Of a stretch of 64,000 nucleotides of DNA, positions 1 to 64,000 are shown one piece after another (within the stretch, counting starts at the first letter, position 1; every line of letters begins with the position of its first letter). Made by a program: the position numbers and the translations under genes. Below the pieces are notes generated by a model. It searched no databases. It was not told the DNA's origin and was given only the letters and a program-made list of their open reading frames with translations. This DNA is from Guillardia theta CCMP2712 (taxonomy: Eukaryota; Protista; Cryptophyta). The DNA lies in contig NW_005434667.1 of NCBI RefSeq assembly GCF_000315625.1, forward strand, positions 248,707 to 312,706, given 5' to 3'.

Positions 1-764
1 ACTGCCGCGTTATGATCAGCAGCTATTCCTTCTAGGACACAAACTCCTTTCACATTGCCTTGCTTACATTGCCATGCCTCAGGTCGCCACTGTCTAGACA
101 CCCAGAGGATCATCACCTGCTTGGCTCCTCTTCCTCTCTCCTGCAACATCATCGCCATCGTCTCACTCTGCTGTCGTCTCACACGCACGTCCTCGCCGCC
201 TTCCCCTCACTCCCCTCCCCCCCCTCCCTTGGCCCCGCTCTTTTCGCGCCATTTCCGCCCGGGCCCGCCGGCCCGGGCCCGGGCCTCTCCCACCGCGGCA
301 CTGGCATTCAGCTGTTCGGACTTATTTGACTATAAGACCTTTCATTTGACTACAAACCAACCTGGCCATTCGAGTCAAACGTTGTCAATAGGCTTTCACT
401 TTCAGGGCGATTCTTCTTTATTTGAAATGTCTCGATCTAATTTGATATTTTAGTCTTAGACGGGCGCAGCCTTTTCCAAATTTATATTCCATTTATTGTT
501 TTCCCCAAGGAACCAAGCTGCTGATCGTCGCTCCAACCTCTTTCAGTCTTCTTGGTCCTCGTCTTCTTCTTCTCTTCATCCTTACTCTCTCTTCCTGTCT
601 CTCACAGGCTCTCACTCTTTCCCGCTCCAGCTATACCTGGGACGCGATCTCTCTAATTTTTTCCGATCTCGAACACTCTTATGTCCTTGCTGCGTCAACT
701 GGTATTTTCAGCTTTCAACATTTTCGTTCTATAGACTCAGATTCTTGAAATCCAATTTTCTTTC

Positions 765-3700
765 ATGTCCAAGATGTTGAGGTTATCCCAATCCATCTTA
801 CCCCTACTTGTTATCCTCAAGCTTGATTATGTTGGATCGACGTCGTACTGGACCTCCAAGGACGTTTCTTCTGGTCCTGCCGAAGGAGGAGACTTAATAA
901 GAGTACAGGGATCAGGGTTTGCTCTCATCCCTGAGCGAGAGATTTATTGTCGCTTCACTATCTCAAATGTACAGGAGCAGTCGCTTGCAGATTTCGTTGA
1001 CAACTCAACTGTTGTTTGTAAAACACCTCTTTGGCAGCATGCTGCCGCAAATGCCTCTTTCTCCCTCTTTTCTCAATCAAATTATCCTATTCTTTACACG
1101 GGCATTGGTCATGATTGGTTTTTGTACTTTGCAAATCTTCAAGGTTTGTCTCAGGTCAGTTCGGGTCCAGCAAGTGGCGGTTACAACCTTACGGTTTATG
1201 GATTCGGCCTCGATGTGAATGATGCTGGGAATTATCATTGCTTGTTTGAAGCTGGTGGAAGTCAAATGTCCACTTCTGTCGTAATTTCAAACAGCTCAAC
1301 GGCGTTCTGCGTAGCGCCAGCATGGGGTTTGGATCACTATGGTACAAAAGCCGTCGGAGAATCGCCCATGAACTTAGTTTCAGCGGTGAACGTTTCTGTG
1401 ATACATCTTAACACAAGTCTGCCGTGCGGGAGATCTCCTTGTCACTTATCATTCTCCTTCTACTCTCTATGGAAAGGATTAACGATCCCTGGCATCAACA
1501 CAGCGTTGGTAGCTTCACTTGTTGGTGGCCAAGAAATCATAGTTGAGGGTTGGGGGTTCTCAAAGACTGCGAGGTACAGGTGTGAGTTCGTTGATGGGTC
1601 AGAAAGGCAATGCTCGGCTGCGGTGTTCGCTACCTCCCCGAAGGACGTAAGGTGTCTAACACCCTCCTGGACGCATGGAGACTTCTCTGCACATGTTTTC
1701 CTTAGGACTGTGAATGAGTCATATCCAGATGATTGTCAGCCGGGGAATATTTCTTTCCTGCTGTCAGTGTAAAACTGCAGATCATAGCGGGTGTCACGAA
1801 CATCAGTGCAATTTCATCGCCTGCTTCGGGGGGAAAAGAAATCTTGATTCGGGGTGTAGGTTTCAATGCAAACTCGACGTACACCTGTAATTTTGAAGAC
1901 TTCATCGTGAATGCAAGCTTTGTCGATGAAATGCTGCTGCGTTGCATATCTCCACCCTGGTACAGAGAGTCGCGCTCCCTCACTCTCAATGTCTTCACAG
2001 AGAGCGGCAACGCCTTGCTGGGCTGTAGCAACTGCTTGTTCACTTTCTACGAGACAGTAGCAGATGTTATCAGTATGAGTAACCGCTCAGAGGGGCCTGC
2101 AACTGGAGGTGGAAACCTGACTGTAAACGGTTATGGGTTCCACTTGCACGATCGCCAGTATACTTGTGTCTTTTCTTCGGATCTGTGGGAGGATTCTTTG
2201 AATTCACAAGCAAATGTCATCTCTCACATGCAATTGTCATGTTCGTTGCCCTCCTTGTATGGAAAGTATTCTGCTGGAATTGTGCGAATCTCTCTTCAAA
2301 GTAGCAATGGAACTGTTGCCTTTCAACCTGGCATTCATGTCCCATCAGAATATATCTCTTTATGTATCGTGGATTCCTGTACCTTTCGTTATTTAGCTTT
2401 GTGGCATTCTCTGGAACCAAGGCAGCTCTGCGCAACCGGAAATGAACTGATTTCCATTCACGGGTTGGGTTTCGTCTCAAATAATATAACTTACATGATT
2501 CAATCACAAAACGCTTCACAATTAACATCGGAAAACTGTAATGTTGTAAATGCTACTCTACTTCTCTGTAAAATTCCTGCACTTGCTAGTACATACAGCA
2601 ACTTATCGTTGCAGGTATTTCAAGGCTCAGAAAGTCTTGATGGCTCATTTTTGGACAAAATTGATGTGATTCCTTGCTGGTATTCTTTTAATGTTTCACA
2701 TGGACCATCTATAGGAGGGGTTTCAATTGAAATTCTTGGGGCAGGCTTCATGGACCTTTATGATCTTTCTGGAAAGATGTTTTCTACCACAACGGAGGTC
2801 AATATGACAATATATGTTCTAAATCCCTTTCGATTGTTCTTCATCACTCCAAGTTGGCCTGGCGTTGAAGAAAATGCTGTAGTGAACATTAGGAATTCAC
2901 TGTTGGACGAGATTCAATATGATGGCCCTCTCGGACAAGACGTTTTTCAATTTCAACGCTGTTGGTTGACAGTCCAACCAAGTTCTGTTCCGGCTTCAGG
3001 TGGCACCACAATTACTCTCGCAACATTTGCTATGAATCCTTTTGTTAATCTGTCTTGTTCCTTTGCTGTGAACTCAACTCGAATGTATTCTGTGGCACGC
3101 CGAATTTCCTCTGATTCAGTCGAGTGTGAGGTCCCTGAATGGGGAGCAAAATACACAGCTTCTGAGGTGGTGCTGACCTTGTTAGATTCATCGAATACGA
3201 CTATTCTGTTTTCTGAGGTCCTGGACTCGTCTTCGTCGAAAGCGTTGAACATTTATCAGATTTTCAATGGATCTCAGACAGCCCCAAAATCTTTTCACGT
3301 GACAGGTGAGGAGACCATTCGAGTGTATGGTTATGGGTTCGGAAAGGGAGATCGGTATATTTGTAGGTTCATATTGCAGTCAATGTTTGAGGTCTGGTCG
3401 GAAGAAAGCCTTGCACTTAGCACGACCGAGCTTGTTTTCAAGACAAAGTTTTGGAATCATTCTGCAGTCACGAATGCGTTGATTCAGGTCTTTTGTCAAT
3501 CATGCGGCAGCAGTGCACCTCAACCGATAGCTGATTCTAACCAACAAGTTATCGCGTTTCATGAAATCGTGACCAGCATCTCGCCTACCAAAGGTTCAGC
3601 TCGGGGAAGTGAGGTGATAACTGTCCACGGCAGCGGATTTTCAATGGAGTTTTCGTATGTTTGCAAGTTCGGATCACTTTCGGTGAAGGCGACTGTCATG

Positions 3701-6700
3701 AGCTTAAATGAGCTGATATGCTTGAGTCCAACACTGCGTTATGAGGAGGAGGGAATCTTTCCATTCATAGTCCAACGGAACGATTCTTTGAAGATAGACC
3801 GATTCGTCTTTGTAAATTTCACTGACGGCAACATGCATTATGAGGTCGGACCTGATTTGACTTTCAAGTATTTCAGCGAATGGCTGACCTTCAACCCTTC
3901 CTTTGCCGACAGACTCGGTTACATCCCTGTCCCAGAATGTCCCAAAGTGTACTTGCACGGCTTTGGATTCCAACAAGGAATGAAGTATCAGTGCATCATA
4001 TCGATGGGAACTCGGATTGCGACTGCTAGGGCGAACTTTGTGAACACGACGATAATCGAGATGATCCCGCCGGAGTGGGACCTGGTGACTGATTCGCATC
4101 GATATGTAACCAACAAAACAAATTTGACCTTGAGGAAGGCTTCCATCTCTTCAGAAGCCGCGTTTTGGTCGGATGTGTATGGTGGGAACGGCTCAACGTT
4201 GCCAAACCGCACGGCTCTGTGGATTGTGCAAATAAACAAACGGCCAGCTTACGATCTTGTGCAACGGAACTTGACGACTATAGTTGCAATAGAGAGCCAG
4301 GACATGATTAGGATCGAGTTTGCAACCAACTTGAGGAGCGGGGTCGACGGCAATCAGGAGCAGGTTCAGACTGAGAGAGACCAGAAGGTCACTTTCGAGG
4401 TCGCTAAAGGCTATTCTCGAATGTTTGAAGTTACTCCAAAGATAGACACCAACGGAATCCTGTCGTTCAAGGTCTGGCCTTATTCCTTTGGTAATACACG
4501 GATCTGTGTCGTTCTGCGGGACGATGGAGGCAAGCTTTTCGGAGGGATCGACGCTACAGAACCGAGGTGTTTTGATCTTATCGTAAACCCCAAATACCTG
4601 GGAGATTTCTTTTCCTTCGCCCAGCCTTCGTTGGAGATCTTGGAAAACTCTGGGATACAAGTGTTGGATCGATTCTTGATCAAGAGTCCCATGGGCCTCT
4701 ACAAAGATATTCTTCTCAACTTCTCTGCTGCAGGAGACAGTGACTTCTTCGAGACTGGACCTTTCGTCTCTGAGTTTGGAAGGTTGACGTTCAAGTGCTA
4801 TCCTTATGTCTACGGCACCACCACCATCTCTGTGTACCTCTCTTACTACAACTCTTCGGACGCACAAACGTACACGCACCACCAGGATCTGGTGTTGAAT
4901 GTGACTGCGGTCAACAACCAGCCGTCATTCACACTGAACGAGTCCAGGGCTCATATAGAAATTATCGAGAACGAATGCATTGCTGAACAATGCAGTTTTT
5001 CCGATCTAATCGTGTCGAAGTATTCGGGTCTGCATGATCTTAAAACAACCAGCCAAATGTTTGACTGGGACGAAAGCGATCAGAAAATGACGTTCCAGTT
5101 CGATCATGTGTTGGACACTGTCTTCGAGAGTATTCCTGTGATGAGCATCGATGGAAAACTTTCTTTCAAGCTCCTTCCAAACGTTTTTGGCAACTTTACG
5201 TTGTCGTTGACCCTCAAAGATGATGGTGGTACGGATCATGGAGGCGTTGACACCTCGGACCCTCAACAGATCACGATCTCCATCAAACCAAGGAACAATC
5301 AGCCGACTTTCAAGTTAAATTGCCCGGTCGAACAATGGACTCTGAATTGCTCAAAGGATTGCTCGAGCAACATATCACGTGGATGCTCTTCAAGAATCAA
5401 AATATCAGAGAATTGCATTGATTGCGAGCCAGGTCATCGCATAGTAGACGGATGCTCCAGGCATTATTTCATCCAAAGCTTTGCAGTAGATGTGTTTGCC
5501 TCAGCACAAAACCTGAAGAACGAGAAGGACCAACTTCTGTCCTTCCTCTTCGATCCCTTCACACCCAGACCTGGAACACCATCGTCCATGCTGACCTGAA
5601 CTCCAGTGGGTACCTCTCATTATGCCTCAATTACCGAAAGCATGGTACCGTGACATTCCAAGTGTCCCTTCAAGACAACGGGGGAACCGCAAATGGCGGG
5701 GTAGACACGATCGGCCCCATCTTCCTGACTATCCGTGTAGAGCCTGTCAACCAGCCCCCCAGCTTCAAGGTGGCTGCCCTGGCTGACTTCGGGGCCAACG
5801 TCCTACACCTGTGGACATCGAGCGGGCAGTCGACGGTAGAGGGCTTTCTCGTAGATATCCTCAACGGACATGCCGACTCGAGCGGCAGTGACCTGGAGGC
5901 CGTACAGTCTCACACATTCTACATAGAGACAGACCTGGCCTACTTCGTTCAAGGGCCGAAGATAGACGCCAACGGGACGCTGACGTTAGAGGTGAAGGCG
6001 GGGATGAGCGGGGAGGTCAACATGAGCATCACGATGGCGGACGACGGGCGGACGGACGACGGGACGGTGAACCCCGAGGACCCGGGGTGGAGGGGCCTCA
6101 ACGTGACACAGATCTGCAAGGTGGTGATATCAGACGGGTACCTGAAGCTGTCAGGGGCGGAGATGCCGGGGATGTACAACTGGAGCGAGCGGATGGGAGA
6201 CGCGATGAACCTGTCTCGCTTCCTGGGAGTAGGCCGGGAGTACGTGAGGGACGGGGGGAGTGAGTACGAGGTGACCGTAGGTAGCGTGACGGGGCTGGTA
6301 GAGGCGTACAGGCGGGCGTATGACGCGATCGAGGGGAGGAGGTACGTGCTGCCGTCAGGGCGGGGCATCGAGAACGTGACGCTGCGGCGACGCAACTACG
6401 GGCAGTCAGCGTCGCTGAAGGTGGCGGAGGCGGGGATCACGGTGGTAGGGCTGGAGTACGACGCGAGGCATCCGCTGGTGAGGGAGGGGTTCTTCTACGA
6501 CATTATGGAGCCGGAGAACACGACGATGGACCTGGACGGGAACTCGGTGATCTCGTTGAGGGTAGAGGCGGTAAGGTACAAGCGATATCCAGAGGAGACG
6601 AGCTGGAGGGAGAATGAGGGAGACGGGGGGCTATTTGTGGAGGACAAGAACGTGAGTCGAGTAAGCACGAACTGCCATCCAATCTGTCGGAACGCGACGC

Positions 6701-9700
6701 TACGGCTGGTCCAGAATCCCCTGGGTTTGAATGGGGTGGTAGAGTTCGACATTCTGTTGGAAGATGCAAAGAACGGAAGTTTTACGGTGGAGGTGGTCTT
6801 AGTACTTAAAACTCCTGCTGTAGTGCAGATGGTAGAAGACGATGAAGAATTCTTTCTGCAGTCATTCATCAACATGAGCTTCATCGGCAATATGACAGAT
6901 TTGACAGACTTTGCCCCCTTGACATTCCAGACCAATTTTACAAATAGGAGTGCTCAATACGGTTCGAACAGTTTCAGGATCGAATATACGTTTCTCAATC
7001 TTTCCTCTTCGTACTCTGTCGTAATTTCGCCGCTGCCCAACCTCTTTGGACTTTTCTACATGCAGACCTGTGTGTCCCGCACAGAAGCTCCTCTTAAGTC
7101 CATCTGCTTTGAATGGGAGCTGAACGTGATCGGCGTGAACGATCCTCCAGAGTTCAACCTCACCAAACGCTTCATGTCCAACGAGGACGAGTTTTGTGTG
7201 AATCAGTATAATTCTTCAGGACTATTGGACATCCCAGTCTCTCCAGGAAATTCTTGGGAACAGAGCCAGCAGATGACGTTTGTCTTCTCATTTCTTTACG
7301 GCGATAGCAACATCTTCGAAGTTCCTCCTGCCATACGCATCGACATGGACAAGGCTGTCCTCACGTACAAGACCCGCTGCTCTGGGCGAGGGCTTGCGAT
7401 CTACTCGGTGATACTAGTTGACAACGGAGGTTGGAGCAATGGAGGGAAGAACTCTACCTTGCCTCGGAACATCTCCTTCTATGTCCAGCCCAGAAACCGT
7501 CCTCCGACCTTCATGTTCGGAGCGTCAGTGGTGACGCACGGACAAGTTAGTTTCTTGGACCTGCTGGAAGATGAGCCAAGGACTCAGCTCGTCAACTTCA
7601 CTCGCAACATCGCGAGGGGTCTGCCTGAAGACAAACTGGAGAAGACTCAGTCCGTGAGCTTTCAAGTGCTCTTCCTCAACGGCAGCGAATGGATCTTTGG
7701 GCAAAACAACTTCCCAGCCATCTCGAGCAACGGCTCCCTGTTCTTCAGGGTATCGAGCAATCGATACGGTTACGTCTACGTGAACGTGAGGATCCTCGAT
7801 GATGGCGGTGAAGCTCGCGGCGGCATCAACCGCTCAGACTGGAAACTCCTCAAGATCTCAGTACTGCCAGTGAACGATCGACCGACTTTCACGTTAGTCC
7901 TCAATCGCGTCCGGGTGAATGAGGCGGTAGACAGCAACACTTCTTCTGTTGTGCTCTCTTCCTTTGCCTTCGACATCAGCCCCGGGCCCTACGAGCGGGA
8001 CCAGCACGTCACTTTCCGTGTAGCAGCCGTCGCCTCTCGAGTCCCTTCCAGAGAGCCATATCCGTGGAGCTCAATGGTGGGAAATCTCTTCGGACAAGTG
8101 AAGCTAGCTGACGGCCAGCTGTTTGTGAGCGGAAGCAACATTTTGATCTCTAACTCGGGGACTCTTTCCTTGCAGCTCCTCCAGTATCGAAACGGGGAAG
8201 CGAATTTCTCGTGTTATCTCAGTGACGACGGAGGCGTTGTCAACAACGGGTTCAATCGAAGTCTGCCTCAGTCTCTTTCCCTCGTCGTTGATCCAGTCAA
8301 TCAGCCACCGTCGTTCACCTTGACCTCACATGTGCTCGAGCTGCAGGAAGGCTCTCAAGAGTTCTACAGAAACTTCGCAAAGAATATCAGCGCTGGGATG
8401 TGGGACGAGAACATTCAGAGCTTGACGTTTGTCATCAATACAATCTTCGGCCCTCGACAACTCTTCCAATCCTTCACGATCGACTGCCAGGACTCTGCGA
8501 CTTGTCCCAGCTCGACCGCCAATCTGAGCATACTGGTCCTCCCCTATCACTTCGGGAACGTCACTCTCAACGTCTCACTCCAAGATCCGTTCAATGCAAT
8601 CCAGAGCGCCACGTTGGTTGTCAATGTCCTGCCGGTGAACCAGCCTCCCTCCTTCCGAATCCGCACAAGCATGCTCATAGTGGATGAGGGAAGCTCTTGT
8701 ATCTCCGACTCCAGCGCCCTCTCAGACGAGTGGATCGACTTCATCATGCAGCCTTCTCAATCTGATTGCCGCACAGCACCAGATTTCCTCCACTTGCACT
8801 CTGGGCTGATATTCTACGACATGGGACCCTTAGAGGGAGGTTATGAATTCGTCTGCCCGCCAGAAACAGCTTGCGAGGAACAGATCCCTGTGTTCAACGT
8901 CACCTGCATGGATGTCTCCCCTCCTCTCTTCTCTGAGCAGCCTTCCGTCGACTCCAACGGCACCCTCAGGTTCTCTCTGGTCCCGATCGCCAGCGGCAAC
9001 GTATCCTGCATGATTCAGATGCGGGACTCCAACATCCTGATCGGACAGCCTATCTTCGCTGAGGCCCAGGAGCTGCAGATCTTTGTGACTCCGGTTAACA
9101 ACAGGCCCCACTTTGAGCTGATAGTGCACAACGTCACGGTGTTGGAAGACTCTCCGAAGTTTGACTTGAGAGTTGCCGACAACATTTTTGCTGATGGACA
9201 AAGCGGGCTGACTGAGACCAATCAGAAGATCTCGTTCATCGTTTCCGTCGTTTCTCACCCCGAAATCTTCTCTCCCAACGGCCTGCCGAGTGTGGATGCG
9301 GGAGGAAATCTGACGTTTGGCTTGGCGGCCAATCAGTTCGGGACGAGCAACCTTAGCATCACAGTGGTTGATGACGGCGGTGGGCACAACGGCTTGCAAG
9401 GCAACACAAAGTACCTTGAAGTCAACGTTTTGCCTGTTAACAACCCTCCAACTTTTCAAGTAGTGGAGAACGTCTCTGTGGATGAGAACTCAGGCTTTCA
9501 GCTGTTTTCAGTAGTTTCCAGCATCACTCCTGGACCTGCCAACGAACATTGCCTCCACCCTTCGACCTGGTGTCAGAATCAGAGTTTGACCTTCTTTGTC
9601 AGAGACGTTATGGGCATCTCAAACCTCTTTTTGGATCCTCCTACCATCGATCTCCAAGGCAGGCTGTCGCTGAACCTCACCACGTTCGAAAGTGGACCCG

Positions 9701-12700
9701 CCAAGATTCTCTTCAATGCTGTAGATGACGGTGGTACGGTCCCAGGGGCAGGGGAGAATCGTTCAAACACCGGCATCATCGATGTCTCGGTGCTGCCCAT
9801 CAATCAGCCTCCTGCGTTCAGCTGCGGGCTGATAGGGAGCCAAGGGGAAGGGTCCAACAATTCTCAGGCAGTGATCTACTCTAGGAAGAACCAGGGAGTG
9901 GTCCTCCTCTCAAGCTTCATCCAGGATATCACCACAGCCCGCGGCTTCCCTGGCAGGGCTGCGGTGGAGCATGCCAGGGGTTCTAGCCAGCTCAGTTTCG
10001 TAGGCCCGAATTTCACGTCATGGTTCTCAGTGAGGGGGCTGGAGTACTCGTCAGACTTTGTGATCAGCCCGGATAAGAGGCACTTGTACTCTATCGAGAC
10101 TGAGAGAGACTCGCTCATCATCCTCAACATCTCTCAGCCCCATGGCCAGACGTTCCTCGATCGCCTCTCTAACAACCAGAACCGCCTCCGCTTCACCAGG
10201 TTGTCCTCCAACACGTCGAATCCTGTGAACATCCAGGGCAACGTCGCCGTCTGCGGCATCAACGGTTTCTCCAACTCGTCCGAGACATTCTTCGTGTCGA
10301 GCACCGGCTGCGATCCTTACTTTGACGTGTACCGCGATATCATGCAGCCAGCCTCCTCCTCTTGCAGTCCTGCCTGCCAGGACGAGACATCCAGGACAAC
10401 CGTCGGGCTGTGGAACCTCAACTACGAGGCGATGAAGGGGAGGATGAACTCCAACTCTTTGGGAGCTGGGCTCAAGCTGGACTGCTCCGATCCCCTCTAT
10501 TGTCAGTTCGAGAGGCCCGTGAACTCCGAGCTCTGCAACGAGAAGTACAAGAGTCATATCCAACCCGCCGGCATCCGCGACCAGACGAGCTTCCTGGGGG
10601 CTGCGGTGCTCCTCGGACCGCTCTGCAAGGAGGGCTTCTCCGGTGACTGGGACCGAGCAGACTTCGCACTGTCGCTCAAGAACTTTCTGGTCAACGACGG
10701 GAGGGAGGAGGGTCTACAGTTTGATGGAAAGCTGAACCCTGGGCTGGTGGTCTCGAAAGACATCGACCAGCTCGTGGACGGAGTCCCGTCGAGCTCGAAA
10801 CTTCCGCTAGAGGAGATAAGCATGGAGGTCTGGTTCATCCTAGCGCAGAAAGACATCAACCTTGGAGGCCTTATGAGTATCCAACAGCTCAGCCCCCTCT
10901 GCGCCAAGGGCTGGAGTTTGACCTACTCGACAAAGGTGACAGGAGGCCAGTCGGAGACCCAGCTAGTCTTCTCCATCTCGCTGGAGGCGAACCTGGGCTC
11001 GGGTCAAGGAGGCATGATCAGCGTTGACTATGCTGTTCAGGGGGAAGGTGTGTTCGTGGATTGGACGCAGGTCGTGGCATCATACAACAGGTCTCACATC
11101 CTGCTGCACGTCAACGGGCAGCTGGCTGCCTTGAAGGCAGCATGCAACCAGGAAGACTGCGGCAACATCGTCTACCCAGCGTCGTACAGCACCGGGGGGA
11201 GGTGCAAGGCAGGGGCCACCATGTTCTCGATAGGAGCGTATCACAACGGCCGGACAGAAGAGACCTTCACCCATGTGGGAGCGATCAAGCGCGTCCGTGT
11301 CACCAATCACTCGCTGTCGACCAGCACAATCTCCCAGCTCTATCAGGATGCCTCTACCCCTGCGAGCCTGCGGCGGACAGCCATGTACAGCTCTGACTAC
11401 TGGGTGCAGCTCAAGAATTCGTCGGGGATTTACTCGCCAACTTCGACATCCGCCATGGTCGACGAGCATCTGTCGCTGCAACTCTTCGGTCGCTTCGACT
11501 CTACGGGCATCTACCGCCTCGAGTTCGAGGCCACGGCTGCCAACATGAGCTCCGACAACTGCTCGCTGGGAGGCTCGGAGGCTGACGGCTTCTACCAGAC
11601 CCTCATCTGCTTCACTCCCTACTGGACCCTCGGGTACCGCTGGACCAACGTGTCGGTGAGCAAGAAGGTAGGGGGGGGGTGGTACCGACTGTGGCAGAAA
11701 GTCTGCATCTCGAGCTTGTGCGGGTACTTGCCCATCACTGCAAGGCCAACAAGTTGGTGGACAGACTCGCAGCGTCTGTTGCTCCCCGGGATGACCGGAG
11801 CCATGACTGACTTTCTCTTCTACACTCGATCCCTAGTGTTTCTCCTCGAGAGCAGCAGTAAGAACCTTGTTTCCGCTCAATTCTGCGCATCTCCGATCGT
11901 CAACGCCAGCGCAGGAGCATGCGACGGTCTGGATCAGCTTCCGACTGACAGAGTGAAAGGGTCAGCTTCCTCCATCACCTTCTCTCGCAATGGCAATGCG
12001 TTCCTGGCCGTCGCCAACTTCTGGGATGGTCGGGAATTCCGAGTGACAAGCCCCATCTTTCAGCTGGACGTGGCCAGCAGGCAGCTGCTCCCTCTGCAGG
12101 ACGTCCAGACGGATGGCGCCAGGCAGTGGCTGCACTTGGAGCTGAATGGAACGGATTTCTTGATGGTGGCCAACTTCAACAGCGAGTCAGCGGTTTATCC
12201 ATTCCAGGCCGATAGCGATCTCCTCGACGAGGCTTCCATGGTCTCCATCCCCACGAAGCATGCTGCTGCCATGACTCAGTTCGAGAGATCGGGACGTTTG
12301 TTCGTCGCCTTTGCGTCCTTCACCTTCGATGAGATGACTTCGTCGGACGTCTACATGCTCTCGTCTCCTGTTGGAACCTCAGACGTCTTCTTCACGCTGA
12401 TCAGCCAAGTCAACATCACAAGAGCAGTGGACGTGAAGTACTTCCAAGACAACAACGAATTATACCTTATCTATGCGTCATTGGATGCTGGTGCTTCTGC
12501 TGTCTATCGGTTGGACTTCTCCTCTCCTACTGACTTACAACTCGTTAAGGTTCAAGCTTTGCTGACTGCAGGTGTCACATCCATAACAACATTCTACGAC
12601 CCCAACGTCTACTGCACCCTGGCCAAGACCGATGGAGTCTTGAGTGTGCTTCGATGGAACGGGACCAGGTTCCTCGGGGTGGTGAATGAGAATACTCTCC

Positions 12701-15700
12701 CAGACGACGCTGCTGGGGGTCAAGACATCTCCGCTGCTAACGTCTTCGCGTCTACCGTCGTGACTGCCCCGACGGGGCTCTACCTTTCCTGGATGGGAGG
12801 GCACGGCCTGAGCTACCCGCTGCCCCTGGAGGTCTACGAGGGGTCACTAGAGCCGATCCGAGAGATGACTAGGCCCCTGCTAGTGGAGATGTCCCCCGAC
12901 GGTGACTTCCTCTACGTCGCTACTGAGACATCGCGAGCCATCCTGGCGTTCAGGAGGGACCAGCAGTCTGGCTACCTCCATCGCCATGAGGCAGGAGACT
13001 TCTTCAGCGAGTGGACGAAGAATCAGAGCATCCCGCGCCTCTTAGTCTCCTCTGTTGCCCTCGGCTTCCCTCTACGGGGCCTCAGCTCTATGATAGTTGA
13101 TACAGACATGCTGTACGCGGCAAGTTTCCTTGACTCCTCCATCGCCATTTTCTCCAGGAACCCTGTCAACGGCTCCCTTGCACTGCTCGATGTGATCTTA
13201 GCGTCCTCGGCTCGAACTGGTCTCACAGGCCTCAAGGCGATCTTTCTCAGCGGGTCGTTGCTGTACGCGGCCGGGATCAAGGATCAGGCCCTGTCGGTGT
13301 GGAGGAAGACAACCGAAGGCTCCCTGGCGTACGTCGATCACATCAGGAACGGCGAACGGATCCCGAGCACGTACCATGGAAACGTTCCGAGCCCCGATGA
13401 ACTGCAAATCTACAACTTCGTTTCCGACAGCCTATCGAACTTGACGTTCACAGGGCCACGGGATGCCGCCAACTTCGCCTTCGACGGTCGCACATTCCTC
13501 GCGCTTGCCTATGCTCCCTTTGAGACTGAATCTTCAGCCACTGACAAGTTCGCCGGGGTTGTGATCCTTGCCTACGCCGACTCCTCCATCCCCAAGTTCG
13601 ACCTTGTCCAGCTGCTTCAGAGCTCGCAAGTGAATCCCGGCTGCCTCGCTTTCTTTGAGACTCAGCAGGGTTCCTCCTTCTCACGCTTCCTCGTCGTGGG
13701 CAACATGTTCTCCAACATCCCTGGAAGGAGCGCAAGTGGCGTCGAAGTCTTCAAGTGGGACCAGGGACAGTTCAGCAGTGTTGGTGCCGTTGAGGACGAG
13801 ACCAAGTACTACCCGAGCAGCTTGAAGGTCTTCCAGCAAGGGGACACGACCTTCCTGGCCGTGTCAGTGCTATGGGATGGAGACTCGTACCAGATTCCTT
13901 CTCGTCTCTACCGGTGGAATCCTTCAGCTGAAAAGTTCGAGCTGGTACAGCTGTTCCCCTTGTCCAACGCTCTCGACGTAGAAGTTGCGGCTAGCAACAA
14001 CGAACTTCACATCATCTTCACTGCAGCGGAATGCAGCAACAGGCTGTCCTGCCTCCAGTTCTACTCCCAGCCTTCTTCTGCTGCTCCCTTCCAGCGGACA
14101 CAGCAGGTTCTCCTCGACGGGGCTGTCGACAGCACCACCTTGGAGATCGACGGCGAGCTCTTCGTCGCCATCGCCTGTCGTGAGTTTTTATCTCGGCCGA
14201 GCGAGTCTCCGCTCGGCAAGTACGACGGGTCCTCGTATGTCTACAAGTATCACAGAGACGTCAAGACCTTTGAGCGCTATCAGACGATCAGCGGTCAGGA
14301 CTTCCCGTGCATCTTCGAGAGCGGGATGGAGGCAGTATGGCAGAATTACTTCTGCAGCGACCAGTGCTCATTCAGGGAGGGCTGGAGCTCCGACGTCCTC
14401 GAGCAGTTCCGAGGAGCTACGTCAGTCACTTCCTTCCGATCGCAAGGAGAGTTGTACCTCGTTATGGCACAGTCCGTGTGTGAGCTCAACGCCGACTGCT
14501 CCTCCATCCAGCCGCAGTCTACCGTCCTGCAGTGGAACAAGCACGACAAGAAGTTTGGAGAGCTGCTTTCCCTCACCGACTTCGAGAGCATCCGCCTCAA
14601 GGGCTATCCTGTCGCTCCCCAGGACCTCACGCACCACCAGTTCCCCCTCCGGCTTGACATCGGCCGAGCCCTGCGCGTCAAGTACGTGGAGTTTGCAGAC
14701 GAACCTTACCTCTTGGCTCTCAGTCTCAGTAAGGGAACTCTCCTTACGCACTTCAAGTTCGATCAGATCTCGGGCCTCCAGAGCCCCTCCCTCATCTCCT
14801 CCCTCCCTGACGATCCCTTCCTCTACGTCGTCAACGAGCCGTACGGCCAAGTCTCGTCCTTCAGCAAGTGGGGCTATCCCGAGAGCTCCTCCTACGACTT
14901 CAGCCACTGCCCGAGCTCGACCCGTCCTGCTTGCCTTGCGTTCGTCAATTCGACTACCGTCAACATGAACGCTCAGATATCAAAGTTTCCTCAGCAGATC
15001 TCCGGCACGAAGCGAGTGTTCCTCGAGCGAGGCAGCTGCCTCTCCTCTACCAGCCAGTGCACCTTCATCAACTTTCACGCTGCTAACAAGAGGAACGAGC
15101 TTCGTTGCGGGGCCCAGCCTATCTACCCCTCAGATGCCGTCGTCAACCCGAGAGACAGGGCTGCCTGTCAGTCTGTCGACTTCCACATCGTCAAGGAACA
15201 GACTGCAGGCACGTCAGACTCGCTCAAGTTCGTTCCCGTAGTCTACGGCAACGGCAGCCTGCTTTTCGAAACTTCCTTCGGTCGTTTTGGATCCAACAGC
15301 TACAAGATCTTACTGAGAGACAGTGACAACTCCTCCTCCTCTGTCCTTGACCTCAAGATCATCATCAACGACACCAACACAGCCCCGACCTTCGTCGCCT
15401 ACGACATCGTCATGAATGAGATGTCCACAGGAAGCAGCGGCCTCGAGCTCGTCTTTGCCACCGGCGTCAGCGCAGGTTCCAACGAGACCAACCAGAACAT
15501 TACGTGGCTCTTCTCCTACAGCTCCCCACAGCTCTTCTCGCAGCAGCCCATCCTCAGCTTCAGCAGAGATCTCCTTGGAAACCTCCAGGGCATCGTGAAG
15601 TTCCCAGCCAACACTGCCATCATGAAAGGCACGGCCGATTTCTCCGTCAGGCTGGCTGACGATGGTCCTTCATCACTACTCACCGGGGACAGGAACGTGT

Positions 15701-18058
15701 CAGATCCTGCTCGCTTCCTCCTCACCGTGCGCTCGCTCTACGTCCCCTCGTTCCAGCTCGTCAGGTCCACCCTCACTCTCGAGGCAGGGAGTACCTGGTC
15801 TGAGAGCCTCGTCAACAACATCCGGACGAAGCCGTACGACACGACAGCGACTAATTATCACTTCCAGCTGCAGCCCATCAGCAGCTCAGCAGGGCTGGCG
15901 ACAGACATCATGAGCGCGGTCAGCTACTTCAACATCAGCAAGTCAGGTGTCGGCAGTTTCTCCGTCCTCGCTGACGCCTGCGGCGTCTACCAGTCGAACA
16001 TCCTCCTGGTCGTTGACGATGCAGAGCAGCCTCGCCCCCCGTCCTTCCTCAGACCCTTCGAGCTTGCGGTCACCTCGCAGTCTGTCGTGGAGCTGAGGCA
16101 GCCGGGGAGCCTGAAGGTGCTGCAGGGAAGCACTTTCAGCGCTAAATGGTTCGAGTTCCTCACCGTCCGTGACTGCCATCGCCTGAGCACCCGACCAGTC
16201 ACTTACGCGCTGCAGTTTGACAACTCCGACAAGTTCCTTGAGACCCCGCAAACTCTCAGCGACGGGACCCTCAGCTTCCGCCTTGTCTCCACCTTCGTTG
16301 GCGTCATCCGCCTCAACGTCACCATGAGCTTTGACGCCTCCGTCACCGTCACCGTCCGCAACAACCACCTGCCCTTCGAGCTCTTCGTCGAGAGGAAGGC
16401 CGGACTACCCACCTTTGAGATCTCTCAGACCCTAATCAAGGTTGTCCAGAGCCAGTCTCCCCAGCTCGTCCCCGGCTACGTCAGAGTCCTGCCGTACCTC
16501 GTGCAGAACTGCAGCTTCTTCGTGAATCTCGCCACCTCCATCAGCATGTTTGACGCGACGCCGCTGATCGATGCGGAGGGCAACCTTCGCTTCACCACCG
16601 GGCGGGACCATGGCGACGTCGTTGTGTTTGTCATCTTCAGGTTCGACGACGGAGTGGACCAGGTGTACGAGACAGCCAACGCCACCATCTCCATCATCCC
16701 TCAGCCCCGCATCCTCTCCATCTTCCCCAGTCTCGTCCCCACTCGCGGGGCCAGCATCACCATCCGAGGAGAGAACTTTGCGGGAGCTCAGGAGTCCGTG
16801 GATGTGTTTGTGGGAGGGAGAACCTGTCAGACCATCCGTCAGCTCTCTCCAGCTGAGCTGACCTGCGTCGTCCCAGCTGGTTTCGGCATGATGAGCGTGT
16901 CCGTCAACATCAGCAGCGAAAGTCTCTCGCGCTCCTCCCCGACCGTCTCGTCCATCTACATGGGCCACATCGCCATCGCAGGCTCGACCGCCGGCAACAT
17001 GCAGGCCCGAGGCCTCGTCGCTCTCGCTCCCTCCGCGACCAGGAGCGTGTGGCCTCTCAGTTTCCTTCCTTCAGCCCTCCGCCTCCCCGTCGACGCGTCT
17101 CACGGCGTGCGAGCGATGGCTTCATCTTCAGGAGCAGGAGGCGACCTGACCCTCTACCTCGGGGGCTCCTTCTCCAGCCTCGGGGGACTGCAAGTACAAA
17201 ATGTAGCAGGTGAGCAGGGAGAGAGCGGAGTAGGAGGAGGAAGAAGGAGGGGAAAGAAGGGAGTGTTGAGGACGGAGGAAGCAAGCTGACGTCTCGTGCA
17301 GGCTGGAAGGAGAATCGATCGTTCGCGCTGGGGCTTGGGGTCAACGGGGCTGTGTCAGACATGTGCGTCGTCAAGGGGAGCCTCGTCGTCGTGGGCTCCT
17401 TCACCAAGGCGATGAACCAGCAGGACGTGGTTGACTCTCCTTTCATCGCCTCCTGGGACGGCAGCCGGTGGATGCCCTTCGGCGATGGCTCGCTGGTCTA
17501 CGGGAGCATCCTCTCAGTCCTGTGCAGCGAAACAGAGGCGAGTGAGGGGGAGGGGGAGGGAGCTGCTGACCCAGACTGCAGGTCTTCGTGGGCGGGAGGA
17601 TCGAGAAGATCGGCGACATGGCGGTCGGTCGAGTCGCCAAGTTCTCGTTCCTGGAGGGCAGCTGGAGTGTCCTCGGCAACGGGACCGGACTGAGAGGAGG
17701 CAACGTGCACGCTATGGTGGAGATGGACGGGGCTGTGCTGATAGGAGGAAGCTTCACCGCTGCTGGACAGGTAGCTTTCTCTCTCCCTTCCCACTCCCTG
17801 ACTGATGCTGCCCAGCTTACCTCCGGCAAGCTCGTGGCCTGGAGGAGGACGAGGTTTGAGGCGCTGGGGGAGATAGGAGGAGACGTGTACTCGCTGGCGG
17901 TGGTGGGGACAAGTCTGTTCCTCGGAGGAAACTTCTTGTCCATCAACGGGGTCAGCATAGAGCGCGTCGCTCGCTACCAGAACGGTCGCTTCTTCGCCCT
18001 TGACCCCGTGAGAGACGGTACCGTCATGAGCATCGCTTTCGCTGATGGCTGCATGTGA
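765..18058 (+). CDS. Giant secreted/cell-surface multidomain protein (~5,700 aa): signal peptide, ~11 IPT/TIG repeats, ~15 cadherin-like/Ig-like repeats, LamG, two EPTP/EAR propellers, lactonase-type propeller, IPT, C-terminal Rax2-like propeller
   Basis: ORFs 765-1772, 1733-5599, 5422-17289, 17352- and 17588-18058 join into one product. Motifs: GPAxGG..I.V.G.GF (IPT); VNQPPSF and DDGG..NGG (cadherin-like); ISMEVWF..WTQVVASYN..LHVNGQL..GAIKRVRV (LamG); FLAVANFWDG (EPTP); SPDGDFLYVA (lactonase blade); LYLGGSFS, IGGSFTAAG, LFLGGNF (Rax2-like). Introns 17210-17301, 17538-17581 (GC-AG), 17771-17815 restore frame. Frame changes near 1770 and 5555 are unresolved. Confidence 0.8.
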
Positions 18059-18400
18059 GTGAACTTAACCTCCTCCTCCTCCTTTCCCTTCCTCTCGTTC
18101 TGCTCGCCCTCCTCTCGTTCTGCTCGCCCTCCTCTCCCTCCTGCAGTTGCTTCCCTCCTCCCCCACTCACATCTGTTCAATCAGCTACGCGGGTGGGACC
18201 TTCACTGGGAGTTTGGCCGCGTGGTGCAAGCGAGAGGGAACAACCTGGACGGGCGAGAACGTGACAAGCTTCCCGGAGCTCGGACCAGTCTACAAGGTCA
18301 TCCCTATCCTTCAGAGCTGAGCCAAGAAGCGCGAAGGGAGGGAAAGGAGGATTGTGAGGAGAAACGAGAGCTTGTTTAGAGAGCTATACTTGTTCCCTGC

Positions 18401-20770
18401 TCATCCGTCCATTACATCCTTCATCGCTCTGTCTTCCTCCCCCTCAGCAAAGCTAATCAGATCCTGATTGAATTCTTCTGGCTTCTCTTCCCCTCGATCT
18501 GCTTCTTCTTCCTCCCCCCCCCTCGTCTCCTTGTTCTCCTCCTCTACCTCCTTCTCCTCCTCCGCAAGCGGCTCTCCATCCTCGTCCGGCACAGCCGTTC
18601 GCTCCCCCCCAACTGTCTCCACGAGCTTCTCGAGCATTTCGCTCATCCTCTCCAGCCTCTGCTGCCCGACCTCTGCGTCCCGCTGCATGAAGGACACCAT
18701 GAGCTGCTTCATCTCCTTCATCTCCTCCGCCATGGCAGCGCTCGTTCGGCTCAGCGCTTCCAGCTTCTCCTCCTCCTTCCTCCCCTCGTCCTTGAGCAGC
18801 AGCCACTTGAGGGTCAGCAGTATGGCGTCCTTAGGCTTGCCTGCTCCTTCCAGCGCTCTGTTGACCCCGCGGTGAAGGAACAGCGCGAGCTGCTCCTTCA
18901 TGACCTGCACGAAGCTGCTGAACGTCAGCGACGAGTCCTCGCCCTGCAGGTCCGACGTCATCTCCTGCCAGTCCTCAACCGACAGGTAGAAACCCTGCCC
19001 CATCAGCTTCCTCAGCCCCTCGTCCGTCTCCTGGAACGAGACCGTCCCCGAGCCGTCCACGTCGAGCCGCTTGAAGATCGCTTGCAGAGACGCGTCGAGG
19101 TCCTCGGGAGACTTGAACTGGTGAGGTCACGTGAGAGAGAGCGAGAGAGAGGAGGAGGAGAGGAGAGGAGAGCGGGAGGTAAGCAGAAAGAGAAGATGAA
19201 CAAGAGGAGGAGGGGAAGAGGAAAGAAGAGACTGACGTGCGAGAGAACTTGGAGAAGGGGGTCGAGCGAGTTGAAGTCTCGTAGGGGAGCGCTCTTTGCC
19301 TTCTCCTCCTGCCTCGCCTTGGACATGGTGGCGAGGAACTCGTCGAGTAGCACGGCAACGATGATGTTTCTGCGTCAAGAGAGGGTCAGTGCTGAGAGGA
19401 TGGGGAGAAGCGGAGAGGACGAGAAGGTGAGACGAGGAGGGGCAGGGCGGGCAAGGAGCAAGGATCGTGGCTTACATGAGGAGGATAGAGGCGATCAGCA
19501 TGTAGGAGGTGAAGAAGAGGGCGGTAGGGACGCTGATCCTCGAGTCTTCATCCAGCAGCGAGCGGGTCACGCTGCTCGCCCACGAGTCGCCAGTGACGCA
19601 CTGGAACATGGTGAAGAGGGAGGAGGAGAACGTCCCGAAGAATCGTTTGTTCCGCTCCCCGAAGAACTCCACCGCCATGATCGCGTACACGCAAGTCACG
19701 AGCCCCAACATGAGGAACGTGTTCATGACAGGAACCAGCGCCTGTGACAGCCCCTGCATGATCAGCCGTAGCGACTTGATCTGGTCGAGGAGGCGGAGGA
19801 GGCGGAGGATACGGAGGGAGCGGAGCTGGTTGAGGACGGGAAACCAGCCGCCGATCGCGATGAGGCTGCTCATGACGACCACGAAGTCAAAGATGCGCCA
19901 CATGCTCTTGAAGAATCGCCGGACGCGGAACGCTGCCAGCTCCACCCCCAGCTCAGCAGCGAAGAGGAGCGTGATGAGAGCGTTGAGAAAGAGGAACACG
20001 GCGCGGAGGTTCGAGCCCTCGGGAGGCTTCACCTCTACCTCGACAGCAGACAGCAGGAAGCTGAAAGTGATGCTCAACTGGGAGAAGTAGAGGAAACTCC
20101 TTGAGTTGTACATGCTGTCAGCAAGGGCAAGAAGCCTCTCCTGCATGTTCATGTTGCTCACGAGCTGATGGCTCCTCTTCCTCGCCGCGATCGCCATCGC
20201 GCTCTTGATGTTCTCGAACCAGGTGCGGCAGACGTGAGTCTTGCTGCAGCGGAACAAGTAGACTCGCCCCGAGTTGTGGCCCATCTCCATCGTCTCGATC
20301 TTGAAGCAGTTCGCCTCCTCCGAGTCCCCGAGGATGTCGAGGACGTGGGAGGAGCTGTCCTCCTTCAGGAACGAGTACTGCCTCACCTTGCTGAACGACG
20401 ACGACACCAGGGCAAGCGTGCCAGACGGCTGGGCCGTCTTCTCGGTCTCGATCACCTCCTTCACCTCCGACATATAGTTGCACTGGTGGATGCTCACGAT
20501 TTCATGCAAGGGGATCCAGTCGATGCACGAGTTCTCTCCCTGCACGCTCATCGCGAGAATGTCCTCCGTTAGCACCCCGGTCACATTCCTCCACCCTGCC
20601 GTCCCGCTGTAGCTCGCGTGTTTCTCCAGGTCCCCCGCGAAGATCTGGTCGCCGGGATGCGGCATCTCTATGAACAAGTCCTGCACAGTCGTGTACCTGG
20701 ACTGGTGGGCGTCCCGCAGCTTGATCAGCTTGGAGATGGCCCCGGTTGCTGTAGCTTCCTCCCCCATCAT
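18401..20770 (-). CDS. Single-domain (6TM) voltage-gated cation channel, BacNav/CatSper/EukCat-like, with N-terminal PH-like domain and C-terminal EF-hand and coiled coil
   Basis: S3 WRIFDFVVV, S4 LRSLRILRLLRLL, pore TMFQCVTGDSW, S6 LLINIIVAVLLDEF after splicing, EF loop DVDGSGTVSFQE. PH-like GRVYLFRC...CRTWFENIK. Exons 20770-19476, 19369-19237, 19117-18401 with GT-AG borders. Confidence 0.85.
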
Positions 20771-22008
20771 CTTTGTTGGAACCTGCGAGTATGAATCAGC
20801 ACAACAGCTCGTGCTACACTTCCCTGGGATGTTCTCTGAGCAGTGGCGACCTAGTTATCTTCTCCTTCTCTCCTCGTCACGCTCTTCCATTTTCACTGCT
20901 GCTACGTTGTTTCTTTTGAGTAAGTACCCTCTCCACCTTCATGCTCCTGCTTCACCTCACCTCTCTGCTGTTCTGCTGTCTCGAAACCCCCCCCTTTCCC
21001 CTTCCCCTTCCCCTTCCCTCTCCTCCTCCTCCTCCTCCTCCGCCATTCTGCTTCCCTCCTCCTGTTCCCCCATTCTCCCCGACATGTTCGCTCATATTAA
21101 CTAAACTTTATCCGTACAAAACACAAAGCATCGAAACTACTTGGCAACCCACGGACTCATCCCCCTCATACCCATCATCCCCCTCATACCCCAAACTCCC
21201 ACGCAATCCATCAGTACCCCCACCCTCGTCGCCTACTGACTCATCACTACCCCGTAGAAGTACCGAAAATACACGGGTACTTTTGGGTTTGGAGTATGAC
21301 CACCCTCCGGCATTTGTGCACGAAACACGGTGAATAGAGGGGGTAGGGTAGTGGATTGGAGGGGAGGGAGGGGACGGGGTACTGTCTCCTCTGTGAGACA
21401 GCGGAAGCAGGAGGAGGAGGGAGGACGAGCGGGAAGGAGGGGAGGATGAGGAGAGAGAACGAGGATACGGGGCATAACAATGCTGCATTAGCCGATGTGA
21501 TGCTCAGAGAAAGTGAGTAGAATCGCCACAGATCTCGCAGGTCAGGGGGAGGAGAAAAATCCAAGAGAAACATTCGTGTAGGTACGAGCACCGGCGGAGA
21601 GGATCAGAAGGAAAGAAGAAACTGAGATCATCAGACAGCATGAAATGATGGAAAATTACCAATTCTAGCAATGAATGAGAAGAGCCGATTGCTCTGGTTG
21701 ACCCTGACCTTTGGAGTGCAAAGAGAAGGATCGGAAACCCTTGGCAGCAGAAGGCAGGGTAGAGCAAGAGCAAGAGAAAGGGGCTGCAGAACTCGATGCA
21801 GAGAAGCAAGATGTTGCATGACAAAGATAAAGTTGTGGAGCAGAGCCAGGCTGTGAGAGGCCAACAGCAGGGAAGGACAGGAGTTTGTCCCGCGGCCATG
21901 ACAGCATCAGGCGTGTGAACCGAGTTGACTTTGAGCCTCAGGTCTGATCGCATTCTCGCACTCTACAAGAGAAAGCAAAGAGCGGTTGATCGTTGGGCTT
22001 CAGAGGAG

Positions 22009-23930
22009 ATGAGGAGGATCGGGCACATCTCACTGTTGGTTCTTCTCCTCGTCGCCGCTGGTCGCTGTCAGGATGACCTGGCGGACTACCCGATTAAGGA
22101 GGAGCAATGCGAAAACTTCGGAGAGTGTCTCACGGAATGTGTCAAGAAGCTTCCTCCCAACAGACAGTTCACGGAGATTGTAAGCAAGCTTCATGCTGTC
22201 ATGAGCTTGTCTCGATGCTAATCTATCAATGTGCAGTTGGACTGCTCTGATGCCTGTGCCGTAACGCACTGCAAGGAAGTGGTAGTTGATGATCCTACTC
22301 TGGGCCTCGGATCTACCTCGGTAAGCACTCGAGCTGCGTGGGTTGAGATCATAACGTTTCTTATCCAGGCGCCCCCTCCTCCACCACCACCTCCCCCTCC
22401 TCCCGCTTCTTCGAGCAAGAAGAAGAAATCCTCCCCGCCACCTCCTCCCCCCCCTCCTCCACCCCGTTCAGCTCCCCCTCCCCCTCCCCCTCCCCCTCCC
22501 CCTCCCCCTCCCTCCCCTCCTCCTCCTCCCCCTGCCTCTACCCGAACATCATCCAAGAAGCCCCCATCGTTCGGAGGAAAGAAAGCCCCTCCGTCCTTCG
22601 GGTCAAACGCTCCCCCCAATCAGCAGTGGGGGGGTCAGGCTGGTGCCGCGTCAGTCCAGCCAGCTTTGGATGAAAACTTGCTTCCCGGGGGTGGACCCAA
22701 CGAGATGCAGAAGACTTCTGTTGGAACAATGATGTTCAATCCCAAGGATATGCCTGTTGGTAGGAGTATCGACAAGTATGGGGAGTACGGAAGGGACGAG
22801 CTGGAACTTCTCAAGCAAGTCATTCGTAAGGGAGATGTGATCGTTGATGCTGGAAGTATGTATGGACATACTGCTCTGGGCCTCAGATCGGTGATGACTG
22901 CTCGCGTCTTTCGACTCTTTAACACAGAGCGTTGGTGTAGGTCGTGGGTGACGAAGGAGCGATTTACGCTTTTGAGCCTCAGCGCATTCTGCACCAGATT
23001 TTGTGCTCTAACTTTGCCATCAACGGAGCTTTCAACTGTCACTGCAGGCAAACAAAGTTGCGATGTATGCTTCCCCTTGACGGTCTGACGCAGACAAGAA
23101 GCGCTCGGACAGAAGGGAGGAGAGATTGTTGTGCCTGCCCTCGACATCGAGCAAGAGGGCTGCCATGGTGCGAATCTCCATCATGTTGTGTAGACCAGAC
23201 CATGTCGACTCACTTGCTTCAGGGTGCACTGCACTTGATGCCGCGAATTATCTGGGCGAAACTGTGAAAATGACGACTGTTGATGACTTGTAAGTTACAA
23301 AGTTGAATGTCCTGACATTGAGAATGACGGCATGTGGCCACTACAGAAATTTGCCCAAGTTGAGGCTCCTCAAGGCTGATGTGGAGGGCATGGAAATCGA
23401 CATCGTGAAGGGAGCTGTGAAAACAATCCAGTACGCGTGAGCTTTCATTGCAGGATGAAGTTGTGATTTGTCATGCAGGATGTTCAAACCCGCCTTGTAT
23501 GTTCGTGCTCATTACAACCCTGAGGACAACACGTGAGCTGATCCGCCTTGACACTCTTTTACTGACATCTCCATGTAGTCTGTCGCTCAAGACCCAGGAG
23601 CTCGCCAGATTCATCAAGGTTTGCCTTCACCGTGGCGCTCTCGTAGCTGAGTTCTGTTCAGGGACTCAACTATGACATGTATTGGCACTTCGTCCGGCTC
23701 TACTACGTGAATGAAACGCATCGTGCTTGTCTTGTCGTTGATTTTTTCAACAGGAGGACAACTTCTACTCCAACGCCGAAAACGAATTCGGGGAAGACAC
23801 GGTGACCTGAGTGACGGGAACTGCCGGTTTTTGTTGACTGAACCCGTAGGTCCTTTACATCCTCGCTGTTCCTCATGTGGAAGGATCGAGCATTGAAGGC
23901 CTTGATCCCGTCGAAGTTCCTCCTCTCTAA
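22009..23930 (+). CDS. FkbM-family SAM-dependent methyltransferase with signal peptide, small Cys-rich domain and polyproline linker
   Basis: DMPVGRSIDKYGEY..E, GDVIVDAGSMYGHTAL, VGDEGAIYAFEPQR, LKADVEGME. Many short introns; stop placed by manual splicing. Confidence 0.8.
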
Positions 23931-24014
23931 ATACATTTCGAGCAAGTTAGCATCGGGAATGAAACTCTCAAGCGCTTCGCCCAGGAAGAGATTAACTTCG
24001 TTTCTATGTACAAA

Positions 24015-25535
24015 TCAATCATCCATCTCATCACACATCTCCATGAACTCGATGGACCATTTCTTGTAGATCACCATCGCCTAAATGGTCGTCAGTTGAC
24101 ATGATATGCACACGCAACTATCAACCTTGGCAGCGAAAGCTTCTAAGTGGAAGATTGGCTTCGAACCAAGTTGCAGACGATGCTCGAAGAAGGCAGCATT
24201 CTGTAGGATATCTACCTTGACACTATCATCCAGCTTTCTCAGCAGCTCAAGCGCCAGCTTCTGCAAGATTAGCTCCGGTGGGATGCAGCTCGCCAGCAGC
24301 TCGTAAAATTGACCCCTGCACATTTATCAGCGCGAGCGCGACAAGTCGAAATGTTTCACACCTGATCTCCAGGAGCTTCTTAGGCGATTGATCCTCAAGG
24401 ATGTTGTGAGCGATCATTCCCACGTACACCTCCCAATCCGCTAATTGTGGTTGAGACTGAAAAGAGTCAGTCGCTTACTAGACGTTGAGCAGAGCGTGAG
24501 ACACCGATTCATCGACCACTCCGAACTTGACGTAGGTTGACTCCAGCATCAACAAGGCTTTTCGAAGGTTTCGATTGGACATGTTTGATATCTTCGTTGC
24601 CGCTTCGACCGGAAGCTCCTTCTTTACCTGCCGCGACCCCTGTGAGCAAGGAGCAGAAACACGCGATCCATCTAGTCACCTCCTTGCGGTACACGTTGCA
24701 TAAGATTTCTTCTACTTCTTTGTCGCGAGGCGCGGGGACTCTCAAACAAATGCATCTGCTTCTTAGCGGCTCGATGACCTGCGCATTCTCTTGAGATTGA
24801 CGCTTCACAAAGAAATTGCTCACCTTGCTCGCATTGTTGCAGACCAGAACGAAACGACACGCGCTGGTGTACTTCTCCATCGTTCTTCTCAAGGCCGCTT
24901 GACCATCTCGAGACATCTTGTCAACTTCGTTGAGCAGAACAATCTAACATTGAAACTCAGGATCCAAGGATAGGAGTGACAAACGAGACCTTGAATTGCA
25001 CGGCAGCTGAGTTTGAGGGTGCATGGCTCTGAGCTATCTCCTTGATCACTTCCTGGGCAACATCACGATCTCTGCACAAGAGGTCGTCACGTGAACTGGC
25101 TGCATCCCCCTCCTGATGTTCACCTGTAGGGCCCGACATCGCTGGGGTTGATCTCGACATGGTAGTTACTCGTGATGAAGGTGATGTCAACAGAGCTCGA
25201 CTTGAATTTGAAGTTCTTGATCTCCACCTGACGCATTGAAAGGTCATCAACCCCCAAGACTCCTTCCGCTTCTTGCAACCTTCAGTTTCTCTACACCAGG
25301 ACCGTAAATCTAGATTGACATAGGGTCAGGCAGGTCTTCTTCGATCACCGAGTACCTCACGCAGCAGTGCCATGATTCTCGTCTTTTTGCCTGCACCAGG
25401 GGGGCCATAGAACAGTAAATGGCACATGTTCTGAACGTTTTCTTTCGCAGAGATTCGTTTCAGCTGTTGTGTCAGGCCATCGTTGTAAGTTAACTTGTCC
25501 AGCTGAACTGGTCGATATTTGTCGACCCACAACAT
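24015..25535 (-). CDS. RFC3: Replication factor C subunit 3 (yeast Rfc5 orthologue)
   Basis: MLWVDKYRP, HLLFYGPPGAGKKTRI, AQAALRRTMEKY-like motif, IEPLRSRC, FEHRLQLGSKPIFHLEAF; multi-exon. Confidence 0.95.
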
Positions 25536-25587
25536 CCTTGCTGCTAAGAATAGTTCAATCAGCACTCAAGAAACATGATGGTGGTAG

Positions 25588-26208
<621 letters not shown>

Positions 26209-26515
26209 TGACGAATGCAAGGGAGATAGCAGAGGAGGTGGGAGAAGCGTTTCGAAGTAGGTGGTGAGAGGCTGTGAGGGGCATGAATACTTGTTTCAGT
26301 GATCAATTTTTGGCTGATGAGTTAATCTGCAGATGTCAGAGAGTTTCTGAGGTCACAAGACTTTGAGAGCGATGTCAAGTTTCAATGACACCTGACGGGG
26401 AGGAAGGGGCGATGCTTTCAAGCGCTTGACGAACGAGGAGTGACGAAAAAGAAGCAATGTCAACTGCCGAGCTCTTCTCTTGATATCACTTGATTGTCCT
26501 GTGCGAGCTGTGAGC

Positions 26516-28091
26516 ATGAAGTCAAACTTGATCGCACGTCGCTATCATGTTTGGCCCGGCAACAACATCTTCTGCTGCTATGGTATGATCGTGTCAGTAT
26601 GCAACTAGATAGTGAGACAAGTCTGCAGGACGGGTCATGCTTGGTCCAGGAATCTATGCCTGCATCGGAACCTTGCTCCTTATTATTGTTCCTTCAACTC
26701 TCTTCTTCTCTAAAACGTTCCCATGTCTCTTTAGACGAATCCCCCATGACTTCACTTTACCGCAGTTGTCCCATCCTCCTCTCACATCAAGACAGCGTGG
26801 CTCTGGTTGTCATCGCAGCCATCTTGTTGATTCTGCTGCTCTACTTCTTCTTCCGAACAGCAGTCTGTGATCCAGGTCCAAGCCCCTCATCCTCGTCCTT
26901 GCTCACGCCATCATCTCCAGGGATCATCCCGAGACGAGACGGATATCTGGATGCTCGCTTGCAGCGCCTCGTGCCCTCGTGAGCTTCATGCTGCAAGATT
27001 TCCTGAGTGACGATGTTGCTGTCAGGGCGCAAGGAGTTGTTGTCAACGGCAGGGTGATGACCCTCAAGTACTGTACTACCTGCAACATCTACCGGCCGCC
27101 GAGGTGCTCACACTGCAAGGTGACGCGAGCCCTTGCGGGCTCCTCGCAACTCTCCCTCTCCTCCTGCCTCATCGGCCTCGCAGATCTGTGACAACTGCGT
27201 CGACCGATTCGACCATCACTGTCCCTGGGTCGGGAACTGCATCGGGAGGCGGAACTACCGCTGGTTCTTGTTCTTTACTTTGGACTCTGCCATCTACGCG
27301 TGAGAAGATGAAGAGAGGTGGGGATGTGCTCGCGTGTGCTTACTGGCTGCAGCATCTACCTCTTCGCCCTCTGCATCCGAGCTCTCTATCTCGCTGGGCT
27401 GGAAGCTGCTCCTTATGACGTCGTCTCCGCGTTCATCACTGGCGCATCCTCGAATCCATCGACGGTGAGAAGGACGAGACGAGAGGACGAGTTGTGATCA
27501 CCTCGTAGGTCTCGATCGCCATCGTCTGCGTCCTCTCTTTGTTTTTCACAGGCGCACTCTCCGCCTTCCACATCTACCTGCTCTCCGCAAACATCACAAC
27601 CAACGAACATGTCGCTCCCAGTCTCCTGCTCCTTCCTTACTGACGCGGTTTCAATCTCAGATGAAGGGAGTTTTCGGAGACTCTGAAAGCTTCTACAACA
27701 AGGGGTTCTGTCGCTCCTCTCCTCCTCTCCTGCTTGCTGACCTCGCGACCTCAGGTGTCAGGAGAACTGGCTCGAAACCATCTTCGACCCCGTTCCAGAA
27801 TCTCTTGTTGACGCAGCAGGCACGCTTGATCCCATCTTTGCCCCGCCCCTTGTTCGCGTTACAACAACCTCCTCTCCGGCCTCTCCTCCTCCATCCGCTG
27901 CATTCAACTATGAACTCTCCTCCTCCCAATCCCTCTCTCCTTATTCTCCTCTGTTTCCTTCATCCTCCTGCCACATCTCATCTCTGCTCGCAGAGAGTGT
28001 AGTCTGTGAAGACCAAGGAGCAGAAGGAAGCTCGATGCTTCCCCTGGCGCAGGCAGCGGTGAGAGAAGAGCTTCACCCGTGCGTCTGCTGA
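26516..28091 (+). CDS. DHHC palmitoyltransferase, ERF2/ZDHHC9-like
   Basis: [34 protein letters not shown]|[32 protein letters not shown]. 3' end approximate. Confidence 0.9.
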
Positions 28092-28779
28092 TCTCGGTGA
28101 CTGCAGGAGCTCAGGATGGTCACGACGACAGCAGGTTTCCTCTTCCCTCCACCTCCTTGAGTGAGCTGACCAGCCGTAGAACAAGCAGGCGGCGACCAGC
28201 CAGAGCCGTATGACAACCCTCTGCTCAACCGCCTGCCCAGGATGTGACAGTCCAGTGATGTGTTGCAAGAGCAGGGGGACAGATGGAGCTAGTCTCCTTT
28301 ATTCGCTTCATTTCATCTTCTCCGCTCTCATCCTCTTCTCCCTTCTACGTTTAATAACATCGCTCAAAGAAACCCCCGCTGAGCTGGCGGCCACGTAGAG
28401 ACTTCCAACCTGGAGATGCAAGTCAAATCACGTTGAGTGAGGTCAACGATCGCTATCACTGTCGCCAACGCCTGAAGCACAACCATGATCATCTACAACA
28501 ACACCATCGTCATCGGCACAGCATCCCACAGCAAACTTCCTTGCCGAAAGTAGTAGCTGGTGGCCGTGCGCTGCTAGCACCTCGACGAAATGCCGTCGGC
28601 TCACAACCATCATGATGCAATCAGCGAGTCTGAGCCTCGAGGTGAGCCCGCGCAGTGAGAGCAGGAGGAGCAGGAGGAGCAGGAGGAGCAGGAGGAGCAG
28701 GAGGAGCTGGAGTACGAGATGCAGAAGAAGGCGGAGCTGACGAGTCCTGCCAGGTCGGTGAGCGATCATCTTGACCTCC

Positions 28780-29071
28780 TCACCCACCATGAATGCGAAG
28801 AGCGGCGAAGGTCTGCAGGAAAGACCCGAAGAAAACTAGACCCATAGCCACGAAGAGAAGGAGAGACGTCGGAATGGGAACCTGCAAGTGTCGACTGAGC
28901 GCAGACCCAGTGTGGCAAGGGGAACCGACGTAAGAGATCGTCCAGCTGACGACCACCATGGCGTTGAGTATGATGACCTGCAAGGCGTAAGAGCTCTCGT
29001 GCTCCCCTCCCTCTCACCTGCAGAGTTCCGCAGACGAGGATCCACCAGCGGATGCTCTGATCCTTGGCCAT
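28780..29071 (-). CDS. Small hypothetical membrane protein (partial; may continue downstream)
   Basis: MAKDQSIRWWILVCGTLQ spliced (GT-AG) to VIILNAMVVVSW...LLLFVAMGLVFF; two hydrophobic segments, no family recognised. Confidence 0.35.
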
Positions 29072-29294
29072 GGCTGAAGCGACACACTGTCACTGCTGAC
29101 AAGCGAGGATCAAGTGACATGGACCTGAGCAGACGACGATGGAAAGAGCAGAGAGAGGGGCAGCAACGTCAAGATGGAAGGAAGAGCTCGGGCAGCTAAG
29201 CAATAAAATCGGCTAGAGCGAGGGCATGATGTCGGTAACGAAACCTCACAGAACCAGGTACCAAGTAAGAGGCAGGATAAGGTGAAGGTGCAGG

Positions 29295-29392
29295 TGTAGG
29301 AGCAGGAGCAGATGTAGGAGCAGGAGCAGGAGCAGGTGTAGGAGGAGCAGGAGCAGGAGAAATGTAGGAGCAGGAGCAGGAGCAGGTGTAGG

Positions 29393-29427
<35 letters not shown>

Positions 29428-29475
29428 ATATGTAGGAGCAGGAGCAGATGTAGGAGCAGGAGCAGGAGCAGATGT

Positions 29476-29553
<78 letters not shown>

Positions 29554-29570
29554 AGGAGCAGGAGCAGGAA
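29295..29570 (+). repeat. (GCAGGA)n hexamer microsatellite with ATGTAG interruptions; shorter related array at ~28659-28710
   Basis: Read directly. Confidence 0.92.
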
Positions 29571-29978
29571 CTTGGTCCTCGATGTTCCGCCCGATTTGTT
29601 GCATCCCCGCTCAGGCCCAGCAGGGTAAATCCTATGCATCCTAAGTAGGTAGGGTGCTCATTGTACAGGGTACATGAGGAACAGAGGGGGTATGTAATGA
29701 TAAAAATAGGGTGAAAAGTCATACATTAACATGGTGGGTACTTTGGATTGAAGGGTAGGGGTATACCAAAATATTGACAGGGTAGGGTGGTACTTGGAGA
29801 GAACGGGATGCACGCGCTCAGACGGGGATAGGAAGAGAAGGGGAGGAGAAGATGAGGAGAAGATGAAGATGAGAAGATGAAGGGAAGAGCAACACCACAC
29901 TGATAGACAACGACAGACTTCACTCGCAACATCTCTACTGCCTCTAGTCTACAGCTGAGTCGACAGAGATCCAGCGAC

Positions 29979-32005
29979 ATGCGGCCGGTCTCTTCGGCTC
30001 CTCGGCGCTCGAGGCTCGTCGGATGTCTGGTCATCAGGGTCTCTCTCTTTCTCCTCCTCCTCGCTGTGCCCATGGGCGTCTCCCTCCCCAGCGTCCGGCT
30101 GGAGAGACAGCATGCCTCTCCTCCAGCTCCCCGCCTCTCACTGCGAGGAGGTGCTGGCTTTCCCCCCATGTCCACCGACCAAGTCGCCGGCATGATGACG
30201 CCGGACATGATCAAGGCGGCAGGGCAGATGATGGCGAACATGGATGGCAACGCTCTGACGTCCATGATGAACATGGCTGGCAACTTTGCTGGCGCGCCGC
30301 CAGATTTCCGCATGGACCCGAACGAACTACGGGAGGCAGCGCAGAAGCTCTCGAGCCTGAGCTCGGAGGAGCTGTTGAGCTTCAGGACTGAGGCCATCGA
30401 GGCTTCTAAGTTCGACAGGGATCCTCAAGTTCGGAGAGCTCTCGATGCAGCGACAGCCCTGAAGCAGGAGGGGAACTCGATGCATGTGCAGAGCAACTAC
30501 ACAGCTGCGGTTGAGAAGTATGCGGAGGCGAGAGAGGGGCTGGCGAACATGACCAAGTCCAAGGAGGCGAGAGTCCTGATTCGCAGCTGCCTGCTGAACG
30601 AAGCAAGCTGCTACATCAAGATGAAAGAGTTCGCCAAAGTGGTGGACCTGTGCGACCAGGTGCTAGAGCATGAGACGTTAAACTTCAAGGCCTTGTATCG
30701 GAGGGGCTTGTCGTACAAGGAGCTGGCCTTGGCTTGCAGAAGTGAAGAGCAAGGAGGAGACGTGGCAGTGAAGCACTTGCGTCAGGCCCTCAACGACGTG
30801 TGGAGCGCTCTTTGCATCGATCGGTCGGATGAGGTGGTAAAGCAAACGTACGAGGAGATCAAGGAGTGCATGGAGTCTGTGGGGCTGGGCCATGAGATCG
30901 AGAAGATCGAGAAGAGTGCAGAGCAGGTGGTGGAGGAGAGGCTGCAGCAGAGAGCGAGGAAGGACATCTGGTCCCACAACCATCATCATACCCCTCCCCA
31001 CAAACGAAAGTTGATGCAGCTCGTGGACGCCGTAAGCAGCAACTGCACTGAAGTGAAGGAGGGAGCCAAGCTGCTGCGGAGTTTGGATGCAGACAACATG
31101 CTGGACCTAGTCAAGTCGTTCTCGTCCTTGAGTCTCGGTGAGTGTCTGAGCGGCTCCGGCTGCCTCGTGCCTGATGAGCTGGTGGCAGGCAACGCGAGCA
31201 AGCAGGAAGTGTTCACGGCCATCAATCTCCTGCAGCAGATGAATCAGACGCAACTGATCGACGAGTCTAACAAGATCCTTGACAATGCAGAGCAAGACGC
31301 ATCCTCCCCTCCGAGGTTTGACACTCGGTCTCCCATGTTCCCTCCCGGCTTCCCCGACCTCAACAATCCTTTCGCTGCTCTCCAACCCTCCATGCCGGGG
31401 ATGAAACCTCCCGGTGGCCTGGGGATGAACTTTCCGGGTATGGATGAGGCGGCCGGACCGTTTGGGCCAGAGATGAACAAGCAGGTGCGAGGAGGAGGAG
31501 CAGGAGCAGGAGAAGTAGGGAAGAGAGAGGCAGGAGGAGGAGGACGAAGGGAACGAGAAGTGACTTTTGAGATACGCAGGTGAAACAGGTGATGGACAAC
31601 TTGCAGAAGTTTTACGAGCTGGCGATGAAGGTGAGGAGAGCATACCTCAAGGTGCGAAAGATCGCGCCATGGCTCTCAGTCTCGAGGATCCGCACGCTCT
31701 TCACAATCCGCTGGGTGCTCAAACGCTTCATCCTCCCTCGGGTGGGCGGCTACGAGGGCGTGGCTAAGGGGATGAGACTGTGCGCGAACATCGCGGTGGG
31801 GAAGACGACGGTGGAGGAGGTGCTGCGGCAGGGAGAGTCGTGGACGAGCTGGGGAGAGCGGCTCTTCCATGAGAACCCCAAGAGGACGGCGTCGTTCTTC
31901 CTCGGGCTAGGGGCGGTGCTAGCGCTGGTGCTGAGGGAGGTGGCGGCAAGGGTGGTCGCATATCTTGTGGAGGACAAGGAGGTGAGGGTGAAGGAAATTC
32001 GTTGA
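29979..32005 (+). CDS. OEP61/TPR7-like TPR chaperone receptor with signal peptide, LRGG-ending presequence and C-terminal membrane anchor
   Basis: MMTPDMIKAAGQMM start; TPR clamp LKQEGN..AAVEKY..LLNEASCYIK..KALYRRG; C-terminal FFLGLGAVLALVL; intron 31485-31579. Confidence 0.75.
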
Positions 32006-32029
32006 GGGAGCTGGAGGAGGAGCAGGAGG

Positions 32030-34952
32030 TCATGAAAGATTGTATTTCTTTGCGTCAAGAAAGGACTTGAACTGCGTCTGAAGTTTGCGGCTGAGGAAGG
32101 CGAAGAGGGACTGGAGCAGGGGCTTCTTGTCGGGGGAGGAGAAGAGGTGGAAGAGGTCCTGAAAGATACGCTGCTTGTCACTGTCCTCCTCCTTCAGGCC
32201 TGTCATCGCCTTCCTGAAGGTCTGGTACCCTTCCTTCCCTAAATCCTGCTTCACCTTCAGCAAGAACGCTTCCTGCTCCGACCTCTTCCCCGGCGCTGGC
32301 GCTGCCACAGAGGCTGTCGTCGCCGGCAGCTCTTTCGACCTTGGAGGACGAGGAGGAGGAAGAGGACGAGGAGGAGGCTCCGACGACCTCATGGTCCGTA
32401 ACTGAGCGGAGAGAGAGAGAGCAGGCGTCTTGTCCGAGGTAACTCCTCCCCCACCTCCTGTGCTATCCTCTTCCAGCTCCGTTAACAGGGTACCCAACCC
32501 AGCAGCTGAACTCCCGCTCCCGTTGCTCTCCTTGACCTTCAGGTCCCGGTAGCTCTCGTACTCGATCAAAGTCTCCTGCCTCACCCGCTCCTCCACCTTC
32601 TGCGACTTGAGCACCACAACCTGCTCAGACGAGCGAGGGGGTGGAAACGACTCGACTCCGACAGGAGGAGGTTCACTTTCAGCTAGAGCAGAGCTGTGCT
32701 TGTGCTTCTGGAAGAAGTTGGCGAGTTGCTGAGTGACGGGGCCGAACTCGTCCTTCACTTCGATCCTCCCCTGCACCCACCGCGACAGCAGCGGCTGCCT
32801 CGTCCAACCCGCAAACCTCTCATCGCACAGCAGGATCGCACCGAAGTCTTCCTTGTGCCGGATCACTCGCCCGATGGCCTGGTTGACCGCCCGCGCCGCT
32901 TGCTGCATGTACCACTTCTCCCCGTTCACCGTCGTGCTCGAGTCCTTGGGCTGCCTCCCCGCCACCTCGTCCATGTAGGATCGCTTGAGCACGACTCTGG
33001 GGTCCAGCAGCGCAGGGAACGGGAGGCCCGTGATGATGACGGCCCGGCCGTGACGGTCAGCGAAGTCGATCCCCTCGCTCATCTTCCCCCTACACACTGC
33101 CATCAGGATCGCCCCGACGCTCCCCTGCTTGTCAACCTGGTTGTCAAATCGTGAGACCCCACCAGCCCCCCTCGCAGCTGAGGACCTGCTCGGTGTACGC
33201 CGTCACTGTGGCCTTGAAGTTCGCGCTCTCCCTGGGCTCCACGAAGACGTGCTTGTGGCGAGCTATCCTGTCCCAGATGCCGACGTTCTGCCACTCTTGG
33301 ATGGTGTTGGTGAGAGCGCTGTAGGAGGGAAAGAACACCAGAAGCCCATCCGGCACGATCCTGCACGTATTTACAATCACATTCCCCAGGTCATGGATCA
33401 TCTCTTTGTTGTCCTTGTTGCGGTAGCTGCTGTTCAAGACTGTCCCTCGAGGCCCTCGTCTCAGCACCGCAGCGAAGATCTGCTCGTCAGAGATCACGTG
33501 CTCATTCTCCAGTACCACCTCAAACTTCATCTCCATCTCGATCGACCATGAAGACATGGGCGACAGAGTTCCACTTGCCAGCACGATGTTTCTGACGCCC
33601 TGCTGAAGGATGTCCCGCATCGTCACCCCAGCGCTGAAGCACCAGTAGCCCAGCGAGCGACCTCGTCTCGCTCTTGCTGCGGGAAAGAAGGAGGCCAGGC
33701 TGTTCCTCTCGGCCTTGGAAACTTTCTTGTTTTCTGGCTCGTCGCTCACGAACACCCGGTACAGCCTGGAGACGTTCTGGAGATCAGAGGGCTTGAAGAC
33801 GATCTCGACAGCATCCGCAAACGACTTGAGAGCTGGGTTCGTCGTCATCGCCGACCCCTGCACCTCCAACAGCATGCTTACTGCTCTGCCGAGCATGAGG
33901 CAGAGCTCGGGAGCGTTGGTCATGTTGACCCCAGCAGAGTTGAACACCTCGAAGATGAACTCACCGCGTCGAGTGGCTGAGGGAGGAGATCCCAACAGCT
34001 CGATGGTGTCCAGCTGCTTCTCGAACGCGAGGAGGATGTGCTTGAGAATCTCGAGCTCACTCACGGAGGGCGGGTCAGCGAAGCTCATCTCCATCGGGTT
34101 CTCGCGCATGGCAATGCAGCGGTCGATCTCGCTCACGCAGATGGCGATGTCGCTGGAGCAGATGTCGAAGGAAGCAGCGTCCGAGCAGATCGTCTCCATG
34201 TTGTGAGCCTCGTCGATCACCACGATGCTGTCCTTCCACAAGTGCAGCAAGGACTTGCGGGACGCTGGATCAGTCAGGTAGTTGTACGGCATGAAGACAA
34301 CTTCGGCATCTGACGAGAGGTCGCGAGACAAGTAGTAGGGGCAGACCTTGTGCGTGGTGCCATGCTTGCACAAGTCCTCGATGTCCATAAGCTCCTCCAC
34401 GACTTCCTTCCTCTCGTGCTTGTGGTCCATTACGTTCCTATAGTACCCGCAAGCTTGTGCCCCAACCAGTTTCGAGCATGCAGCGTTCTGCGCACTTCCT
34501 CGCAGCTTCGATACCTCAGGATGTATGCAGAGCTGCTGGCGCGATCCCAGCACCGCCATACGCGGCTTGTAGGAGGACGCACGCAGCTCTCGCACGACCT
34601 GTGTCAACTGACCATGCGTGCGAGACATGTAGACCAGGCGGCTCGACCCCGGAGAGGACGGGAGGGGATGCATGGAAGGCGGGAGGGACGCAAGCTCAGG
34701 CGGCAAGGAGCTCTGGCTCGACACCTTGCTTGAGTTCTTCCACCCGAGAACTCCGCAGAGGAGGCACAGGGTCTTTCCTGTCCCTGTGGGGCTCTCGAGG
34801 AGCGCATGGCGTCCAGGAGCGCTGAGAGCATCGATGAGAGCTTCGAGGAGCCTCACCTGAGAGCCATACGGCCTAAAGGGAAACTCAACCCTCACCCCCC
34901 TCACCTCCACCCCTCCTCCTCCTCCTGTCCCCTTGCTCCTCCCTCCCGCCAT
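32030..34952 (-). CDS. RTEL1: RTEL1-like Fe-S DEAH (Rad3/XPD family) DNA helicase
   Basis: FPFRPYGSQ, LESPTGTGKTL, SRTHGQLTQ, CPYY, IDEAHN, SGTLSP, VCRGKMSEGIDF, RAVNQAIGRVIRH; C-terminal harmonin-N-like helical domain; one intron ~33136-33185. Confidence 0.9.
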
Positions 34953-35068
34953 CTTTTAATCTTTAGTTATATCGCCGGATCCCCTTGAAAAAGTTTCCCT
35001 CTTGAATGGGAGCGTAGAGTTGGGTGGTCAACTTGGAACAGAGGCACAAGAAGGCTAGAAGACCAGCT

Positions 35069-35566
35069 CGAGACGAGACGAGATGAGACGAGACGAGGAG
35101 AGACGAGAAGAGAAGAGAAGAGACGAGAAGAGAAGAGAGGAGAAGAGAGGAGAAGAGAGACGAGACGAGAAGAGAAGAGAAGAGACGAGAAGAGAAGAGA
35201 AGAGAAGAGAAGAGAGAAGAGATGAGACGAGAAGACAAGAGACGAGAAGAGAAGAGAAGACAAGAGACGAGAAGACAAGAGAAGAGAAGAGAAGAGAAGA
35301 GAAGAGAAGAGAGGAGAAGAGAGGAGAAGAGAGAAGAGAAGAGACGAGAAGACAAGAGACGAGAAGAGAAGAGAAGAGACGAGAAGACAAGAGACGAGAA
35401 GAGAAGAGAAGAGACGAGAAGAGAAGAGAGGAGAAGAGAGACGAGACGAGACGAGAAGACAAGAGACGAGAAGAGAAGAGACGAGAAGACAAGAGACGAG
35501 AAGAGAAGAGAAGAGACGAGACGAGACGAGACGAGACGAGAAGAGAAGAGAAGAGACGAGAAGAGA
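35069..35566 (+). repeat. Compound pentamer microsatellite (GAGAA/GAGAC/GACAA/GAGAG)
   Basis: About 100 pentamers read directly; same type at 51784-51873. Confidence 0.95.
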
Positions 35567-36320
35567 ACAAGAAATCAGAAGTCGACGACGCGGAAGCAGA
35601 TGGTCGTAGAATATCACCACTGTCACAATACAGTGAGATACTTATCATCGGCATCGATTGATCAGTGAATGTGTCAGCAGCCTATTGGACTGACTTCTTT
35701 CTCAGGTGAATGTCAAGTCGACCTTGTCGAAATTCAGTGTCAGAGACGTGACGAGTAACAAGCGACTCGTCCAGGTATTCGGTCGCGTCACAAACTCTTT
35801 AGCCACTGCTGTCTGTAGGACGAAATGCAACAACTTTACAGGTTGAAGTATTTGTCTTTATCTCTTCGTTGAGAAATCGTCTCCTCTCTCAGCTTGTCAT
35901 CTCTCGCTTGCTTGTCCTCGTCTTCTCCTGTTACGATTGTTTGGTCTCACTGGGGTCGCGCTAGGACATGCCCCTTTCTATGTGCCTATGACAGGAGGGA
36001 GTCAGAGATGAAGAAGGCTGCATCTGCTACAGCCACTGGGTGTTTCGATTATTGCGTCGTCCTACAACCACTCAAGGTGGAAAGAAGCTTGTGAAGGGTT
36101 GACTTGACATGGACTTTCTTGCTGTGTCCTCCGATTGTAGCGCGTTTAACAAACACGAGCAATGTCTCTGAGGATGAGGATGGGGGCGATGACTTTCAGC
36201 TTCATCTGCATGACACTGGGGCCTGCAGGGAGGGTGAGACCAACATGCCCCAACATGCAATTGGAGCAGCGACAGACACAAAGATGTAGAGCTTGTATCA
36301 TTACATGCTACAATCCACGA

Positions 36321-37043
36321 TCAAGGCGTGGCTTCCTGAGAGCTCGAGCAAACTTTAGCACTCTGCTCAAGGATTTGTCGTTCTCTGTGCCTCCTCTGCG
36401 CTTCACGATTCTGCCTGCGTCTCTTCTCCTTCCTCAGCTCGTCTGCAGACATGGAACACACGGGCAAGCCCGCGTTCGAACTTGCGTCGCTTGGCATGCT
36501 GACGTCATCGAAATAAGTTTTCGGAAAGGGCAAAGGCTTTGACTCCATGAGGGTCGTGGGTTTGCATCCCTTGTCTGGCATCGGAAAATCGAAGTTGTGA
36601 ATGATGTTGGAGAGAGACGGCTCCTTCCTCCTTGAGCTCGAGTCCCCATTGTTGTCCTCCAGCTCTTTCCGCAGCTGGCAAATGTCTCGTCGCAGATTCT
36701 TGTTTTCCGCGAGGAGCAGAGCATTTCTCGAGTCGGAGAGTGCCAGCAACTGAGACAGGGACTCGTTCTGGGAGAGGAGGTCCGACACGTTGGACTCCAA
36801 CCTCTGAACATAAGCTCGCGCTTGATCCCTCGAGCGCTTCGCCGCTAAGCGATTCTTGAGAGCTCTCTCGCATTTCTTCATGTCCGTCAACTTATCTCCA
36901 TCCTGAGGCAGCGCCTGTGGATCAGGCAGAGCCTCTTCCTCTGTGCCAACTCCTGCCGAGGATGCTGAGTCACCAGCAACCTCTAGTTTCGTGTGCAAGA
37001 TCTGTGCCACTTCCTTCTCCAATGCTGTTAGCGGTTCGGACAT
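36321..37043 (-). CDS. bZIP transcription factor with a second C-terminal basic region
   Basis: RALKNRLAAKRSRDQARAYVQRLE plus leucine heptads; second motif KRRRQNREAQRRHRER. Confidence 0.8.
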   Translation of the reverse strand: MSEPLTALEKEVAQILHTKLEVAGDSASSAGVGTEEEALPDPQALPQDGDKLTDMKKCERALKNRLAAKRSRDQARAYVQRLESNVSDLLSQNESLSQLLALSDSRNALLLAENKNLRRDICQLRKELEDNNGDSSSRRKEPSLSNIIHNFDFPMPDKGCKPTTLMESKPLPFPKTYFDDVSMPSDASSNAGLPVCSMSADELRKEKRRRQNREAQRRHRERQILEQSAKVCSSSQEATP

Positions 37044-38582
37044 AGCTTCATGACCCAGAAAGCATGAGCTTGACAGGCACCTATATCCTCACACCCACAC
37101 GATGACTCAACTACAATTCGGTTCCCTCACCGTATCGGGCCCGACGAAGAGGGCCAACAGTGATTGACTTTCGTGATCCGTTTATCTGATGATGAAGCAA
37201 ACAAGCTTCGAAGATTCCCGAGGAGAATTGACACCGAGAGCGATCGGATCTCCCTTTACGCGCGAGAATGAAACCGAATGTTCGTGAAGCTATGACGGAG
37301 CTCAAGGATAGGAGGACGCAATGAGCAACTTCAAGGCTCTCGGACAGTATCTGACTGCGATGTAGCACACGATCACGAGCGGAAGAGAGGAGGAGGAGGA
37401 GGAGCAGCAGGAGGCGATGCGAGCAGAGCGATCCGAGCAGAGCCTCACTGCATACGCAGTTGGAAATGCACAACTCGATGGTGGGGGTCAATCATTGGGG
37501 GTGGGGTATTAAGAACCCCAAAAAGACATCATGAATATGGGGTACTTTCATATGAGATATGTGGGTAGGGTAGTAAATTTTGAAGATATGTGGGGGGTAG
37601 TGTGTACAAGATAGGGGTGGAGGTGAAGTCAGCATGTCAGGAGGAAACACATCGATGGCTCCATAGATTTTTTGATGGGGGTACAGGCCAGTGGGGTAGT
37701 ATAAAAGATGGGGTGATAAAATTCAGGGTGGGTACCATGAGGGAATTTACCCTTCAGAATCCTGGACTTCAAAGGGTACCAAGCCATGGAGGCCGTGTAT
37801 TAATAGGGTAGGGTGATTGGTAGGGGTGGTATAAACTGAGCTAAAACATTTTTTTGTGGTGGTCATATTGTGAACCACACGGTGGCAAATGGCAGGGTAG
37901 GGGGTGGTCTCACTCAAGGGTGATAATGAAAGATGTCACCATGTACCGGTATATAGACCATCAATTTACGTGAAAAAACGGGGTACACATCGATTCTGAT
38001 GGTGCACTGTAAATTTGAGGGGGTAGGGGTGTTGGCGTGTGCGACAGTCAGCCTGTGTCAACCACAAACCTGCTGACCCTACCCCACATTTGATCCTTCC
38101 ATATCACCCCTACCCCCTACTTCTAGATCCATTGTGGGGAAACACACTTAAACTGAGGATGCGGAGGCACTACCCCTACCTCCTGGATAACACTGCTGGT
38201 CCTGCTGCTGACGCTTCGTATAGAAGTCAAGAGTTTCGCCGGACCCGGCGGGATGGCACAGGCTCAGTAGTTCAGCCTACCGGCGTTCCCGGCCGCGATG
38301 ATGCAACGGCCGGGCGGGCCCGGCCCGGGCCGCGTGTCGCCGGGCGTGACGCGTGACAGGAGAGCCGAGCCTCGGAGTACTGACTCCGTGAGTACGGGGC
38401 AGTGTGTCACGGTCTACCGTACTTTCAGTGACATTTGTGTGTGACTTTTGAATTACGAGTACGGTCGGGGAAATACTAAGATGATAGAAAGAATGGATTC
38501 AAGTTTAATTATACACTGATGATGCACATCTGAGCTGAAATCGTAACATGTTGTAGCTAGGGCACATGCCAATTGCACTAGT

Positions 38583-39430
38583 TTAGAGGAGCTTATCATG
38601 GATTCCTCCGGTGATCTTTCCACTAAGCATTTGCTTGACCGGGCTGAGACGAATGGATAAGCACCAGTCTTCATTTCAGATATGAATGCGACATACCAGA
38701 ATCCGATGGCCTGGAAGATCATCTTCTTCTGGTCGGGAGTGAGGTTGCCGACCAAATCGACCGATACGTGGATGCTGTAGACGAGTCAGTTGCAGGACTG
38801 ACAGACATTTGGTCAGCATAACCTGTCCGGAACTTGTTTGCCGGCTTCAAACTTGTCTTGAACTTCAACTTTGATCTGCGCAAGGAATCAACTTCACATT
38901 ACACAGAACATCCACTTGACATCACCTCCTTCAAGGCGTCCGCAGGAAGTTTGCCGTCCTTGACCAAGGTAGAGGTGAAATGCTGCAAGGTCATGCTTGT
39001 GCATGCAGCCAATCCGGACAGCACCAAGTTCTACACAAGAACACTGTTTTAGAAGAGATCCCACGGGTGCATTACGATGTACCTTCGGGTTGGGGTTCAG
39101 GCATGCCTGACCAGGCATAGGTGGCAATTCAGCAACAATCTCTGTCAAAACAGTCAAACGCTTATGGCGATAAACTTGAAGCGACATCGTATGCTATACA
39201 GAAATAAAACGGAAACAAAGTGATCTCAAGCTAGTCATCAACACAGAAACTTGGCTCGCATGATTTTGAGAGCGAACTGAACACAACAAAGGCGGGTGGA
39301 AACTAGGGATGAACAGACCTGATGATCCGCCAAAGTTGATGCGGGTAGTGAAGTCGAGGCCCTTGGCAGAGGAGGTGACAGAGGACCAGCGACGAGTCGC
39401 AGGAGCGAACATACGAAGACGAGAGAGCAT
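38583..39430 (-). CDS. OsmC/Ohr-family protein with a probable mitochondrial presequence (missed by the ORF track because of tiny exons)
   Basis: Manual splicing over about six short GT-AG introns gives MLSRLRMFAPATRRWSS...PNPKNLVLSGLAACTSMTL...IFQAIGFCPVKQML, with both conserved OsmC cysteines. Confidence 0.8.
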
Positions 39431-40441
39431 GGCAATGCAGAGGTAGTGAGTGACTTGGTAGGTAGAGGGTCTTTTTATATCCTCAGAACGGGGTGGTGTA
39501 CATGACCGGTGGTCAGTCACAAACTCTATACCGCCAGCAAATTCTTTGGAAACGGAGGGTACGATACCTGAGGGTGGGGTGGTAGGGTGGTAGCGAATGG
39601 GCGTAACAGAAGATTGGGGACGAGGAGACAGGGGGATACAAGGGTGGGGGTGGTGACGGGGGTAGCTAGTTTTATAAATTATCGGGGAGGTAGGGGTTAT
39701 GAGAAGGGATGAGGGGGGTAGTCCAGGTAAGGGGGTGGGGTCGGGCTGTGACCGAGGATTCCAGGGTCGCATCAACGAAGCAAGTGGTGTCATCAGTGAG
39801 GGCATGAGGGGTAGTAGGAATTACTGGTATCAAGGGGGGGTGATACGAGATTTGATGGGGGTACCTGTAGAGAAAAGCACAACATGAGCGTTGTGATCGC
39901 AGACAGTCAGCAGTGTCAGTGAATTCATATGGTGGGGTGATCAAGTGAGGGGGTTGCAGTGTACCCCACCAGGAATCTTCGTTGAAATTCGCTCATATTA
40001 GAAGGGGTAATTTAGCCAAGAAAATTATTTAAGTGGGGTAGGGTCCTTTAATGTGCGGAGTCAGCAGGAATATGGTGGGGTGGAGTCAGCAGGGAAAGGT
40101 CACCTACACACAACTACCAACTGCGCTTATCGTGAGCCCACCTCAGCATGATCTGTGACTGCTCAGTGACTCGCCTTCCTCGGGTCATGGCCCCGGGTCA
40201 TCAGCCGGCCCCGGGTCATGCGGCCCTGCCGGGATCAACTCCGATACTGATATCTTTACTTAACTACAGGGGCAATCCGCCCCGCCCTGCCATGCTATCG
40301 CCGTCGCGGTCATCGATGGCATGCCCCGGGGAGGAGTGAGAAGCATAGCGAGCGGCACCAGCGATGGTGGGAGTACAGAGCAAAAAGGCCTTTAGCTCTG
40401 CCTTCTGCTCGGCCTTGAGCTGATGGAATATCCTCAATCGA

Positions 40442-41354
40442 ATGCGTTTACAGCTCGGATCATCTGAAAGAAAACGCAGCAGCCTCGTCGCTATCCTCCT
40501 CTACATCCTCCTCTACATCCTCGCCTCCATCCTGACCTACATCCTCCTCTCCACACCCATCCTCCTCGTTAGTTCTCTGATTTCCTATTTTGTGTCTGTG
40601 CTTTTCCTCACGAGTCGCAGCTTTGCTTGCAAGACATTCGTGTACAACGTTATCTCTCCTCCTCTCCGCTGCTGTTCGCGTCTCCACCTGCTAGAGAATC
40701 CAACGAGAAGTGCCTTGATCTTGATCTTCCTCCTCTCTTGCGTATCATCGTCATCTCCCCCTCCAACCCAATCAGCACCGCTATGGCTGCAACAACAGCA
40801 GCAGGCATCTGCTCCTTTTAGTGCAGTAGATGATTCATCTCCAGAGAGAAATATGACCCCTCCGAACACTGCTCCAGCTGCTCCCTCTCTTGCTCTCTCT
40901 CTTGCTCGTTCTCTTCGGGATGAAGGGCATGAGCGGCTGCAGCCTTTGGTCGACAGGAGCGCCTACAAGGCTGCGGTTCGGTCCCGCCTTGACAAGTTGA
41001 ACTCTCTCAGAGACGAGATCATGCTGGAGAAGTTGATGAAGGCAGGCCTGTGCCGTGAGAAGGAGCGAGCTAAGACTTGATCCTCAGGAAGTTGATAGCA
41101 GTGAAGACGAGGGGGAGGAGGGCGACGGGAGTCTCGTGGCAGCAGTAGACAACATCTTTGACGGCGAACCTGCGGGAATGTACCGGAGCATCTTCGACGG
41201 AGAGCGCTTCACCACGCTGACAGAGCTGCAGCAGCATATCAGGCGAGTGCTTGTTGCTTCTTGCACCTGGCTGATGCGTTGGAACAGCCAGGTCCTGCAA
41301 AAGAGATATGGACATGGTGAAAAGGTGGGGGAGGAGGATGAACTATCTTGGGGA

Positions 41355-41402
<48 letters not shown>

Positions 41403-41546
41403 AGGGACGAGGAGGCCATGCATGTGCGTGGGAGCAGGAAAGGACTAGGAAGGAGTGAGGGTGCAACGGCAGGAAGAGGCGCAGGAGCTAGCAAGAGCTC
41501 GTCACTTCCAGTCAAGTCCAAGAGAACGAGAGGAAAGAGGAGATAG
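40442..41546 (+). CDS. Hypothetical protein (hydrophobic N-terminus, acidic C-terminus with poly-Asp)
   Basis: Overlapping ORFs 40442-41080 and 41055-41546 with plausible short introns; (GAC)n at ~41355-41402; start uncertain. Confidence 0.45.
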
Positions 41547-42140
41547 CGCAAGTTGTTTAATAGGTCAAGTGTAGGAAAGCTCAAGTTTCAGTCCATTACG
41601 AGCTCTCGTGCCCCAGCCTAGGGATGGAGGAGGTGAAAGTCAGTGAACGGAAGGAGCCGCAGCAAAGGCAGCAAAGGCGGACAAGGCAGCACCTGTCGGA
41701 GGAGCTTGTTCCACAGCTTCATCTCACACTCCTCAGCGGCTGCAGCTTCGGTCACATGGTTGCCTCTCCCTCGCCCTCCTCCCGCTCTCTCTCTCCTTCC
41801 TCTGCTTCCTCTCCCTCCTTCGTCTCCCTCCTTCCGCGCTCTCCTGCCTCTCCCTCACCCTCCGCATCCTGTTGGTAGGTCTGTTGGCACGTCCTCCTCG
41901 CATGGTCCATTTCTCGTCGGACCCTCTCGTCCAGGATGCGAGCAGAGACCTACGAGGAGGTCAAGGGCGAGGGAGGAAGAGAAAGGATATGCGGACCTGC
42001 GGGTCCTGGTGCATTCCATGCCTCCAGCCTGGTCTCCCGAGCTGATTCTGAGGGTGAGTAAGAAGCATGTGGAGCAGAGGAGGAAGGGAGGTAGAGAGGG
42101 TCAGCCAGTGACGAGAGGAGTAAGTCGATCAGCCTTCGAC

Positions 42141-45100
42141 TCATCGCATCAGCTTCATGTTCGCACTCACATGGTCCAGACGGAAGTTGCGAGCCTCCTG
42201 CAGCCGTTGCATTACTTCTCTAGCCCGCTCCTCACGGTCGGGTCTCCCCTCGTCCTTCCCCTCCTTCTCAGCCCCGCCCGTCGAGTCTAGTGATGGCGCT
42301 CCCCGCCCCTGACGTAGAAGCCGTAGCCACACTCCCCCTCCCGCAGGACATGCTCCTCCTTCTCCACCAGATGGATCGAGTAGGGAACGAAGAGCTTCTG
42401 CTCTACCAGCCTCCTGCACGTCTTCGCCTCCTCTCCTCCTTCCTCCGCTGCATCACGAGCCTTCGGCTCTTCAGCTTTGTGAACCTCATGAGCCTCCGCT
42501 GCTGTCGGAGAACTTTCTTGTTCAAGGCCGGGAGGAGCCGAAAGGGGGGGGGGAGGGGGAGACTGAGGGGAAGGGGGAGGAGAGGAGGAAGAGGATGCTT
42601 CAGCCTGAGAATCGTTTCCTACGGCGTCACCTCCCTGCGCTGCTTCTCCTCTCCCATCGGCTTCCTGTCGCACCTCCTTCACCTGCTGCTCTCCACCTGG
42701 ACTCGCCAACTGGTCCTGCGTCTGACTTCCAACGGCTGTCGTCCTTTCCTCCTCATTCTGACGGGCTGCAGCTCCGTCGTCCCCCCCATGCGCGGGAGCT
42801 GCTGCTTCCTCGCCCCTGTTCTGACGCTCTTCAGCTCGCCCCTTGTTGTCCTCCAGCTCGTCTTCCAGCTGAGAGCGACTACATGTCACATCGCCATCGA
42901 TTTCCCTCCTCCTTTCGTCCCGGATACCTCTCTTCTCCTGATTCTCCCTCCTCCCCTTCCCCCCTCCTCTCATCACTCTCTTCGCTTCTCAATCTCACCA
43001 GGTCGAAGCCGTAGGCAGAAAGCTTCCGCTTGAAGTTGGTCTTGCGGCAGACTCCCATCTTCCTCAATCCAGTGTAGCAAGACGTTCCGTTCTCGAGCTC
43101 GCAGGTCTTGACAAGCGCTTCGTAGCTTACGTTGTGACCTACAAGATACTCGACCTTGACGGGTAGCGGATGCCCTTCAGTGTTGAACACGTAGGGCTGT
43201 AAGAGGAGGTGAGAGGGGAGCAAGAGGAGGAGGAGTCGAGACCTCTCGGTTCAGCCAGTGGTCGCGATCGAAAAGGAGGAAAAGATATTTGAGCGTCTCT
43301 GCAAGAAAGTAGGAATCCATCCGATCCTCTAGCCTGACCCTCCCCCGTCAGACCCGTCAGAAAATTCTCCTCTCTGCCTCCCCCTCCCTCCTCTCCCTAT
43401 GTACTCTTCCTGGCCCTCTTCCAACATTTTTGGTCCTCCCCGTCCTGCCCTGCCCCTCCTGATTCTCTTCCCCTTCCCCTTCTCGCCTTTTCGTCTCCAC
43501 ATTGGACATGGCAGCGTAGCCGCATCGAGTCTTCATGAGCGACTTGAGTGAGACGAGTATGTCCAGCCCCATCGACAGCCACACCGGGTCATGAGTCGCC
43601 TGCTCTCAGGTCAATCCACGAGGAGGCTTCGCAGGAGAAGGAAGTCGGAGGAGGAGAAGGGTGAGGGGAAGTGGGCGAGTGGCGGGAGGGAGGGCGACCG
43701 GAGGGAGGGCTCACTACCTGGTAGAGGTAATAGATGGACTCCACTGTCTCAGGCCGAAGGGGATACCCTTCGGCTCCCGTGTGAAGCTTGCCGGCCTCGA
43801 GGTTGAAGGCCTCCGGGATGCCTCCGAACCTTCGCCACAGCGAGTGGATGGCGTACTGAGACTCCACGGCCGCGTCAATGTCGCCGAAGAGAACCTGAAG
43901 CCCCGGCCAGAAGGACGCGAGCGACGAGTAGACCATCCAGCTCACCGTCCCGCTCTGCATGTTCACGTCCAGGTACCAAGCACCCTTGCGGAGGAACTTC
44001 ATGATGCCCGCGTAGCACTCGGAGAACATGTGGAGCGAGTCGCCGTCGCCGAAGAGGAAGTGAGCTTTGACGAGGTACTCGTACAAGGAGTCGATGTTGG
44101 TGCCCAGCCCCGAGTCGAGATGCGTCCACACCCCGCTGTCGATGTTGATGTGGTTCCCCACCAGCCCCAGTCTTGACCGTCTGCTCCACAACCCTGCGGT
44201 CGCCCTCCTCGCCGCGAGCTCATACTTGGGGTCGAGGGTGAGGCGCGAGAGCATCACGAACTCGAGGAGGTTCGTTCCTCCTCCTGCTGCCGAAGTGATC
44301 ACCGTCTCCCCCGGGGGAACCCCGCGTCGCAGGTTCACCGTGCCGTAGGGGATGCCAGTCTTGGTGTTGAAGGCAGGCATGAGACGATCGGCGAGGTCGA
44401 CGGCGAGGAGGAGGAGCTCATTGTCGTACCAAGAGAGGAAGCGGAGGGCAAGGAAGTGAGCGGAGAGGAGCCCCCCCAGCGCTCGGATGTTCGTCTCGAA
44501 GACAGAGACGTTAATGTCGACGTCGAAGGACACTTCTGCCATCACCTTCCTGTCTCATCGCGTCAGCTCCCCTCCCAGCCCTCCGCTCGTCTCACCTCAC
44601 TGCTGCATCAAACGCAGAGAGGTTTCCCATGATGGCGAGAGTGTCAAGAGCATCGATGAGAGTCAACTTGTACCCTCCCTGACCGAAGAGATCCTTCCCC
44701 GAGCACGAGATCGGCCTCAGCTCATCGTAAGGGTAAGCCCACTGCATGTAGCCGTTGAAGGAGAACTCAAACATCTCCACGATCTCTTTCCTCACGCTCT
44801 CCACGTAAGTTTCACTGAAGATCTCTTCTTCGAACTTCTCTGCTCCTTCATCTGCCTCTTGGAGCTCGTCAGCTGCCAGGCTGTCGCCGCTCGAGCCCCT
44901 GAGGATGTCGATCAACCTCCTCTTCATCTCGTTCAAAGTCTGCGGGTTCGACTCGGAGCTCAGAGCACGAGCGATGATCGCTTCCCCGAGATGAAACTGA
45001 TCTCGGTTGGAGGCGTTCAAAAGATCGAAAGAGCTGGCGAGCTCCTCGTCTTGAAGCACAAGCCTGAGAATCTCCTTCCTCAGCCCTCGTGACCCCTCCA

Positions 45101-45248
45101 CATCCCCCTTCCTCAACAGATCCATCACCGACTGCTCCATGGCAGCAGCGTCCATCTCGGATGCTTCACTCACCAAGGGTGTGAGCAGGAGGAGACTCAG
45201 CAAGATGGCGCGAAGAGTATTCGTGTGTCCACGCACGTGAAGGGGCAT
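42141..45248 (-). CDS. EDEM-like ER degradation-enhancing alpha-mannosidase (GH47)
   Basis: Signal peptide; [75 protein letters not shown]. 3' end uncertain (may extend to ~41850). Confidence 0.9.
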
Positions 45249-45728
45249 GGGAGGAGCCTTGCTCTGCTCTTGACTCCAGTCAAACGCCGTCCTCCTTTCG
45301 ACTCGATTGCCTCCCCTCTCCTGCCCGTGCGGTACCAGCTTCCCCCGTGAGTCTACCTCCCTGCATGCTTCTGCCTACTTCTCCTTCTCTCTCTCCTTCT
45401 CTCTCTCCTCCTCTCTCTCTCCTCCTCTCGCTCCCCTCGCTCTCCCCTCGCCACCCTCATCAGCACCGCAGGTGAAATGCTCTTATGAGGCGAGCGAAAG
45501 ATGATCCGCCTCAAAGAATCGAGTACTAATTGGAGAGACGAATAGTCTTGCTGTCTTTATTTTGTCGTTAATTATACACTGAGGCAGACTCGAGTTGTTG
45601 AAAAGGAAGAAGTCAACGGACTGGCAATCCGTCAAACTGAGAGTTGGGGAGGGAGGAGGAGCAGGGGAGAGAAGAGCAGGGGAGAGGGGAGGAGACGAGA
45701 GCAGAGAGCCCGTGGCTCATTCAGTCAG

Positions 45729-47450
45729 ATGGCGAATCAAGCCGCAAGGGAAGAGGCAGAGGCGAAGCTGTCACCTCCTGCATCTCCTGGCTCGATTTCT
45801 TCTCCTTCCTCCCCTTCTTCACCATCCTCTTCAGCCATATACGTTGCGTACGAGAGATTGGCTAAAGGACTGCTGAAACAAACGAACCAGGGGATTGTCA
45901 AATCTGTGCTAGCACAGAAATACGACAAGCTGGTGGACGACATCTTTGATGGAGGATACAGGGCCCCCAAAATGCGCGTCATCATCGAGAGAGCTCGCGA
46001 GGCACAACAGAGCAGAGAACCTTGCGAGTGGAAGGGTCCAGCCGCGAAGCCTTCGGTCCGACGGCAGGTGCAGCAGATGCTGCGAGCAGCTCGCACAAAG
46101 TTGGAGAAGAAAGAATACAAAGAAGAAGAGGACGGGAGACCACAAGTGGCTCAAGTCTGCAAGATCGAGGAGGAGAACCCTTCAACGGTCCTTCTTCACC
46201 CCCAACCATCCAACCACAGCCCCCCTCCACAGCCCCTCTCTGATCGTTCGCCTCCTTCGCTTCCTGGCGCCTTCAAGCCCTCGCGTCCTCACCATGTCGA
46301 GGCACAGGAGGTGAGCAGAGCAGAGCGACCTGCAAGAGACGAGCTGAGATTGATTGCTTGCAGACCTCCTTCCTGGAACCAGAACTAGCGGAACAGACAG
46401 CTAGTTCCGCTGCCCCCGCTGCTCGTCGCGTTTCTGTGAGGAGATCGACAGACGCTGATCGTCCGAGGGCAAAGGTAAGGCACTACCTGACCTTGGCGAT
46501 TTGCTGCCTTGGCTTCCTCTGAGTGCGTTGACACAGAACAAGAAGAAAGTCTCGAATCGAACTCACAAGACCGAAGACGAGCCCGCACAAGAGCCTCCTG
46601 TCGTCCAGGAGGAGAGGCAGCCGCAGTCTCGCTCACCGGCTTCTTCTCCTCGACTTCCTACCCGGGGCAAAACTTCAGGGTCGACGCGGCAGGACGTGCC
46701 AAGCGAACCGACGAGAAGAAGCGAGAAAGTTGGAGGAGCCTCATCGATGAATTCTCTTCCTCCTCCTTCTCATCACCACGAGCAAACTCAGGGACCCCCC
46801 GGGACTGCGAGGATCTGGCAGTCGAGCGGGGAGGTGAAGAGAGTCAGGAAAGTTGACAAGGCCACTCAGTGGGCACGGAGGAAGGAGGAGGCAGCTGAGC
46901 CCTCAGCTCGTTCAAGCCCTCGCGAGCCCGCCCCAAGGAAAGAAGAAGAGATTCTTGCAGTTGAAGTTGCGCAGGAATCTCCGCCACCGGCTGGGAGTGT
47001 CAAGACTTCTCTGTTCCTGACTCCTCGTCCTCCCATGCCCTCGACAGCCCCCACCAGAACCTCCAGCTCTCCTTCGGCTCTCCCTCACCAACAGGCTCGG
47101 ACGCCAATGCGAGCCGCTGAAAAAGAAGAGCAGGATCAGCTTCTGCCCTATGTGAGTCTCGTCCTCGCCCTCGTCCTCGTCCTCATCTTCCCTCCACCTC
47201 CTCCACCTCCTCCTCCTCCTACTACTACTACTACTACTACTACAACTGCTGCTGCTGCTGCCGCCGCCGCCGCCGCCGCTGCTGATGCGCTGCTCTGACT
47301 GGTGGCAGCCGACCAAGAGGACAACTTCTGTTCGCACGGGCCGGCATGCGAGAACGAGCGACACCCAGGGGCTGGGTGAGGGGGAGAGGCTATATGGAGT
47401 GTGGGTGCCCGTCATCGACCCCATCAAAGTTGACCGGAAGGTGCGGAGGA
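45729..47450 (+). CDS. Hypothetical low-complexity Pro/Ser/Arg-rich protein
   Basis: ORFs 45729-46388 and 46501-47298 with GT-AG borders between them; no family recognised; end approximate. Confidence 0.45.
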
Positions 47451-47543
47451 AGAGCTAGAGCTAGAGCTAGAGCTAGAGCTAGAGCTAGAGCTAGAGCTAG
47501 AGCTAGAGCTAGAGCTAGAGCTAGAGCTAGAGCTAGAGCTAGA
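47450..47543 (+). repeat. (AGAGCT)n hexamer microsatellite
   Basis: Read directly. Confidence 0.95.
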
Positions 47544-48206
47544 GGTAAAAGGCGTGGGGTGGGGGGCGGGGTTGAGAAGTAGATTCTTTGCTGACATGAA
47601 CTGAGATGGACTTTCAGTTTCCTCTGCAGCATTTTCAGCGCCAGAAGCAAAAGATCGAACAACGAAAGCTGCCGCACGAGAAGCTTTTCCTCGACCTCCT
47701 GTGCTGCCAAATGGACAACAAGTCGAAGCCTTTCTTTCAGACTCTCCTGCCCCTGCACGAACAAGCCGTGGGCAACGTCAGTTTCGCTTTGACAGAGGTC
47801 AATGCCAGGGAGAAAGCAGCCCAGAGCGAAGGAGGACGCAGAGGGAGGAGAGAGGAGAAGGGGGAGACGAGAAAATCCGACTTGCTGTAGATGATGTCGA
47901 AGAGGACGATGGAGTGCCTGAAGGTGTGAACGATTGAGAGCAGAAGGAAGATGCTCGTAGGGGATAGAGGGCGGGAGGGTCAGCGAGACGTTATCAGATG
48001 GGCAGAGATAGCAGGAGTAGTCTATTCCTGTTAGAGCAGAACCAACAGCTGCTTCACTGTGTCCAGATGGATTTCTTGGTCGCCATGATCGCTGTCAGCA
48101 GCGTGTCAGTCTCTGTCTCACCTGCCGGCCCGCAGCTCACCCGCTACTCTCTCATACCATCCCGTCAGGTCATTCTTCAACAACCAATTCTCCATAAGAG
48201 TCGATC

Positions 48207-49229
48207 TTACATGCTGCAGTCAACTTCAGCGCCCTCCCCCAAACATCCTCCTTCCTCCTCCTCTGCCGCCCCCATCACCACCATCACTTTCACATTCTTG
48301 CGTACCTTGCACATCTCCGCAAGCGCCCATAGCATCAAGTCTGCAGGTCCCACAGAAGAACCTCCGATGTAGTTGCCTTGCAGACCCTTCTTGAACGTCT
48401 CCCCGTACTCGCTCAGCGGCTTCACCTCGGGTTTGGACTTCCTGCATGGAGACTCAACCCTGAGCAGCTGCCGGGCGACTCACCCGACCTGATGCGGTCG
48501 GGGGCTTGAGACACCATGAGGAGGACGAGCGGCTTGACGAAGGTCTGGGAGCAACAGTCGTCGGAGAAGAAGGCGTCGACGAAGTTGGAGCGATCCTTGT
48601 CATCGGAGAAGAGCTCAATCTCCACCGCCACCATCACTCCGAAGGTGATCTCCTTCATGAGATTCAACTCGTGCTGGGTGGCCTCTCGGCCGAAGAGACA
48701 AGGAGATAAACACTTTGCTATGATGAACGAGTCGTTGACCTGAAACACCATGACCCTCAAGCCAAACAGCGACGACTTGACCTGCATGTCGTTGACGACA
48801 AGGATCGGAATCTTCTGATACTTTGACCAGGAGATCTCAGACTTGAACGGGTAGTTCACTTGCACCACGTCATATGGAACCTCTGCCCACGCAAGAAGCG
48901 CCCTGACGATCGCGCATGGTGGACTTGCCTCGAACTGATACAGCTTGACCTAATAGAGGACGTGACCTAACTTGCCTGGGAGTTCCTTGGCAGGGAACTG
49001 AGGTGGATGATAGAATGAAAGGTGCGATGAAACAAGGAAGCAGGGGAACAGAGGAACAGGGGAGGGAGCAGGGGTGGGAGCAGGGGTGGGAGCAGGGGTG
49101 GGAGCAGGGGTGGGAGCAAGGGCAGTGAGCAAGGGAGGGAGAAGAGCTCACTGTATGGATCTCATCCTTGCTCTTCAAGCTGAATGGCTGCGGCGGATCT
49201 TCTCCTTCGTTGTTCGGCTCCCACGCCAT
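48207..49229 (-). CDS. Glutathione S-transferase / prostaglandin E synthase 2-like protein
   Basis: VKLYQFEASPPCAIVRALL, VVQVNYPFKSEISWSKYQKIPILV, NDSFII, YIGGSSVGPADL. Ends approximate. Confidence 0.8.
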
Positions 49230-51386
49230 CGCCTAGTCGGGGAGATCCTCGTACCCTTCTTTTCCTCTTAGGAGTCTCAGTCACGGGGCGGGCCCGGTGG
49301 CGGGTCGGTTTTGAGCTCCATACCGAAATAGATCAAAGTTTTTACTTAACTCAATACTCCCACCCCCTACCCCTCCCATTCCACTGATGTCACCCTACCC
49401 GACAAAGGTTCAGATCAGTACCCCTAATTCATACCTGAAGTACCCCCCTTGTATCCTGTACAATTGTGTCCTGCAATTGAGTACCCCTCCTTTTGAGTCC
49501 ACCCTCCCCTAGTAGTGAAATTCGCAACCATGAGTACAGTCCCATCGCCCCCATCTTCATAAAACACAATCGACCGACAGCCAGGCAGGCAGCCAGGCAG
49601 CCAGGCAGGCAGGCGGTAGACACAGAAACAGTTACAGTGAGCGAACAAGAGGAGGCAGGTAGGCAGAGACAGAGAGGTAGACAGCGAAAGCCTAGTGAGG
49701 AGGATGTGGGTAAAGGGTAGAGACAGAATGAAAGGAAGGCTGCGACTGACAATAAGAGCAGAGAAGACTTGAAGAACACCATCGGAAGGGATCGGAGCAA
49801 CAGGGTCGATAAAGATGATTGACACTGAAAGAGAAATTCGTGTGGGAGTGACGACGTAGAGCTCATGTGCCTTGGTCAGATGGCGTGAGTGACAGCAATA
49901 CCCGTCGACCACGTGAACATCCACTGGACGATTGGCTGGCCTCTGTTGTTATAACATGTTGAGCTAAGAAACAATCTGAAGCTCGGGACTGGCAACATCA
50001 TGTATGCCGAGGGCATGAGATATGCAGGTCCACGCGAAGAGAACATCCCCGACTTTGGAACGTCACAGATCGTACAGGAGATTGACAGTGAGTGCTCGAT
50101 CCTTTGTTGGGAGTCTTCCTTCTCACTTTTGATGGTTGACATCTTGCTGCTCGAAAAGGTGCTGAGAAGATTGCGCGCGAGGTCGACAGGCAACTTCGGT
50201 ATGGATCCACTTTGAACGTGGTCCGAAGGACAGCAGCCGACGGGTCAGGTTAGCGATCTTGCAGATCCAGACAAGGCTGCCGGTTGACAAGCTCTCAGTC
50301 CGGTACGAAGCTGGAGCAGAAGTGCTGTCACAGGCAGCAGTTGGTGATGACCTGCTGGGATACACTGAGATGTCAGCTCGATGCTGCCTCAGTCTTCTTG
50401 CCTGATGCCTCTTGTCCTTAGCGTGTCGGGGCGAAACTCAATCCGCACGGGTTCGCGAATCTACAACCGCACAAATGATGCCACGCCGCTCACGCACACG
50501 CACACGCGGCTGGTGAATGTCGCTGTGGTTGAGCGACGAAATCGAGAGTGAGTGGTGCTTGCTGTCTCTGTCATCGTATAATTTTCTTACAGCCCAGGAG
50601 ATGGAACTGATTCGGCAACGGTACTTTCTGTTGTGCGATGAGGGAAGATGGTTGACTTAGAATCTTCAGTTTGAAGTGCAGGAAGCGACGGTCGTGCCCA
50701 AGAAGGCTGGAATGAGCATCTTAATGTTTGACTTGTGAGCGATTTGCTTGTTTCTTGCGCAGATTCATCGACATTCTCTCATGTCTCCTTGCTCCTCACG
50801 TACTAGTCGCAGGTGCTGCTCTAAGGGACGGAGGACAAGGCCCAAAAAGCCTCGGGCTCGGAGTGGAATGAGGGAAGACCCATCGCCAGAGTGCTGCTTG
50901 CCTCGAGTTTGGCCTAGTCGTGAACTCGTTTCAGGCAAGTCGGAGCAGCTTGGGAGGCTCCGTCAAGGGTCAAGGTCTGGGATCCGACGATAGACTACCA
51001 CCTCTCGTCTGTGCAGCGAGCTCGTCAATCGAGGTGACTGTGCTATGCCGTTGGCTCGTTTCCTCAACTAAAACAGCAGTGACGTTCAACTCCGGCTGCT
51101 CCGATCGAACTCAGAAGAATCTCACGAGGTACCTCCGCTGTGCCGCCATGTCACTCACTTGGTTGACTCGCATGGCCTTAGGCTGGTTCCTCTCACTCCC
51201 TGCCCTTTCAGAGGTGTGTTGCTAGCGCTGTCTTCTCACCTCAACTCTGAGGCAGGTCGGATGGGTGGACATGATTATGCAGGCTTCTCCGATATCTGGA
51301 TTTTGAACCAAAGATAAACAAGGTGAAGATTTTTTCCAGATGGAAGTCCATCACATTTTGTTGTTGTGCAATGAAGAATCGAAGTT

Positions 51387-52892
51387 TCATGACATCCCCG
51401 CAAGGAACTTGAACAGATCTACGAGAGTGACAACACCCTGAAGGGAGCCCTTCTCATCCAGACATGCCAGTCTGGTGGTTCGTGCGATTGAAAAGCAAGA
51501 GATGACCTACAAATGAATTTCTTGAGCCTCGACAGCACCACGACCAACACTCAATACCTTGGACAGTGGGTCGGTGATGAGGCAGTGCTTCGGTTTGCTT
51601 TCACCATTCTCCGCCTGCTCGTCCAGCTCTTATTGCTCTCATTCCCTTCATCGGCCGTCTTACCCGCTGCAGAGCATGCTCCACAGGTACATTCAAGTCC
51701 AGCTCCGTTAGGCCCAGGATATCGGCGTCTGAAAACCTGGAGCAGGAAATTCTCAAGGCAAATTTGCTACAACAAAGCTGACAGAGAAGAGAAGAGAAGA
51801 GAAGAGACGAGAAGAGACGAGAAGAGAAGAGAGAAGAGAAGAGAAGAGAAGAGAAAAGGGAAGAGAAGAGAAGAAGCTTGAGCCTCACATGTCCATAAAC
51901 TTCCCATTAGCATCCACCACAGGGACCCCCGAGATTCCATTTTCACTCATCAATTTCAAAACGCTGAGTCGAGCTGTCAATGAAGGAAGCCATCAAGCTC
52001 GACCTACTCTTTGACGGGCTCGTTCGGATGGACCTTAATCACTTTAGACGCTTCCATCGTTCCAATCCCTGACAAAGAGAAGAGATCAAAATGCAAACCT
52101 CAGAGAGGCATTCTAACCCGCTTCTCGGAGAGTTCCTTTCAAAGTTCCTTCATGGAGAAATCAGAATATATTCATCAGCAATGACCTGACATTCTCACCT
52201 AAATCTTGTTCCTGGTGATAGTACAAAAATCGGAACAATAACAGATACGTGATCTGTCCAATCTTGCACAACAATTAATGGGGTTTTGGTAGCCAATCGT
52301 CTTACTATGCATTGATTTAAAAGTGGAGTATTCCCCTCTCGTTCCAGAACTGGCAACACTACCAACAAATCAATCGATTTGGCAGGACAGCAGGCAAAAG
52401 TTACCTCGACAGTCGTTTCTAAGAAGAGTGCGCAGGACACACAGCAAGTCATCGTCCGGTTTCACCTCAACGCTGCTCTGTAGTAATCGTCAAACAACTT
52501 TCGTACTGCATCAGCAGTCAACAAACCTCGGGACAACCAGACGGTCTTTCGGAGTTACTCAACCAATATGCAAGATCAATCGATCGCAGCGAATCTTTGA
52601 AGTTATTTTCTGATGAAGTACAAAACAGGAGCATTTCCAAGAGGTCCGACACAGTGAGCATACCCATGTATCGATCTGATCGTCCATCCCATACAGGAAC
52701 TGCTGTCTGCTCGTTAGCGGCCATTACGTGAAATGCTCCGAACGCTGACATCGACGCATCGAGCAGCACCACTTTACCGCTCTCAGGAAGCACGTCATAC
52801 GCGGTGTGCGATCGGAAAAAATTGAAGATGTTGTCCCTGTGAAGGGATTCGATCGTGTCACGTTCTGACTGGTGCTCGTTGGCAGTAGCCAT
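51387..52892 (-). CDS. CBS-domain protein, AMPK/SNF1 gamma subunit-like
   Basis: FFRSHTAYDVLPESGKVVLLD, AVPVWD, GMLTVSD, GVPVVDANGK, LQGVVTLVDLFKFL; multi-exon. Confidence 0.85.
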
Positions 52893-53839
52893 CCTTGAAA
52901 ATTGTTCCAATCACTCGGCCGATCGGAACAGATTGAGTCCAAGAGACGCGCGACGACTCGCTCCTCAGTAGAGAAAACTTAGAGGAAAAACATCCATCTG
53001 GACATTCTCAGCTTTTAAGATCCTGACAGCTTTGTGAAAAAGTTGCGATACGATGAAACAAAGCCTGGAGCAGCCTCTGTTGAAAACATGAAATCAGATC
53101 CGAGAGATTCAATGTGCATAGGGAGAGTACAAGATAGCTTTTCTGTCGTCTGTGCAATTCGTATTCTAAACTCCTTCTAATTGACGCACCCATTGACTTA
53201 TCATCGTCAAATCTGACCATACCCCAGTTCTCTTCACTACCTGAAAATCAGCTCTGCTTGACAGCTAATTGTCCATGATTTCTCCGCATCGTTCCGATAC
53301 TTTCACAATCTCATTCTCTCACAACGTTGCTCAAGGTTGCCTCAGCGCTTCACGTAAAACATCGTATTCTGCCCTGTGCCACCTACACTCAATCTGCTTT
53401 TAGAAGGACATCCTTTTCGGATCTGATTGCATGTCAACAACCTGCCTTCATACCAAAACTTCTTACTCTATCATTGAGACACTATCGCTTTCCCACTAGC
53501 TGCCACTCGGTGTATACGATGCATAGCAGTGATCTCAGCTATCCTTTGGGAATGCTCAGCTCACTTGCTTCTTCGCACTTTCCATCACACTCAATGTCAT
53601 CGATCGCAGTAAGCTTGCTTCCTCGTTCTCACACTGGTGCATCATCGTCTACTGTACTGCAGATAGCTGCTCTTTCTACCGTGAGCAGCTCTTTCTCGTC
53701 TCTACACGAGTTTCCTGGAGCGATGTTGGGCATCTACTGCCAACCCCCGTCCTACAAGACCCATCGCGTCCAACCTCATCTCATTTCCTTTCTGTCCTCC
53801 GTCATCATCGCAATTCTAAAAGCATCTTCTGCTAAAACG

Positions 53840-54021
53840 CCTCCTCCTCCTCCTCCTCCTCCTCCTCCTCCTCCTCCTCCTCCTCCTCCTCCTCCTCCTC
53901 CTCCTCCTCCTCCTCCTCCTCCTCCTCCTCCTCCTCCTCCTCCTCCTCCTCCTCCTCCTCCTTCTCCTTCTCCTTCTCCTCCTCCTCCTCCTCCTCCTCC
54001 TCCTCCTTCTCCTCCTCCTCC
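53840..54021 (+). repeat. (CCT)n microsatellite
   Basis: Read directly. Confidence 0.95.
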
Positions 54022-54586
54022 TCTCTCGCTTCCCTCGCCCCCTCTTTCGCGCTCGCGGACATGCGAGCGGCAGGGAGGCCACGATGGGGGTAGGGTGGTA
54101 GGGTAGTAGGGTAGCTTGAAATTGTAAGGGTAGAATAGAAAAGTAAGGGTGGGGTAGTAATAGAGAGATTATCATATGCCATGGACCTTAGAAACAGGGG
54201 TGATCCCTCGAAGGGGGTAGTCTTTGTAGGGGTGATCATTGATGCACTTATGCTGGTGGGGGTTCAATGTTCAATGGGGGTAGTCAGAGGGGGGTGGTGC
54301 GGACTGGAGGGTACCAAGCTTGAGTTGCGAGCGCATGAGAAGATATCCCAGAATGTTTTTTTGTGTGAAAATTGAAATTTTAAGATAAATATTGAAATTA
54401 GAAGGTCAAATATGAATCTTAGTATCGCGACTAAATCGATTCAAATCATCATAGAATCCTGATCCGAGGCGAGCTCGAATCACTAGCCTCCACTTGAGTA
54501 ATAAATCTAAAGATATAAACGATGCACTGTGAGAGGAAAGGGAGAGAAGAGGAAGAGGAAGAGGAAGAGGCTCTCCTCTCCTCTCC

Positions 54587-54686
54587 NNNNNNNNNNNNNN
54601 NNNNNNNNNNNNNNNNNNNNNNNNNNNNNNNNNNNNNNNNNNNNNNNNNNNNNNNNNNNNNNNNNNNNNNNNNNNNNNNNNNNNNN
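54587..54686. other. Assembly gap (100 N)
   Basis: N run. Confidence 0.99.
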
Positions 54687-54890
54687 CCTACCTTACCCTA
54701 CCCTACCTTACCCTCTCCTGTCCAATCCCTGTCCACTCCCTCTCCACTCCCTCTCCACTCCCTCTCCACTCCGTCTCCTCTTCTTCTCCTCTGCTCTGCC
54801 GTCGCGCTCTGCTCTTGTTGTTTGTCCCCATGCTTCATTTCAGCTTTTTTCCATTTCTGAATGATTTGCTTGTTTGCTCAGGCTGCAGGC

Positions 54891-57140
54891 ATGAGTAACA
54901 GCGGTGGTTCTGTGGTAGCAGGTGAGGATGGATCATCCTCGTTTCCGTTCATTTGCTCACGCTCATGCCTCTCAGCGCTTCACTTTCTCTTCTGGGTACG
55001 TGCAGCTGCGGGCTGGGCTCGTTCGTTTGTGTTGAGCAGAGGAGCGCTGGGCCCGGTCATGAAGTTGGCTTCCTCCGCCCCCTCGACCTCTGCATCCTCT
55101 TCCCCACAATTATCCGAGAACTTCTGTTTGATCTGTGAGTGTCATAGCGAGTGTGCAGCAGTTGAAGAGCCTGCAGGCAATGGTGAGGAAGTTCCCTGCC
55201 GCCTCAACTCCGAGCAGCTCCTCAAGAGTCTCCCGCGAGGACCTTACACCACTGCGAGGACGCACATGCACAAATTCGTCTTCGAGTTCGAGTTTCACAA
55301 CAGGTTCGCATCCTCCGCATCCTCTTGTTGGCTCGTTTGTGCGCCTTGTGTCCTCTGTGTTCTCTTGCTTACTTCGAGTCTCCTGCATCGCCAAATGTTG
55401 ACAGATGGTTCTAGTCGCATCGCGGAGAGCACGCAACTGATGGTCCAAGCAGGTGGGATGAGTGGAGAGAGCGAGCGAGGATAGAGAGCTGGGAGGGGAG
55501 GGGAGGGGAGGGAGAGAGACTCGAGGAGATGACGAGTTGCAAGGATCTCTCTTGAAACCACGAGAATACGAGAAACTCATCGACCCTCAGCGATTGAGAC
55601 ACGAGTGAAACAACTCCCTTCCCTCCTCCTCCTCCCCCGACACCTTCATCTTCACCTCTACCAACACCCGCACCTCCCCCGCCTCCTCAAGCCATTCCAC
55701 CTCTTCCTCCTCCCCGTGCTCCTCCTCTTCCTTCTCCATGGCTCCCTTTCTCCTCTCACTCCTCTCTTGCCTGTACTTATTTCCTTGCCCCCACTTGCTG
55801 CTATGCTCCTGTAACTCCTTTACGACTGCTGCTCTCTTCGCCTCCTCTTCCTCTGCTTTCTCCTTCTGCTTTTCCGTCACATCCTGCTCATGTACCTGCC
55901 CCTCCTGCTTCTCCTCTGGCTGTTTTCTCCTCGTCTCGCGCCTTGCTGAGAAAGTTCAGGTACCTGAGCAATATCCGGGAGGCCGTGAGGCGATACCAGA
56001 AGCACAACGACAAGGAGGGCGAGATGAAGTTAACAACCCTACTCAATGGTGCCTCCCACACCCTCCTCGTCTTCCTGTCCATCTCCCTGACCGTCCCCGT
56101 CCCAACGTCCTTCGCTGCTCATGCTCTTTCCATCCCGCTGCTGATTGCTCAATGCAGTGGATGAACATGCAGATCACAAGTTGTACGTGCATGTTCAGGT
56201 AAAGCAGAGAATAGCAACAACACAGAGGAGGAGGAGGAGGAGGAGGAGGAGGAGGAAAGAAGGCAGCAAGAGGATTCAGAGGCGATGGAGGAGGGGTGGA
56301 ATTGTAAGAGAGTGCGAAGGCACTAGGGAAGCGGCCGGAACATCCAGTGAAGGTTCAGGTGATGGGAGCACCTCGTGAGAACGTAAAGCTCCTTCCTCGA
56401 GCGACCTTTGGTCACCCGCTGCTCAGGCACATGCAAAGGACTCGGGCTGGGTGACAAGCAGGCAGGTAAGAAAGAGGAGGGGGAGGAGGAGGATGGGTTA
56501 ATCGGTTGATTTCGCGTGGTCAGAGCCTGTGGGATGAGCGGAAGGATGAAGTTCACGAAGTGATTCTATGCAACGAGGAGGTGGACGGAAGGCAGAGAGC
56601 GATGGGGTGGAGGAGGACGAGAAAACCAGGGGGGAAGAGAAGATGCGAAGCGAGAAGGTGAAGGAGAAAGAAAGGAGGGCGTTGACAGCGGAAGCAGGGA
56701 AAACTCTTCGAGGGCCTCTCCTCCAACTTCTTCGTGCTCAAGAAGGACCAGGATGGGACACCCGTCCTCATCACAGCTCGTGAGCCCCTTCCCTCCCTCT
56801 CTCTCCTTCTTGTTCGCTTTTCCCTCCTCTCCTCGCCTACCCTCTTGCCTCCCTGTCCTCCCGTGACCTCATGAAGGTGATGGCGTCCTCCTCGGTACCG
56901 TCCGGTCCCTGGCCCTCAAGATGTGCGGCTCCTTGGGGATCAAGGTGGTGGAGGAAGCGCCGACCCTCCAGGTTCGCTGCGGATGGATAGAGGAGGAGGA
57001 GAAGCAGCAGCAGCAGCAGCAGCAGCAGGAGAAGGCAGACTGACTTGGGTGCTTAGGACCTCATGGAGAGCGAGGAAGTTTTCATTTCCAGCACGTCTCG
57101 TTGGGTTCTGCCAGTGGGAGAGGCACGAGATGAGAGCTGA
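54891..57140 (+). CDS. PLP-dependent class IV aminotransferase-like protein
   Basis: LPRGPYTTART, FEFEFH.RI, EGLSSNFFV, GVLLGTVR, EEVFISSTSRWVLPV; long low-complexity introns; ends approximate. Confidence 0.8.
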
Positions 57141-57525
57141 GCTGAAGCCGAGCTGAGAAATTTTCAGGTAATTCTGCCGGACCAGTCCGTCATGACACCA
57201 GCTTCGACCACCATCACCAACCAGGTCAGAGCTCAGCAGGAGCCCAGCTATGAAAGCGACTGATCGCAGCCCACAGCTCCTGGATCTGCTCTTGCAGCAT
57301 GTGCTCGAGAGCAGCACTGAGTTGTGACTCTACGAGCGAGGTTGAAGGAACAAGCAAAAAGAAGATGATGAGACGTGAAACGACCAGGCAGAGGACCCGC
57401 TGCCGTCTGCCGACTTGGTAATGAATCTTGAAAGTATGTCGATAGATTCAACAGAGGTTACAAACACTCCCTCAAGGATTTTCCGCATCGCTTCACTCAG
57501 ATGCTTGACTGTTATCTTCTGTTAT

Positions 57526-58020
57526 CCTGAGCGGGCGCAGCGGGCGCCGAGACCGAGACCGCCATTGACGGCGACGATGCCCAAGGACCCCGTCGCGGGG
57601 GAGCAAGCAGGCGAGCGCGGACCAGCCGCGAGCATCCCAGTGGCATCGAGCTCTCCGGAGGCATCAGACGTCACAGTGATGGACGGAGAGGCTTCGCCAG
57701 CTCCTCGACGGCCTTCAGCTCCACTCTTCGTCGGAGTCAGGCACTTTCTACCTTATGCAGGTTACTTTTGGTCTTGTTTTGTTGTGTGTGTTTGTGCAGC
57801 TTCTCGCTGTGCGCTGTGTGCATGCAGGTTTAGCTTGTTCCTGCTTTGTTCTGCTTGAGGAACTTTTTACCTTCTGCGAGTAAACATCCTCAGACTTATG
57901 CAAGTAAAACTCTGGCGTCGAGACCTCCGGCGAAAACTCGACAAAGTCCGAGGAGGAGGTTGTTGCACAGCCTCCATCTCTGCTCATTTTCCTGAGCGGG
58001 ACCCGAGCCACTCCCGCTCA
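57526..58020 (-). mobile_element. Older diverged retroelement fragment interrupted by antisense 3'-end fragments (~57742-57890)
   Basis: 57566-57740 and 57920-57960 resemble 60000-60270; the sequence between them is a diverged copy of the element 3' UTR in the opposite orientation. Confidence 0.7.
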
Positions 58021-58112
58021 GGGTGTTGCGCCGCAACCAGACCCTACAATGCCAGCCCACGCGGGAAGCCACACAAGCAGAGAGGGGCAAGCGGCACAGC
58101 AGGGGACGTGAA

Positions 58113-58193
58113 CTGTGCGCTGTGTGCCTGGAGGTTTAGCTTGTTCCTGCTTTGTTTTGCTTGAGGCACTTTTTACCTTCTGCCAGTAAATCC
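58113..58193 (+). mobile_element. 81-nt 3'-terminal fragment of the CRE-like element
   Basis: Ends in GCACTTTTTACCTTCTGCCAGTAAATCC. Confidence 0.85.
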
Positions 58194-58414
58194 GTCTCTT
58201 ACAGAGTGGCTCAGGTCTCGCTCAGGAAAATGAGCAAAGATGGTAGACTGCAAGACCCTATCCTGCGACTTGAGCGAGTGTGTCCTGCGGCTGTGCAAGG
58301 TGAGGATATCACGCTGCTGATCGGTCAGCGCAGCGCGAGCATGCACATGGCGAGGGAAGACGCGCATGACAAGAGGAGTCACATTGCGCTGCGCAGGCGG
58401 AGCAATAAAGTGCT

Positions 58415-58933
58415 CTTGGGCATTGCTGCGGCGTCGCCGCCGTCACGGGCGGCTACCACTGACTCGGCTACCGCTGACTCGGAGGCTAGCGAGGAGGACT
58501 ACCTCGAGCGGTACCGTGTTCCAGTGTCCAGCCTCCCTCCGTCCGCTGCCCCTGGCGGACCCCCGGGCAGCGCCGGCTCCTTGTCGGCGGCTGCCCTTTC
58601 TCCGTCCGCGGCCGCCCGCTTTGTGGCGGCAGCGGACGTCTCGACTGACAGTGGTCAGTCGGCTGCCTCCGGGTATCGCGTCTAAGGGATTTTATTCCTC
58701 CTGCATGCTCCTGCTGCTTGTTGCTTGATTGCCTGACCCTTCGGCTGCTTGTCTGCGCGGCTTCGCGCTTGGGCTGGCGCTGCCGCGTCTGGGTGCCAGC
58801 AGTGCTGGATCTTTTCGGGCTTGTGTTTTGTGTGTGATTGTGCAGCTTCTCGCTGTGGACTGTGTGCCTGGAGGTTTAGCTTGTTCCTGCTTTGTTTTGC
58901 TTGAGGCACTTTTTACCCTCTGCCAGTAAATCC
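58415..58933 (+). mobile_element. 5'-truncated CRE-like element copy on the plus strand
   Basis: Near reverse complement of 59480-60033; ends CCAGTAAATCC. Confidence 0.85.
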
Positions 58934-59476
58934 ACTATATGCATGAGACGAGTCGACGAGAGCGCGCAAACCAGGGATGTATCCACTATTGAGTGTACCA
59001 CAGATGCCGGGGGGCAATCATCAGGCATAGCAGCCGGGGCAGGTGGGATCGCCGCGCCATCTGCAGCCGGTGCAGGAGCCCTCACACGACGGTAGAGGAT
59101 CGCTCCAGCATTATGAACGAAGTCGTGCGCCTCAACGAAGAAGGTCGCCAGAGGATGTTTCTGGGCACGGAGAGATCTCGAGCAGTGAACGTCCAGGCTA
59201 TGAGGAGAGGGCAGCGTCCGGGACATTGGCTGGTCAGAGTACCAAGCGAGGAAGCGAGCGATAGCCGTATAGTAAACAGCGGGGTGTAGACCATCAGAGG
59301 GCGTGAACTTAACTCGTCNNNNNNNNNNNNNNNNNNNNNNNNNNNNNNNNNNNNNNNNNNNNNNNNNNNNNNNNNNNNNNNNNNNNNNNNNNNNNNNNNN
59401 NNNNNNNNNNNNNNNNNNTCTAGCAGGTCGGGATGCGCGGCGAGGTACTGCGAGGAAGGCCAGCGGTGGTGATAGC
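58934..59476 (-). mobile_element. Internal ORF fragments, probably the RT-to-zinc-knuckle linker of the element, flanking an assembly gap (59319-59418)
   Basis: Open frame GLHPAVYYTAIARFLAWY... and LSPPLAFLAVP, resembling linker motifs of CRE-clade ORFs; bounded by element 3' ends on both sides. Confidence 0.5.
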
Positions 59477-61516
59477 ATAGGATTTACTGGCAGAAGGTAA
59501 AAAGTGCCTCAAGCAAAACAAAGCAGGAACAAGCTAAACCTCCAGGCACACAGTCCACAGCGAGAAGCTGCACAATCACACACAAAACACAAGCCCGAAA
59601 AGATCCAGCACTGCTGGCACCCAGACGCGGCAGCGCCAGCCCAAGCGCGAAGCCGCGCAGACAAGCAGCCGAAGCCCATGCGCGAAGCCGCGCAGACAAG
59701 CAGCCTAAGGGTCAGGCAATCAAGCAACAGGCAGCAGGAGCATGCAGGAGGAATAACATCCCTTAGACGCGATACCCGGAGGCAGCCGACTGACCACTGT
59801 CAGTCGAGACGTCCGCTGCCGCCACAAAGCGGGCGGCCGCGGACGGAGAAAGGGCAGCCGCCGACAAGGAGCCGGCGCTGCCCGGGGGTCCGCCTGGGGC
59901 AGCGGACGGAGGGAGGCTGGACACAGGAACACGGTACCGCTCGAGGTAGTCCTCCTCGCTAGCCTCCGAGTCAGCGGTAGCCGAGTCAGTGGTAGCCGCC
60001 CGTGACGGCGGCGACGCCGCGGCAATGCCCAAGGACCGGCGTGACCCGACCGATGCCGGGGAGGAAGCAGGCGAGCTCGGACCAGCAGCAAGCACCCCAG
60101 GGGTGTCGAGCTCTCCGGAGGCACCCGACGTCACAGTGAGGGACGGAGACGCCTCCGAGTCGCCAGCTCCGCGCCGATCGTCGGCGCCACTCGACGTGTT
60201 TCCCCCATCGGAGTCGGAGACCTCCGGCGAAGACTCCTCCTCGGGCGACTCGACAAAGTCCGAGGAGGAGCTGTCCTCTGGCTCGAGAAGTGCTTGCGCC
60301 CGCAAGGGCGTCATGCGCCTCGCACCAGACAAGAGCGCCTCCAGCGTCAGCTGCATAGTGAGGCGCTGATAGGTGGCGGCGCGTTTGCGAGCCAGGACCT
60401 CAGCAGCAGGGCCGTCATCAGGCACGAAGTGCCGACCAAACGCCGAGCCGCATCCTCAAGAGGCATCGAGCGCTGAGCAATGATGTCCGCGAGATACCAG
60501 ATGAAGCGGAGGGTGTCAGGATGCAGGGTACCGTCCGTCGAGATGGCAAGAGGGATGAACGCTCGAGGAGGAGTAGTCATAGCATATGCAGCGCGATGTT
60601 TGCGAATCTTCTCAGACGCTGCAACATGGAGGGCGTCGAGGTTGACCTCCCCCCACTTGGTCAGGTCGGCAGAGCTACCAATGTAAGGGTGGACCAACGT
60701 CACGTCCGCCATCAAGCCCTCGTACTGCTCGGACCCTCGATCGCGGATTCCAGGGATGTGGATATCGCCCTTCATCTTGCGGCCATGAGGATGGGAGGGT
60801 ACCTGCCGTCGAGAACGAGGATCCCCCACTGTTTTCACTTTTTACCTTCTGCCAGTAAATCCTATACTGTATCGATGACACTCTGAAGACCAGCTTCGTT
60901 CAGCATCGACCGAATCGTACGAGTAAGGTTGTCATGCGCCGTGGGAAGCTTGGAGGATCGGCGTTTGCAGGTCTGGAGATGATGTGCAGCAACGGAGGGG
61001 TCGAGCTCGCGCTGACATCCATCACATTCCGTCGGACACTGCCGTGGTATTTCTCAAGCGCCAGGTGGACAGAGAGGTCAAAGAGACGAATCTGTGACTG
61101 GACCCACGGGAGAAACGGAGATGACCCCTGGAAGAAGAAGCGGAGCTTCTGAAGATGGCTCGCCCTCACCAGCGTCTTGAACATGAAGCCATGCTGGACG
61201 AGCCCGAGCTTCGAGAGCTCTTCGTTGAGGGTAGAAACCTTCGCTCGGAGCTGACTAGCATGAAATCCATCCGTGCCGATAGGCAGGCCGCCAAGTGTAA
61301 TCCCGCCAGTGACGACCTCGAAGTGAAGAAGTTGAGTCTTGAGACGGTGCTTAAGGCTCTTCTTCAGCTGCGAGAGATCAGGGTGTTGATGCCAGGAGGG
61401 GATGTAAACTTTCGACTCGCGAGGTTGAATCTCTAGCTTCAGATCAGCCAACATGTACTTCTTCATAGCGGACGTAGCTGCAACGGCATCCTCGAGTGGA
61501 CCGACAAGTACGATGT
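59477..61516 (-). mobile_element. CRE-like non-LTR retrotransposon, 5'-truncated and internally deleted (copy D)
   Basis: RT C-terminus IVLVGPLEDA..LKLEIQPRESKVY..GITLGGLPIG..F; CCHC knuckle CDGC-x10-HHLQTC then AHD; RLE KGDIHI..ADVTLVHP..AASEKIRKH..FIPLAISTDG; 3' end AGTAAATCCTAT. Confidence 0.88.
60833..60865 (+). mobile_element. 33-nt antisense insertion of the element's own 3' end, with 5-bp TSD (ACTGT)
   Basis: Empty site is present in copy B at 63077-63081. Confidence 0.93.
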
Positions 61517-61719
61517 ATAGGATTTACTGGCAGAAGGTAAAAAGTGCCTCAAGCAAAACAAAGCAGGAACAAGCTGAACCGGCAGGCACACAGTCCACAG
61601 CGAGAAGCGGCACAATCACACACAAAACACAAGCCCGAAAAGATCCAGCACTGCTGGCACCCAGACCGTCGGACGCGGCAGCGCCAGCCCAAGCGCGAAG
61701 CCGCGCAGACAAGCAGCCT
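61517..61719 (-). mobile_element. ~200-nt 3'-end-only copy (copy C)
   Basis: Matches 59477-59670. Confidence 0.9.
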
Positions 61720-61720
61720 T

Positions 61721-63593
61721 ATAGGATTTACTGGCAGAGGGTAAAAAGTGCCTCAAGCAAAACAAAGCAGGAACAAGCTGAACCGGCAGGCACACAGTCC
61801 ACAGCGAGAAGCTGCACAATCACACACAAAACACAAGCCCGAAAAGAACCAGCACTGCTGGCACCCAGACGCGGCAGCGCCAGCCCAAGCGCGAAGCCGC
61901 GCAGACAAGCAGCCGAAGGGTCAAGCAATCAAGCAACAAGCAGCAGGAGCAGCCTAAGGGTCAGGCAATCAAGCAACAAGCAGCAGGAGCATGCAGGAGG
62001 AATAAAATCCCTTACACGCGATACCCGGAGGCAGCCGACTGACCACTGTCAGTCGAGACGTCCGCTGCCGCCACAAAGCGGGCGGCCGCGGACGGAGAAA
62101 GGGCAGCCGCCGACAAGGAGCCGGCGCTGCCCGGGGGTCCGCCTGGGGCAGCGGACGGAGGGAGGCTGGACACAGGAACACGGTACCGCTCGAGGTAGTC
62201 CTCCTCGCTAGCCTCCGAGTCAGCGGTAGCCGAGTCAGTGGTAGCCGCCCGTGACGGCGGCGACGCCGCGGCAATGCCCAAGGACCGGCGTGACCCGACC
62301 GATGCCGGGGAGGAAGCAGGCGAGCTCGGACCAGCAGCAAGCACCCCAGGGGTGTCGAGCTCTCCGGAGGCACCCGACGTCACAGTGAGGGACGGAGACG
62401 CCTCCGAGTCGCCAGCTCCGCGCCGATCGTCGGCGCCACTCGACGTGTTTCCCCCATCGGAGTCGGAGACCTCCGGCGAAGACTCCTCCTCGGGCGACTC
62501 GACAAAGTCCGAGGAGGAGCTGTCCTCTGGCTCGAGAAGTGCTTGCGCCCGCAAGGGCGTCATGCGCCTCGCACCAGACAAGAGCGCCTCCAGCGTCAGC
62601 TGCATAGTGAGGCGCTGATAGGTGGCGGCGCGTTTGCGAGCCAGGACCTCAGCAGCAGGGCCGTCATCAGGCACGAAGTGCCGACCAAACGCCGAGCCGC
62701 ATCCTCAAGAGGCATCGAGCGCTGAGCAATGATGTCCGCGAGATACCAGATGAAGCGGAGGGTGTCAGGATGCAGGGTACCGTCCGTCGAGATGGCAAGA
62801 GGGATGAACGCTCGAGGAGGAGTAGTCATAGCATATGCAGCGCGATGTTTGCGAATCTTCTCAGACGCTGCAACATGGAGGGCGTCGAGGTTGACCTCCC
62901 CCCACTTGGTCAGGTCGGCAGAGCTACCAATGTAAGGGTGGACCAACGTCACGTCCGCCATCAAGCCCTCGTACTGCTCAGACCCTCGATCGCGGATTCC
63001 AGGGATGTGGATATCGCCCTTCATCTTGCGGCCATGAGGATGGGAGGGTACCTGCCGTCGAGAACGAGGATCCCCCACTGTATCGATGACACTCTGAAGA
63101 CCAGCTTCGTTCAGCATCGACCGAATCGTACGAGTAAGGTTGTCATGCGCCGTGGGAAGCTTGGAGGATCGGCGTTTGCAGGTCTGGAGATGATGTGCAG
63201 CAACGGAGGGGTCGAGCTCGCGCTGACATCCATCACATTCCGTCGGACACTGCCGTGGTATTTCTCAAGCGCCAGGTGGACAGAGAGGTCAAAGAGACGA
63301 ATCTGTGACTGGAAACGGAGATGACCCCTGGAAGAAGAAGCGGAGCTTCTGAAGATGGCTCGCCCTCACCAGCGTCTTGAACATGAAGCCATGCTGGACG
63401 AGCCCGAGCTTCGAGAGCTCTTCGTTGAGGGTAGAAACCTTCGCTCGGAGCTGACTAGCATGAAATCCATCCGTGCCGATAGGCAGGCCGCCAAGTGTAA
63501 TCCCGCCAGTGACGACCTCGAAGTGAAGAAGTTGAGTCTTGAGACGGTGCTTAAGGCTCTTCTTCAGCTGCGAGAGATCAGGGTGTTGATGCC
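61721..63593 (-). mobile_element. CRE-like element, 5'-truncated (copy B)
   Basis: Near-identical to copy D (the 220-aa ORF translates identically); lacks the 33-nt insert and has an 11-nt deletion near 63312. Confidence 0.9.
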
Positions 63594-63595
63594 TC

Positions 63596-64000
63596 TAGGA
63601 TTTACTGGCAGAAGATAAAAAGTGCCTCAAGCAAAACAAAGCAGGAACAAGCTGAACCGGCAGGCACACAGTCCACAGCGAGAAGCTGCACAATCACACA
63701 CAAAACACAAGCCCGAAAAGATCCAGCACTGCTGGCACCCAGACGCGGCAGCGCCAGCCCAAGCGAGAAGCCGCGCAGACAAGCAGCCTAAGGGTCAAGC
63801 AATCAGGAAACAAGCAGCAGGAGCATGCAGGAGGAATAACATCCCTTAGACGCGATACCCGGAGGCAGCCCGACTGACCACTGTCAGTCGAGACGTCCGC
63901 TGCCGCCACAAAGCGGGCGGCCGCGGACGGAGAAAGGGCAGCCGCCGACAAGGAGCCGGCGCTGCCCGGGGGTCCGCCAGGGGCAGCGGACGGATGGAGG
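63596..64000 (-). mobile_element. CRE-like element 3' portion running off the window (copy A)
   Basis: Starts TAGGATTTACTGGCAG on the + strand; matches 59478-59920. Confidence 0.9.

What the first reader, a model, noticed from the sequence alone, without database searches (positions are those of the whole stretch)
60828..60870. 33-nt self-insertion with a 5-bp TSD defines the RNA 3' end and the cleavage stagger
Seen: copy D reads ACTGT-TTT-CACTTTTTACCTTCTGCCAGTAAATCCTAT-ACTGT, where copy B has a single ACTGT. The insert is 30 nt of the element terminus plus three extra T, antisense to the host copy. Inference: a minimal target-primed reverse transcription product that shows a precise non-polyadenylated 3' end, a ~5-nt stagger and recent activity.
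Basis: partly seen in the sequence, partly recalled or inferred. Interest (0 to 1): 0.75.

Follow-up and report, generated by a model that had tools for sequence, protein, structure and literature searches.

The report
Tiny stub of an R2-like retrotransposon
A 33-base piece of a jumping gene's tail end really did insert into another copy of the same jumping gene in the alga Guillardia theta, but it is one of hundreds of such stubs, so it shows ordinary retrotransposon copying and does not fix the exact end of the RNA.

Summary
At window 60828-60870 copy D reads ACTGT, TTT, the last 30 nt of the element (antisense to the host copy), ACTGT. Copy B has one ACTGT (63077-63081). The filled junction occurs once in the 87-Mb genome; the empty site occurs 124 times.

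The element is an R2-like non-LTR retrotransposon of Guillardia theta. It has a reverse transcriptase followed by a CCHC plus PD-D-K restriction-like endonuclease, and no AP endonuclease domain was found.

The reading as a minimal target-primed reverse transcription product is supported in kind:
- In 11 islands, 66 of 132 termini belong to copies under 70 nt.
- 32 insertions checked against empty paralogues have duplications of 2-12 bp, most often 5.
- Nine of 29 have 1-4 extra, mostly T, bases at the 5' junction.
- No terminus carries poly(A).

The claim of a precise 3' end is not supported. The conserved sequence stops at AAATCC. TAT follows in 53% of copies, and 2-14 variable bases lie before the duplication. 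This insert is the only one of 32 stopping exactly at TAT. The 5-bp stagger is typical but not fixed.

Recent activity is plausible: D and B each gained a stub while differing by one substitution in about 1.6 kb.

Earlier notes of this scan on other DNA of this genome already describe these stubs.

The parts
60828..60832 (+). Left copy of the 5-bp target-site duplication, ACTGT.
   Evidence: The empty site in copy B and in 124 paralogues has one ACTGT.
60833..60835 (+). Three extra T at the 5' junction that are not element sequence (AAA on the cDNA strand).
   Evidence: Nine of 29 other verified insertions also have 1-4 extra bases at this junction, mostly T.
60836..60865 (+). The stub: the last 30 nt of the element (27 nt up to AAATCC, then TAT), antisense to its host copy.
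   Evidence: exact match to the other termini, 0 expected by chance; the 27-mer has 744 hits in the genome and 0 in the reversed control.
60866..60870 (+). Right copy of the 5-bp target-site duplication, ACTGT.
59477..61043 (-). It is itself inserted into an older copy X, with a 5-bp duplication ACCAC (61044-61048 and 59466-59470 on the minus strand), two extra G at its 5' junction and the tail TAT+GCTATC.
   Evidence: The uninterrupted host site occurs 11 times in the 11 islands surveyed.
61044..61516 (-). Left part of the older host copy X (ORF residues about 348-504). Its continuation (residues about 500-726) lies at 59470 and downstream, across the N gap at 59320-59419.
   Evidence: tblastn; junction sequences.
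61517..63594 (-). Copy B, the empty-site paralogue. It carries the same X/Y junction as D, has a single ACTGT at 63077-63081, and holds its own nested 228-nt sense-oriented stub at 61720-61947 with an 8-bp duplication AGGCTGCT (61712-61719 and 61948-61955).
   Evidence: The composite junction occurs only twice in the genome, in D and in B.
63595..64000 (-). 3' part of a further copy (A) that runs off the window; its terminus variant ends ...CCTAG.

Best explanation
The 38-bp gain is an abortive, extremely 5'-truncated retrotransposition of an R2-like non-LTR retrotransposon of Guillardia theta into an older copy of the same family. The element encodes a reverse transcriptase followed by a C-terminal restriction-like endonuclease. 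Inferred steps: the endonuclease nicked the strand that serves as primer. Reverse transcription started at or near the 3' end of the element RNA (...AAAUCCUAU, no poly(A)) and copied only 30 nt. The polymerase added three untemplated A to the cDNA, which read as TTT on the sense strand. The other strand was cut 5 bp away, and joining and fill-in gave the ACTGT duplication. Shown directly: the insertion, its duplication, its identity to the family terminus, its uniqueness, the protein domains, and the same anatomy in 31 other insertions. Inferred: the RNA intermediate, the order of the nicks, and untemplated addition as the source of the extra bases.
For: Insertion and empty site.
Family anatomy:
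- The 27-mer terminus has 744 hits in the genome and 0 in the reversed control.
- Of 132 termini in 214 kb, 66 belong to copies under 70 nt and 28 to copies under 40 nt, with a continuous spread of truncation points.
- 32 insertions with perfect duplications, verified against paralogous empty sites, have lengths of 2-12 bp, most often 5.
- At the 5' junctions, 15 of 29 have no extra base (11 of these with 1 or more nt of microhomology) and 9 of 29 have 1-4 extra bases.
- None of the termini is followed by poly(A).
- One 102-nt insert with a 5-bp duplication consists of two stubs whose 3' ends face outward. This fits priming from both nicked strands.
Protein:
- RVT_1 at E 1.5e-6.
- A 15-sequence family profile hits solved R2 proteins at E 7e-14. 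The reverse-transcriptase stretch (1e-6) and the CCHC plus PD..D..K stretch (1.2e-3) are each significant on their own. L1 ORF2p reaches only E 0.2-0.6.
- No AP endonuclease family was found by Pfam.
Against: No RNA data could be examined, so the template and its true 3' end are inferred. The 3' junctions of the family are heterogeneous, unlike the precise 3' boundaries reported for RLE elements (PMC4640811). Either priming is preceded by untemplated addition or the RNA ends are ragged; I could not tell which. Raw reads were not available, and a scaffold gap lies 1.4 kb away. The predicted structure was too poor (pLDDT 39.5) to confirm the endonuclease fold.
Confidence: 0.85

Rival explanations
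1. The stub is a short cDNA or DNA fragment of the element captured as filler during end-joining repair of an unrelated double-strand break, not an endonuclease-initiated event.
For: The insert is very short and has extra bases at one junction. Junction microhomology and filler are also hallmarks of end joining.
Against: Every stub keeps the same polarity and the same 3' end, whereas random capture would give random fragments. Short duplications with a mode of 5 bp recur in 32 events. The double stub with both 3' ends facing outward fits priming from the two nicked strands.
Confidence: 0.07
2. A separate short RNA of about 30-35 nt (a mini non-autonomous element or a processed 3' fragment) is the template, rather than a truncated copy of the full-length RNA.
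For: Several verified inserts cluster at 29-35 nt between their duplications, and 28 of 132 termini belong to copies under 40 nt.
Against: Truncation points are spread continuously from 22 to more than 400 nt, with no single preferred start. The predicted hairpin just upstream of the stub region is no more stable than shuffled sequence (z 0.10).
Confidence: 0.05
3. The 38 bp are an assembly artefact in a highly repetitive region.
For: The junction is unique in the assembly, the region is nested repeats, and a 100-N gap lies at 59320-59419.
Against: Misassembly would not be expected to create a perfect 5-bp duplication around a correctly polarised terminus. The same anatomy recurs at 31 other sites on 10 other scaffolds.
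Confidence: 0.03

Closest known systems
R2 retrotransposons (Bombyx mori R2Bm, zebra finch R2Tg; solved structures 8gh6, 9dou, 9nl3)
   Same: A single ORF with a reverse transcriptase followed by a CCHC plus PD-(D/E)xK restriction-like endonuclease. They are the best and only significant solved relatives. Shared features are a non-polyadenylated 3' end, frequent 5' truncation and variable 5' junctions (PMC13580325, PMC4640811).
   Different: This family does not insert into 28S rDNA or any single sequence; its duplications are diverse, and 96% of downstream flanks are its own family. Its 3' junctions carry 2-14 variable bases instead of being precise. Pfam finds no N-terminal zinc-finger or Myb domain. 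Half of all copies are under 70 nt.
HERO and other RLE clades (CRE, R4, NeSL/Utopia)
   Same: They are RLE-encoding non-LTR elements. HERO contains many families without sequence-specific targets, and duplication length differs between families of one clade, from 0 to 20 bp in Utopia (PMC4640811).
   Different: Clade placement was not tested, because no reference sequences of these clades were at hand. Those clades are described with precise 3' boundaries, which this family lacks.
5'-truncated and twin-primed LINE-1 insertions (from my own knowledge of the L1 literature, not tested here)
   Same: Short 5'-truncated copies with duplications, microhomology or untemplated bases at the 5' junction, and inverted products from priming on both strands.
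   Different: L1 uses an AP endonuclease and a poly(A) tail. Here the endonuclease is restriction-like and there is no poly(A).
Zepp-type LINE clusters of green algae (Chlorella, Coccomyxa; from my own knowledge, not tested here)
   Same: LINEs nest into each other in one cluster per chromosome, and the clusters are proposed as centromeres.
   Different: As I recall, Zepp elements are polyadenylated L1-like elements. This family is RLE-type and lives in a cryptophyte.

Membership tests
Non-LTR (LINE) retrotransposon inserting by target-primed reverse transcription | Encodes a reverse transcriptase of the non-LTR type. | tested here: met
   RVT_1 at E 1.5e-6, just under Pfam's cut-off. The family profile hits R2 reverse transcriptases at E 7e-14, with the RT stretch at 1e-6.
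Non-LTR (LINE) retrotransposon inserting by target-primed reverse transcription | Copies share a fixed 3' end and are variably 5'-truncated. | tested here: met
   132 termini have copy lengths from 22 to more than 400 nt. Terminal repeats were not looked for.
Non-LTR (LINE) retrotransposon inserting by target-primed reverse transcription | Target-site duplications flank individual insertions. | tested here: met
   32 insertions have perfect duplications of 2-12 bp (mode 5) against paralogous empty sites. This insert has ACTGT.
Non-LTR (LINE) retrotransposon inserting by target-primed reverse transcription | An RNA intermediate is copied from its 3' end at the nick. | not testable with these tools
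RLE-bearing non-LTR elements (R2, R4, CRE, NeSL, HERO) | A CCHC motif and a PD-(D/E)xK restriction-like endonuclease lie C-terminal to the reverse transcriptase. | tested here: met
   Profile positions 475-626 align to R2 residues 989-1130 with an independent E of 1.2e-3. The alignment pairs C..C..H..C, the H of the RH motif, GD/PD, DVT and EK.RK. A single-sequence search of the domain found nothing, and the structure model was unusable.
RLE-bearing non-LTR elements (R2, R4, CRE, NeSL, HERO) | No AP (exo-endo-phosphatase) endonuclease domain. | tested here: met
   Pfam scans of P0001, P0022, P0027 and P0020 list only RVT_1 and weak chance hits.
RLE-bearing non-LTR elements (R2, R4, CRE, NeSL, HERO) | Precise 3' junction with the target. 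| tested here: not met
   2-14 variable bases separate AAATCC from the duplication in the 32 verified insertions.
R2 clade in the strict sense | Site-specific insertion into the 28S rRNA gene (or another single conserved target). | tested here: not met
   Duplication sequences are diverse, only A-poor. 127 of 132 downstream flanks are the element's own family, in either orientation.
R2 clade in the strict sense | N-terminal zinc-finger and Myb DNA-binding domains. | tested here: inconclusive
   Pfam reports none in P0001, but the true 5' end of the ORF was not established.

The most novel reading that the evidence does not exclude
The stubs are not just failed copies. The family's enzyme may be unusually prone to stop after 25-60 nt and may be directed to DNA or chromatin already made of its own copies. 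Stub insertion would then be the main process that builds and renews one retrotransposon island per chromosome (candidate centromeres) in a cryptophyte. The ragged 2-14-nt 3' tails would then record an unusual priming step, namely untemplated extension of the nicked DNA before the RNA is engaged.
Probability: 0.15. Interest if true: 0.7.

Novelty: new member of a known kind. Interest (0 to 1): 0.35.

Why it matters
On its own the insert is a clean natural example of a minimal retrotransposition product, which is useful but ordinary. Its value lies in context. It belongs to an apparently undescribed R2-like family of Guillardia theta: three text searches found no paper on it. Half the copies of this family are stubs under 70 nt, it nests almost only into itself, and every scaffold listed has one island. 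That makes the family a tractable natural record of how a restriction-like-endonuclease LINE starts and aborts reverse transcription. It is also a marker for candidate centromeres in a lineage where none are known. R2 enzymes are being developed for genome engineering (PMC13580325), so a relative without a fixed sequence target and with heterogeneous 3' junctions could be informative.

Tried and rejected
- A 20-mer scan of metagenome contigs gave two chance matches in unrelated sequence.
- The AlphaFold model of the 947-aa ORF had pLDDT 39.5 and was not used for fold search.
- phmmer of the whole ORF and of the endonuclease domain alone against solved structures found nothing. Only the 15-sequence profile did.
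- Rfam found no ribozyme or other RNA family in the region or in three island loci.
- Hairpin as a cause of truncation at about 30 nt: the fold is no better than shuffles (z 0.10) and truncation points are spread out. Rejected as unsupported.
- 3' transduction from a few master copies as the source of the variable tails: shared tails are no more frequent than a rough chance estimate. Of three long tails searched genome-wide, two are unique. The third recurs only as a duplicated site and as a partial match that runs into host sequence. Not supported, but not excluded for lost or unassembled sources.
- Polarised head-to-tail arrays as a general rule: rejected, since orientation is 62 to 60. The '204-nt copy' between D and B is B's own 3' end, split by a nested 228-nt stub.

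Full report
**Observation.**
The + strand at 60828-60870 reads ACTGT, TTT, a 30-nt block, ACTGT. The 30-nt block is identical to the 3' ends of the minus-strand copies at 59477 and 61517. By chance 0 such matches are expected in the window. In the alignment of copy D (59477-61516, minus) with copy B (61721-63594, minus), the site is a clean 38-bp gain in D. B has one ACTGT at 63077-63081.

The three T are not element sequence, because the element reads ...TTGAGG before CAC. In the whole 87-Mb assembly the filled junction occurs once. The empty site occurs 124 times with up to two mismatches. This is therefore a private insertion in D. It shifts the reading frame of the endonuclease-coding part near residue 815 of the intact ORF.

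**What the element is.**
The genome is Guillardia theta CCMP2712, as named by the sources of the homologous proteins. The 27-nt terminus has 744 hits in the genome and none in the reversed control. On each of the 18 scaffolds listed, all exact hits fall in one interval of at most 30 kb.

The longest ORF versions (P0001, 947 aa; P0027) have a weak RVT_1 match and no AP endonuclease domain. A full HMMER search found 757 relatives, and several cover the whole protein at 25-30% identity. A profile of 15 of them (A3) was compared with solved structures:
- It hits R2 retrotransposon proteins (9nl3, 9dou, 9nl2, 8gh6) at E 7e-14.
- Two stretches are each significant on their own: the reverse transcriptase (1e-6) and a C-terminal stretch (1.2e-3).
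- The C-terminal stretch aligns the CCHC motif, the H of the RH motif, GD/PD, DVT and EK.RK with the R2 restriction-like endonuclease.
- L1 ORF2p scores only E 0.2-0.6.

The element is thus an R2-like, RLE-type non-LTR retrotransposon. Its clade among CRE, R2, R4, NeSL and HERO (PMC4640811) was not resolved.

**Is the insert typical of the family?**
I surveyed 214 kb from 11 islands, which hold 132 termini.
- Copy length: 66 termini belong to copies under 70 nt and 28 to copies under 40 nt. Truncation points are spread continuously.
- Duplications: 32 insertions have perfect duplications when compared with paralogous empty sites. Lengths are 5 bp (10 cases), 7 (5), 3 (4), 4 (4), 6 (3), 8 (2), 2 (2), 11 and 12.
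- 5' junctions: 15 of 29 have no extra base, 11 of these with 1 or more nt of microhomology. Nine have 1-4 extra bases (A, C, T, CC, GT, GA, TTC, TTT, TTTT). The TTT of this insert is therefore usual.
- Double stub: one 102-nt insert with a 5-bp duplication is made of two stubs whose 3' ends both face outward, as if both nicked strands had primed on RNA 3' ends.
- Poly(A): no terminus is followed by it.
- Target: duplications are A-poor and pyrimidine-rich on the insert's sense strand but have no consensus.
- Flanks: 127 of 132 downstream flanks are the element's own family, 62 sense and 60 antisense among those abutting the junction. The antisense orientation of this insert has no special meaning.

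The conserved sequence ends at AAATCC. The next three bases are TAT in 70 of 132 copies, ATT in 14, and something else in the rest. In the 32 verified insertions, 2-14 variable bases lie between AAATCC and the duplication. This insert is the only one that stops exactly at TAT.

The insert therefore cannot by itself define a precise RNA 3' end. The tails do not look copied from a few master loci. Shared tails are no more common than a rough chance estimate. Of three long tails searched genome-wide, two are unique. The third recurs only as a duplicated site and as a partial match running into host sequence. Whether the tails are untemplated additions at priming or ragged RNA ends remains open.

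The 5-bp stagger is the most common value, not a constant.

**Local history.**
- A 1.57-kb 5'-truncated copy (59477-61043) sits inside an older copy.
- The older copy's two halves (ORF residues about 348-504 and about 500-726) flank it.
- Its features are a 5-bp duplication ACCAC, two extra G and the tail TAT+GCTATC.

Copy B carries the same composite junction, which exists only twice in the genome. D and B therefore share a recent origin. Since then D gained the 33-nt stub. B gained a 228-nt sense-oriented stub (61720-61947) with an 8-bp duplication AGGCTGCT. Outside the 5'-end junction and the 3' UTR, the two copies differ by one substitution over about 1.6 kb. Two stub insertions against so little point divergence fit recent and frequent activity. 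The two copies also differ in the last 130 nt of the 3' UTR, which I did not explain.

**Mechanism.**
The best-supported account is abortive target-primed reverse transcription. The endonuclease nicks one strand and cDNA synthesis starts at the non-polyadenylated RNA 3' end. Synthesis stops after 30 nt and three A are added to the cDNA. The second nick falls 5 bp away, and joining and fill-in complete the insertion. The review PMC13580325 states that 5' truncation is inherent to cDNA synthesis starting at the R2 RNA 3' end. The RNA intermediate and the order of the steps are inferred.

**Dead ends.**
- The structure model was unusable.
- The metagenome scan gave only chance hits.
- Rfam found nothing.
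- A predicted hairpin next to the stub region is not significant.
- Three text searches found no paper on a Guillardia LINE.

**Verdict.**
The insertion is real and neat, and it is correctly read in kind. It is one of hundreds of stubs, and it does not fix the RNA 3' end or a constant stagger. Earlier notes of this scan on other DNA of this genome (s1-443947, s1-431607) had already described the stubs and the islands. My tests agree with those notes.

Noticed in passing
G000 scaffolds C1-C19; window 57400-64000 is the start of the C7 island: On each of the 18 scaffolds listed, all exact copies of the terminus fall in a single interval of at most 30 kb. These islands are candidate centromeres. 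Earlier notes of the scan say the same.
   Followed up: partly
L036 about 5560-5670 (G000:C5:705560-705670): A 102-nt insert with a 5-bp duplication (AGATA) consists of two stubs in inverted orientation, with both 3' ends facing outward. It looks like priming from both nicked strands.
   Followed up: partly
window 61720-61947: A 228-nt sense-oriented stub with an 8-bp duplication AGGCTGCT is nested in the 3' UTR of copy B. The apparent '204-nt copy' at 61517-61720 is therefore B's own 3' end, and the head-to-tail array is partly an effect of nesting.
   Followed up: yes
window 59466-61048: The apparent internal deletion shared by D and B (ORF residues 504 to 758) is really the junction of a nested insertion (5-bp duplication ACCAC). 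B copies this composite, and the junction exists only twice in the genome.
   Followed up: yes
window 59477-59610 versus 61517-61660: D and B are nearly identical in the ORF but carry two different variants of the last ~130 nt of the 3' UTR (GGAGGTTTAG against GCCGGTTCAG, plus an 8-nt indel). This could come from template switching or recombination; it is unexplained.
   Followed up: no
L033 7607-9892, L043 3881-9123: Long ORFs that look like LTR-retrotransposon genes (judged by eye from the ORF ends, not scanned) lie inside the same islands, so the islands are not made of one family only.
   Followed up: no
protein P0104 (relative found): A 1577-aa relative of the ORF has a ubiquitin C-terminal hydrolase domain (PF00443, E 4e-29) N-terminal to the reverse transcriptase. 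It is either a protease-bearing RLE element or a fused gene model.
   Followed up: no
proteins P0022 and P0027 (GUITHDRAFT_104901, GUITHDRAFT_103214): The public gene models read through element junctions. P0022 starts in the end of one copy, translates its 3' UTR and terminus, and continues into the next copy. P0027 contains a repeated block. They are not real proteins as annotated.
   Followed up: partly
window 5422-17286 (+): An uninterrupted 3955-codon open frame lies far from the island. It was not examined.
   Followed up: no
window 59320-59419: A 100-N scaffold gap lies inside the older host copy, 1.4 kb from the finding.
   Followed up: no
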